A program made the position numbers and the translations under genes. A DNA stretch of 64,000 bases from Octopus sinensis (Eukaryota): positions 160,146,001 to 160,210,000 of the forward strand of contig NC_042999.1 in the NCBI RefSeq assembly GCF_006345805.1. Direction: 5' to 3'. Of the stretch, positions 1-64,000 are shown one piece after another. A model generated the notes under the pieces. It had not been told where the DNA came from. It saw nothing but the letters and a program-made list of their open reading frames with translations, and ran no database searches. How positions within the stretch are numbered: position 1 is the stretch's first letter; each line of letters opens with the position of its first letter.

Positions 1-162
1 ATTTCTTGGAACCCTATCAAATCCCTTCTCCAGATCAATGAAGCATATGTACAACTCCTTCCCATTATCTCGGTATTCCTCCTGTAATCTTCTTACAATG
101 AACACTGCATCTATTGTCCCCGTTCCTGGCATAAAAGCAAATTGCATCTCATCCACATCTCC
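1..162 (-). mobile_element. RTE-clade LINE reverse transcriptase fragment in a GPAA1 intron
   Basis: Minus strand reads DEMQFAFMPGTGTIDAVFIVRRLQEEYRDNGKELYICFIDLEKGFDRVPR, the QxGF...D..F / FIDLEKAFD RT motifs. Confidence 0.8.
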
Positions 163-416
163 TTTGGCAGGATTCAAGTAGGCACAGGTTACAAGGAAGA
201 AGCTAAGAGTTTTCTTTTTTTGTATGTTGAAGAGAGTTATTTGTACTTTCTTCTCCACTTGATTATGGTAAACATGATCACTGGAAGGCCATTTTTATTC
301 AGATGAACATCATCATCATGATCATGATAATCCTACTCATCATTGATGTGATTTTTTTTTTTTTGTCTTCTATCATAATTTGCTCAAGTATACATAAGAA
401 TGATTTAAAAGATACG

Positions 417-436
417 TCCACCTTAACACATTTCAT
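417..436 (+). promoter_or_regulatory. U12-type branch point (TCCACCTTAAC) and non-canonical AT 3' splice site
   Basis: CCTTAAC at 421-427, branch A about 10 nt upstream of CAT|G. No polypyrimidine tract with an in-frame AG. Confidence 0.75.
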
Positions 437-709
437 GCCATTTCTTTGTGGATTGGTTCTGAAAAGCCAAAAGACAAAAATGAAAAGAAGCCACAAAAAA
501 GTGATTTAAATTCTTCCAAGCTAGAAAAAGATGAAAAAGAACCTGAAACAGAGAAACAAGAGAAAGAAGTAGAGAAAGAAGACAATGAAGTGAGTCAGTC
601 AAAGAAAGAGATTTCTTGTGAGAAGAAAGAAGAAGATCCACTGGAAAAATTGTCTAAAGATGTAAATGATATTGAAGATGATGACAGTTTGAAAAACGAC
701 CCAGATGAG
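437..709 (+). CDS. GPAA1: GPAA1 internal coding exon (AISLWIG...charged loop...DPDE), phase 0 to phase 0
   Basis: AISLWIG resembles vertebrate GPAA1 ALELWMQ, which starts exon 9. Donor GAG|GTAAGT at 709/710. Acceptor is TTTCAT|GCC with CCTTAAC at 421-427 (U12 type). Frame continues into the 3562 exon. Confidence 0.8.
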
Positions 710-913
710 GTAAGTAGCAGGAACCATTTTGGGTAATAACTGTAATAGCTGGTTTAGCACAGTGACTTGATATCAGAGATCAAATCCACTCTACATCGGT
801 TGGAGTGGAAGCAAAAGACTTCCGTTGCAAGTCTTTTTGCATTATTGGTGCGGTTGTGTGGTAAGAAGCTTGCTTCCCAACCATATGTGTGTGTCTTGCC
901 TGGAATCGAACTC

Positions 914-1190
914 GGGCATATGGCGTAGTGGTTAAGAGCGCGGGCTACAAACCCCAAGATTCCGAGTTCGATTCCAGGCAGTGACTTGAATAATAATAAT
1001 AATAATAATAATAATAGCAATATCGAAAAATAACTTACGAATGAGAACCCAGGTTCGAAATTTCCTCAAGACGCCTGATGAAGGCTGGAGGGTATATCAG
1101 CCGAAACGTGTTAACAAACGAGATGAGGACATATATCCGTCAAATGTAAATAATGTAAATAATATCTCATCTCCTAAATAGAGAACTGTA
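914..1190 (+). mobile_element. tRNA-derived SINE head joined through (AAT)n to a Penelope-like hammerhead-bearing segment
   Basis: A-box TGGCGTAGTGG and B-box GAGTTCGATTCC, then (AAT)n, then CTGATGA-A-GGCTG...CAGCC-GAAAC. Confidence 0.6.
1070..1112 (+). ncRNA. Minimal type I hammerhead ribozyme motif, cleavage site apparently degenerate
   Basis: CTGATGA 1075-1081, stem II GGCTG/CAGCC, GAAA 1103-1106, then CGTG (G at the H17 position). Confidence 0.55.
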
Positions 1191-1225
1191 TTTTATCAGG
1201 AGTCCTAACCATCCTGTATATTGAC

Positions 1226-1628
1226 AGGAAACCTGGACGTTATCAAAGAAGCTTGAGAGGCGGTTGGATGGAACCTACACTCGCCTCCTTATGAGAGCTC
1301 AAAATCTCTCGTGGAAGCGTCATCCAACCAAAATGCAAATATATGGGAAACTACCACCTGTGTCATCTCTTGTGAAAGGTAGGAGAGTCCAGTTTGCTGG
1401 ACATTGTTGTAGAGCTGAAAACAAGGCAATTTCTACTCTTCTCCTCTGGAAGCCATCTACTCGTGATACCAGAGGGCACACACTCTCCTACCCTGATGTA
1501 ATCTCCAGGGATACAGGCATCCAGCAACAGAACCTCCGTTATGCCATGATGGACCGTGAAGTCTGGCGTAGCATGGTAAATTCCATTGTCTCGATCACGG
1601 TCGAACAATGATGATGATGATGATGATG
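1226..1628 (+). mobile_element. RTE LINE 3' fragment with (ATG)n tail
   Basis: ETWTLSKKLERRLDGTYTRLL...VQFAGHC...W..MV, the post-RT region of RTE ORF. Near-identical to the inverted copy at 13261-13700. Confidence 0.85.
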
Positions 1629-2183
1629 TGTGTCTTATGTCTGTGTTTGTCCTGCTTGATAACAGGTGTTGGTGTGTTTATGTCTCCCATAACTTAGCGG
1701 TTCAGTAGAAGAGACTAATAGAATAAGTACCAGGCTTATAAAAAAACAAGTACTGAGGTCAATTCATTCAACTAAAAATTCTTCAAAGTGGTGCCCCAGC
1801 ATGGCCGCAGTCTAATCACTGAAACAGATAAAAGATAAAAGATATAAAGATAGTATTTACATACAAATATATAATTTGGTTGATTTGAATATAAAAACTG
1901 AAACCAAATGTACATAGGGCCACATCTCAGAAGGTTGGCTCTTCTCTTTGGAGCCAAAAAATACTTTAGCCTCTCACAATTACTGACACTCAAAGTTAAC
2001 CCCACACTGGAGTATAATTACTGTCATATACAGGACTTTGCTATCGTTGTATGCACAAACATTTTAGACTGTATCTGGAGAAAGTGTACTTGACTGATTG
2101 GTATTAAGTCACTCCAAGACATGCTCCAACTTCTGGTCCTCCAGGATGCTCTCTTTTTTCTCCACAGTTTTTCTATTGTTAGT

Positions 2184-2416
2184 ATAGGCGGCGAGCTGGA
2201 AGAAACGTTAGCACACTGGGCGAAATGCTTAGCGGTATTGCGTCTGTCGTTGCGTTCTGAGTTCAAATTCCGCCGAGGTCAACTTTGCCTTTCATCCTTT
2301 CGGGGTGGATAAATTAGGTACCAGTTACACACTGGGGTCGATGTAATCGACTTAATCCGTTTGTCTGTTCTTGTTTGTCCCCTCTATGTTTAGCCCCTTG
2401 TGGGCAATAAAGAAAC
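2184..2416 (+). mobile_element. tRNA-derived SINE, family B (GGCGGCGAGCTGG...GAGTTCAAATTCC...GTGGGyAATAAAGAAA)
   Basis: Pol III A/B boxes; many near-identical copies in this window. Confidence 0.85.
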
Positions 2417-2518
2417 AGTTAGTATAACAGTCTCTGCTTCTTGGAATTGGCTGGTATCGTGACACCTCAACTTGGGCAATCCAGACTCACCTGTCTCTCT
2501 CTCTCTACCTCTCATCAC

Positions 2519-3560
2519 GTAAGTTGTTATTAAGCCCCTCCTGTGGCCTGCACTAACCACTATGCTTAGGCCTTCCAGAACTTTCTCCCTGCTCATGTCT
2601 TTGCTGCAGTATCAACTTGCAAAAGTTGATCCTTTGTTGCATCATTTACACCCATACAAATATAAAGAAGAGATAGACCTAATTCAGTACAAAAAGTTAA
2701 AAAAAAAAAAATTAACTTTTACATTTATCTAAATAATCTGTTATTAATAAATCTTTCCAAAATGTATTCAGTGAAAATTTTGAAGGTTTTTTTAAAAAAT
2801 TGCTAATATTTGTAAAACTTATCTTTCAATGTAAGTTGTTATTAAGCCCCTCCTGTGGCCTGCACTAACCACTATGCTTAGGCCTTCCAGAACTTTCTCC
2901 CTGCTCATGTCCTTGCTGCAGTATCAACTTGCAAGAGTCGATCCTTTGTGGCATCATTTACACCCACACAAATATAAAGAAGAGATAGACCTAATTCAGT
3001 ACAAAAATTAAAAAAAAAAAAAAAAAAACTTTTATAGGTGCAGGAGCGGCTGTGTGGTAAGTAGCTTGCTAACCAACCACATGGTTCCGGGTTCAGTCCC
3101 ACTGCGTGGCATCTTAGGCAAGTGTCTTCTGCTATAGCCCCGGGCTGACCAATGCCTTGTGAGTGGATTTGGTAGATGGAAACTGAAAGAAGCCTGTCGT
3201 ATATATGTATATATATATGTGTGTGTATGTGTTTGTGTGTCTGTGTTTGTCCCCCTAGCATTGCTTGACAACTGATGCTGGTGTGTTTATGTCCCCATTA
3301 CTTAGCGGTTCGGCAAAAGAGACCGATAGAATAAGTACTGGGCTTACAAAGAATAAGTCCCGGGGTCGATTTGCTCGACTAAAAGGCGGTGCTCCAGCAT
3401 GGCCGCAGTCAAATGACTGAAACAAGTAAAAGAGTAAAAGAGAGAGAGTTACATTTATCTAAATAATCTGTTATTAATAAATCTTTCCAAAATGTATTCA
3501 GTGAAAATTTTGAAGGTTTTTTTAAAAATTGCTAATATTTGTAAAACTTATTATCTTTCA
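2519..3560 (+). repeat. Tandem duplication of a ~312 bp intron segment; second copy interrupted by a family A SINE
   Basis: 2519-2830 matches 2831-3033 plus 3449-3560 directly. Confidence 0.85.
3034..3448 (+). mobile_element. tRNA-derived SINE, family A (ATAGGCGCAGGAGTGGCTGTGTGG...GGTTCAGTCCC...(TA)n(TG)n...AAGTAAAAGAG)
   Basis: A/B boxes, internal microsatellite, (TAAAAGAG)n tail; nine near full-length copies in this window. Confidence 0.9.
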
Positions 3561-3561
3561 G

Positions 3562-3761
3562 CAGGAAGATAAGTCCCGAGATTTACTGTCCATCATACCA
3601 ATGATTATCTTGAGTTTCCTTGTTGGTTTAATGACATATTACCTGCCTGATGTATTCAATAGCCATGCACGTCACTTGAAGATACCAACAGATGAGGCTA
3701 TCACATATGGACTCATGGCATTGTTCTCTGCCTGGCTTTTCTTTCCGCGATTCATTTCTAA
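3562..3761 (+). CDS. GPAA1: GPAA1 coding exon (QEDKSRDLLSIIPMIILSFLVGL...FFPRFIS), transmembrane segments; NAGNAG acceptor, so start is 3562 or 3565
   Basis: TTTCAG|CAG|GAA acceptor, AA|GTAAGT donor (phase 2). Two hydrophobic helices, matching GPAA1 exon 10 architecture. Confidence 0.85.
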
Positions 3762-3854
3762 GTAAGTTGGTGACAAATTTTGGAAAATCTCAATGTTTTC
3801 AATGAAAAGTAGATAGGAAGAAAATGTTTTCAGATTTTATATATATTATATATA

Positions 3855-4060
3855 TTTCTTTATTGCCCACAAGGGGCTAAACACAGAGGGGACAAACAAG
3901 GACAGACAAAGGGATTAAGTCGATTACATCGACCCCAGTGCAAAACTGGTACTTTATTTATCGACCCCGAAAGGATGAAAGGCGAAGTCGACCCTGGCGG
4001 AATTTGAACTCAGAACATAACGACAGACGAAATACCGCTAAGCATTTTGCCCGGCGCGCT
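3855..4060 (-). mobile_element. SINE family B, 5'-truncated
   Basis: Reverse complement of 2184-2416. Confidence 0.85.
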
Positions 4061-4468
4061 ATATTTTGAACTCATTTATCATATGATAACATTTGTTTAT
4101 GTAGCATCAATTTTTAAATTAGCTTGCTCATGGATTTTTCATTCATCCCTCACTCCAAAGAGAGAGAGAGGGAGACACACACAAATTTTTCTTTTAAACC
4201 AATTCCATGTAAATATTTTTTGATGATAGAAACAATTTATTTATTTGTGACATAATGCTTAGAATGGCGTATGTGTGTCTAAGTGTTCTGGTTGAGAAAG
4301 AAACGGCAGTTTCTCTTTTCTTCACTCATTTAAGGGTTTTAAGGTAGGCTATCTAAGGTAACTCCCATATGTCAATGGCCCTACTTTTTGTAAACTAATT
4401 TTGAATGTTAAACTAACTTGTAGACATTTTAACTTAAGTTTATTTATATATATTTTTTTTTCTTTCAG

Positions 4469-4645
4469 AAAACCACATGAATTTGACAATGGTTTTCAAG
4501 TTGACTGGCCCCTGTTAAAATGTGTCACTCTCATCTTCCAGTCCCTTGTTCTTTTTTCAATTGCATTAATGAACATCTCTCTGGCATTTTTCCTTGCTGC
4601 TACAATCATTCCAGTTTCAGTCATTGTACAACCTGTGTCAAACAA
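4469..4645 (+). CDS. GPAA1: GPAA1 coding exon (KPHEFDNGFQVDWPLLKCVTLIFQSLVLFSIALMNISLAFFLAATIIPVSVIVQPVSN)
   Basis: Aligns by eye with human GPAA1 W..[39 protein letters not shown] acceptor and AA|GTAAGT donor, phase 2 to phase 2. Confidence 0.9.
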
Positions 4646-4727
4646 GTAAGTTCTTCATTTTTCTGTCAGAATCCTGTTTTTGAACAGCAACAGGATTATC
4701 TGGCACAATCTTTTCGCTGTTATTTAA

Positions 4728-4948
4728 CCCTTTAGCATTCAAACCGGCTATACCCGGCCCAAACATTCTACTTGTTTTATACCCAAATTGGCCAGATCCA
4801 ACCTTTCATACCTATCCCACAATGTCATTCTGAAAAATAAGCAATCACATTATTGAAATCTTGAAGCTATGAGACAATGCATGGTTGATTCAAAACAAGG
4901 TGAATAAATAAGCATTAGATTTGACAAAGAAATCTGGATGCTAAAGGG
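4728..4948. mobile_element. piggyBac-like MITE
   Basis: TTAA|CCCTTTAGCATTC ... GATGCTAAAGGG|TTAA, TTAA target duplication. Confidence 0.8.
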
Positions 4949-5049
4949 TTAACTACAAATCAGCCCTGATTGAGCAGATCCATGGTCAATGGTATTCCAG
5001 CTATGGCTAATCTTTCTTGAACTACATTATCTTAATCATCCTTTATTAA

Positions 5050-5269
5050 CCCTTTGGTGTTCAAATTTCTCTGTTAAATATAATACTTTTTCACTCAAAT
5101 TGTTTTGAATTAATCATGCATTGTGTTATAGCTTTGAGGTTTCAATGATATGATTGTTTATTTTTAGAATAATATTGTAGGGTAAGTGTGAGAAACCAGA
5201 TCTGGCTAGTTTGAATATAAAACATTTAGAATATTTGGGCCGGATATGGCTGGTTTAAACACTAAAGGG
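5050..5269. mobile_element. piggyBac-like MITE, same family, opposite orientation to 4728-4948
   Basis: TTAA|CCCTTTGGTG ... CACTAAAGGG|TTAA. Confidence 0.8.
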
Positions 5270-6131
5270 TTAAAATTATATGATATAAAACTTAGATAAA
5301 AACTTAGATATGTTTCGACCAAAGATTGGTCCAGGCCATGTCTAACTTAATAGCACCACCTGATAGGATTATTCGAATCCTGTTTAAGTCAAGTTTTGTT
5401 CAAGTAGTGAGTTCTTGTTGGGTGAGTTGTATCAAGTTTTGTTCAAGTAGTGAGTTCTTGTTGGGTGAGTTGTATCCAATTATGGGTGGCTTATCTGGTA
5501 TTCTTTGAAGGAATCTATCCAGACTCCGTTTAAAGTTGATGGGATCCTTTTCCTCTTTGATCTCCCTAGGGACAATGTTAAATAGGGCAGGGCCTGTTGA
5601 GGAAAAGAAATTATGTTGCAGTGTACATGTATGTTGTGATCTTGAATTGGGCAGGGGACGTATGGCCCGTGGTCCCAGTCTTGGATGAACCTTGAAGCTA
5701 AGAAAGATTTGACAGTCAAGAGGTTCTTTTCATGGTCCATATCATTTTACAGAGGTTCCTTCATTGCCTCTTGGAACTTCCATCTAAATATAGTATTTGA
5801 CTAGCAACTTTTGGGGTTGTGAGTTCATGTGTATCACTGCTGTTTTGTTCATTCACTTAGCAGTGAACTTAATTGAATGTGTCTCAATTTAACCTCGATT
5901 GTCCGTCTTTTTCTGTTGAAGTTACATGCATCAGATCAACTTCTTATCCAGAGAAAGATCAACTTCTTATCCAGAGAAAGATCAACTTCTTATCCATATG
6001 AAAGGAGAGGCCACTATATAATCCAGTTTTTGTTTCATGCAACAACACGGGAGCGGAGACACAACACCACTCATACCCAATAATTTATGAAATATTGCAC
6101 ACAAATCTCAAAACTGATTGTTTCCCATTAA

Positions 6132-6590
6132 CCCTTTAGTATTCATATTATTCTATCAAATGCAATGCTTATTGTTTCCACATTGTTTAGAATTAATTAT
6201 GCATTATCTTGTAACCTCAAGATTTCAATGATGTGACTGTTTTTAGAATGCCTATTTCTTTATTACCCACAAGGGGCTAAACACAGAGGGGACAAACAAG
6301 GACAGACATAGGTATTAAGTCGATTACATTGACCCCAGTGCGTAACTGGTACTTAATTTATCGACCCCGAAAGGATGAAAGGCAAAGTCGACCTCGGCGG
6401 AATTTGAACTCACAACGTAACGCAGACGAAATACCGCTAAGTATTTCGCCCGGCATGCTAACGTTTCTGCCAGCTCGCCGCCTGTTTTTAGAATGCCATT
6501 GTAAAGTAGGTATTAGAGGCTGAATCTGGCCAGTTTAAACCTAAAACAGAATGTTTTGGCTTGATATGGCCGGTTTTAAGGGCTAAAGGG
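6132..6590. mobile_element. piggyBac-like MITE interrupted by a family B SINE
   Basis: TTAACCCTTTAG start, GCTAAAGGG end; SINE at 6253-6481. Confidence 0.7.
6253..6481 (-). mobile_element. SINE family B with 16-bp target site duplication
   Basis: CTGTTTTTAGAATGCC at 6237-6252 and 6482-6497. Confidence 0.9.
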
Positions 6591-7295
6591 ATAATCTATA
6601 AAAAACCAAAGATTTTCTATAAATCTTGTTTCTGCTTTTTAGTGGAAGACAAATCAGCAGCATTGTCATAGGAGAGTAATGGCCTTGATAAAGCAATTAG
6701 TCAATCCCAATTACCATATTATGTGATTGAAGACTAAGATGTTTGCAGATAAGACACCCTGGAAAGAGATGCTGGCATAATGCGTGTCCTTCCTTTAGCA
6801 AAATTTAGTTATATTGCATGGAACGACAGCTGGAAACAGTGGATTTTACAACAAAGTGATTGAAATTCGATTGTAAAGATAGTGGAATTCTCACTGATAC
6901 TACAACGAAGTTGGGAATTCAGTTTTGTGATGTAGAATAAGTTATTGCATTACCACCTGAAGAATCGTCACCCCCAATCCTCAGTGAATCATCATCATCA
7001 TCATCATCATCATCATTTAACGTCCGCTTTTCAATGCTAGCATGGGTTGGACGAAATGACTGAGGTCTGGCGAACCAGACTCCAATCTGATCTGGCAGAG
7101 TTTCTACAGCTGGATGCCCTTCCTAACCAAATACGTATATTTATATTCAGATATCCATTCACTTGTGTTACATATCTTTGTGGAAGTTTAATTTAAAATT
7201 TCAAAAATTCTATACACAATGTTCCAAAATTCACCGAAGATAGAATAATATAGATTATATCACAAAATATTATTTATATGGTATATAGTATATGT

Positions 7296-7605
7296 GGCGG
7301 CGCAATGGCCCAGTGGTTAGGGCAGCGGACTCGCGGTCGTAGGATCATGGTTTCGATTCCCAGACCGGGCGTTGTGAGTGTTTATTGAGCGAAAACACCT
7401 AAAAGCTCCACGAGGCTTCGGCAGGGGGTGGTGATCCCTGCTGTACTCTTTTGCTGCAACTTTCTCTCACTCTTTCTCCTGTTGGCCTCCTTGCTTAGCC
7501 AGCAGGGTGGCGTCATTTGAAGGCTAAAACAATGCGAAGTGCATTGTGACCAGCGATGTGTAGCAACATCTGATAGCCTGGTCGGTCATGGTGATCACGG
7601 TGATA
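7296..7605 (+). mobile_element. tRNA-derived SINE, family D
   Basis: TGGCCCAGTGG A-box and GGTTTCGATTCC B-box followed by a non-tRNA body. Confidence 0.7.
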
Positions 7606-8149
7606 TAGTATATGTATTGTTGTTTAGCCGCCGGTCATCTTACTATTGCTATTTGTCCACCCAGGCTATCTCCATGTATTGATAGCACTGTAAGCAATGT
7701 ATGAGACAAAATTTGTTTACAGGAAGTTAATGATTTGTATAACATAATTGTCGAGTTGTCTAGTATTATTCATTCTAGTTTTAGGTAGATCTTAAAACTA
7801 GCTAATTAGTAAGAGTCATCTCCCTTGCAGTATCAAAACTTCTTAGATAAAAGTTAAGCCTTTTCTAAGACAGAATAGTTTCATTTTGATAAATGTGTTA
7901 TTGTCCTTTGTAATTGGTTTAATATTTGGATGCTTGTTGAATGATAACATACACAGTTCTTATAAACTATTGCCAGATTACATATCATAATTGAAAATTA
8001 GGAACAGAAATGTAAGAGCATTTTTGGGGAATTGAATTTTATTCCTTCAATTTTTTAAAAGGAAAAGAACAAGTTTTGTTAAGAAATTTAACCTGTAAAA
8101 TAAAAATAATAAAATGATAAAATAAAAAGAAAAATGGCAAATTCGCTTT

Positions 8150-8612
8150 AACTCTTTCAGCATTTAGATTACTCTATTAAGTGTAATTCTTATTTATTCA
8201 CATTATTTGGAATTAATCATACATTATCTTATAGCTTTGAGATTTAGATGGTATCATCATCATCATCATCATCATCATCGTCCGATTTCCATGCTGTCAT
8301 GGGTTGGACGGTGCAACTGGGGTCTGGGAAGCCAGAAGGTTGCACCAGGCCCAGTCTGATCTGGCAATGTTTCTACGACTAGATGCCCTTCCTAACGCCA
8401 GCCACTCCATGAGTGTAGTGGGTGCTTTTTACGTGCCAGACGAGGCTGGCAAACGGCCACGGTCGGATGGTGCTTTTTACGTGCCACCGGCACGATTGCT
8501 TATTTTAAGAATGACATTGTAGGGTAAGTGTGAGAGGTTGGATCTGGCCAGTCTGAGCATAAAATAGGTAGAATATTTTGGCTTGATATGGCTGATTTAA
8601 ATGCTAAAGGAT
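8150..8612. mobile_element. Diverged piggyBac-like MITE containing an RTE 3'-tail insertion (~8255-8495)
   Basis: Body matches 5050-5269; (CAT)n-flanked insert with GGATGCCCTTCC-type motif. Confidence 0.6.
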
Positions 8613-8714
8613 TAGGGTTATATCAGATTAAGTTTAGGTATCAAAAGATTTCACAATAACAAAGCATTTGTATTTTAATGCTCATCTTCATATTAAGTTT
8701 GTTTTAAAATCTTA

Positions 8715-9191
8715 CCGTAAATCCTCGAGTATAATCTGCATTTTTTCCCCCAAATTAAAGGTCAAAATCTCTAGTGCGTATTATACACGAGGTTAAAAAT
8801 GAAAATTATTTTCTAAGCAATGTTCGAGTCTCTATTTGCTGTCAGCAATGTTTATTCATAAGCATTTTGTGATGTCGGGCGCGAAAATACCTTAAATCAT
8901 CCATAACTTGCTGTAAGCAACATTTATTAAACGTTATTACTGTTATTTCTTTATTTTCTGCAAATGAAATGCACAAAAAAGCTACACATTTGCATTATGT
9001 TATATATACAATAATAATAAAGTGCATTACCGTGTACATTTTTACAACCAAGGACGTTATATAGACCTCCTTGACTCAAGTTAGAGAAGGGGTGCGTATT
9101 ATACACAAGGTTTAGGTTTTTCAGAGGTACAGCCCGCTAAAAATCCCCTGCGTATTATACTCAAGGGCGGACTATACTCGAGGATTTACGG
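8715..9191. mobile_element. Tc1/mariner-superfamily (pogo-type) MITE
   Basis: TA|CCGTAAATCCTCGAGTATA ... TATACTCGAGGATTTACGG|TA terminal inverted repeats with TA duplication. Confidence 0.8.
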
Positions 9192-9444
9192 TATATATAT
9201 GAGAGGATATTTGAGTGCATATATCAGATGGCAGATTTAGTAGAGTTTTCTGCAGAATACCTTCTGATTTTTGATTATGAGCATTCTTTCTGGGTTGACT
9301 TTGCGTTTGTGTTTCTGAAGTCAATAAAATAAATGCTAAAATTGATATTATCGACTGTCGTCATATTGGGACACCTGAATGGCGGTGCCCCAGCATGGCC
9401 CCACAGCTCGTGAGCTGAAACTAGATAAAATGAAAAAATATCGA

Positions 9445-9606
9445 ATAGGCGCAGGAGTGGCTGTGTGGTAAGTAGCTTGCTAACCAACCACATGGTTCCG
9501 GGTTCAGTCCCACTGCGTGGCATCTTGAGCAAGTGTCTTCTGCTATAGCCCCGGGCCAATGTGAGTGGATTTGGTAGACGGAAACTGAAAGAAGCTTGTA
9601 TATATG

Positions 9607-9643
<37 letters not shown>

Positions 9644-9838
9644 CTGTGTTTGTCCCCCTAGCATTGCTTGACAACTGATGCTGGTGTGTTTATGTCCCCG
9701 TCACTTAGCGGTTCGGCAAAAGAGATCGATAGAATAAGTACTGGGCTTACAAAGAATAAGTCCCGGGGTCGAGTTGCTCGATTAAAGGTGGTGCTCCAGC
9801 ATGGCCGCAGTCAAATGACTGAAACAAGTAAAAGAGTA
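9445..9838 (+). mobile_element. SINE family A
   Basis: Full-length copy; AAAATAT(C/T)GAAT flanking duplication. Confidence 0.9.
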
Positions 9839-9970
9839 AAATATTGAATGTAGTAAAAACATATTTATCTAATGTGCATGTCAAATGAAAAAAATTTGCA
9901 ATGATTCTCATTATTTTCCATTTACTCTGTGTTAGTAATTCACTAATTTATTTCAATTTATCTTTCACAG

Positions 9971-10268
9971 GTTGCTCCAGTGTCTGCAGTCAGTGTTATT
10001 GCTCTTGGTATCACCACCTGTCCTCATATATTTGGCTTCTGTTGTTTCAGTAATAGATGAGCAGAGACCAGATTCCGTGATTGACATAATAGTTAATGCT
10101 TGGTCTCAGCTTAAAGATACTGTATTATTAAGTATTCTAGACTATTCACTGCTCTCCTGTTGGACATATCCAGTATTTTGCTTTGCTATCTATCCAAACT
10201 GGATAATGTTGTGGGGTGTATCTCACATGAGACTTGAAAGCGACAGCACTTTATTCCGTTTCAGTTAG
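9971..10268 (+). CDS. GPAA1: GPAA1 terminal coding exon (LLQCLQSVLLLLVSPP...YPVFCFAIYPNWIMLW...FRFS*)
   Basis: TTTCACAG acceptor, phase 2. LLLLVSP and YP.W.L.W match human LLVLTSP and LYPCWLLFW at the C-terminus. Stop TAG at 10266-10268. Confidence 0.9.
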
Positions 10269-10595
10269 ATCAATTTTTTTTTTTTTGTATTTTATTTATT
10301 TATTTTCATGTCAAAGAGGAACAGTGGCTGTGAATTTCAGCTGCTAGACTACAGACTGGATGGTCACGAGTTCAAGTCTTAGTTTTACTACAGCCATTGA
10401 ATGGTCCTTCTGAACATGGCACTTAAATCCAGTCTCTGTTATTTCTGAATGATATAAAACAGATTCTGTTCCTATTTCACTGTTGAGTTGTTAGCAGCAA
10501 CATCCTTTCTGTAATAGCAACTGCTCCTGCAATGAACTCATGGGAAAAAAGAAATTAATGTAAAACTTAATTTTTACAATAATAATATTACTATT

Positions 10596-10601
10596 AATAA
10601 A
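10596..10601 (+). terminator. Probable GPAA1 polyadenylation signal AATAAA
   Basis: First canonical AATAAA I could find after the stop, about 330 nt downstream. Confidence 0.45.
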
Positions 10602-11116
10602 AAGAAAACTGATTTAAAATAAGTCAAAATTTTGAATTTTTATAACACACACGCACACTTTTTTTTTTTGATTTGACAAATATCTGTTGTAAAGTTGTAC
10701 TGAGCAGGTTAAGAGATGTGATATTTACATTTACTGAAAAAACAACTTTTTGAGGTAAATATAGAAACGTCATCATCATCATCATCATTGTTTTAATGTC
10801 CCCTTTCCAAGCTTGCATCAGCTGAATGGAATTCTTTGAAGCAGTTTTTATGATTAGATGCTCTTCTTGTTACCAATATTCACTCATTTCCATGCAAGGT
10901 AATATTTCCCTGTGGCCAGACATATTTGGAAACGACACCACTTGTATGTTGGTGATACTTGTTTACATCTATTTCACAAAGGAAACACACATATGTACAT
11001 TTATATATATATAAAATTATTATTTGAGGGAATAAAATCCAAACTTACAAGGAAAAAGAATTCAATTAAGAAATACTAAATCAAATTCCACACAATATGA
11101 TATATATATATATATA

Positions 11117-11406
11117 TATTAGAAAAAAAACACCTTTTATCAATTCAAAATGAATTACACCATGTAGAAAATTACATATAATAGAAAAGTTAAAATTAGA
11201 ATAACAATTAAAAAGTAAAGATTAAGTAAATTACAAGAATAATGTAATGTATATAATAGGTAGAAATTACATTATTCTTGTAATTTACTTAATCTTTACT
11301 TTTTAATTGTTATTTTAATTTTAACTTTTCTATTATATGTAATTTTCTAGATGGTGTAATTTAATTATTCATTTTGAATTGATAAAAGGTGTTTTTTTGT
11401 CTAATA
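11117..11406. repeat. Long AT-rich palindrome, ~132-bp arms, 17-nt spacer
   Basis: 11117-11248 is the reverse complement of 11266-11406 with 2 substitutions and 2 insertions (8 nt and 1 nt). Confidence 0.9.
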
Positions 11407-11834
11407 TTTTATTTATATTTATTTATTTATATATATAATGTATACACACATACAACAAGCTTCTTTCAGTTTCCGTCTATCGAACTATGTAGTTGAGAAA
11501 TGAACTTTTTTAACCAGATAGTCATACTTTTGCCTCTTTGTTTTCATTAAAAGGTTGTTACTTTTTGGGTGTTATAGAAACAAAAACCATTAACAAAGAC
11601 AAAAATTGATATAGGAATTTGCAACTACTCTTACATTGGCCAGCACACTAAAGATGTTAATCCTCAACATTCAAGACTGACTGTTTAGCAAACAGGATTT
11701 GTTAAAATAAGGGACCAGAAACTCAACTTCAGATCACAGACCCACTTCACTTATGAACAGCTTCCTTTCATCTCAATCTTTTTTTTTTGCCTGTTACTGA
11801 AAATTTTTAATGCTTATCTTTAGTTTTGCTAGAT

Positions 11835-12165
11835 CATCATCATCGTTTAACGTCCGTTTTCCGCGCTAGCACGGGTTGGACGGTTCGACCGGGGTCTGGG
11901 AAGCCAGGGGCTGCTCCAGGCTCCAGTCTGATCTGGCAGAGTTTCTACGGCTGGATGCCCTTCCTAACGCCAACCACTCCGCGAGTGTAGTGGGTGCTTT
12001 TTACGTGCCACCTGCACAGGTGCTGGGGGGGGGGGGCGTCCGGCATCGGCTACGATCGGCTGGAGCTTTTAACGTGCCAGCCAGGGCGGCGCTGGCAATG
12101 TTCGGATGGTGCTTTTTATGTGCCACCGGCACAGAAGCCAGTCGGGGCGGCGCTGGCATCGGAAT
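11835..12165 (-). mobile_element. RTE LINE 3'UTR fragment (family C) with (GAT)n tail
   Basis: Same sequence as the 3' end of the RTE relic at 31449-32700; internal ~45-bp GTGCCACCGGCAC repeats. Confidence 0.8.
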
Positions 12166-12429
12166 ATTTCAGTCAGGTCTTTTGTAGTGCTTCTTGTATA
12201 ATTCCCATTCCTCTGGCAGCTTTCATTGATCTGTCCAGTTCACATGGCTGTACTGTGTGACTGATATTTCTGAATTAATTCAGAAACAGTGGGCCAGCAC
12301 AGAGAACTTGTCATTCTGCAGATGGTGAAACCTCAATACTCTGGGGATTAAATGACGGTACCTCATCTGAAAGATTCCTAAAGTAACATATGGCCAGTAA
12401 GAGAAATGCATTGTTTTTGTTAAACTAGT

Positions 12430-12840
12430 TACTCTCTCTTTTACTCTTTTACTTGTTTCAGTCATTTGACTGCGGCCATGCTGGAGAACCACCTTTAGTC
12501 GAGCAAATCGACCCCGGGACTTATTCTTTGTAAGCCCAGTACTTATTCTATCGGTCTTTTTTGCCGAACCGCTAAGTGATGGGGACGTAAACACACCAGC
12601 ATCGGTTGTCAAGCAATGCTAGGGGGACAAACACAGACACACAAACACACACACACACATATATATATATACATATATCCAACAGGCTTCTTTCAGTTTC
12701 CGTCTACCAAATCCACTCACAAGGCATTGGTCGGCCCGGGGCTATAGCAGAAGACACTTGCCCAAGATGCCAAGCAGTGGGACTGAACCCGGAACCATGT
12801 GGTTAGTTAGCAAGCTACTTACCACACAGCCACTCCTGTG
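12430..12840 (-). mobile_element. SINE family A
   Basis: Reverse complement of the family A consensus. Confidence 0.9.
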
Positions 12841-12989
12841 GCAAGTTATAGAAAAAAAAAATGTAAAAAGAAAAGAGACTGTTCAGGATAACCAAAAACT
12901 GAAAGTAATCTACAACCTTAATGTTTTTCTTTGTTTTCAGCATTAAGGTAGATTTTAGTTAATAGATATTTAAAAATTAAAATTAAATA

Positions 12990-13258
12990 ATGCAAATATT
13001 GTTGAATTCTACTAATGTATAAATAATAGGACAAAGGAAGAAGACGAAAAAGAACTTATGAATCTCACAATATACTTTGAAGGAACTGCAGAAAGATATG
13101 GAATGGAAAGTGATGGTTAAAACAAGAATAATGAGAACTAGTAAAAAGGAAAGGAAAATAGTCAATTCAACTGAAATGACAAAGAAAATACACAAAACAA
13201 ATTGATGAATTTAAATATTTGAAAAGTACAATAATGACAGACGTGAGAACATAGAAAG
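12990..13258 (+). pseudogene. Highly decayed LINE RT fragment
   Basis: KTRIM ... QIDEFKYLKSTI, the KTKIM / FKYLGS motifs; broken by stops. Confidence 0.5.
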
Positions 13259-13260
13259 AT

Positions 13261-13700
13261 CATCATTGTTCGACCGTGGTCGAGACAATGGAATTTACCA
13301 TGCTATGCCAGACTTCACGGTCCATCATGGCATTACGGAGGTCCTGTTGCTGGATGCCTGTATCCCTGGAGATTACATCAGGGTAGGAGAGTGTGCGCCC
13401 TCTGGTATTGCGAGTAGATGGCTTCCAGAGGAGAAGAGTAGAAATTACCTCTTTTTCAGCTCTACAACAATGTCCAGCAAACTGGACTCTCCTACCTTTC
13501 ACAAGAGATGACACAGGTGGTAGTTTCCCATATATTTGCATTTTGGTTGGATGGCACTTCCACGAGAGATTTTGAGCTCTCATAAGGAGGCAAGTGTAGG
13601 TTCCATCCAACCGCTTCTCAAGCTTCTTTGATAACGTCCAGGTTTCTGAGCCATATAGTAGAATTGGTTCGACTGTGGCTTTGAAGATCTTCAAAGCCAC
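13261..13700 (-). mobile_element. RTE LINE 3' fragment
   Basis: LKIFKATVEPILLYGSETWTL...FAGHC; same family as 1226-1628. Confidence 0.85.
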
Positions 13701-14005
13701 ATAGAAAGAAGTAAAATATTTGATTGCAGGAGCTCTGGTTCATTCATTTGTTTTATGTCTGTGTTTCCATGCTGGCATGGGTTGGATTGATACTTATTTG
13801 AGACAAGATTTTGTGGTCAAATGACCTTCCTGTTGCCAACCTGTAATAGTCCTTATGTTGAATGGTTATGATTTAACTGAATCCACCTTGCGACATGATG
13901 GGTTCAAAGAGAAAGAGCCAAGCAACACACTAATGAATGTGCATTTTCTAAATGGTAGCATATTCTAAAAGTTATTTAATTGAATGTAACAATATATATT
14001 TTATA

Positions 14006-14422
14006 TCATCCAGCGCCGCCTTGACTGGCTTCTGTGCCGGTAGCACATAAAAAGCACCATCCGAACGTGGCCGATGCCAGCGCCGCCCCGACAGGCTTCT
14101 GTGCCGGTGGCACATAAAAAGCACCATCCGAACGTGGCTGTTGCCAGCGTCGCCTTGGCTGGCTTCTGTGCCGGTGGCACGTTAAAAGCTCCAACCGATC
14201 ATGGCCGATGCCGGACCCCCGTGGCACCTGTGCAGGTGGCACGTAAAAAGTAAAAAGCACCCACTACACTCACGGAGTGGTTGGCGTTAGGAAGGGCATC
14301 CAGCTGTAGAAGCTCTGCCAGATCAGACTGGAGCCTGGTGCAGCCCCTGGCTTCCCAGACCCCGGTCGAACCGTCCAACCCGTGCTAGCGCGGAAAACGG
14401 ACGTTAAACGATGATGATGATG
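14006..14422 (+). mobile_element. RTE 3'UTR fragment (family C)
   Basis: Ends GGACGTTAAACGATGATGATG; tandem ~45-bp subrepeats. Confidence 0.8.
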
Positions 14423-14567
14423 AATACTAAGGTTCATATTGCAATAATATTGGGTACAGGTAAAGACTGGAAAGAATGAATGCAAATATCAAAAGATGTG
14501 TTTTTGCCACTCAAAAGGGAGATATTGTGAAAAGATATTTGAGTAGATATCAACAGATTTAACCTCT

Positions 14568-15032
14568 ATCATCATCATCATCATCATCATCGTTTAGCGT
14601 CCGCTTTCCATGCTGGCATGGGTTGGACGGTGCAACTGGGGTCTGGGAAGCCAGAAAGCTGCACCAGGCCCAGTCTGATCTGGCAGTGTTTCTACAGCTG
14701 GATGCCTCTCTTAACGCCAACCACTCCGTGAGTGTAGTGGGTGCTTTTTATGTGCTACCGGCACAGGTGCAAGACGAGGCTGGCAAACGGCCACGATCGG
14801 ATGGTGCTTTTTACGTGCCACCGGCACGGAGGCCAGGCAAGGCTGGCAATGGCCATGATCGGATGGTGCTTTTTACGTGCCACCAGCATGGAGGCCAGTT
14901 GGGGCGGCGCTGGCTACGGCCACGTTCGGATGGTTCTCTTATGTGCCACCGGCACTGGTATCACAGCTACAATTTCCATTGATGTTGATCGATTTCGATT
15001 TTGATTTTGATTTTCACTTGCCTCAACAGGTC
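14568..15032 (-). mobile_element. RTE 3'UTR fragment (family C), tail-to-tail with 14006-14422
   Basis: (CAT)n then CGTTTAGCGTCCGC...; reverse complement of the neighbouring copy. Confidence 0.8.
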
Positions 15033-15346
15033 TTTATAATATATTCTATTAAAAATTATTGGTTTCAAGTTTTGGCACAAGGCCAGCAATTTTGGGGAAG
15101 AGGCAAGTCAATTAGATCAGCCCCATTGCTCAACTGGTATTTATTTTGTTGACCCTGGAAGGATAAAAGGCAAAGTCAACCTCGGTGGAATTTGAACTCA
15201 GAACACAAAGACGGATGAAATGCTGCTAAGCATTTTGCCTGGCATGCTAACGATTCTGCCAACTCACCGCTTTATCTCATTAAATGATATTGATAACATT
15301 ATAACATCTTATTCCGACTCAACTCCATGTAAAACAGAACTATACT

Positions 15347-15762
15347 ATAGGTGCAGGAGTGGCTGTGTGGTAAGTAGCTTGCTAACCAACCACATGGTTC
15401 CGGGTTCAGTCCCACTGCGTGACATCTTGGGCAAGTGTCTTCTGCTATAGCCCCGGGCCGACCAATGCCTTGTGAGTGGATTTGGTAGACGGAAACTGAA
15501 AGAAGCCTGTCGTATATATGTATATATATGTATGCGTGTGTGTGTTTGTGTGTCTGTGTTTGTCCCCCTAGCATTGCTTGACAACCGATGCTGGTGTGTT
15601 TACGTCCCCGTCACTTAGCGGTTCGGCAAAAGAGACCGATAGAATAAGTACTGGGCTTACAAAGAATAAGTCCCGGGGTCGATTTGCTCGACTAAAGGCG
15701 GTGCTCCAGCATGGCCGCAGTCAAATGACTGAAACGAGTAAAAGAGTAAAAGAGTAAAGAGT
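15347..15762 (+). mobile_element. SINE family A
   Basis: Full-length copy. Confidence 0.9.
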
Positions 15763-16324
15763 ATACTCTTAAAACTCATCTGGATAAGATGATATGAAAG
15801 GAAAACAATGTAAGAAGGAATTATGTCTGTTGAGAGACTGATATTTGTTTCAGGAGGAAATTCCACAATATTCATTATCATGTTGAAACTCTTAAATAAA
15901 CACTCAGAACTTTTATCATTTTACTACTGCAGTAAAAACTTTCAATAAAAGAACACTTGATCTAGTCTTGACCTCAGCTGACACACTCCTCAAAAAGTGT
16001 CACAGAATCTAATGACAATAAAACATACACTACTGTTAATGTTTATGTCCCCCTTGAAATTATTGTGGACAAAGATAAAGTCTATTATCTAAATAAAATA
16101 CTTAGCACTTTTTATATTTTACATGTTTCAGTGCTGGGCCCCGCCTTGAGGAGTTTTAGTCAAATGGGTTGACCCCAGTACTTTTGTTTTAAAGCCTGGT
16201 ACTTATTCTATCCGTCTCTTTTGCCAAACTGCTAAGTTACTGGGACATAAACACACCAGCACCGGTTGTCAAGCAGTGGTGGGGACAAACACAAAGACAC
16301 ATACAATGGGATTCTTTTAGTTTC

Positions 16325-16555
16325 CTATTTCTTTACTGCTTACAAGGGGCTACACACAGAAGGGACAAACAAGGACAGACAAATGGATTAAGTCGATTAT
16401 ATCAACCCCAGTGTGTAACTGGTACTTGTTTAATCGACCCCGAAAGGATGAAAGGCAAAGTCGACCTCGGCGGAATTTGAACTCAGAACGTAGCGGCAGA
16501 CGAAATACCGCTAAGCATTTCGCCCGGCGTGCTAACGTTTCTGCCAGCTTGCCTT
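16325..16555 (-). mobile_element. SINE family B nested in a decayed family A-like SINE (~16130-16710)
   Basis: Family B reverse complement flanked by the two halves of an older A-type copy. Confidence 0.75.
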
Positions 16556-16839
16556 ATTTTAGTTTCCATCTATCAAATCCACTCACAAGGTTTTGGTTGG
16601 TCTGAGGCTATAGCAGAAGACATTTGCCCAAGGGGCCATGCAGTGGAACTGAACTTAGAACTATGTGGTTGGGAGGCAAACTTTTTACTACACAGCCACA
16701 CCTGCATGACTTGAGGAGGAAGGAAGATTGTGATTAATTGAATTTTAGTTTTGGATGGTTTAAGGTTAGTTTCTTTCTGTTTAGTAAATTCATTGTGTGG
16801 AGCTGCTCTTAATGACAGAACCTGATCATGACCATATAA

Positions 16840-16844
<5 letters not shown>

Positions 16845-16873
<29 letters not shown>

Positions 16874-17165
16874 CATTGTGTACAGTGCTCAGGTGCACTA
16901 CAACTCATCTAAAGTGTATGTATAGTACATAGGGTAATGTACAAGTGTCAGGAAAAGAATAGTGCATGAGTCATGACATACACTTATGTGTATGAGTATG
17001 GAAGGGGGGCAATCAGGTATAGTTTCGGCGGATTTCGGAAAGCATGAGGGCCTTAAAGGATGCAGTGTCATGGCAGTCAACAACTGATGCAGGCAGTTTG
17101 TTCCATGCTTCAGCAACTCTGAGCGTGAAAAAATGTTTCCAAAAGTCATGTTCTCTGTTTTCTGA
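16845..17165 (-). mobile_element. CR1/L2-type LINE 3' end with (ATT)n tail
   Basis: FFTLRVAEAWNKLPASVV..ASFK-type C-terminal motif; a second copy lies at ~20020-20300 (+). Confidence 0.6.
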
Positions 17166-17690
17166 CTTTTCTGACTAAGTACCTAAAAAAAAAAAAATAG
17201 ACTACTGTAGAATTCTGAAAGGCACATGAAAACAAGGCTGTTCATTTTTTTTGAAATATTTGATAAAAATGTAAATTCTTCATGAATAGGGAGGCATAGT
17301 TGTGTCATAAGAAGTTTGCTTCCCAACCACATTGTCCTGGGTTCAGTTCCCCTGTGCGACACCTTGGATGAGTATTTTGCCATAGCTCCAGGCCAACGAA
17401 AGTGTGAGTGGGTTTGGCAGGTGGAAACTGAAAGAAGCCCATCATGTAAATGTGTGTGTGTGTGTGTGTGTGTGTGTCTTTGTGCCCCATCACCAATGCA
17501 TGACAACCAGTGTTAGTTTGTTTACAACCCTGTAACTTAGCTGTTTGGCTAAAGAGGCCACTAGAGTAAGTACCCGGTTTAAAGAAAAAAGTAGGTACTC
17601 AGTTCAATTCTTTCAACTAAAACACTTCAAGGTGGTGCCCCAGCATGGCCTCAGTTCAATAACTGAAACAAATAAAAGAAAAAGGATACT

Positions 17691-18093
17691 ATAGGCGCAG
17701 GAGTGGCTGTGTGGTAAGTAGCTTGCTAACCAACCACATGGTTCCGGGTTCAGTCCCACTGCGTGGCATCTTGGGCAAGTGTCTTCTGCTATAGCCTTGG
17801 GCCGACCGATGCCTTGTGAGTGGATTTGGTAGACGGAAACTGAAAGAAGCCTGTCGTATATATTTATATATATATGTGTGTTTGTGTGTCTGTGTTTGTC
17901 CCCCTAGCATTGCTTGACAACCGATGCTGGTGTGTTTACGTCACCGTTACTTAGTGGTTCGGCAAAAGAGACCGATAGAATAAGTACTGGGCTTACAAAA
18001 GAATAAGTCCCGGGGTCGAGTTGCTCGACTAAAGGCGGTGCTCCAGCATGGCCGCAGTCAAATGACTGAAACAAGTAAAAGAGTAAAGAGAGT
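17691..18093 (+). mobile_element. SINE family A
   Basis: Full-length copy. Confidence 0.9.
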
Positions 18094-19545
18094 ATAAGCC
18101 ATAAGCAGAAGACCTACACCACAACATTTAAACATTTATTGCTGGCAAACAATGGGGAATAAATATATCCTCAAATAATTACGTTTTCTGTTTTTTTTTA
18201 GTTCAAATCTTAGAATAGTGAGTGTGAAGGATTAAAGATTTCCCAAAATGTTTCATAATAGTAAAGTGTTGAGAATCTCTGATGTAGATAATGGTGATGG
18301 AAGTGATTGCCTGCAAAATATTGTAATTTTGAGAAACATTAGAAAATCAAAGTTAACCACCCCGACTTACACCTCTTTCTGACAGGTGGGCAATAGATCA
18401 GATAAAATTTAAAACAACTTCAATCTCTCAGTACTAGTCCAATGCATTTCATGTCTAGTTTTTCTTTTTTTTTTTTTCTTTTTTTTTTAGCCGAGTTATT
18501 CATGTTTTGACTGTCATCAACCTTGACAGAATAATGGAAGTCATTTCTTACTCTTTGCCTCTTCGTCTGTCTACCTCTTGTTCTTTGTTGTTTTTTTTCT
18601 TTCTCTCAGCTATGAAAGTAGTTGGAAAAAAAAATAATGTGTCAGATAAATCAAGTAAAGTTAAAGCTGGTAAGTAAGATGTGAAGAGAAACTATGAATA
18701 TGTAGTAAAATCATTAATTAAGTTCAAAAGAAACTGAAGTAGCTTAAGGATGCAAATGTTTGGGATGGATAGGGAAGAAGGACAATCAGTTAAGAGGTCA
18801 GTAGATAAGAATATGTTATTGCTACCATGTTTTCCAAAGCCAATACTATGTTCCTCATTGACTGAGCTTTGCACTGTCAGTAGCTATCACAAACTATTGT
18901 CCTTTACAACTGTAAGCAGTGGTAGCACTGTAAAATTAACAAGTGCTTTGTTACTTTGCCTTGCTGAGTTGATATGTGATGATACCTTACGAAAGAATTT
19001 TCAGTAAAAATATAAAAAAGATACTGTAGGAGTCTAAAACACAGAATTGTTTTACATTTCGTTAGTGTTTTAAAATAATTACACTTTATAAAATGATAGG
19101 CTTATGAAAATAAAAATATTTTGAAATGCAGTCTTGTCAAATGGCAATTCCCTTCCAGCTTCCACACATCTGTATCCAATTACCATATTTCACCTCATAT
19201 TCTCCATCGTTCATGCATGCTAACATTATGCATTCATTGAAGCATGCTAGTTTCTCCAATATAAAAACGTTCCCCCACCTCTTCTAATCTCGGTAGACTT
19301 GTTGGCTGAAAGTTGTCACAGTCATGTATACAATACTTTGCTGATAATAGGAGGCACTTATGGTCAGTTGTCCTGTGGCCAATTCATTCAGCTACTTTTG
19401 GACATTGGTAAAAAATATGGAAGTAAATTTCTCCTCTGTATTCATTGCATTTCAATGTAACGAAGCACTGAGTGTCCACTGTGTTTCATGCTTGTACTTG
19501 AAATCTTCTCCCTTGTACCTTACATCTACTTTCTCTTATTATATA

Positions 19546-19943
19546 CTAGCAGTATCGCCCGGTGTTGCTCGGGTTTGTAAGGGAAATAACTATATAAGCA
19601 TTTTTAGAGATGTAAAGTATAATAGCCATCTCAATATGGCTAACCACAAAGGGGGGGGGTGTTACTGTAGCTTTTTACGTTCTGAGATTTAATAATAAAT
19701 TTTTAGAGAGTTACTTCCCTTATATATGCCAAAAGTGCATTAAAAATGGGAAAAATTGATGGTAAATTTTTTTTTAAATCGTAGACTCATCGTAGACATG
19801 CGCTAATACCCAGAAGGGCTCGATATGAATCACGACTATAAGATACCCGGTTTTGGTTAAACTGCACCGCAAAATGTGGGAGTAGTTAGGAATCTAAATC
19901 GTAGGAGACAGACAGCACACAACCTCACTTTTATATATACAGA
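19546..19943 (-). mobile_element. Non-autonomous Helitron, family H1
   Basis: On the minus strand A|TC...CCCGAGCAAC(A/G)CCGGGCGATACTGCTAG|T: 5' TC, subterminal hairpin, 3' CTAG, A/T target. Confidence 0.8.
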
Positions 19944-20399
19944 TTAGCTACAGAGGCAGTATTAACACTGAGAAGTAATATTTATCCCCATTTAAAGATG
20001 GATGTTCTGTTAGAACAAACTGACTGAAGCTGAAGCATGGAACAAACTGCCGGTATCAGTTGTTAGTTGTCAGAGCACTGCATCCTTCAAAACTTCCATG
20101 CTTTCTGAGATTCGCCAACACTACACCTGGTTTTCTCCCCTCCATACACACGCAAGCATGTATCTTACTCATACACTGTTTGCTTTCCAGACATTTGTAC
20201 ATTACTGCATGTGCTTTATACGCACTTTTTGACAAGTTGTGGTGCACCTGAGCACTGTATACAATAATTTCATTATCATTATTATTTTATTATTACTGTG
20301 GTAGAGGCCTTTAGAGAAACTCTCATATAGGCTTTTGGTGCAAAATGCAAGCTTCTAATTTCTCTTATGCTTAGTTTTACTTTCAGTTCATTTGAACTT

Positions 20400-21985
20400 T
20401 GTTATTCATGCATGCAACAAACATCCAGCAAGGAAGATGATAAGCTACAGGAGAGGTACACAGGAGAAGGGAGCAACAGTTCAGTGCTGTGAGTGGAGGA
20501 GCAGAGGAGAGAGAGATTGGACGGACTGAGGAGAGTGTAAGAAGGAGGTAAGGGTACTTCACCAAAGCAGTAGCAGAAGCAAGTGAGGTCCTGGTGCCAA
20601 GGAAAGAGGAAGGAAGGAAGGAACACCAGTTCTGCAGACCCAAAAGTGTGTGCAGCTAGAGAGCATCTGAAAACTGCTAAAGACCAATTCCTTGTTGATC
20701 CTAGGAATGAGAAGGTGGAGATGGTGAAGGAAGAACTCTATACCACTTACCCTGAGGCCAGAGAGGATGCACTGATGGAGAAGATCAGAAGTGTGGAGAG
20801 AGCAGTTGACAGGTCTAGGTGTAAATAGAACTGGATGATCATCAATGAGATCACAAGGAGGAAGAGAGGGAATTTGAGTCAGATCCAGGGAACAACTACA
20901 GGGGTATCTCACTGATGTCACTTGTGGCAAAGACCCTCAACAGGATGGTTCTTAATGGGATCCAGTCTGAGATGGATAAGAAGCTCAGGGACAACCAGAA
21001 CAACCTCAGAGAGGGAAGATCAACCATCTGTCACATTCTAATGCTGAGGAGGATATTAGAGGGAGCTAGAGCAGAGAGCCTTCCTGCTGACATGGTTTAC
21101 ATTGACTTTAGGGAGTCCTTTGATTCTGTGGACTGTCATTGCCTGATGAAGATCTTACAGGCTTATTGAATCTCCAAGAAGATAGTGTTCCTGATATTGC
21201 TGCTCTACACCAACGCCAGAGCCAAAGTCATTACACCTGGTGGGATGACGGAGTTCTTTGAGATACTGGCTGGAATGCTTCATGGAGATACATTAGCTCC
21301 CTACCTTTTTATCATCATGTTGGACAATTGTATGCATCTTGCATTGGAGAAACACCAGGCTTTACTGTAGTGCTGGCTCAGAACAGGCGGGTCAAGGCTA
21401 AAATGATATTAGATGCTGAATTTGCTGACGACATAGTTCTGGTGACAAACACAGTGAGGGAGGCAGAGGAGTTGATACAGGAGGTGGAGACTGTGTCGAT
21501 AAGTGTGGAGCTGAAGGTGAATGAAATTAAGATGTAGTATCTGGTAGAGAACATTAAGAAGCCAGAGGAGATTATGAATGTAGGCGGGAAGCCACTAGAG
21601 TTGGTTGAGGACTTCCTGTATCTGGGTGCAAAGATTGGGAATACAGAAGGTGATATGGTTGAGAGGAAGAGCAAATCCCGGGTGGCATGCCACATTTTGA
21701 GATCTATATGGAAGTCGGAACTTTGTAAAGACCTGAAGATCCGTCTCTTCACTGCTACTGCAGTGGAATCTGTGCTGTTGTACAGGTCTGAGACTTGGAC
21801 ACTGACCAAGAAACTCACTCAGATGGTGGATGAGTGCTACATGAGAATGTTGGGGATGGCTTTGAACATTAATCAGTAAACACTGAGGATGAGAAACTCA
21901 GAGCTGTATGAGAGCCTCTCAATAGTTAGCTTGAAAATAACACAGAGGAGACTGAGGTTAGCTGGATATGCTCACTGTCATTTAT
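20400..21985 (+). pseudogene. Decayed RTE-clade LINE ORF2 (RT domain through C-terminal region)
   Basis: SLVAKTLNRMVLN, VYIDFRESFDSV, GDTLAPYLFII, EFADDIVL, FLYLGAKI, VLLYRSETWTL; many stops and frameshifts. Confidence 0.85.
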
Positions 21986-21990
21986 ATACA

Positions 21991-22395
21991 TCTATATATA
22001 TAAAAGTAAGGTTGTGTGCTGTCTGTCTCCTACGATTTAGATTCCTAACTACTCCCACATTTTGCGGTGCAGTTTAACCAAAACTGGGTATCTTATAGTC
22101 GTGATTCATATCGAGCCCTTCTGGGTATTAGTGCGCGTCTACGATGAGTCTACGATTTAAAAAAAAATTTACCATCATTTTTTTCCATTTTTAATGCATT
22201 TTTTTTGCTATTATATAAGGGAAGTAACTTTCTAAAAATGTCTACGATGAGTCTACGATTAAAAAAAAAATTTACCATCATTTTTTTCCATTTTTAATGC
22301 ATTTTTTTGCTATTATATAAGGGAAGTAACTCTCTAAAAATGCTTATATAGTTATTTCCCTTACAAACCCGAGCAACGCTAGGCGATACTGCTAG
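21991..22395 (+). mobile_element. Helitron H1 inserted at the 3' part of the RTE relic, with an internal ~110-bp duplication
   Basis: A|TCTATATATATAAAAG ... GCTAG|T; the CTACGATGAGTCTACGATT block occurs twice. Confidence 0.8.
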
Positions 22396-22696
22396 TACTT
22401 TATATATATTATGTGGATTTTAGAACGTACAGACACATGGCTAAATGCTAACAACTCATTTTGTACAACTTTCCATTGTGTCTGTCATTCCACTTCCTTT
22501 TGTTGTGAAATTTCACAATTTTGTAGCAAAAAGGATGGCATAAAGTTGATTAAACTGAGCTTTACTCCTAGTAGTAATTATTTTATTATAGTAGTAATTA
22601 TTATATTGACTCCTTAAGTAGTAATTTAATTTAATTATTTTATTAACTCCTTAGTAGTAATTATTTTATAGGAGTTGAACTCAACATAAAAGAACA

Positions 22697-22940
22697 TCAT
22701 CATCATCATCATCATCATTTAACGTCCGTTTTCCGCGCTAGCATGGGTTGGACGGTTCGACCGGGGTCTGGGAAGCCAGGAGGCTGCACCAGGCTCCAGT
22801 CTGATCTGGCAGTGTTTCTACAGCTGGATGCCCTTCCTAACGCCAACCACTCCGCGAGTGTAGTGGGTGCTTTTTACTTTTTACGTGTCACCGGCACAGG
22901 TGCCAGGGGAGGCTGGCATCGGCCATGATCGGTTGGTGCT
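22697..22940 (-). mobile_element. RTE 3'UTR fragment (family C)
   Basis: (CAT)n TTTAACGTCCG... motif. Confidence 0.8.
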
Positions 22941-23285
22941 TTTAATATATTTCATCTGATCCCATGGCTTTTGTGTTTCTGATGTCACTCCTCTTTATTA
23001 CCACTAAGTCTACTGTTATTAAGATATAATAGATGAGTTGAGTTATATTTTTTTATATCAACCTCTAATATCTGAACATAAAAGTCATTTATTGAAACAG
23101 TTTTTAGTTTAGTTTGGCCATCCTTCTGGACACTTCAGTGGTTTCACTCAAGCACACCATCCATCATGATCCCCGATGCATGTCCTTAATTCATCAACAT
23201 TTGTCATTCCACTGTCCTGAAGCAAGTTGTCCACATAGGTTAGACGTTTTCTTCAGGGGGTTAATTTTTCCTTCAACTGACTGTC

Positions 23286-23645
23286 ATAAGGCGCAGGAGT
23301 GGCTGTGTGGTAAGTAGCTTGTTTACCAACCACATGGTTCCGGGTTCAGTCCCACAGCATGGCACCTTGGGCAAGTGTTTTCTACTATAGCCTCGGGCCA
23401 ACCAAAGCCTTGTGAGTGGATTTGGTAGACGGAAACTGAAAGAAGCCCGTCATATATATGTATATATATATGCGTGTGTGTGTTTGTGTGTCTGTGTTTG
23501 TCCCCCTAGCATTGCTTGACAACCGATGCTGGTGTGTTTATGTCCCCGTTACTTAGCTGTTCGGCGAAAGAGACTGATAGAATAAGTACTGGGCTTACAA
23601 AAGAATAAGTCCTGCAGTCAAAAGACGGAAACAAGTAAAAGAGTA
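23286..23645 (+). mobile_element. SINE family A with an internally deleted 3' end
   Basis: Matches the consensus up to AATAAGTCC, then jumps to the tail. Confidence 0.8.
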
Positions 23646-23649
23646 TAAG

Positions 23650-24180
23650 ACCAGTTGACACAAGTTCTTCAGTGTGCTTGACACAATGGTCAGCAGTTCC
23701 CATTCTTCTCTGCTGAATCTTCTCAGTCGCTTTGATTAGATCTTGATAAAGCTGATCGTTAGTTAAACGAGCTCTTTATGTAACATTCAAAGCCGTTCTT
23801 AACGTTCTTGTGTAGCAGCCATCTATTTGTTGCACCTAAAGTTTTGAAAAGATGAAATCATGCTATACTTTGCAAACAAATTGTTGAATGAGAACTTGAA
23901 GCCAAAGTAATTATTAGAGTTGGACCTGCTCCCTATTTCCAAATCAGATCCCAGCTATGCCAAGAACTATTGAGAAATTGCATTATCTTCAATTGTAGCC
24001 AAACTCATCAACAAAAGGATCCTTAACAGCCAAGCACTGATAAACATCTACGACAAAATCAGAACGGATTCCAAACTAGTAGATCCTCTGCAATGCACAT
24101 TCTGACTCTGGGAAGCTTAACTGAGGAGGTTAAAACACACAATAGGAAAACTGTCATCTTATATGTTGGTTAAAACAGAT
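23650..24180. pseudogene. Two oppositely oriented RTE ORF2 relics
   Basis: Minus 23650-23830: QIDGCYTRTLRTALNV...RRMGTADHC. Plus 23890-24180: LLPISK...LSSIVAKLINKRILN. Confidence 0.55.
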
Positions 24181-24235
24181 TTCACATTAATTCTTTTAAC
24201 TTACTAATGTTATATAACTTGGGTGCTGATTACTT

Positions 24236-24274
<39 letters not shown>

Positions 24275-26771
24275 GAGTGGGGAAAGAAAGGCAGACAGAG
24301 ATGACAAGATAGACAGAGAGAAGCTTCCTGCAAACTTTAATTAGGGTGATGGGGTTAGGAGGCTCCTCATAACTCCATTTCACTCATTAGACAATTCCAT
24401 AATTATTTGCTGATGAGTTGGAGAAATAAGTTTAATTTTCTTTTAAATGGCATTGCTCACCTTTTAATTAATTGCTTATTCAAGTAAAACTGTCATGAGA
24501 AATTTTTCTATAAACGTGGTCATCCTGCTTGGAAACAAATGTTAAGCCGTTTTATTATTTTTTTTCTATTGGTTTGGTTCATATGAAGGGACTGTAGTCA
24601 CTGTCTTCACAGGGCTGTCGACAGATGAGTTAGTTTTTGGAAACAGTGGTGATGAGAGACCTGATCTTAGGATGATGGGAAAATCTAGACACAGGATCAA
24701 AGGAATTTGAGATAAGAATTAATGATAAGCTATGCTGCTGACTAATTCAGCCTAACCCATGACAGTATATAAAAATAAACAAAAAGGAGAAAACAGGGTT
24801 TAGTTGAATGAATTGACCCCATTACTAATGTTTCTGAAAGCTTGGTACTAATTCTATCGGTCTCTTTTGCTGAACCAATAAGTTACGGGGATGTAAACAC
24901 ACCAACACTAGTTGATATATATGATGGGCTTCTTTCAGTTTCCATCTACCAAATCCGCTCATAAGGCTTTGTATGGCCTGAAGCTATAGTAGAAGACACT
25001 TAGCCATGGTGCCACATAATGGGACTGAACCCAGAAAATGTGTTTGGGAAGCAAGCTTCTCACCACACAACCATTCCAGTGCCTATAACTGTCTTTTTTT
25101 TGTAAACCTTGAAATTATTTTACTTCACCCATTTTATTTGTTTACACCAGATAAGCCCTGGTCAAGCAGACATTTAGTCAATGGTTTGCAGATGTGACCA
25201 TCCCGTCTTTTTCAACATAGTTTATCACAAACTACATTTTCAAACATGTCCATTCCATTCATTTTCTGTTAGAAGAGCAGAATTTGAAATAAATTTTTGG
25301 CTGCGAGTCAAGTGACCATGTAGAGGCTCCATTGTTGAATCACTTCATATAGGTGTTTTATATGTCTCTGGGCATAAACTGTAATTAAGGCATGGTGGCC
25401 TTTCAAACTTTGTACATATAAGATAGCAGACTTAATGAAACAAAACTGAAACAGCGAAGGGTAAACAAATAGTCATTAATAAATGTATATGATGTATTTC
25501 AAATTATATATTTATTTAGTAAGTTAGTAAAATGCAAGTGACTTATTTTGTATTATGTTTTAATTAGTTAGCTGAAATATAATAATGATATTGGCTAGTA
25601 TAATTATTGCTGATTAATGTTGACTATTAATGATCATTTGTTTATCTTTTTGCCATTTAATATGTATAAAGATCACCCATACCCCAGCTTATCAAGTATT
25701 TTGTTACTAGGTATAAGAAATTATGAGAAGGTTAACTAGATCCAAATTGTGTCATATCTAAGTGGAGATTTGTCTCTTATTTACAGAAAATTGAAATGCA
25801 CATCAACTTCATGAACCTCCAAAGTTTAGGCAAGACCCATAACGTCTCTGAACAACTGCCAAAAATTCTGTGTTTATTTTACTTTATTCCCCAGCCCATT
25901 TATTATAAACACTTTATACTGAGTCATTTGTTTAAACCAGTGCACTTCCATTCAAGTCCCCTGAGGTGCCGCTAACGTTGCCTAATCACGTCAGAGTGTC
26001 AAATATAGAACGCTAATCTATTCTAAACTTGAAGCAATGATTCGATAAAAAAATTAACTTCTTGAAGTTTCAGCAGTGATTCAAATAAAGTAATCAAGAA
26101 ATTAAGATATATTACACCGTTATATATGTTTGTTGTTGTTTAACCACTGGGCTAACCCTTATTGAATAGATTTATCATCAAAGCAATGGTGGAGCAAAAG
26201 TTTGTGTTGCCTGAGGTGGTCCCTGAGTTTGCACCCCCCCCACCCACTAAAAGCACATTATGCATATTACAAGTGGTGGCAATAAATAAATAAATACATA
26301 AAATAAAAAAAAATGTTTTCTTTTAGCTAAGCTAGTGGAGTAAAGGTATTCCAGCCATAACCATTCCATCTGTATTCCATATGCAGAGAACCCATTAATT
26401 CAACGTGTCCCTTTCTAACTATAGGGGCAACTTAAGGGAGATTCAGTTGCTATTTCTAGCCTGTCGAGCAACTGTGTCGAAGCTCTCTCATTGGTCTGAC
26501 CCTAGTAGAGTTACAAAAACTGCAGTCTGTGTTAGTAAAAGTTATAATGGAAGTAAAATCTTAAAATGTAAAATTCAAATATGATTAACAAACCTATTTC
26601 ATTTGATGTCGTTATCTTCTTGGTCTTCTGTTATGATTTCATTCATTTCAAGGTTCCTTTATAAAAATATTAAATTGAGCTTTGTTTTTGACTAGTATTT
26701 TAGAGGTATTTGAACCATAATTTAATTATTTCTCATTTATCTAGAATTTTTGTAACACCATACATATATAT

Positions 26772-26945
26772 ATAGGCGCAGGAGTGGCTGTGTGGTAAGT
26801 AGCTTGCTAACCAACCACATGGTTCCGGGTTCAGTCCCACTGCGTGGCATCTTGGGCAAGTGTCTTCTGCTATAGCCCCGGGCCGACCAATGCCTTGTGA
26901 GTGGATTTGGTAGACGGAAACTGAAAGAAGCCTGTCGGATATATG

Positions 26946-27014
<69 letters not shown>

Positions 27015-27243
27015 ATACGCGTGTGTGTGTGTTTGTGTGTCTGTGTTTGTCCCCCTAGCATTGCTTGACAACCGATGCTGGTGTGTTTATGTCTCTGTTA
27101 CTTAGCGGTTCGGCAAAAGAGACCGATAGAATAAGTACTGGGCTTACAAAAAGAATAAGTCCAGGGGTCGTGTTGCTCGATTAAAGGTGGTGCTCCAGCA
27201 TGGCTGCAGTCAAATGACTGAAACAAGTAAAAGAGTAAAAGAG
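26772..27243 (+). mobile_element. SINE family A with an expanded (TA)n
   Basis: Full-length copy. Confidence 0.9.
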
Positions 27244-27548
27244 AATATACATTAGGCTTATGACTTTTTCACAACCTAATAACCCTATATTGTAATTTGA
27301 TGAATAATTTCATGAAAGTCAGAAAACTAATATTTATTTTGCTTTACTGGCAAAAAATGTCACCCCCACACAAAACTTAAGAAATCTAACACCAGTTTTG
27401 ACCAAATCCTGCAAAATTCTAGTGGGGTCCATAATGCCTGCTCAAATTTTTACCAAACTTGGTGTGCTGATTCAATGCAATGCAGAAATAGTATATCTGA
27501 AACTTCAGCTTTCTAGTTGAAGTAGTTTCAGAGTTATAGGCTCTTTAA

Positions 27549-27769
27549 CCCTTTCGTTACTGTATTTATTTTGAGATGTTATGTGTTTCTTTCAATTACT
27601 TTAAATATAACAAAGAATTTAGTAAAATAACTTAGTTATCATTCAGCTGGTGTTAGGAACATAAATTGTGACTAAGGTTTGGTGGAAGATTTTAATTGAA
27701 ACCTTAAGAAAACAAGACATTTGTACAACAGAGCCAGAGCTGGTTTCAGCCGGGTTGGTAACAAAAGGG
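27549..27769. mobile_element. piggyBac-like MITE, second family
   Basis: TTAA|CCCTTTCGTTAC ... GTAACAAAAGGG|TTAA. Confidence 0.8.
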
Positions 27770-28907
27770 TTAAACTATAATTACTAGATGGCACTGGATT
27801 CACACTTTAGTATTTCTGCTGCCTAAATCCTTGTAAACGCAAGAGAGATGTGGAATAAAAGTGTATTTATACATTTTTAAGATTACTGAACTGATATTGC
27901 TCTATGCAAAGTTTCAAAACTAGACTATTTTAAGAGACCACTAAAAACATTTGATAACATATAAAATTAAAAGCAATACATATTTTAAACTTTATAGGTT
28001 TAATTCCACTTTTAAATCACTGTATAAGAAAAAGGGTGCTGAATGTTACTAAATTTTTAAACATAACAAAGAATTAATTTGTTTTGTTAGATAAAATAAA
28101 CCAAAGCTGAAGTTTCTCCTTCTTTTTATGAACATCATAAATATCTTGAAGGCATTTGATTATCCGTTCTGGACTCTGATTTGTTCTGGGAATTTTCAGA
28201 TTTTATGGTTCTTGACTCCAAAAGTTTTTTTTGCAGAGTTCAATGTTTTTTATGAACTTGCAGGCTACTACATAACTTCTGATAATCATATCCATTGATC
28301 ATTTGGTTAGTAAACCAAAAATCTGCCCAGCTGAGAGATGAATCGACAAACATTGAGAAGCAAAACTCTTTTCTCTGGTAGAAGAATAAATGCCAAAAGA
28401 GCCAGTATTGCTCAAGAATTCCATCTTGCATGACTTAAGTTGGGTATTTTTTGAAATTTTACAGTAAGAAATTTGCCAGTTTCTTCAAAGAAACGAAAAT
28501 TTCTAGTCAAATGAAATAGAAATTTCATGTCATCTTGCCATCCTGCTGATTCAGTAATCTTTTCTTCACCATTGTTGAAATTAGCCTGGAGTTTCTTGTA
28601 ATATTCAATATTGGGAGTTGACTTTTTTTCTTCAAGTTTGTTTTCCATCACAACATGAAGGATATCAAGGATATGTTACTGACAGCCAATAAACTGCAGC
28701 TCTTTCAAACCCTTTTGAGCAAACTGAATGACAATGCTATTTCTTTTCCTAGTGTTCACACTTGTTGTATCAGCAACATCTAAAACAGTTGTTATTCCCT
28801 TCACAACAGTATCAGCTTTTCCTTTTGGTAATTGGAGTGCTTCTGAATTAACTTCTCCCTGTTCATTCTTTAAAACTAGCCCTTGGTGTTCTTGGTCATC
28901 TTGGTCA

Positions 28908-29503
28908 TCAAACACCACGATGTTGACTGGATGTTTGATTTTTATCACTCTCGGTACATGTTCACAGATTGCCATCCAAACATGTTCGTAGAGGAGCTTC
29001 CGGCACGAATGCCAAGCAATACAGCATGTTGTTTCCAAATTTCTGACAGAGTGAATTGCGTCATGGTATTGTTTTTCTCACAGACAGTGTCCAACTGACC
29101 CTACGGTATTGTGTAGTCGACAAAATCAAAAACAAATCATGCGTGAAATTAAAAGTGTAAGTTATGCAAAAATGAAAATAACACAGACATCTAATTTTAA
29201 CAGATATAATTACCAAAATTACATAAAAATATCTTGAAATACTAAAGAGTAAATTTATCCAATAAAATCGCCATTGGCTTCAGCCATAAACTGCAGACGA
29301 CTTTGGAATCTCCTGCAACTCTTCTGGATGGTCTTCTTGTTTAAGTTGGTGAATGCTGCCATAATCCCAACTTCAGTTCAACTTTGGTGTTACAAGGAGT
29401 TTTGTTGGTCTCTTGCTCAGCTGTGCTCCACACATAATAATCAAGGGGGTTGCAGTCTGGGGAGTTAGGTGACCAGATGTTAGGGGTGATGTGGTTGCAG
29501 AAA
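28908..29503 (-). mobile_element. Circularly permuted, TIR-less copy of the maT-like element at 33298-34148
   Basis: 28908-29154 matches 33867-34112; 29158-29503 matches 33328-33667. Confidence 0.8.
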
Positions 29504-29955
29504 ATCTGGATGTTTACCATCAAAATGCAATGACCAGTTTTCCAAATGTAGTGTTTTCATCATTTCCTTTTGTAGTTTAACAGATTCTTTTATAGTCTAT
29601 CTGTAATTATCAAATTGGGAAGGAGTCTCGGCATTGATTCCATCTTGAGATAATTGTCAACAAACTTTCTACTTTTTGGGTTGATGTCTTGGAAGGTATT
29701 ACTAACTTGGTTGCAGTTCCAGTTATGCTAAACTTCCTCCTTGTTTGTGTTGATTCTTGATCTGATTTTTCAAACTCTTGATATTCCCTTTCAGCCTCTG
29801 CTTCAGATGTTAACAGTGATACTGTAGTTGCTCTGGCTGAAGTTGGCATTAAGGACACTTTTCTTCTTTTGGATGGATGGATTGTTTTGGAACTGGCTGC
29901 CTTTCCAGTTGCATACACAAACTGTCCCTTGCTTTCAATTTGAAGATAATATAAC

Positions 29956-30386
29956 TGTAACAGGATCTGGAATCGGTATCACTGGAGGGGTGTCCGATCC
30001 AATCCCATCACATTCAATTTAGTTAGATATAACAGACGAAGTCAGGTTATCTGGGAAAGACAGCAAATGTTGTTTATTACTCGTGAGGATGTAGATCTGG
30101 TGTACGTATTTCTGAGGGGAACCGACAGCCGAATCTGTTGTACTGCTTCTTGTTGGTTGGTCGAAGTGATTCAATGTGGTCCGCTGCTAAGTCGGTGCAT
30201 AGTCCTCAGAGACTGCCAATACACGTCTGTTCATGAGGGCTGCTAGGGCCAGAGAGGCTGAGTGAGTGGACCGTGTTTTAGGGGTCAGTTTCCCGCACAT
30301 GCGCATGGGGAAGACTTCCGGTTGCCACCCGGAAGTAACCCCATTCTACACATGCGCGCTGAACCTTACACAGCAGCATCACTACA
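29956..30386 (-). mobile_element. Solo LTR (431 bp)
   Basis: TAAC|TGTAA...CTACA|TAAC: TG..CA ends with 4-bp TSD. Minus-strand AATAAA near 30075. Removing it restores the hAT frame EDRRL-YYLQIESKG. Confidence 0.85.
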
Positions 30387-31448
30387 TAACCTTCTGTCCT
30401 CACTGTACAGCCATTCACCGTTTTCCTTTGTGATGTCAAAAGTTCCTTTCAATGAATCATATTTTCCTTGTTTTACACATTTATCGTAGGTATTCAGCAC
30501 TTTTTCTACTTTTGCTTGTACATTTTGAATTGATAGATATGAGAAATTTAATTTCTTTTGCCATAAAAAAGTTACTTCTTTCGAAATTTCCTTTGTTTTC
30601 CCTTTCCTTCCTTTGATGGTACCTCCAAGGAACAAGTAGCGACCGACAATTTGAAGTTTTATTGGTATCCTGCAGTTGTTTTCCAAAGAATGCTCTTCCA
30701 GAGGAACAGGTCTTCTTTTCCTATGTGAGTCTTGAAATTCCATGAGATTCTTCGTCCAGATTTTTTTGTTTCTTTGAGTGACACAAGCACTTCTCTTATG
30801 AGACATTATTTTAGATACTCCAGTTGGATAAGCCTACTATTCTGATAAACAGTTAATATAGTCAGAGTTTATAGCATCACAGAAATAAAAAGGAGACGAA
30901 GAGGATATTTCCTAAAGTAGGGCCGAAGTGGTAACAAATTACAAACTCTATAACTCCTAAACTACTTAAACTTGAAAGCTGAAATTGGAGATATACTGCT
31001 TCTGCATCGCATTAAGTCAGCAGACCAAGTTTGGTAAAAACTTCAGTAGGCATTATGAACCCCACTAGAATTTTGCATGATTTGGGGCAAAAAGAAGTTG
31101 GGGTGACGTTTTTTTAAAAAATCGGAAAATAAAGGTTATTTTCCCTACTTATATAAAATTGTTCATTGACTTTTGATACAGGAAATTATTTACTTTCAAA
31201 AAATCTAACCCTAATATACATAAATATTATATATGTGTATACATATAGAGTGGAAAGTTAAGATAAACATCAGTATAAATATTTAGTTTCTACATATGTT
31301 TCGCCATAACAGTTATTTAGAGATTAGCACTGGATGTTCCAAGAGCATTTGGATGCCTAACCACAATGGATCATCAGGGGAACACTATATTGTATTCTGT
31401 TACAGAGTGTTAATATTTATGCTGGTGTTTAGTTTAATTTTCCCCTAC

Positions 31449-32700
31449 ATCATCATCATCGTTCAACGTTCGTTTTCCATGCTGACATGGGTTGGACAGT
31501 TTGACTGAAGCCTTGAAAGCCAGTGGCTCTACAAGGCTCCAATCTGACCTGGCAATGTTTTTACAGCTGGATGCCCTTCTTAACACCAATCACTCCGAGA
31601 GTGTAGTGAGTGCTTTTTACATGCCACTGGCACAGGAGCCAGTCAGGTGGCTCTGGCGTCGATCACGTTTGGATAGTACTTTTTATGTGTCACCGGCATA
31701 GGAGCCAGTCAGGGGACACTAGCATCAGCCACGTTCAGATGGTACATTTTACATGCCACTGGCATGGGAGCCAGTCAAGGGGCACTGGCTACAGCTATGA
31801 TTTTGGCTTTACTTGACTCAACAGGTCTTCTCAAGCATGTCATATCGCCCAATGCATCAAGGGTACTTTTAAATGGGCTGCACATGCAACACTGGTATTG
31901 GCCATGGCTGCATTCTCACTTGGTCTCCTGTCATTGCCTCTGTGAAGCTGAATGTTCAAAAGTCATGCTTCACCACCTCATCCCATGTCTTCCTGGGTCT
32001 ACCTCTTCCACAGTTATAGTGTGGCACTTCCTCACACAGCTGTCCTCATCTATATGTAGCACATGATCATATCAGCACAGTAGCCTCTCTTGCACACCAC
32101 ATTTGATGCTTCTTATGTCCAACATTTCTCTCAGGGCACTCACACTCTGTCATGTATGCACACTGACATTACACATCCAATAGAACATACTAGCTTCATT
32201 TCTCTCAAGCCTATGCATGTCCCCTGCAGTCATGGTCCATGTTTTACTGCTGTGTAGCATGGCAGTTCACACACATGCATCATACGGTCTACCTTTCATC
32301 CTAAGCGAGAGGCCCTTAGTTGCCAGCAGAGGTAGCAGCTCCCTGAACTTTGCCCAGGCTATTCTTATACTAGCTGCTACACCCTCAGAGCAACCACCCC
32401 CATTACAGACTTGATCACCTAGGTAGCAGAAGTGATCAACTACTTCTAGTTTCTCATCCTGGCATGTGATGGAATCTGTTTTCTGAACATCTTCAGTGTT
32501 TATCGCCCATGTGCATCTGCTGCGCACAAGTACTATCTTCCCAGTTAGCCTTCCTTAACATGTTTTGTATATCATGACTAGTAACACTGCTAGGTACAGT
32601 GGTTGACCAACCACTGTACTGGAAGCTGACTGGATAAAAAGCCATGTGTAGCGCTAACTCATATATTGTAGCAGTCATCCATCTAACACTACATGCAAGT
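31449..32700 (-). mobile_element. 5'-truncated RTE LINE whose 3'UTR is the family C repeat
   Basis: LEVVDHFCYLGD..GGGCSEGVAASIRIAWAKFRELLPLL, continuous with the family C tail and (GAT)n. Confidence 0.8.
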
Positions 32701-33297
32701 TATGTGTGTATGACAGGTTTCTTTCTTTTTCCATCAACTAAATGCTCCCAGAGGGCTTTGGGTAGCCTGAGGCAATAGTAGAAAATACTTCTTCAAGGGG
32801 CTGCGCATGCCAGACAGAATCCATGTAACAAAATGAAAAGTAAAAATTTATACATCAGCTAAACACTAAAAGAGATCTCATTACCTGTGCTCATGTTCAG
32901 CAGTTCTGTTTATATTGTTTTCTTCATATGTGAAATAATTGTATCTAATTGTCTAATCAATAATATTGAATCTAATGAATGAATTTAGCATATTTTTGAG
33001 AATGAATTGCTGAAATTGCTATGCAGAATAACTGTAGTGGTTTAATAAGACTGAAACATGTCTAGAGTTATTACCCGTATTTGCCAAGGTAATTAAAATA
33101 ACATTAACTATTGACTAATATTGTTTTGGTTTTCACTGTACTGCTATTTCTAATACTTTTTTTAAAAATGTGTTTACTGTATTAAAAAAAGCAGTACCAA
33201 CTTGACTCTTGCTTCGGGCTGACCAAAGCCTTGTGGGTAGATTTGGTAGACGGAAACTAAAAGAAGCCCATCGTACATACATACTTATATACATATA

Positions 33298-34148
33298 CAG
33301 GGTGCAGTCAATAAATTGTCATCTAAGTTATGCAAAAATGAAAATAACAGACATCTAATTTTAACAGATATAATTACCAAAATTACATAAAAATATCTTG
33401 AAATACTAAAGAGTAAATCTATCCAATAAAATCACCATTGGCTTCAGCCATAAACTGCAGACGACTTTGGAATCTCCTGCAACTCTTCTGGATGGTCTCC
33501 TTGTTTAAGTTGGTGAATGCTGCCATAATCCCAACTTCAGTTCAACTTTGGTGTTACAAGGAGTTTTGTTGGTCTCTTGCTCAGCTGTGCTCCACACATA
33601 ATAATCAAGGGGGTTGCAGTCTGGGGAGTTAGGTGACCAGATGTTAGGGGTGATGTGGTTGCAGAAATTGTCTGACAGCCACGACTGGTTTCTCCTTGTA
33701 GCATGGTGCAGAGTCCTGTTGTCAGACATAGGGTCTTCCAGCAGCCACCCACTTGTCCCAGGGCAGCACTACCTTCTCCAAGCACTTGATGTAGGTCTCC
33801 TTGTAGAGTCTGAAGCCGTGTGGGAAGATAAATGGAGGCATAACCTCCCCATCACTAGTGATCACTCCAAACACCATAATGTTGACTGGATGTCTGATCT
33901 TTATCACTCTCAGTACATGTTCACAGATTGCCATCCAAACATGTTCGTAGAGGAGCTTCCGGCACGAATGCGAAGCAATACAGCATTTCGTTTCCAAATT
34001 TCTGAAAGAGTGAATTGCGTCATGGTATTGTTTTTCTCACAGACGGTGCCCAACTGACCCTACGGTATTGTGTAATCAACAAAATCAAAAACAAATCATG
34101 CGCGAAATTAAAAATATAAAATGGCGACAATTTAGCCAATGCACCCTG
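33298..34148 (-). mobile_element. Internally deleted mariner-superfamily element (maT/DD37D-like)
   Basis: TA|CAGGGTGCA...TGCACCCTG|TA. Residual VMVFGVITSDG, QQDSAPC and WSPNSPDCNPLDYYVW. Confidence 0.85.
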
Positions 34149-34149
34149 T

Positions 34150-34185
34150 ATATAATGTATGTATGTATGCATGTATGTATGTATA

Positions 34186-34221
<36 letters not shown>

Positions 34222-34279
34222 TGTATGTATGTATGTATGTATGTATGTATGTATGTATGTGTATGCATGTATGTATGTA

Positions 34280-34315
<36 letters not shown>

Positions 34316-34345
34316 TGTATGTATGTGTATGCATGTATGTTTGTA

Positions 34346-34381
<36 letters not shown>

Positions 34382-34390
34382 TATATGTTT
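34150..34390. repeat. (ATGT)n compound microsatellite
   Basis: Seen directly. Confidence 0.95.
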
Positions 34391-35104
34391 ATGTGTGTCA
34401 TTGCGTTTGTGCTACAAACACAATGTCCCCCACCACACCGCTTAACAACCGTTGTGAGTTTGTTTACATCTCCGTATCAAGCAATTCGGTAAAAGAGACC
34501 AACCAAGAGAATAAACAGCAGACTTAAAAGTTTTTTTACTGGAGTCAATTTTGCTTGACTAAACACTCCAAGGCGGTGATGCCCTCAGCATGCTCGCATT
34601 TCCCAGTCACCGAAACAAAGTTGAGATAAAAGACAACCACTTTGACAGCTTATTTTATTTAGCGTTCAGTGAATTTGATAGCAGAAACATCCACAGTTTG
34701 AACCTACGCTAATTCTCTCCTTGAAACAATATCTAACTAAATACTATTGAAATGAGTGGGAAGGAAATGGCATTTCCAGTTTGTCACGATCCTGCAAGTT
34801 GTCCATTCACGTGATTTGAGTTAGCTCATTCACTTCTTGAAAAATATGAAAGTGAATCATATGATGATATGTAATCAGGATGTATAAAAAAAAGAAAAGA
34901 GAAAATAAAAGCAAATGAAAGAGGAAGGAAAAAGAAAGAAATAGAGAAATAAGAATTTTGAACTGAGTAGGAAAAGTTAATTTAATGAAAATATAAACAG
35001 TTGAACGTTTGAAAATATAATTTACTGTCTGCTTTGACATAAATTTGTGAACGTGTGTGTGTGTAAAAATTAATGACGAGAGAAGGAATTGTAAAAAAAT
35101 TGCT

Positions 35105-35545
<441 letters not shown>

Positions 35546-36105
35546 AACGCGCATGTGTACATGTGTGTATTCAAAATTAACTGGAGTAAAGGAAGTACGT
35601 TCCCTTGGTACTTGTACCCCGACCGATGCCCGGTGGTCCAGAAATATTCGAAAAATCTGGAACATCTGTGCAGCAGCAATCTTCTAAATTTTCATGTTCC
35701 TATTGGAACGTTGTCCAACATGTAATGAAGTTCGTTGCTAGTGTAGGCCAGGGATGGGTGACAAGGAAAAAAAAAAAAAAACCCAGCAGTTACAAAACTC
35801 TAGTTTCTTTCAAAGCAGAGAACCGCCTTCACATATAAATCACAATAACAACAGCAGTCCCTCCTGCAAATGACGTATTTTGTATTCGAGTTGAAACATT
35901 TTTTCGTTTTTTTTTTTTGGGCTGCCTTCTGTCACCATCTTGTTCGTAATTGGCTAGAAATAAGGTCGGGCAATAGTAGCGGAGAGAGCGATTACAAGTT
36001 CTTATTTCTTTGTTAATTACTTCCATATGAGTTTAAAAAACACTTCACTAATAACGTAGTTTCCTTTTAGTTGGGATAATCCGACAACTGCTTTCTGAGA
36101 ACAAG

Positions 36106-36107
<2 letters not shown>

Positions 36108-36167
<60 letters not shown>

Positions 36168-36247
36168 TGCATTAATAGTGCATTTATATGTATAAATAGT
36201 ACACTAATATGGATATTGAGTATATATGAATATATTTATGGTACATT

Positions 36248-36278
<31 letters not shown>

Positions 36279-36303
36279 ATGTATGTATGTATGTATGTAT
36301 GTA

Positions 36304-36334
<31 letters not shown>

Positions 36335-36730
36335 ATGTGTGTGTGTATGTGTGTGTGTATGTATGTATGTATGTATATATGTGTGTATGTGTGTGTATGT
36401 ATGTATGTATGTGTGTATGTGTGTGTATATGTGTATGTATGTATGTATGTATGTGTGTGTACGTATGTATGTATGCATGTATGTATGCATGTATGTATAT
36501 CTGTATGTACGCATGTATGTATGTATGTGTATATGTGTGTGTATATATGTATGTATGTTTGTATGTATGTATATATGTATGTATGTATGTGTGTATGTAT
36601 GTGTGTATCTGTGTATGTATGTATGTATGTATGTATGTGTATATGTGTGTGTATGTATGTATGTATGTATGTATGTATGTATGTATGTATGTTTGTGTGT
36701 ATGTATGTATGTATGTATGTATGTATGTAT
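36108..36730. repeat. (TG)n and mixed (TATG)/(TG) microsatellite
   Basis: Seen directly. Confidence 0.95.
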
Positions 36731-37042
36731 AAATATTATACACGAAGGGAAAGACACTAAGTGGTTTTCCAACACGCTAGAAATAGGACTTAAATTCCAA
36801 ACCACGAAAAAGCTATTCTTATTTTAGCCTGTTGAATGTAGGCGGACAGGACAGTTTAAGAGAATTAAAAAAAGATTAGTCATTCCCGTACTTCGAAGTT
36901 TCACTCTTAACAATTATATACATTAATTAATTAATTAATCAATGCGTTAAACCGTCTATGGCTCATCTGTGAGAATTGCTTTGGACATATATTGCTCGAA
37001 TACACACCGCATATTGGGTTTATATCTTTATATATATATATA

Positions 37043-37437
37043 CTAGCAGTATCGCCCGGCGTTGCTCGGGTTTGTAAGGGAAATAACTATATAAGCATTT
37101 TTAGAGATGTAAAGTATAATAGCCATCTCAATATGGCTAACCACAAAGGGGGGGGTGTTACTGTAGCTTTTTACGTTCTGAGATCTAATAATAAATTTTT
37201 AGAGAGTTACTTCCCTTATATAATAGCAAAAAAATGCATTAAAAATGGGAAAAAATGATGGTAAATTTTTTTAAATCGTAGACTCATCGTAGACGTGCGC
37301 TAATACCCAGAAGGGCTCGATATGAATCACGACTATAAGATACCCGCTTTTGGTTACACTGCACCGCAAAATGTGGGAGTAGTTAGGAATCTAAATCGTA
37401 GGAGACAGACACACAACTTCACTTTTATATATAAAGA
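37043..37437 (-). mobile_element. Helitron H1
   Basis: Same termini as 19546-19943. Confidence 0.8.
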
Positions 37438-37466
37438 TATCTTTATATATCTTTATATATGTATGT

Positions 37467-37697
37467 AAGGCGGCGAGCTGGCAGAACCGTTAGCACGCCG
37501 GGCGAAATGCGTAGCCGTATTTCGTCTGTCGTTACGTTCCGAGTTCAAATTCCGTCGAGGTCGACTTTGCCTTTCATCCTTTCGGGGTCGAGAAATTAAG
37601 TACCAGTTACGCACTGGGGTCGATGTAATCGACTTAATTCGTTTGTCTGTCCTTGTTTGTCCCCTCTATGTTTAGCCCCTTGTGGGTAATAAAGAAA
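37467..37697 (+). mobile_element. SINE family B
   Basis: Full-length copy. Confidence 0.85.
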
Positions 37698-37852
37698 CAT
37701 ATCTTTATATATCGAGGAATTCAATTCAAATATCCCACAAACAGCGCCAAAAACCAGAGTAAACGCAGCAGTGAAGTTTTAAATATAGGGTAAAAATTAA
37801 ATATCAATTAAAATTTTTTGTATTCATTTTTACCAGTTAAAAAAAAAAGATA

Positions 37853-37914
<62 letters not shown>

Positions 37915-38010
37915 TAATCCAAACATGAAAGCACAAAAAAACACAGCAACGCGAGGAGGTGGAACAAATATAGTATTATTGGACGCCCAGGAAGGAAGGA
38001 AAGAAGGAGG

Positions 38011-38045
38011 GTTTAACGTTTCGAGCGGAGCTCTTCGTCGGAAAC
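38011..38045 (-). ncRNA. Minimal type I hammerhead motif with a CCGACGA core variant
   Basis: GUUU-CCGACGA-A-GAGC(UCC)GCUC-GAAA-CG-UU/AAAC; all three stems pair. Confidence 0.55.
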
Positions 38046-38194
38046 ATAGGAGAAGGAAAGATCCAGAGAAGGGAAGACAGAGGAAAAAAATCGCCAACGG
38101 TACACACGAGGTCGAGGAAACATTCATGAAATTTTATTTACATAAGAGTGAAAAGAAGAGGAAGAAAAACAAAAGAAAAAAAGCAAAACAATTC

Positions 38195-39000
38195 ACCGCC
38201 TTAGGCTGAAAATTTTGGGTGCGCTGGGAAACCTCTCTAATGACTTTTGAAGCACACTTGCAGAGTTGCCGCGGGTGATGGCGAAGCTGATGCGCTGGAG
38301 CAACCAAGCGCCATCACCAGCTTCACCAGTTACCTCTGCTGGGCGAGCTGCCATTGAGGACAGGAATCTCGCAGTCAGTGATCCGACCCCACCAAACGTC
38401 TCGAACGACACAGGATGGAAAATATAGTTGGTCGACAGATCGCGGGACTTCAGGATTTTGTTCCGCTCGGCCGCAGAAGCTGTGGAACTCGCCCTGGCCG
38501 CAGCATCCAGGATGTGAGGAGAAACAAAGGAGTCGCTAACTGACGTTCCAGACAAGGCAACTACCTCTCGACCAGGGGCACAAGGTGAGGCCGTCAGGTC
38601 TTTTTCAATCACATCTGGACAACCCATATGGTTCCAAGATGGAGGGGATGTTTGCTCGGGCCATACTCTTCTTGAGTATAAAGTTCAACTCTGTGTGACG
38701 TGCGAAGCGACCAGCATTCCGGCAGCAAGAAAGATCGTGAAGGCCTGTGGAGTCGAGAAGCTTGTCACAACGACAGCCCAAACCCATGCTCCACTCCGAG
38801 GGCAATGGAAACACGAAGTTCGTCCAAGCTGTGTAGGCCACCAACGTTAGCCACAGGAATGGCATCAACCCAGTCACCTGAGTATTTGGTGTAAGCAGAC
38901 AGTAAGCGGCACCTTGAAAACTGGTCCGACTGGATGAAGAGGAGGTTGAAAGTGGCCTTCGAAATTATGTTGTCCCAAACTCTCTGACTCCGACTCATCC
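38195..39000 (-). pseudogene. 3' fragment of an RLE-type (CRE-like) non-LTR retrotransposon
   Basis: CRC..D..GLHDLSC zinc knuckle, RH motif, KRPDGLTLCPW..G..LVWN, P-S-FETFG; broken by stops and frameshifts. Confidence 0.75.
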
Positions 39001-39229
39001 AACTTTTATTCTTTTACTTGTTTCAGTCATCTGACTGCAGGTATGCTGGAGCACCGCTTTAGTCGAACAACGATCACAGGTATTATTCTTTGTAAGCCTA
39101 GTACTTATTCTATTGGTCTCTTTTGCCGAACCGCAAAGCTACGGGAATGTAAACACACCAACATCGGTTGTCAAACGATGGTAGCGGGGAATAAACACAG
39201 AAACACAAATGTATACATAAATACATATA

Positions 39230-39800
39230 TTGGTGCTGCTGACGGTTTCTTTCACCCTAGTAATGAATCCAGAGTGCAGACCAAGCATGGCTGGAGCTCC
39301 ATCAGTGTACACACTTAACCAGCGAATCCCACGAAAGTTGGTTTTCCTGAAAGAAGTTTGATGCTTCACGAAAAATAGCTGTTGCTGTTGTCACCATAGG
39401 GTGACAGAACAAAATTTCCTCTTTTACACAGTTGCCTGACACAAAAATGAGCATATACCAGTTGCTGAGAACACGATGTCAGTCGTTTCGTCACACAGGA
39501 TGGCAAAAACAGGAGAATCTCTTACTTGGTCGAGAATCTTATCTTTGATGTCTTGATACAGGTCGTCGATCCTTCCCATGACTCTATCGTTTGATAGTGA
39601 AATCTGGGAAAGCTTGTTTGTACTATCTTTCCTCAGAACGATCTCTGCTGCACGTATTAGACAAGGTTTTATGAAAGACTCTCCGATGTTATGGCTTGTA
39701 GTGATGCTATCCAACAGCGCGCGCGCGCAACGCCCTCTCGCGCATACGCGAAGACCGGAAGAGGGAATTTGCTGATGTGGCGTTAGCTGATTAGGCGAAG
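39230..39800 (-). pseudogene. hAT Charlie/Buster-type transposase fragment
   Basis: HNIGESFIKPC...LSNDRV..RI, FAILCDETTD and VYTDGAPAMLG..SGF..RVK motifs. Confidence 0.8.
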
Positions 39801-41162
39801 TGAGCGTGAACCTTAAAAAGACAGAGAGAGATATAGCAGCAGTCAGCAGAAAGCCTTTCATTGTTGCAGACCACATTATCTTCACTCCCTACGGACGCCA
39901 TAGAAGACCAGCTCAGTTTGCTGTTGCACTTGTAAAATTCTTACAAGCGTTAAAGTTTCAGCTCTGACACATCCATACCAAGCGGAACCAAATAACACCT
40001 TATTTCGTACTGTTATAAGAACAATAAAGAATATATATTTTTACTGTTGCGCTTTGAGTTCTTTGACTGGTAGAATCTGGAAATTTAAGCAACGGAAATT
40101 GAATGCACCATTTGCACCCTAAAAGTGCAAGAAGCATCCTATTCCCGTTACAGGCTCTTCTTGCTCTTTACAAATCAACAAGGCGATCTCATAGAAAGCC
40201 TCAACAACCATTGAAGTTTGTTGCCGAAATGTCCTACTACCGTCCAACTTAGCTTGCTTCAAGGAATGTGTTTTTGTTTCAAAGAGTGCTTTGGGCTTGT
40301 CTGCAAGAGCAGGATGTGTTGTCCTCGAGTGGCGTTCCTAGCGTGAGAGTCGCATTCCATCATTGCTCAAAGTTTTGTAACATATCACACACACAGAGAG
40401 GAACCTCTGTGTCACCATTTCGAAGGGACACGAATCTAAATCGAATATATTCGTCAAGATACTTCCATTTCTTTGCGCTCATTGCGAATTATGTGACGTG
40501 CAGTGGACAACACAAACATGTGAACAAAAGATAAGGCGCGTGTAAGTTAATGCCAAGGCCCAAGTTAGAACCATTGGAGTAAAAAGTTCTGAAAACAAAA
40601 AAAAAAACTAAAACAAAAATTTGGAAAAGAAGTTAAATTAAAAGAAAAGTTATACGAAAAATTTGTAGAATAAAATATTGTATTTATTTATACGAAAATA
40701 TTTTTTAAAATTCTTTAAAAAAGAAAAGATTTTGCATAGCTTTTAGTTTTACTTAGTACTTTCTGTAATATTTAGGTCTGAATTTTAGTTTAACACTTGG
40801 ATTTATATTATAATTTTTTTCTTACAAAAAAAAATTAATTATATTTTTAACATATATATTTAATATTAAAGATTTTGCTTTTATTGTTAAAATTTTCTAT
40901 TTTTCCAATCTGTGTTTTAATTTTTTGAGACTTTATTAAATTGAGCGATAGTAGAACCTATCATATTCTTTTTGTTTTATTTGCTATTTTTAAATATATC
41001 GTACTTTTTATCATGCTAAAATATTAAAATAGTTTTCAATTTTTTAAATTAAGTTAATATTTCTTAGTATGTTACTATAATGATTTAGCATGTCTCTTGA
41101 TTTTTAAGAACCACATTATTTCATATATATGAAAACTGTGGATCAAACTTGTTTATAATCTA

Positions 41163-41532
41163 CTAGCAGTATCGCCCGGCGTTGCTCGGGTTTGTAAGGG
41201 AAATAACTATATAAGCATTTTTAGAGAGTTATAGCCAAAAAATAGCAAAAAATGCATTAAAAATAGTTGACTCATCGTAGACATTTTTAGAGAGTTACTT
41301 TCCTTATATAATAGCGAAAAAAATGCATTAAAAATGGGAAAAATTGATGGTAAATTTTTTTTTAAATCGTAGACTCATCGTTGACGCGCGCTAATACCCA
41401 GTAGGGCTCGATATGAATCACGACTATAAGATACCCGGTTTTGGTTAAACTGCACCGCAAAATGTGGGAGTAGTTAGGAATCTAAATCGTAGGAGACAGA
41501 CACTCACACAACTTCACTTTTATTTATAAAGA
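41163..41532 (-). mobile_element. Helitron H1
   Basis: CTAG / TC termini as in the other copies. Confidence 0.8.
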
Positions 41533-42733
41533 TTAACTGAAAAAAATATTTGTCTTTACATGATAATATCTAAGCTTTATACCAGTGGTTCTTAACCTGA
41601 GTCTTGTAACAAAACAAATTACAAAATAAAGGCAAATGTCAAAGCTACAATTCAGAATTAGTGAGGGTTTTGAGGGATATGAAGTGGGGGTCAATAAGTA
41701 CAGAAAATGGTAAGCGACCCTAAGATAGTAGAATAAGAAAACTAAAAGTATAAGGCGATACTTTGGCATTTTTTTCATAGATTTCTTATCATTTGACCAT
41801 GCTCTCGTTAAGAGAATAGCAAATATAATTTGAGAAATTCCTGCTTTTTCTCAAGGGCTCGCACCCCACTTTGAAACTTCTGCCGACCCCAGGTTAAGAA
41901 CCCCTGGTCTAAAGATAGATATAATATAGAGTGATGGGAGGAGGTGGGACAAGTGGGTGGAATGAGAGAAGCAACTCAAAAGAGCAGAGGCTACTCTCGG
42001 AGCAGTTGAAAAGACAGTGTTGTGACAACACATCAGCAGGCCACAGGCTTGAGTGTGTTGGCGAGTAACTCCAAGCAAATCAGTTCGATGACCTTTCTTA
42101 GATGCAGTCGAAGATACCTGAATGTGTAGAAACAGCACTGTCACAGCTGTGTGAGCAATATTCCATTGTGAGTCTCTCCTGAACTTTGTAGAGTATTAGT
42201 AGTTGTTAGAGCATAACGTATTTTCTGAAGAGAAAGATCACTCGTTGTGACGGTGTCTTTGCTACATTAAGGCTGTACGTTGGCCAAGATGTGGCCTTTC
42301 CCTTCTAGCGAAATTAAGAAGTATTGTTGCATGCTATTCATGTTTATAAGTTTTCGTGATATACATAATGATTGTGTTTTTCTGCTGTTGGAAGAAACAA
42401 CTCTTGAATATCACCATTGGGGGACATTATCGATATCTCTAGTCATGGAGTCAATGCGGTTTTTTTTTCGAAGTGTCTAGGTTATGTGTGAATAATGTTT
42501 ACTTGTGGAAGGGAGGGAAGAGTAGTTTCATTTGCACAGGCGTAGTGGAGCTGATAGTAAGTAAATTGTTGATATAGAAAGAGAAAAAGCACAGTATATA
42601 AAACCAGCGTTGAGAGAGCGTGGGTCAGATAGAGCTCAGAGAGGCTATGATTGTGGTCCATAGCTGACAGAATACTTAGGAGATTCCCATGCTAAGTACA
42701 AGCGAAGATTTGTTGTTGCCAAATACATTTTTT

Positions 42734-43147
42734 GGATCTTTTCGGTTTGAACGGCAGTTTTTTCTAGCGGTGTCATATGAAATTGTCAGCCATAATTATG
42801 ACCCTAGTATCGATCTATTGCATTTCAATTTGTTTTAGGGTTAGGGGTGGGGGGAAGGGTATCTTTTTTTCTTCACAAATGTAAATAAACCCAATCTGTT
42901 TCTTAAACGAGGGACATATTCATACGGCACAGAATGTTTTTTTTTACCTCAACAGACGTCAGTGATTGGTTGAAATTGCAGAAATTGAAGAAAAAAAACA
43001 ACAAATATCTTACAAACTATAGAATTTTCTCAATAAAGCCAAGAGAAAAAGATGTTTTATAAACACATTCTACCAGTATACGAAGTTTAACATTTTTTAG
43101 TTACCTAGAAATTATGTTAAAAATTGCCGTTCAAACCGAAAAGATCC
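42734..43147. mobile_element. MITE with GGATCTTTTCGGTTTGAACGGCA TIRs and 8-bp TSD (Merlin-like)
   Basis: TSD CATTTTTT at 42726-42733 and 43148-43155. Confidence 0.85.
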
Positions 43148-43399
43148 CATTTTTTCACTAATTTCCCGTGGCGATGGCCCACTGATGAGCGACAGAGGAG
43201 AGTAGGATTCCAGTAGGATTGGTTTTATAGAGACTGCTCTGGTGGAAATTATGTGGGAAGGAGATTCAATTTATTGAAGAAGAAGGAGATTGTTTAATGA
43301 CTACCTTCATCATCGAAGTAAGAGCTATAGGTCGATCGTCGGCGGGAATCAGTGATGTTGCTCTTCTTGGGAATGTGATATACTGTAGCGTGTTTTAAA

Positions 43400-43417
43400 T
43401 ATTGAGGTAGATCCCAG

Positions 43418-43505
<88 letters not shown>
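43400..43505. repeat. (AG)n microsatellite
   Basis: Seen directly. Confidence 0.95.
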
Positions 43506-43506
<1 letters not shown>

Positions 43507-44537
43507 CGGGTTGAAGGATTTGGAAAAGCTCGGGGATGCAGCACTTCAGGTTAATAGAAGGTGTATATTTTTGGAACAGTAACCTTGTTGATTCAAAATA
43601 ACCGGTAGTACTTTTGCACTTGACATACGTTGGTGTGGAGAGGAATAGTTCTGGAGAGGATTCACAAAAAGCGTGCAGTGTGAAGTTGGAGGCAAAACGG
43701 GCAGCAAATGTAGAGGCTTCCTCCAAGAGTACCTCTTGTAGACCCATCATGTTTGAGATATGGAGGAAAGGAAGATGCCACAAAGTTGGTGGATATACAT
43801 TTTACAAAAGACCAAAAAGGATTAACTGCAGGGTGGAAGGTGCGAGAACTTGCGGTCTGAGGAACATGAAAGGCATCTTTCGCATTTCGGAAGATGGTTT
43901 TACCGGAGTTGAGATGGTGAGTAAAAGCCGTCCAATTTGAGGGAGTTAGGGGATTTTGTCTAAGCATTGTAGGCCTTTTAAAAATGTTTAAATAATTTCT
44001 GTAGTACAGCTGTAAGTGAACCATTTGTCAGAATTTGGTTTTTATGAAGTTTGATTGTGTATGATGTGGTGAGATATGGCGAGAAAGCAAGTTCCACTCC
44101 TCCACTTAACTGTCTCTGATGGATCGGAGATGAAGCACGTGCACTGCCAAAGATAGGACAGGACTGATAGAGTTCTGACCAGTCAGCTAACTTTATGTGT
44201 CATAGGGTCCAAAAAGTCGTCGGGTGGTGATGTGTTTGGGAGTATGTGGCGGATAGTCGAGATAAGACTGTACTGTTATGGTAACCTTTCAATTTTTATC
44301 TGTTATTTGGTCAGTAATTTATCTAGTTTCGAGAAACAAACTATCGAAGTAATATTTAAAAAAAAAAACAAAAAGAAAAAAAATATTTCTAGCAGCCTAA
44401 AAGCAACATGTTATCGTTTAACTCCCGATCAATTCTGAGCAGATTAATGTCAGAAAGCATTGCATTCCGTCTTTTTAGAGGTATCTACGACTTCGCCATC
44501 TTTATTTTTAAAAATCCATTTGAGAGATTATATACGA

Positions 44538-45441
44538 CTAGCAGTATCGCCCGGCGTTGCTCGGGTTTGTAAGGGAAATAACTATATAAGCATTTTTAGA
44601 GAGTTATAGCCAAAAAATAGCAAAAAAATGCATTAAAAATGGAAAAAAAATGATGGTAAATTTTTTTAAAAATCGTTGACTCATCGTAGACATTTTTAGA
44701 GAGTTACTTCCTTTATTTAATAGCGAAAAAAATGCATTAAAATGGAAAAAAATGATGGTAAATTTTTTTTAAATCGTAGACGCGCGCTAATACCCAGAAG
44801 GGCTTGATATGAATCACGACTATAAGATACCCGGTTTTGGTTAAACTGCACCGCAAAATGTGGGAGTAGTTAGGAATCTAAATCGTAGGAGACAGACACA
44901 CAACCTTACTTTTATATATAAAGACTAGCAGTATCGCCCGGCGTTGCTCGGGTTTGTAAGGGAAATAACTATATAAGCATTTTTAGAGAGTTACTTCCTT
45001 TATAGATGCCAATTCGGGCTTTCTTAGCCATTTCTGTTTTGGTGTCTTCAAGCCATGAAGTCGTTGTTCTAAAAGAACGCTGGTCTCCTTGACAACGCAT
45101 TACGACGTTGATTTCCTTTAACTCCCTTCCCCACAGCTTCACGATGGAGGGAAGAAGGGGGAGAAGCAAACACAGGTGCAGGTGTTTGAGCGTGGACGCC
45201 AACTCCGCCGCCATCGACACACGAAAAATTATGCATTAAAATAGAATAAAAAAGGATGTTAAATTATTTTTAAAATCGTAGACTCATCGTAGACGCACGC
45301 TAATAGCCAGACGGGCTCGATATTAATCACGACTATAATATACCCGAATTTGGTTAAACTGCACCGCAAAATGTGGGAGGAGTTAGGAATCTAAATCGTA
45401 GGAGACAGACATTCACACAACTACAGTTTTATATATATAGA
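44538..45441 (-). mobile_element. Two Helitron H1 copies fused head-to-tail (44538-44924 and 44925-45441)
   Basis: Junction AAAGA|CTAGC, i.e. CTAG|TC on the minus strand with no spacer. Confidence 0.85.
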
Positions 45442-45654
45442 TATGTAATTGCAGTTAAATCTTTCCGAAATTACGTACACTACAAATTTGAGGGAGATTT
45501 TCCTGTTATTTCTAACATGTTAGAGCGTCGGACAAAATAACTGCAGTATTTCGTTACAATTCTTTACATGCTTCGTTCAAATCCTATCGAGATCAACTTT
45601 ATCTTTCTCCCTTCCATGGTCGATAAAATATAACACCAGTCAAGTACAAGAATA

Positions 45655-46076
45655 GGATCTTTTCGGTTTGTACGGCAGTTTTTCTAGCGGTGTCATATGA
45701 AATTGTCACCCATAATTATGACCCTAGTATCGATCTATTGCATTTCAATCTCTTTTAGGGTTAGGGTTAGTTAGGGTTAGGGGTGGGGGAAGGGTATTTT
45801 TTCTTCGAAAATGTAAATAAACCCAATCTGTTTCTTAAACGAGGGACATATTCATACGGCACATAATGTTGTTTACCTCAATGGACGTCAGTGATTGGTT
45901 GAAATTGCAGAAATTGAAGAAAAAAACAACAAATATCTTACAAACTATAGAATTTTCTCAATAAAGCCAAGAGAAAAAGATGTTTTATAAACACATTCTA
46001 CCAGTATACGAAGTTTAAAATTTTTTTAGTTACCTAGAAATTATGTTAAAAATTGCCGTTCAAACCGAAAAGATCC
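45655..46076. mobile_element. Second Merlin-like MITE copy
   Basis: TSD CAAGAATA at 45647-45654 and 46077-46084. Confidence 0.85.
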
Positions 46077-46853
46077 CAAGAATAGATTTAATATTTCAGT
46101 AAAGTATCCCAGGTTTGATTGGAACAATCATATATGAAGAGCGCGTAAGTTGCTGCGATTGGAAATCGTTTTCTATTTAATATGCAATGGATTTGTAATT
46201 TCAATTCTGCATCATATATTGTACAACTAATTATTACTAGCAAGAAAGAAAATTCTATATTTTCTAATTTTAGCACAAATTATATTCCATATTTCTCTGT
46301 CTCTTGTCAAAACATTGCATTCGCTTCAAACATCGCTTTTGTATTTGTTTTGCACAAACTTGTCCGAAAGAAAGGCCTCAGGAGCTGACCTCTTCTATCA
46401 TTATTGAAGAACTGATGGAAGTAGACGTATATCATACTATATAATATATTGGTTAGCATGCTGTTAATTGTGGGAAACAGATATCATTCTCAGTTTGAGC
46501 AATGTGAATGTCTAGGCAACAATACTTAACACCAACCATTGAAAATTTTAAAGTTCAGCGTGACACGCTGAAACGATCAGTTTACCAGCTGCAAACGAGT
46601 GGTCTTTGTTCGCAATGCAGCCTCGGAAAGATTATTCTGCTCTCATGTGATTTTTCAGGGTCGTTCATCACCTTACTCCCCACCACTACAGACACACTTA
46701 TTATCTGCAAAGCAGGGCTTTTAATCTTGTATTTGTGCTTGTTATTACAGTGATTTTGATAGTAAAATAACAAAGAAGTCCGCTTTAAGTAGATATTAAC
46801 CACTCGTTTAAAGTCTGAAGAAATTTCAAAGTTGTTTTATTTATTTATATATA

Positions 46854-47230
46854 CTAGCAGTATCGCCCGGGAAATAACTATATAAGCATTTTTAGAGATG
46901 TAAAGTATAATAGCCATCTCAATATGGCTAACCACAAGGGGGGGGGGTGTTACTGTAGCTTTTTACGTTCTGAGATCTAATAATAAATTTTTAGAGAGTT
47001 ATTTCCCTTATATATGCCAAAAATGGATTAAAAATGGGAAAAATTTATCGTAATTTTTTTTAAAATCGTAGACTCATCGTAGACGCGCGCTAATACCCAG
47101 AAGGGCTCGATATGAATCACGACTATAAGATACCCGGTTTTGGTTAAACTGCACCGCAAAATGTGGGAGTAGTTAGGAATCTAAATTGTAGGAGACAGAC
47201 AACACACAACCTTACTTTTATATATAAAGA
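46854..47230 (-). mobile_element. Helitron H1 with part of the 3' hairpin deleted
   Basis: CTAGCAGTATCGCCCGG|GAAATAAC lacks the CGTTGCTCGGGTTTGTAAG segment. Confidence 0.8.
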
Positions 47231-47741
47231 TATTTGATTATTATTTTTAAAATTTCAGCTTATTGGGTACATCACTATTTTCTTTTATGACATCGGCATT
47301 ATAGCATGTTAACAAAAACAGAGTAATGTGACATACATACTAATTTCAATTTTGGTTCATCCAAAGGAAATGCTTAGAAAGTAATTCTAAATAATCTTGA
47401 TGCGTTGATTCTGTAGCGATTGAGCAGATATGTTATGAAAGGCGTCCCAACTCTGGCCATCCCGTTCTTCTCAGAGGCATTGTGTACCAAGGACTACGTT
47501 ATCCAATCTGTTCCTCCTCTTCTGACAAATCTAATAAACTAAATTTTTAAAAAAATGTATTAGCAATATTACCGATAGGTAACATTTATCCCCACTGAAA
47601 CGTGGATGTTCTGTTAAAAAAAAAACTATACTGTGGTAGATACCAGGAGAGAAACCATCATATTCACTTTTTAGTGCAAAATGCACTCTTGCTTAAATCG
47701 CTAGCGGGGAGATAAAATCCTCGCTACCTCCAGCGCCGAGA

Positions 47742-47788
47742 CCACCAGATCGCCTGATTTCAACCTTGTTTAGTCTCGTCAGTGATGG
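47742..47788 (-). ncRNA. Type I hammerhead ribozyme with intact core; predicted cleavage after C at 47748
   Basis: CCAUCA-CUGACGA-GACU(AAACAA)GGUU-GAAA-UC(AGGC)GA-UC/UGGUGG; stems I, II and III all pair. Confidence 0.8.
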
Positions 47789-48218
47789 ATGCGCGATCGC
47801 TAGAGGCGATAGCGATTCATTAAAAAATACAGTCGAGCGTATTCTGAGCTAGATTTTACTGCTATTTATAACAGGACAGGCGATCACGTATTGCAGATGT
47901 AGGGTCGGACACGTTGCCTGCATTCAAACTTAAAACTATTTGCAGTGAAGTTTTCATAAACCCATATGGAAAAGGTTTAGACCTTAGAAGCTCAAACAGT
48001 AATTTAATATGAGTTGCATATCTATGAATTTACAGATTCGTAATCTGCTTGAGGACATATATGCCATAACAAGTTCTTACAATTGATATAGTGGCTCTTT
48101 CATTGTCTAGTATTTTAATCGCGGATGTTTCCATGTAGCAGAGGAGATGGCGACCGATAAGCATGTTCACCATAGAGACTTTGTCGAGATAAGAAAGCCT
48201 CACCCGTGGTTGGAGCAG

Positions 48219-49345
48219 TGTCGGGAAGGGACTATGCTGAATTGGTCTTTCCACATTGGGTCAATTAAAAGCGCTGAAATCTCTTAATTCGGACAAGCCA
48301 AGTGAGTGCCTTCCACTCCACTTCGGGTCGAGGTCCTAATTCGAGGTCCCTGGCTGAATCGTAAAAGCAGGGCATACGATATCGATGGGCCATGCTGGAG
48401 TATCGAAAATCCCACTACCCCGCGTGCTCACCCGGCTACCTCGGGACACTTGGAATCGCACTGACTGCCGTTGATCTGCTTTAGACTCACCGACCCCACG
48501 ACTGGAAGCTGGCTGGATCTGGGACCACCGCAGTGCCCGGCGTCCCCGGTAGCACCGCTCATCTTAAAACAACGGTTGTTTAGGTGCGCTTATGATCCGT
48601 TTGTTCAGCTGGCGAATCAACTGACTGCAGATGCATGCACCCACTGGACGCGTGAACCTGTCCACGAAAGCCTAGAATCCTAGGGGTAACTGAATAGACC
48701 AGTTCCTGACTCGTCGACTGGGTTGAATGCTCGACCAGTAAACTGTGTGCTGCTTTGGATACATCGGTTGTATACCTCTTGCAGCCCCTCAGCGGGAAAC
48801 TGGCTGGATCCAGGACTACTGCAACGCCTGGCAACGCATGTGGCATCGCCCACCTACATAGGTGGCATCGGGTATTTAGGTGCAGTTATGATCCGCCCAG
48901 ATTGTTGGCGCGTCGATTATTGGACAGATTAGTGTACCTCATAGACGCGTAGCCTGGTCCACGAAAGCTGAGTGTCGCAGGGGGGAAGTGGTCCACGTTC
49001 ACGGGATAGGCTTGAAGAGAGAGCAACCCTTGCAACACTCCGTGCACCCGGAGTGCAGTCATCTTTTGGGTTCGGCTACAGAGAATACGTTCGTCGGCTC
49101 GGTATCGCAGATCTGTCTGGGTGGTGGGCAGGTCAGGGGTCCACCGCTTATATCAGAGTCAGGTCACTGGTCAGGTTTCGGACGTCGTTTCCTGCGTGCT
49201 TGGCTTAGCTCTCTGGACGCGTGGTAGCGTCCACCTTAAAAACGGTATTGACTCGACAACTCGGATATAACAACAATGGGCTCGGACGTGTGTGACAACC
49301 GATGCTGTTGACGAATTGCGGTGGGACCGCCCACGTAACGCCAAA
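48219..49345. repeat. GC/CpG-rich LTR-like segment with two diverged internal repeats
   Basis: TGTC (48219) ... GACA (49297) ends but no matching TSD; conserved blocks repeated at ~48500-48670 and ~48795-48968. Confidence 0.35.
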
Positions 49346-49696
49346 GGAAAGATGCGGTATCGCATTCGTGAATACTTATATTTGTACCTTATATCCACAC
49401 CCCAATTATTCCTAAAAAAATAAGAGAAAAAAACAGTGGCCAAGTTTTGGAAAGGCAAAAAGTAGTAGTGTTGAAAAAACGTGGTGTTGTTTCTATCTCT
49501 TCACGTTCTGACGCATTTTACGTTCAGGCCGGCTCTTTCCGTTCTATGTTCAAATCTCCCCGAAGTTGTCATTGTCTTTTATCCCTCGGGAATAATAAAA
49601 TAAAGCGCCAATTTGTTACTGCAGTCAACAGTATCAAATAAACGGTCCCTTAAAATCTGCTGCCCTTAATTAGAAAGTTGCACACACACACACATA

Positions 49697-49739
<43 letters not shown>

Positions 49740-50057
49740 CACACACACACACTCATGTATACAGGGTTGGCCAAAGGTTACCCGACAGTAAATCAGATCC
49801 ATTTAATTCACAGATTTATTAATAAAAGCAACCAAATATATAACACCATGATCCTTGGTGTTGGAAGTTAAGTAAGCTTCGAGAAGTACGGATATATATA
49901 TATATCAATCAATATCAGGATAGCAAACAAATTCAAGAGAAATTTTTTCGCCACCAGCGGTCTAGTGAGAAGGAAAAAATAGTCAACAGACTATATAATG
50001 TACATTCAACAATAATATTAAGGAATGGCCTTGATAGGCCATTCCTTAATATTATTG

Positions 50058-50108
<51 letters not shown>

Positions 50109-50252
50109 CAGCCCAAGGGCTGTGGGCATATATGTTTGAATATTTATATACATCACATTATCAGCAGTGGCTGAACCAGAAAGGTCATTATGTATGTATG
50201 TATGTATGTATGTATGTATGTATGTATGTATGTATGTATGTATGTATGTATG

Positions 50253-50345
<93 letters not shown>

Positions 50346-50351
50346 CATAAA

Positions 50352-50746
50352 TATATATTATATAAAATCCGTTCTGACTGTCTGTCTGTCTGTGTGTCTT
50401 CTAGGATCTCGGGCATCCTCCATCATATTGCACTAAAATTTGATAGCTAGATACTGACGGTATCAGGGCGTGTATAAGTCTTGAAAAAATTACAAAAATC
50501 GATTCCAGGTGAGAATGCGATCGATAAAGCCGTGGGAATGTGCACTTGTACGCGCAAGTACATCAGCTGTTGCGATCGATACTACGCGTACGCGAGAAAA
50601 ATGCACGTGCAGTTTGTGCAAAAAAAAGGCCGGCTTTCTTGAAATAATGCCACAAAATGGGACGGTCAGACAAGTTGCTTTGAGAAAATTTGGTTGAAAT
50701 GTTTGACAACTCAGCACCGTCCATTGGACGGGGGACGTTTTGCTCG
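50352..50746 (+). mobile_element. Helitron-like element, family H2
   Basis: TATATAAAATCC..(CTGT)n head; 3' hairpin CCGTCC-ATT-GGACGG, then CTCG|T. Confidence 0.6.
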
Positions 50747-51009
50747 TATATACATATATACAAACAATAACAAAGATGGGTGAAGCTTTACACAGGTATT
50801 TCAGACATATTCTTTATTGAACAAAACAATTACGTCGTGTAAAAAAATCGTTTTCTGCTGGTGAGTTAAGAGTAAAATTTAACATTTAGGTTTTTCACAC
50901 AAACAGTATATAATGCGTATTGACCCTCACATTTAGGTTACAGCTGTGAGAATGTGAATGCATGCATAACTGGAAGGACAAATCTGTGTAGACATATAGA
51001 AAGTAAATC

Positions 51010-51260
51010 TATCTATCTATATATCTATCCGCTCAGTCGAAGTCGACTCTCGGTTACTCGTTGGATCAGTGTCCTCCAGTCAGTTCTATCCTGGGCCGCT
51101 TCTTTCATATTGGCTATGTTCATTCCGGTATCACTCCTGATGGTGTCAAGCCAGCGGGTTCTTGGTCGGCCTCTTCCTCTCTTGCCACTGACCATTCCGA
51201 GCATGATGTCCTTCTCCAGGGATTTTCTCCGCATAATATGACCGAAATATGTAATCGATA
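51010..51260 (-). mobile_element. RTE LINE 3' end
   Basis: LEKDIMLGMVSGKRGRGRPRTRWLDTI...AAQDRTDWR. Confidence 0.8.
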
Positions 51261-51276
51261 GGTAGAACTACATGCT

Positions 51277-52010
51277 TTAGTATTTAGTCGACACTCCCTT
51301 TGTAGTTTTTAATTCAGAAACTCTTTTTGGCATTGGACTGATGAGCTTTGTGATTGTCTCTTGTGGAATTTCTGCCCACTTTTCACGCAACAATCGAAAC
51401 AATTCATCTTTAGATTTAGGTTTCTGTCGAGCTTTTAGTATAGCTCTATCTAGTATACTCCAAAGATTTTCAATTGGGTTCATGTCAGGAGATTGGCTCA
51501 GCCAAGGAAGCTTTTTGATCCCATTTTCAGTCAGCCATTGTTGATTCCTTTTCGCTGTGTGGCATGGAGCCCCATCTTCCATGAATAAAAACTAATTTTT
51601 CGTTATGTTATCGTGTGAATACATCGGAGGTAGTCTCTGCTTAAATATTTCGGTGTATTTTTCAGAGTTTATGGTTCCAACACACTCGGTCAGCTCAGAA
51701 CGACCAATGCTGGTCTTGATTGGGAAGCCTCCAGACCCAAACACGTCCACTGTCTGAAAATAATGCAAATCTGGATTCATCTGAGAAAATCACTCTATCC
51801 CAAAATGAACTGGATTTTTCTGACATCTCCTTAGCCCATTTCTTTCTTTTCGTGATATTAATTGGTTGAAGGAGAAGTTTTCTTCTAGCTGCTCGTCCAT
51901 AATACCCAATCTTATGCAGATATGTAATACATGTTCTTGGACTAACTTCTAGCTGTTTTGCAATGTCAGAAGCCTTCGGACGGGGTTCGTTTTCCACAAT
52001 TCTCTTCAAA
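51277..52010 (-). pseudogene. Tc1 (DD34E) transposase pseudogene
   Basis: VIFSDESRF, then MEDGAPCH with 34 residues to SPDMNPIENLW; internal deletion and stop. Confidence 0.9.
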
Positions 52011-52697
52011 CAGGTATATATATATATATATATAATATATATATATATAATTCCTTTTATATTCTATATTATTATATTTCTGGCACTCGTGATCTCCAGG
52101 CATCTAATATATAAGATCCTTCCGATAGTGAAAAGAGGTTAAATCCTTCACATGGTAGTATCTAAAATGAAACGTCGTTTATATTTGAGGCCGTGGTTAA
52201 GTTTAAACACGGATGGAACATGATGAAAATACAGCCAAACCCACCTCATCTTTGTGTATATGTAGGACTATATTATTCAATGTGCCTTTCAGTTTTTTTT
52301 TTACTAAGATGGTTAGTTGTAATTTTAAGGAGATTTGTACAGAAACTCCTTCATTGGTTCAAATAAAAGACATAAATACTGCAAACGGTACTGGAAACTG
52401 TGAGTCCTTGCAAATATAGTGGAGCAATACTTTCGATCAGGTTCTGCTCTTGAATAAATGAAATGATTAGAAATTTCGTTACGCTAAAATAATTAACGAT
52501 ACCAAAGCATTGTTAAATGTTAATAGACTGTTATAATGTTTGGTAGATACAATTAGGTGATTGTTATTGAAAAAAGTAGTTATGCAGGGTTGCATTATCC
52601 GTATAAGAATATACAGAGTTTCTGACAGAACCGGATCTAGTCATAAGTTAATTAGAAAGTTATACACACACACACAACACACACACACTCATGTATA

Positions 52698-52906
52698 CAG
52701 GGTTGGCCAAAGGTTACCCGACAGTAAATCAAAACCATTTAATTCAAAGATTTATTAATAAAAGCAACCAAATATATAACACCATGAAAATTGTTGAAAC
52801 TGAAGTCCTTCTTGAGCGACACATTTTTCCATTCGAGTCAGTAGAGAATCACAGACAGTATTTATGGAATTTTGATATACTGTCGGGTGACTTTTGGCTA
52901 ACCCTG
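52698..52906. mobile_element. Tc1/mariner-type MITE; a half copy lies at ~49760-49848
   Basis: TA|CAGGGTTGGCCAAAGGTTACCCGACAGT ... ACTGTCGGGTGACTTTTGGCTAACCCTG|TA. Confidence 0.8.
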
Positions 52907-53852
52907 TATATAATATATAAATATAAGATCCTTGGTGTTGGAAGTTAGTAAGCTTCGAGTAGTATGGATATATATATATAATATCAACCCAAGGGCTGTG
53001 GGCATATATATTTGAATATTTATATGCATCACATTATCAGCATCTTTGTACCTCACAATCTGCTGGACCTCAAAATGATTAAATGGCATGTATGTTTTCA
53101 AGCTTGTATCATTAAGGGCCCACTAAAGCTTTCTTGGAGATGTATACTCAATAAGTTGGAAGTAATGAAATATGCATAACCAAGGCACTTGATCCTTGTT
53201 GTCCCGGATTAAGACATTTGATAATGATCGGAGACCAAATTAAAAATTACAAAATGTTTCATCTTTAAAGTTAAAGGACTGAAAAATTATTATCATATTA
53301 TATTTTGATATAATCGTATTAATTTTGATATTAAAAGATAGGCGCCATGAATGACTTCTATGAAAAAAGAAGGAATTGTCTTCAAACCGAGTTCTTGATC
53401 CAAAGGCAACGGCGTGAAATTCACTAAATATTTAGGCAATGATGTTAAACTGAGCGACGGATTAAGTCAAGCCCTAACTCCCACAAAAAGCAGATGCAAT
53501 TCTCTGACAATTTCTGTCTTCTCAAATTCACTGGCAGCAGCAAAGAAACCTCTATGTGACCACTCCGCTAGAAATAGTAACCATATCTTCCTCAGATCGC
53601 TGCTCGCCGCCTTAAAAAATGGTGGTACACATTGTTTATCTAGTCCTAGATATACAAAACGATAAGATGGTCACGGCTGTGATGTCTTTGATCATGGATC
53701 TCTTTGATTAGAACTGACCATGATGGAGGTCGACAACAACTCAATTTCACTCGTCAGGTTTGGTCGACCTTAGGCTACGGTAGAAAATACTTCCCCAAGA
53801 TTCCAGGTAGTGGAACGGCACTTGAACTACGTGATTGCTAAATAAACTTATT

Positions 53853-54279
53853 ATAGGCGCAGGAGTGGCTGTGTGGTAAGTAGCTTGCTTACCAACAACA
53901 TGGTTCCGGGTTCAGTCCCACTGCGTGGCACCTTGGGCAAGTGTCTTCTGCTATAGCCTCGGGCCGACCAAAGCCTTGTGAGTGGATTTGGTAGACGGAA
54001 ACTGAAAGAAGTCCGTCGTATATATGTATATATATATATATATATGTGTGTGTATGTTTGTGTGTGTATGTTTGTGTGTCTGTGTTTGTCCCCCTAGCAT
54101 TGCTTGACAACGATGCTGGTGTGTTTATGTCTCTGTTACTTAGCGGTTCGGCAAAAAAGACCGATAGAATAAGTACTGGTCTTACAAAGAATAAGTCCCG
54201 GGGTCGATTTGCTCGACTAAAGGCGGTGCTCCAGCATGGCCGCAGTCAAATGACTGAAACAAGTAAGTAAAAGAGAGAG
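53853..54279 (+). mobile_element. SINE family A
   Basis: Full-length copy. Confidence 0.9.
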
Positions 54280-54779
54280 CCAACCAGTCAAGCATATCTT
54301 CGTCCGTCCACACTGGAAAAGACGAATACATTTAGTGGCCCCCGAAAGAACATCATTATTTTTTAATGTTACTTTGTTCCAACACATGATTCCTTCAATT
54401 CGGAGAGATATGTTGTGATAGTGTTTTGTATCAAAGTACAGAAAACTAACTACAAGTAATATGTTTACGACTACTCTTTTCTCTCTATGTTGCACTGAGA
54501 AACACTCAAGGGTGGACGTTGTTCCCTAATATCAGTAACCGCCATTGGAATCTTACTCTCTTATCAGGTATAAACTGACTTTAGATTCACTGGTGATTGT
54601 GCCTTGATGAATAAGCGTGAGTGTATGAACAGTCTGTGTGTGTTTGAGTGTGTGTGTTTGAGTGTGTGTGTTTGAGTGTGTGTCTGAGTGTGTGCGAGTG
54701 TGAGCGTATGTGTTTGAGTGTATGTGCATGCGCGTGCGTTATTCTCTCTGTGTGTACGTGCGTATGTGAGTGAGTGAGC

Positions 54780-54855
<76 letters not shown>

Positions 54856-55063
54856 GCCAGCGTGTAAAACAAACTCGACAGAATAATTGTACATAATCAC
54901 AATAAGAGTCAATAATACTAACACTGATAAGTGAATGAATCTTAACAGACTTTGATGCCTCTTAGTAACTTTTTCAGACACGATAACGTGGTTCATTTGC
55001 TTAAAAATTCAAGTTATAAATTGCTGTTCCAGGATCTAATCACGGTGGAGTTGAAATTATACA

Positions 55064-55275
55064 CTTTTACTCTTTTACTCTTTTACTTGTTTCAGTCATT
55101 TGACTGCGGCCATGCTGGAGCACCACCTTTAGTGGAGCAGATCGATCCCGGGACTTATTCTTTGTAAGCCCAGTACTTATTCTATCGGTCTCTTTTGCCG
55201 AACCGCTAAGTGACGGGGACGTAAGCACACCAGCATCGGTTGTCAAGCAATGCTAGGGGGACAAACACAGGCACA

Positions 55276-55331
<56 letters not shown>

Positions 55332-55499
55332 CATATATACGACAGGCTTATTTCAGTTTCCTTCTACCAAATCCACTCACAAGGCATTGGTCGGCCTGGG
55401 GCTATAGCAGAAGACACTTGCCCAAGATGCCACGCAGTGGGACTGAACCCCGAACCATGTGGTTGGTTAGCAAACTACTTACCACACAGCCACTCCTGC
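55064..55499 (-). mobile_element. SINE family A
   Basis: Full-length copy, reverse orientation. Confidence 0.9.
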
Positions 55500-56171
55500 T
55501 GTGTTAACTAAATGGAAATTATATTTTCTAAAGTGTCTTATATAAAATATCTATGGCACAGATTTGGTCAATGAGGAACTGAAGAGAACTTCAGAAGGCA
55601 TAACTTGCCGTATGTTCAGCTGGTGTCTCAGACATTAGTGGTTATGACATCCAAAGTAGTTAGTTTGGAGTACTTTAGCCACCCTAGGATGGTGCAGGTT
55701 AAAATGCAGAGTAGCACTAAATGCAATAGTAGAGGGGTATCCAGGAATGAAAACCAGGTTGCGACCCAGTTCATAGTATGAATAGTTAAGGGCCTAAACA
55801 CTTGTATAAGGTGGGGGGCTTCTTCTCTTAAAAACTGATACCCAACACTTCATAGAGTTTCTTGCTACACTACCACTTTTATTTAGTCAAAATACAACTA
55901 GACTTAGAAATGTTATTGTTCCCAACAAATATAAGGGTCTGATGCGCAGACATGAGAATACTTACAAAGAAAGAAGTTATAAAAAGCACACAGTCCAGTC
56001 ATGTTTTCAATGCAACATGTTCTCCTCCACACACACACTTAAGCGAAGATGAGCCCGAGAGTAATGGTGCAACTTTTTTCTTATTAATTGATAGAGGACG
56101 TTCAAATTGTACACGTTGGTAGTAAAACTCTTCCTCTCTACAAAGGTATTACTCAATATAATCACCCATCG

Positions 56172-56822
56172 AAGGTGGCGAGCAGGCAGAATCGTTTGCA
56201 CGCCGGGCAAAATGCTTAGCGGCATTTCGTCCGCCGCTGCGTTCTGAGTTCAAATTCCGCCGAGGTCAACCTTATCTCTCATCCTTTCGGAGTCGATTAA
56301 ATAAGTACCAGTTACGCACTGGGGTCGATGTAATCGACTTAATCCCTTTGTCTGTCCTTGTTTGTCCCCTCTGTGTGTAGCCCCTTGTGGGCAGTAAAGA
56401 AATAACAATCGTTTGCACGCCGGGCAAAAGGCTTAGCGGCATTTCGCCCGTCTTCACGTTCTGAGTTTAAATTCCGCCGCGGTCAACCTTACCTCTCATC
56501 CTTTCGGAGTTTGATAAAATAAGTACCAGTTACGCACTGGGGTAGATGTAATCGACTTAATCCCTTTGTCTGTCCTTGTTTGTCCTCTCTGTGTTTAGCC
56601 CCTTGTGGGCAGTAAAGAAATAAGAATCTTTTGCACGCCGGGCAAAATGCTTAGCGGCATTTCACCCGTCTTTACGTTCTGAGTTCAAATTCCGCCGAGG
56701 TCAACCTTATCTCTCATCCTTTCGGAGTCGATAAAATAAGTACCAGTTGAGCACTGGTGTCGATGCAATCGACTTATTCCTCACACGATATTTCTGGCCT
56801 TGTGCCAAAATTTGAAACCAGT
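56172..56822 (+). mobile_element. Tandem trimer of SINE family B
   Basis: Units start at ~56172, ~56407 and ~56625. Confidence 0.85.
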
Positions 56823-56829
56823 GTAATCA

Positions 56830-57720
56830 CCATCAGAAGCAATGAATTTACGCCATCGTTGCACTTCCGAAACTTTTTTGAAAGAATTAGGTGCGTACTG
56901 TTGCACAAGTTTCTTCATCGTCACTTTCATCTTATCTGTTTCAACAAATCATTATCCTCAAAGAGCAGCCTTCATTGGATCAAACAAGTGGAAGTCAAAG
57001 GGCGGGCACCAGATCCGTGCTGTGCGACGGACAGGAAATACTGAACAGCCAAATTTACCGATTGCCTAATCCGTTGCCGAAGATACATGTGGTCGTGCTT
57101 GGTAAATGTGGATCGGTTTCAGATTCTTGTCTCATCTCTTCCTCTTAATTGCTTCTCTAAGGCCTTTAACGTCTCAATGCGCCGCACGCTGTTCACGCTA
57201 CAACCGTGTTCCAGAAATTCAAAGAAAATGACGCTCTTGTCATCCCATAAAACAAACACTACGACTTTCTGTGCCAATCGCTGGCTCTGGAACTTCGTCT
57301 TGGAGGAGAGTTGTGACACCATTCCATGGACTGATTTTTCATCTTCAAATTGTAAAGATACACCCACATTTCATCCATTGTTACCAGATCGGAAAAGAAT
57401 CAAACAAAAGAAAACATGTTTTCATTGGATTCAAATACTTTCTGCCGATCAGAGCAGTAAGTCTTCCACCTTCTTTTGTAATGCATTGTAATTACATTCC
57501 AGGGTTCTCGCTTGTCTCTCTGCACCAAACAAACCGTCAACTAGTTGGGGATTTGTGTCAGAGGTCGCACTTGATGGTCACTCACTGCCTGGTTTGTCTT
57601 CAATGCTTTGCAACTACTTGAAAAGCTTCTATCACTCTCTATACATTATTCTTGTCAATGATGTCCTCTCCAAAAAACAACTTATAGCCTTCTGTGGACG
57701 TCGTACGGCGCGTAACCCTC
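56830..57720 (-). pseudogene. mariner (DD34D-type) transposase relic
   Basis: LVTMDEMWVY, KVVVFVLWD.KSVIFFEFL and a decayed SPDLAPSDFHLF-like motif. Confidence 0.7.
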
Positions 57721-57899
57721 ATTCATCAAGAACTAAATGAAGGCAAGCTTCTTCTTTTTGGATCCTAATATTTGCATGCAATAAAGACAAACAAGAAAAA
57801 AATACTACAGAAGAAAAATCTCTCTACCAATCTGAGCAACCGATGTCATTTAATAAATAAATTATGTCCATTTTCACATTACTTTCCGTAAAATCCTCC

Positions 57900-58152
57900 T
57901 ATACATACATATGTATATACATGGATGCATGTGTATGTATGTATGTATGTATGTATGTATGTATGTATGTATGTATGTATGTATGTATGTATGTATGTAT
58001 ATGCATGTATGTATGTATGTATGTATGTATGTATGTATGTATGTATGTATGTATGTATGTATGTATGCATGTATGTAAATGCATGTGAGTATAGATAGGT
58101 ATATACATACATATAGTATTTATCCGCATACACACACACACATATATGTATG

Positions 58153-58186
<34 letters not shown>

Positions 58187-58260
58187 TGTATGTATGTATG
58201 TATGTATGTATGTACGTACGTATGTATGTATGTATTTATGTATGTATGTATGTATGTATG
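57900..58260. repeat. (ATGT)n microsatellites
   Basis: Seen directly. Confidence 0.95.
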
Positions 58261-58325
58261 TCAGGTCACTTTCGAGTCAGGTCGAGTCATGTGTGTGCAT
58301 GTCAGGTCACTTTCGAGTGCTACTG

Positions 58326-58685
58326 GTAACATGTAACCCAGTACAACCTGTTGCATGGTCGGGTCGTCGGCGACTAAACCGACAACCCCACCAAGCTTGC
58401 TTGGTGAAGAGGGTGTTTATTGGTCACCCTGCCGGATGAAAAACAAAACCCGTCAAAGGGCGGAGGAACTCTTGCGAGTCAACGGCCATCCAATAAATGT
58501 CTTAAAGCTGTATCATGCGCGGGGACATAGAAATAATCGGACTGAATACTCGATCGCGCGATTAAACCATTGGGAGAGAAGGACTCCTAGCCTTTGTTAG
58601 GGCATCCTTCTAGGAGAAGGTAACTCAGGTAACTGGGATAACTCCGACATAAAACCTGCGGCTCAGTGGTTACCGATGATGTTGA
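58326..58685 (+). mobile_element. Probable RTE 5'UTR-like fragment
   Basis: GGGCATCCTTCTAGGAGAAGGTAACTC resembles an RTE 5'UTR motif as I recall it; not verified. Confidence 0.35.
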
Positions 58686-59440
58686 CTTGTTCTTCTTTTC
58701 GGATTATGGCTGCTGTTGCTTAGTGAGTGGGATTGACTCAGTGCACAGCCTTTCCTCACTTAAAAAAATCTTCTTGCACAGGCATTGCACGATAACAACA
58801 TTGATTAAGATTCGTGCAATGGGGCAGCATACTCGATAACAATGGGGCAGCCACCACCATGTATGTATGTATGTATGTATGTATGAAAAATAGAAGTTGA
58901 AAATGCATTGTGAATAGTTAAAATATTTTTCAAAATTTTGAAATAGAAAGACGTGGTTTATGTCGCATCTGTTTTGCTTCTGACTAGTGTTTGAAGTCTG
59001 TCCTATTTTTATAGGGAGTTCATGGTTCAAATCAGTATATGTTTTGAATAGAGATTGATTGGTAGAGAATAGTCACATGATTGCTCTTGGAAATTTTTGT
59101 TGGATCTCCGCTACGTCCGTGTGTTAGTATCAAGTGACAATGTTTAGCGTCGTAAGTTAAGGCTGACACGGTTGACTGAACAAGTCTGGTTGTGATACAA
59201 ACCAATCAATTCTCTGGATGTTTTCTGTCAAGTTTGTAGAGAATGAACACGTGATTAAGTTTAGAACTTTTCAGTCCGCGCGTTAGCGTCACGTGGCAGT
59301 ATATTTTGCGTAATATACTGTGAAACCGGTTAAATCTTTAAATATAATAATAAAAAATATCTTAACTACTCTCGGTGCATTTTCAAATTCTACTTTTCCT
59401 ATATTTCCACCCGTGTGGAATGATCTAAATTTGTTTGCAA

Positions 59441-59475
<35 letters not shown>

Positions 59476-59629
59476 CTTTTACTCCTTTACTTGTTTCAGT
59501 CGTTTGACTGTGGCCATGCTGGACCACCACCTTTAGTCGAGCAAATCGACCCCAGGACTTATTCTTTGTAAGCCTAGTACTTATTCTATCGGTCTGTTTA
59601 GCCGAACTGCAGAGTATCTCAAAATTTTA

Positions 59630-59990
59630 GAAGAATTTTTGTTACCTTGGATTTTGAAGCATTACTATGCAAGTCGAGTCATGTTTGTACAGGACTCTGC
59701 GCCTGCCCAGTCTTCGATAAGAGAGCAAGAATTTATGAAGAAGGAATTGCTCATGTTGGCTCCTAAAGATATCTGGCCCTCTAGCTTACCAGATTCAAAT
59801 CTGTGTGATTTTTGGCTTTGGGCTGCAGTTGAAGCAATATCCAACGCAATTTCTCATAAATGTGTGTCTTCATTAAAGGTTTCGATCAATGAAAAATGAA
59901 AAAGAAAGAAATAGTTAAGGCATGCGCATCGTTTCGTAAACGGATTGAATTGGTAAAGTAAGTAAATGACGGTCACATTGAACTGAAAAA
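59630..59990 (+). pseudogene. maT (DD37D) transposase 3' fragment
   Basis: VQDSAPA with 37 residues to PDSNLCDFWLW. Confidence 0.75.
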
Positions 59991-60699
59991 GTGCTAAATA
60001 CTCCACAATAAATTGGCATAGACATAGAATTTGCAGTGTTTGACTTTAAATACATATGCACGCACACACATACATACAAACCTACCTACATACATATATA
60101 CATATACGTGAGGTGTGTGTGTATGCATGCTGTTTATTGATTTCTGTCTATATAAAGAAATGCTAATTGTTTAATGAAGAACGAGAGAAGCACCACAGCT
60201 TTTTTGTTTTGTTGCCAAGCCAGTCCAGAAATGATTAACTGTTTATTTAATTGTTCAGATCATTAAACGGTTGACTGGCTAGCTGAATAATTTTGTTATA
60301 CATTTATATGCACGTGTCATATCTATCCATAAAGAAACATATATGCATGTGTATATGCGTACCTGTGAGTGTGTTCGTACGCATGTGCTTGGATATACAT
60401 ACTTGGTGTTTTGTGCACGCTTGTGTGATGATTGTTTAAAAAATAATCAGTAATTTGTAATAGTACCTGTAGCAAAAACAAATCCTTAATATTTAGTGGT
60501 GACTTAGTTTGGTTCTCCTGGAAAAGTTTTTTGTACTAAAAAAAAAATTCTATTTCTACAGAGTTTTTACATGTTTAATTTTAAAGTAAATTGTTTCAAT
60601 AAAATATTTCTTCATTTCTTTCCCGTATTTTGAAGCACTCTTGGGCATTTATAGAATGGGAAAATCTTGAATTTGTTGTCTTCGTAGATATCTAAATGT

Positions 60700-61752
60700 T
60701 CGTTCAATGGGACCGTCGCAATTCCACGTCTAATCCGCTGTTTATGCGATCTTACTCTTTCATATTTGGTGGCCCATAAATATTTGGAGAGTGTCTTCAG
60801 AAAAAAAGTTCTGCATCATTGTTTATGTGGTTGATAAACCTACTAGAAAAGCAGCCCAAAACAGAAAGACGTATACACCGGGTGATAGTTATATTTTGGT
60901 CCATTCCTGTTCTTTTTCGAATGCGTCGATCATGTCTTTTCACAAATCTCTAGCACCATGTAATTGCCTTTTAGAATAATTTATTTGAAGGTCATTGCTT
61001 TTTTCTAGTTCCCATAATTATCATCTTTGCTGATATGGTAATGCTAGATTTTGTATGATGAAGTATCAACATCTTCAACTGTTCTTCCAATGTAGGGCAT
61101 TTGACAACACCATTTCGAAAATGCCATTTTTCTGTGTGATAAAGATTTCTGCTCGTTTTCTTGTATTGCGCATTCAGTTGGTGGCTCTCAAAAAGGTCTA
61201 ACTCTAGCCCGTTCACTGCTTTTTCATCATTTAATCTTAATAGACTATTTGTTAAGCGGAAATTTAAAATAATTATGTATCTTTTGCGAATAAATACAAC
61301 TGATCCAGATGAGCTCCGCATTCAGCCTCGTGTTGCCATTAACTAATCAGAAAAAAAACTGTGTTCCAGTCAGATTACCTTGAAATCAACCCTTATTCGA
61401 TATTCAATCCTTGGCTCTTTGCGATATCTCACAACGAGCAGTCCTCACATTGAAGTGAAGCAAATGCTTTGATTCTTTTATCACAGACCAAATAAATGAA
61501 ATTATTTGGCCTGTATTACTTAATTTAATTCCTAAAATACAGATATAACTTTTATATTAATATATTTTTATATTAATATACATTGATTTACATGCATAAT
61601 TATTTACGAAATAGTCGAATCTTTTAAGAAAATAAATTTACGCCAAAAAATTAACTTTTTCATATAAGATGCAGCAGCATCTTATATGAAAGGTCACTTT
61701 TACAGGTCAGTTTTTGGAAAGCAAAATGTGCTACACACCGTCAAAAACAGTA
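60700..61752 (-). pseudogene. pogo/CENP-B-like transposon relic
   Basis: CPTLEEQL...ITISAKMI HTH-like segment; decayed TACTGTTTTT...TATAAGATGC terminal motif near 61660-61752. Confidence 0.45.
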
Positions 61753-62804
61753 AGTATCTTGACTACAAGCACACCACTCGCAGAACTATTGGTATGACAC
61801 GAAACGCAATTTTTGTTGGAGTAGGTATAATCCGTTTAATCGATTCTCCTATATTAGCTGCACTTATTCTATAGACCCCCGCAAAGGAATTAAAGTTTGA
61901 CCTGGTGGGATATCAACCTTTGGATGTTTGAGGTACTGAACGTATCAGTCGCTAAGTTTTGTAAATAACTATTTACATGAAGATGTGTGTGTATGTGTTG
62001 AGATATGTATTAGTTAATTGTTGTACAATCTGGTAAATATGTAAGTCATTAAATGTCTATTTAAATTGAGACTGTCACATGAAGACAATTTGTTAACACG
62101 CGTTGTTCAGACAAGTCTATCAACTGCATTTATCTGCTTCTATTTCGTCTTCGTCCATCCACCGTCACCACCCTTTCATTCTTCGTGGAAACGTTCAGTT
62201 GGTCTTTGCAAAGTATCTGTTTCATATATCTTTATTACACCAAACAAATGCACTCTGTGCATTTAAACATTTATCATTGCTATATAACCAGCTTTGTTCA
62301 TATAACTTCTTCAGTTTTGTTGCATTTCGTTCATATTTTGAAAATCTTCAATTCATAGTTAATGTTTAATTTATTGTTTGATTAAAAGCTATAATTTTTA
62401 GTTGGAAATGAATGTCATTTGTAATATGATATTTAAATGATAGCAGGGGAGCGAGCAAAGACAGCATAATGCTGAATGAACATTCTTTCTCGCTTTTTTT
62501 TACCCCTAAATATTTTTTGAGTTCAAATTCCACCGAGCTCGATTTTAGCTTTTATTTCTCAACGAAGTAGGGGTTGATCTGTTATGTTCTGTTCTGATGC
62601 AATCGACTGTTCCTCTCCCAATAAATCTGCTGTCTAGAACTGATGAAAAAAAAAATTGTTGATATTAAAACAGGAATCAGAGCCAATAATGGAGCCCTTG
62701 TGTGGTCAATAGAGCCGGTAGAAACAGTTGCTATAGCTTCATCAAATCGCTCATCCGGAAGAAACAGTAACCAAATCTCTATCGCTATCGAAGAAGGAAG
62801 AAAG

Positions 62805-63005
62805 GCGGTGCGCTGGCAAAAAGAAACGTTAGCATGCCGGACAAAATGTTTTGCTGCATTTTGTCCGTCTTTATGTTCTGAGTTCAAAGTTCGCCAAGGT
62901 TGACTTTACTTCGGTAAAATAAGTACCAGTTGAGTACTGGGGTCGATGTAACTGACTTACTCCTCCCCTCAAATTGCTGGTCCAGTGCCAAAATTTGAAA
63001 TCAAT
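62805..63005 (+). mobile_element. Diverged SINE family B variant
   Basis: GCTGGCA..AACGTTAGCA...GAGTTCAAA head; tail shared with the third unit at 56625-56822. Confidence 0.7.
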
Positions 63006-63059
63006 ATTAAAGAAGGAAAGAAAAACTGGATAATATAATCCTATATACATTAGAGTGGA

Positions 63060-63310
63060 GGCGCGTGGCTTAGTGGTTAAGGTGTCAGCATCATGATCGT
63101 AAGATTGTGGTTTCGATTCCTGGACTGGGCGACGTGTTGTGTTCTTGAGCAAAACACTTCATTTCACGTTGCTCCAGTTCACTCAGCTGGCAAAAATGAG
63201 TAACGCTGCGATGGACTGGCGTCCCGTCCAGCTGGTGAACACATACGCCATAGAAACCGGGAAACCGGGCCCATGAGCCTGGTTAGGCTTTAAAAGGGCG
63301 CGCAAAAAAA
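63060..63310 (+). mobile_element. tRNA-derived SINE, family E, with poly(A) tail and 16-bp TSD
   Basis: A-box TGGCTTAGTGG, B-box GGTTTCGATTCC, GCGATGGACTGGCGTCCCGTCCAG body. TSD TATACATTAGAGTGGA at 63044-63059 and 63311-63326. Confidence 0.85.
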
Positions 63311-64000
63311 TATACATTAGAGTGGAAAAAGACTGGATGGCCATGGCTGAAATGCTTTTGATTATAGGTCAGCTCATTCAAAACTTAGCTAGGGATAAAC
63401 ATCAACAATTATACTGAATTACAAATGTAGATAATTTGACGACATTAAAAATCATTACAACTCTCAAGTCCTGCAACAGAATATAAGATATTTCAGTCAT
63501 ATTTTCATGTATGAGGAAGGAGATTGGTCGGTATGGTGACTGAAGAGGATATGAACCTGTCATAAATTTCAGTATGCGAGAGATGCACTCGACAATTAGT
63601 GATCAGCTCTAAATGGACCATTGATAATTTAGGCGGCTGTCAGAAGTCATGCATGATCAGAAAGAACATATTAAATAACTGACATACGTGTAACAGTTGT
63701 AAATTTCTGACAAATTTAATATACAATATAATGCCTAATTTACTAATTGCTGTTAATGACATTTCCAGGGACAATATCAGTTAATTTAAAACTTCTCTGC
63801 AGTAAAAGTGAAATTGTTTTTTTTGTACAGATTATGACATATCAATTTATTGGAGAGAAGAAATGAGATTTTTAATGTTTTACCTTTTAGTTCTCAGCAG
63901 ACTGATACTCAGAATTCTGGTTAAAAGCGGTTGTGTAAGTCATTGTTGATCTTTGAAGTTTTGAATTTGAATCATGTTCAACTAATTCCCGCAACAAAGA

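What the first reader, a model, noticed from the sequence alone, without database searches (positions are those of the whole stretch)
417..439. GPAA1 minor-class (U12) intron ending in AT instead of AG or AC
Seen: the exon homologous to vertebrate exon 9 begins GCC ATT TCT TTG TGG (AISLW) right after TTTCAT, and a U12 branch consensus CCTTAAC lies ~10 nt upstream. The nearest upstream AG (410-411) would add 25 nt and shift the frame if the previous exon ends in phase 0. Established (recalled, please verify): mammalian GPAA1 intron 8 is a minor-class intron with an AT donor and species-variable AC/AT/AA acceptors. Inference: this intron is conserved in a mollusc and carries the rare AT acceptor. 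Standard annotation pipelines would mis-model it.
Basis: partly seen in the sequence, partly recalled or inferred. Interest (0 to 1): 0.78.

Follow-up and report, generated by a model that had tools for sequence, protein, structure and literature searches.

The report
Octopus GPAA1 AT-AT minor intron
Window bases 1-436 are the end of a 2.2-kb minor-spliceosome (U12-type) intron of the Octopus sinensis GPAA1 gene that ends in AT; it is the same intron already known in vertebrate GPAA1 and NCBI's gene model already splices it correctly, so it is real but ordinary.

Summary
The window is Octopus sinensis chromosome CM016861.1, and its + strand carries the last four coding exons of GPAA1. The exon at 437-709 (AISLW...) follows TTTCAT, with CCTTAAC at 421-427.

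The upstream exon lies about 1.77 kb before the window. It ends ...GGTTTGATCAAA in phase 0 and is followed by ATATCCTTTT, a perfect U12 donor. The intron is therefore a 2,202-nt U12-type AT-AT intron.

Three Octopus genomes have identical splice sites. The intron sits at the same K|A codon boundary in other species, with varying ends:
- a bird: AT-AT
- scallop: AT-AA
- cuttlefish: U12-type GT-AG
- Argonauta: GT-AT, inferred only
- abalone: converted to a U2-type GT-AG intron

Published data give human AT-AC and mouse AT-AT.

RefSeq models of O. sinensis and O. bimaculoides already carry the GLIK|AISLW junction. Several other annotations force GT-AG sites instead and insert or delete residues; these include O. 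vulgaris, an older O. bimaculoides model and Argonauta.

AT-AT is a recognised class, about 1% of conserved animal minor introns. I saw no octopus RNA reads directly.

Verdict: a real, well-supported new instance of a known kind, of low to moderate interest.

The parts
1..436 (+). 3' part of the 2,202-nt U12-type intron of GPAA1. The intron starts about 1.77 kb upstream of the window, at CM016861.1:160144235, and ends at window 436 (160146436).
   Evidence: The window maps exactly to L002 at offset 28613. The donor ATATCCTTTT is at L002:26848.
418..427 (+). U12 branch-point sequence TCCACCTTAAC, with the core CCTTAAC at 421-427. The likely branch A is at 425 or 426, 10-11 nt from the intron end.
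   Evidence: It is identical in three Octopus species, and an equivalent motif sits at the same spacing in Argonauta, cuttlefish, scallop and a bird.
435..436 (+). Terminal intron dinucleotide AT, the non-canonical 3' splice site.
   Evidence: The junction is fixed by the RefSeq protein junction GLIK|AISLW and by the conserved Ala codon GCC at 437.
410..411 (+). Upstream AG that lies 5' of the branch site. Erroneous GT-AG gene models use it as their acceptor.
   Evidence: The O. vulgaris model (NRY-VHLNTFH-AISLW) and the UniProt O. bimaculoides model (…YIHLNTFH-AISLW) translate 412-436.
437..709 (+). GPAA1 coding exon (AISLW...DPDE), residues 404-494 of XP_029633708.1. It is phase 0 at both ends and has the donor GTAAGT.
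3562..3761 (+). Next GPAA1 exon (QEDKSRDLL...RFIS), flanked by ordinary U2-type sites (TTTCAG / GTAAGT).
4469..4645 (+). GPAA1 exon (KKPHEFDNG...PVSN), flanked by U2-type sites.
9971..10268 (+). Last GPAA1 coding exon, including the TAG stop codon.
   Evidence: The four exons joined translate exactly to the C-terminal 315 residues of XP_029633708.1 and XP_029633709.1.

Best explanation
Window 1-436 is the 3' end of an intron of Octopus sinensis GPAA1 that the minor (U12-dependent) spliceosome removes. GPAA1 encodes the Gaa1 subunit of GPI transamidase.

Shown here:
- The intron starts ATATCCTTTT directly after a phase-0 exon end.
- It carries CCTTAAC 10 nt from its end and has no pyrimidine tract.
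- It ends in AT.
- It occupies the same codon boundary (K|A) as the U12 intron of vertebrate GPAA1.

Inferred from what is established about U12 splicing:
- U11 and then U6atac pair with the donor, and U12 pairs with the branch sequence.
- The 3' splice site is chosen mainly by its short distance from the branch point. Only the A at position -2 is kept, and the last base drifts (AC, AT, AA or AG in different lineages).

This makes it an 'A-type' AT-AN minor intron, and it is probably spliced somewhat inefficiently.
For: - **Sequence features.** Searches show the window features. Searches show the donor at the exact exon end; ATATCCTTT occurs only once in the 41.9-kb locus.
- **Conservation within Octopus.** O. 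sinensis, O. vulgaris and O. bimaculoides have identical donor, branch site and AT end, although the DNA is only about 91% identical overall.
- **Protein junction.** All three O. sinensis and three O. bimaculoides RefSeq isoforms carry GLIK|AISLW. The window exons translate exactly to the RefSeq C-terminus.
- **Spacing in homologues.** Of 242 GPAA1 homologues, 206 have the spacing this junction gives (W 39 residues after HQSFFFY). Every aberrant protein among the hits comes from a genome annotation or UniProt model, none from a Logan assembly. A few short Logan or JGI fragments simply end before the junction.
- **RNA-level support in cephalopods.** Five Logan assemblies from different sequencing runs of a decapodiform cephalopod carry an uninterrupted CDS with ...ATTAAA|GCCATAGCC.
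- **Orthologous loci.** The bird is AT-AT (83 nt), scallop AT-AA and cuttlefish GTATCCTTTT...CTCCTTGAC...AG. All have the branch A 9-10 nt from the 3' end.
- **Literature.** GPAA1 is AT-AC in human and AT-AT in mouse (PMC1557818). GPAA1 is treated as a U12 gene in PMC8848931 and PMC6800510. The donor and branch site define U12 introns, non-canonical ends are functional, and the optimal branch-to-3'ss distance is 11-13 nt (PMC3584512). The AT-AN class is described in PMC8280824.
Against: - No octopus RNA reads or cDNA were seen here. The RefSeq proteins are computed models, and their transcript support could not be inspected.
- The branch sequence is TCCACCTTAAC rather than the full TTCCTTAAC.
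- Depending on how it is counted, the branch-to-3'ss distance (10-11 nt) sits at the short edge of the published 11-13 nt optimum.
- Dependence on the U12 spliceosome is inferred from motifs and was not measured.
Confidence: 0.9

Rival explanations
1. The real intron is an ordinary U2-type GT-AG intron that uses AG 410-411 as acceptor. Its donor would be a GT either inside the upstream exon (CG|GTATATC) or 29 nt into the intron (AA|GTGACT), as in the O. vulgaris and UniProt O. bimaculoides gene models.
For: Both combinations keep the reading frame, and published annotations chose them. Cryptic U2 sites are known to be activated around minor introns (PMC8280824).
Against: - These models delete 21 conserved membrane-helix residues (ISIGLYMPPFSLMTAAGLIK) or insert 18 residues. 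Neither change is found in 206 of 242 homologues.
- AG 410-411 is preceded by a purine-rich stretch (GATTTAAAAG) with no pyrimidine tract, and it lies upstream of the conserved U12 branch site.
- The inserted peptides are simply the U12 donor and branch site read as codons (ATA TCC TTT = ISF; CAC CTT AAC = HLN).
Confidence: 0.04
2. The intron has AT-AT ends but is removed by the major (U2-dependent) spliceosome, as the rare U2-type AT-AC introns are.
For: U2-dependent AT-AC introns exist (PMC1557818 abstract; 85 major AT-AC-like introns are mentioned in PMC8280824).
Against: - The donor matches the U12 consensus at 9 of 9 positions.
- The branch motif sits 10 nt from the 3' end and there is no pyrimidine tract. 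These are the features that define U12 introns.
- The orthologous vertebrate intron is an accepted U12 intron.
Confidence: 0.03
3. The AT end is an assembly or sequencing error, or an allele private to this assembly, and the true end is AC or AG.
For: None found. This was considered only because a single-base error would create the pattern.
Against: TCCACCTTAACACATTTCAT|GCC is identical in the independent assemblies of O. sinensis, O. vulgaris and O. bimaculoides. Argonauta also ends in AT.
Confidence: 0.01

Closest known systems
The U12-type intron of vertebrate GPAA1 (human AT-AC, mouse AT-AT; Sheth et al. 2006, PMC1557818)
   Same: - Same gene and same codon boundary: K|A before the (A)L-LW motif, phase 0.
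- Same ATATCCTT donor.
- A TCCTTRAC-type branch site about 10 nt from the 3' end. This was shown here in the bird Chaetura pelagica, which is also AT-AT, and by alignment to human GPAA1.
   Different: - Length: 2.2 kb in octopus, with a LINE fragment inside, against 83 nt in the bird and 176 nt in mouse.
- The branch site carries CCACC instead of TTCC in front of TTAAC.
- Human and mouse genomic sequences were not inspected here, so their termini rest on the literature.
Non-canonical 'A-type' AT-AN minor introns (AT-AA, AT-AT, AT-AG)
   Same: The donor and branch site are canonical for U12 and only the last base differs. AT-AT makes up 0.95% of conserved animal minor introns and is the second commonest non-canonical type (PMC10639083). 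The AT-AN class is recognised, and in human cells it depends on CENATAC (PMC8280824).
   Different: Nothing in kind. The efficiency of splicing and any CENATAC dependence in octopus are unknown.
Orthologous intron in other molluscs
   Same: The position and phase are the same in cuttlefish, Argonauta, scallop and abalone.
   Different: - Cuttlefish: a canonical U12 GT-AG intron.
- Argonauta: appears to be GT-AT.
- Scallop: AT-AA.
- Abalone (Haliotis asinina): has lost all U12 signals (GTGGGT...TTCTAG) and is now U2-type.
- The octocoral Dendronephthya: has no intron at this site.

Membership tests
U12-type (minor-spliceosome) intron | A 5' splice site matching (A/G)TATCCTT at the first intron base | tested here: met
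   AAA|ATATCCTTTT at L002:26848, outside the window on the same chromosome.
U12-type (minor-spliceosome) intron | A branch-point sequence TCCTTRAY close to the 3' splice site (published optimum 11-13 nt) | tested here: met
   CCTTAAC at 421-427, with A426 10 nt from the last intron base. It matches 7 of 8 positions of TCCTTAAC. The published optimum comes from PMC3584512.
U12-type (minor-spliceosome) intron | No polypyrimidine tract ahead of the 3' splice site | tested here: met
   Positions 390-420 read AAGAATGATTTAAAAGATACGTCCA, which is purine-rich. Only 9 nt separate the branch motif from the intron end.
U12-type (minor-spliceosome) intron | Terminal dinucleotides AT-AC or GT-AG (canonical subtypes) | tested here: not met
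   The ends are AT-AT. This places the intron in the recognised non-canonical AT-AN subclass and does not exclude it from the U12 class, because the class is defined by the donor and branch site.
U12-type (minor-spliceosome) intron | Excision at these exact sites in RNA | tested here: inconclusive
   The support is indirect only:
- RefSeq model junctions
- conserved protein spacing
- intron-free transcript assemblies from a decapodiform cephalopod

No octopus reads were available.
U12-type (minor-spliceosome) intron | Dependence on the U11, U12, U4atac and U6atac snRNPs | not testable with these tools
   This needs knock-down or in vitro splicing. O. sinensis is listed among the species used in a comparison of minor-intron conservation (PMC10639083).
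Orthologue of the vertebrate GPAA1 U12 intron | The same position and phase in an orthologous gene | tested here: met
   Gene identity: Pfam Gaa1 and PDB 7w72. Position: the K|A boundary in phase 0 is shared by octopus, bird, scallop, cuttlefish and abalone.

The most novel reading that the evidence does not exclude
Within cephalopods one orthologous U12 intron shows three terminal states: GT-AG in cuttlefish, GT-AT in Argonauta and AT-AT in Octopus. Outside the group it is AT-AA in scallop, AT-AC or AT-AT in vertebrates and U2-type in abalone. The branch-to-3' end distance stays at 9-10 nt throughout.

If RNA data confirm the inferred Argonauta GT-AT junction, this would be a natural stepwise record of a switch between the G-type and A-type minor-intron subtypes through a non-canonical intermediate, with the 3' end free to change independently of the 5' end. 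That could be used to test how the minor spliceosome picks its 3' site.
Probability: 0.5. Interest if true: 0.35.

Novelty: new member of a known kind. Interest (0 to 1): 0.22.

Why it matters
The finding adds a well-supported invertebrate instance of a known minor intron. It shows that the GPAA1 U12 intron dates back at least to the common ancestor of molluscs and vertebrates.

There is also a practical point. Of the roughly 66 GPAA1 protein models among the hits that come from a genome annotation or UniProt entry, 17 are aberrant at or next to this junction, mostly by inserted or deleted residues. At least 8 of them carry the tell-tale K-I-S-F/L read-through of ATATCCTT. The junction is therefore a convenient check on whether an annotation pipeline or splice aligner handles non-canonical minor introns.

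It does not change what is understood about minor splicing.

Tried and rejected
- **Donor search in the window.** I looked for a U12 donor inside the window. The only RTATCCT matches on the + strand, at 18165 and 30665, lie downstream of the acceptor and so cannot serve this intron. The true donor lies outside the window.
- **Human GPAA1 from memory.** It was later replaced by database sequences.
- **First homologue search.** Using only the poorly conserved C-terminal part, it returned one protein. The tool appears to cap hit length at about 1.75 times the query length, which is my inference, so I repeated the search with longer queries.
- **Locus look-ups.** Look-ups for P0122 and P0126 found nothing on record. 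Using the longest isoforms solved this.
- **Octocoral.** The Dendronephthya locus has no intron at the site, so it says nothing about the ancestral state.
- **RNA scans.** Rfam and tRNA scans of the window found nothing.
- **Long ORFs.** Six of the seven ORFs of 150 aa or more lie in the microsatellite tracts at 35.1-36.8 kb and are artefacts. The seventh, at 39424-39885 on the - strand, was not examined.
- **Failed Pfam call.** One Pfam call on repeat fragments failed because of a stop codon and was not repeated.
- **Supplement search.** The supplement held for PMC10639083 has no per-gene table, so I could not confirm that this very intron is in that survey.

Full report
**What is in the sequence**

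Positions 410-445 read AGATACGTCCACCTTAACACATTTCAT|GCCATTTCT.
- AG is at 410-411, CCTTAAC at 421-427 and AT at 435-436.
- An open frame starts at GCC (437). It encodes AISLWIGSEKPKD... and runs to 709, where a standard donor GTAAGT follows.

**Which gene and which genome**

It placed further GPAA1-like exons at about 3.6, 4.5 and 10 kb on the + strand, and I refined them by eye.

Database searches then returned Octopus sinensis GPAA1 isoforms XP_029633708-10, which are 100% identical to the window exons. The O. sinensis locus (L002, GCA_006345805.1, CM016861.1:160117388-160159268) contains the window exactly, with window position x equal to L002 position x+28613. The window therefore starts at CM016861.1:160146001.

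Joined, the exons 437-709, 3562-3761, 4469-4645 and 9971-10268 translate exactly to the last 315 residues of the RefSeq proteins.

Gene identity is supported by:
- Pfam Gaa1: 2e-35 for the window part and 2e-158 for the whole protein
- human GPAA1 in PDB 7w72: 1e-110

**The missing half of the intron**

The upstream exon is not in the window. In L002 it ends at 26847 with ...GCT GGT TTG ATC AAA, in phase 0. The intron begins ATATCCTTTTCACC at 26848.

That 9-mer, ATATCCTTT, occurs only once in the 41.9-kb locus. The intron is 2,202 nt long (CM016861.1:160144235-160146436), and its last 436 nt are window 1-436.

The intron therefore has:
- a perfect U12 donor
- a CCTTAAC branch motif whose second A is 10 nt from the end
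- no pyrimidine tract, since 390-420 is purine-rich
- AT-AT termini

The other three introns of the gene in the window have ordinary GTAAGT...YAG sites.

CCTTAAC occurs only 3 times on the + strand of the window. By my rough estimate, the joint chance of both motifs at the required places is about 1e-8 to 1e-9.

**Is the junction really 436|437?**

- All three O. sinensis and all three O. bimaculoides RefSeq isoforms read ...AAGLIK|AISLWIG....
- Human GPAA1 aligns there as ...LGLK|ALELWMQ.
- Among 242 GPAA1 homologues collected, 206 have the tryptophan exactly 39 residues after the H of HQSFFFY, which is the spacing this junction gives. Every aberrant protein among the hits is a genome-annotation or UniProt model, not a Logan assembly. 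A few short Logan or JGI fragments merely end before the junction.
- Five Logan assemblies from different runs (SRR27666058, SRR24189504, SRR27666077, SRR27666069, SRR24189505) hold a complete, uninterrupted 725-codon CDS of a decapodiform cephalopod on 2.3-2.5 kb contigs. They read ...GGATTGATTAAA|GCCATAGCCATGTGG. I take these to be mRNA-derived, so the K|A junction exists in cephalopod RNA.
- Sliding the junction by one base would replace the conserved Ala codon, so the boundary is not ambiguous. This follows directly from the sequence.
- I could not inspect octopus reads themselves.

**Comparison across species**

| Species | Intron start | Intron end | Intron length | Type |
|---|---|---|---|---|
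| O. sinensis, O. vulgaris, O. bimaculoides | AAA\|ATATCCTTTTCACC | TCCACCTTAACACATTTCAT\|GCC | 2202, 2217, 1868 nt | U12, AT-AT |
| Argonauta hians | AAA\|GTATCCTTTT | TTCTTCCTTAATGATTTTTAT\|GCC | 1544 nt | U12, GT-AT (inferred from homology) |
| Acanthosepion pharaonis (cuttlefish) | AAA\|GTATCCTTTT | TCTCCTTGACAACATTAG\|GCA | 921 nt | U12, canonical GT-AG |
| Pecten maximus (scallop) | AAA\|ATATCCTTTT | GTTCCTGACTGAGCTTAA\|GCC | 1902 nt | U12, AT-AA |
| Haliotis asinina (abalone) | AAG\|GTGGGTGTGA | CACAATTCTAG\|GCC | 1238 nt | U2-type, no U12 signals |
| Chaetura pelagica (bird) | AAG\|ATATCCTTTT | TTTCCTTGACCCTCCCCAT\|GCC | 83 nt | U12, AT-AT |

The octocoral Dendronephthya has no intron at the site.

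In every U12 case the branch A is 9-10 nt from the intron end, and the penultimate base is A while the last base varies.

Sheth et al. 2006 list GPAA1 as AT-AC in human and AT-AT in mouse (PMC1557818, Table 3). GPAA1 is used as a U12 test gene in PMC8848931, where the mouse intron is 176 nt, and in PMC6800510.

The intron is thus an old bilaterian U12 intron whose 3' terminal base drifts. The octopus AT end is one of several states, and it is also found in mouse and in a bird.

**How it most likely works**

The published definition of U12 introns rests on the donor and the branch sequence, not on the terminal dinucleotides. Non-canonical ends support U12 splicing experimentally, often with reduced efficiency, and the optimal branch-to-3' site distance is 11-13 nt (PMC3584512).

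AT-AN introns are treated as one 'A-type' class. In human cells this class has higher basal retention and depends on CENATAC (PMC8280824).

I therefore infer the following steps:
1. U11/U12 recognises ATATCCTTT and CCTTAAC.
2. The 3' site is chosen by distance from the branch point.
3. The AG at 410-411, which lies upstream of the branch site, is ignored.

These steps are inferred. The motifs, their spacing and their conservation are shown.

**Annotation behaviour**

RefSeq got it right in two Octopus species. Other models force GT-AG sites:
- **UniProt A0A0L8HK50 (O. bimaculoides).** It inserts ISFSPPFIQK-YIHLNTFH. It reads 29 nt past the donor to a GT and enters at the AG equivalent to window 410-411, adding 54 nt in all.
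- **O. vulgaris model.** It uses a GT inside the upstream exon plus the same AG, and so replaces ISIGLYMPPFSLMTAAGLIK with VHLNTFH.
- **Argonauta model.** It adds IFFFLNDFY through an AG 27 nt upstream.

Of the hits, about 66 are models from a genome annotation or UniProt entry, and 17 of them are aberrant at or next to this junction. At least 8 of the 17 continue K-I-S-F/L, which is ATATCCTT read as codons: Lottia, Pomacea, Nucella, Candidula, Mya, Mizuhopecten, Chaetura and O. bimaculoides. The Capitella model, and a tick model, continue K-V-S (GTATCC).

**Novelty and scoring**

AT-AT is the second commonest non-canonical minor-intron type in animals. It accounts for 701 of the conserved animal minor introns (0.95%); GT-AT accounts for 0.43% (PMC10639083). 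That survey lists O. sinensis among the species in its minor-intron conservation comparison. I could not check whether this particular intron is in its tables.

The finding is therefore real and well supported, but it is a new instance of a known kind and is already modelled correctly in RefSeq.

The most novel reading not excluded is the cephalopod series GT-AG / GT-AT / AT-AT as a natural record of a subtype switch. That reading depends on RNA confirmation of the Argonauta junction.

Noticed in passing
L001:8697-9568 (O. bimaculoides, GCA_001194135.2 CM046603.1): A run of N sits where the exon homologous to window 3562-3761 should be, and tblastn finds no copy of that exon in the locus. This probably explains why RefSeq splits O. 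bimaculoides GPAA1 into a 504-aa model, which reads through the donor after DPDE, and a separate 182-aa model.
   Followed up: partly
window 3556-3564: A tandem NAGNAG acceptor, TTTCAGCAG|GAA. O. sinensis models include the Gln (DPDEQEDK), whereas the O. vulgaris model lacks it (DPDEEDK). This is possibly alternative 3' site use.
   Followed up: no
window 1-~180 (- strand), continuing upstream in L002 to about 27600: A degenerate antisense LINE-type reverse-transcriptase fragment (…FMPGTGTIDAVFIVRRLQEEYRDNGKELY.CFIDLEKGFDRVPRN…YTDDIVLM…) lies inside the U12 intron. Window 1-156 has no blastn match in the O. bimaculoides locus.
   Followed up: partly
window 1627-1842, 3017-3442, 9433-9841, 12436-12840, 15338-15756 and others: An interspersed repeat of about 150-430 nt occurs many times in both orientations in the GPAA1 introns and downstream, in both O. 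sinensis and O. bimaculoides. It is SINE-like, but ARAGORN and Rfam found no tRNA or known RNA family.
   Followed up: no
window 34149-36730 and 57932-58261: Long microsatellite tracts (ATGT, TA, TATC, TATG, TGTA) create spurious ORFs of 150-200 aa in several frames. A 218-nt tandem repeat (2.7 copies) lies at 56190-56780.
   Followed up: no
L005 (Chaetura pelagica KN126932.1) 5928-7415: The bird assembly contains a duplicated block of GPAA1 exons and several N runs (1,100 N in all). The RefSeq protein P0217 repeats about 110 residues and reads through the U12 donor (ILK-ISFWGQGG).
   Followed up: partly
L007 (Haliotis asinina) 8659-9896: At the same codon boundary the abalone intron has GTGGGT...TTCTAG and no U12 motifs. 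This is an apparent U12-to-U2 conversion within molluscs.
   Followed up: partly
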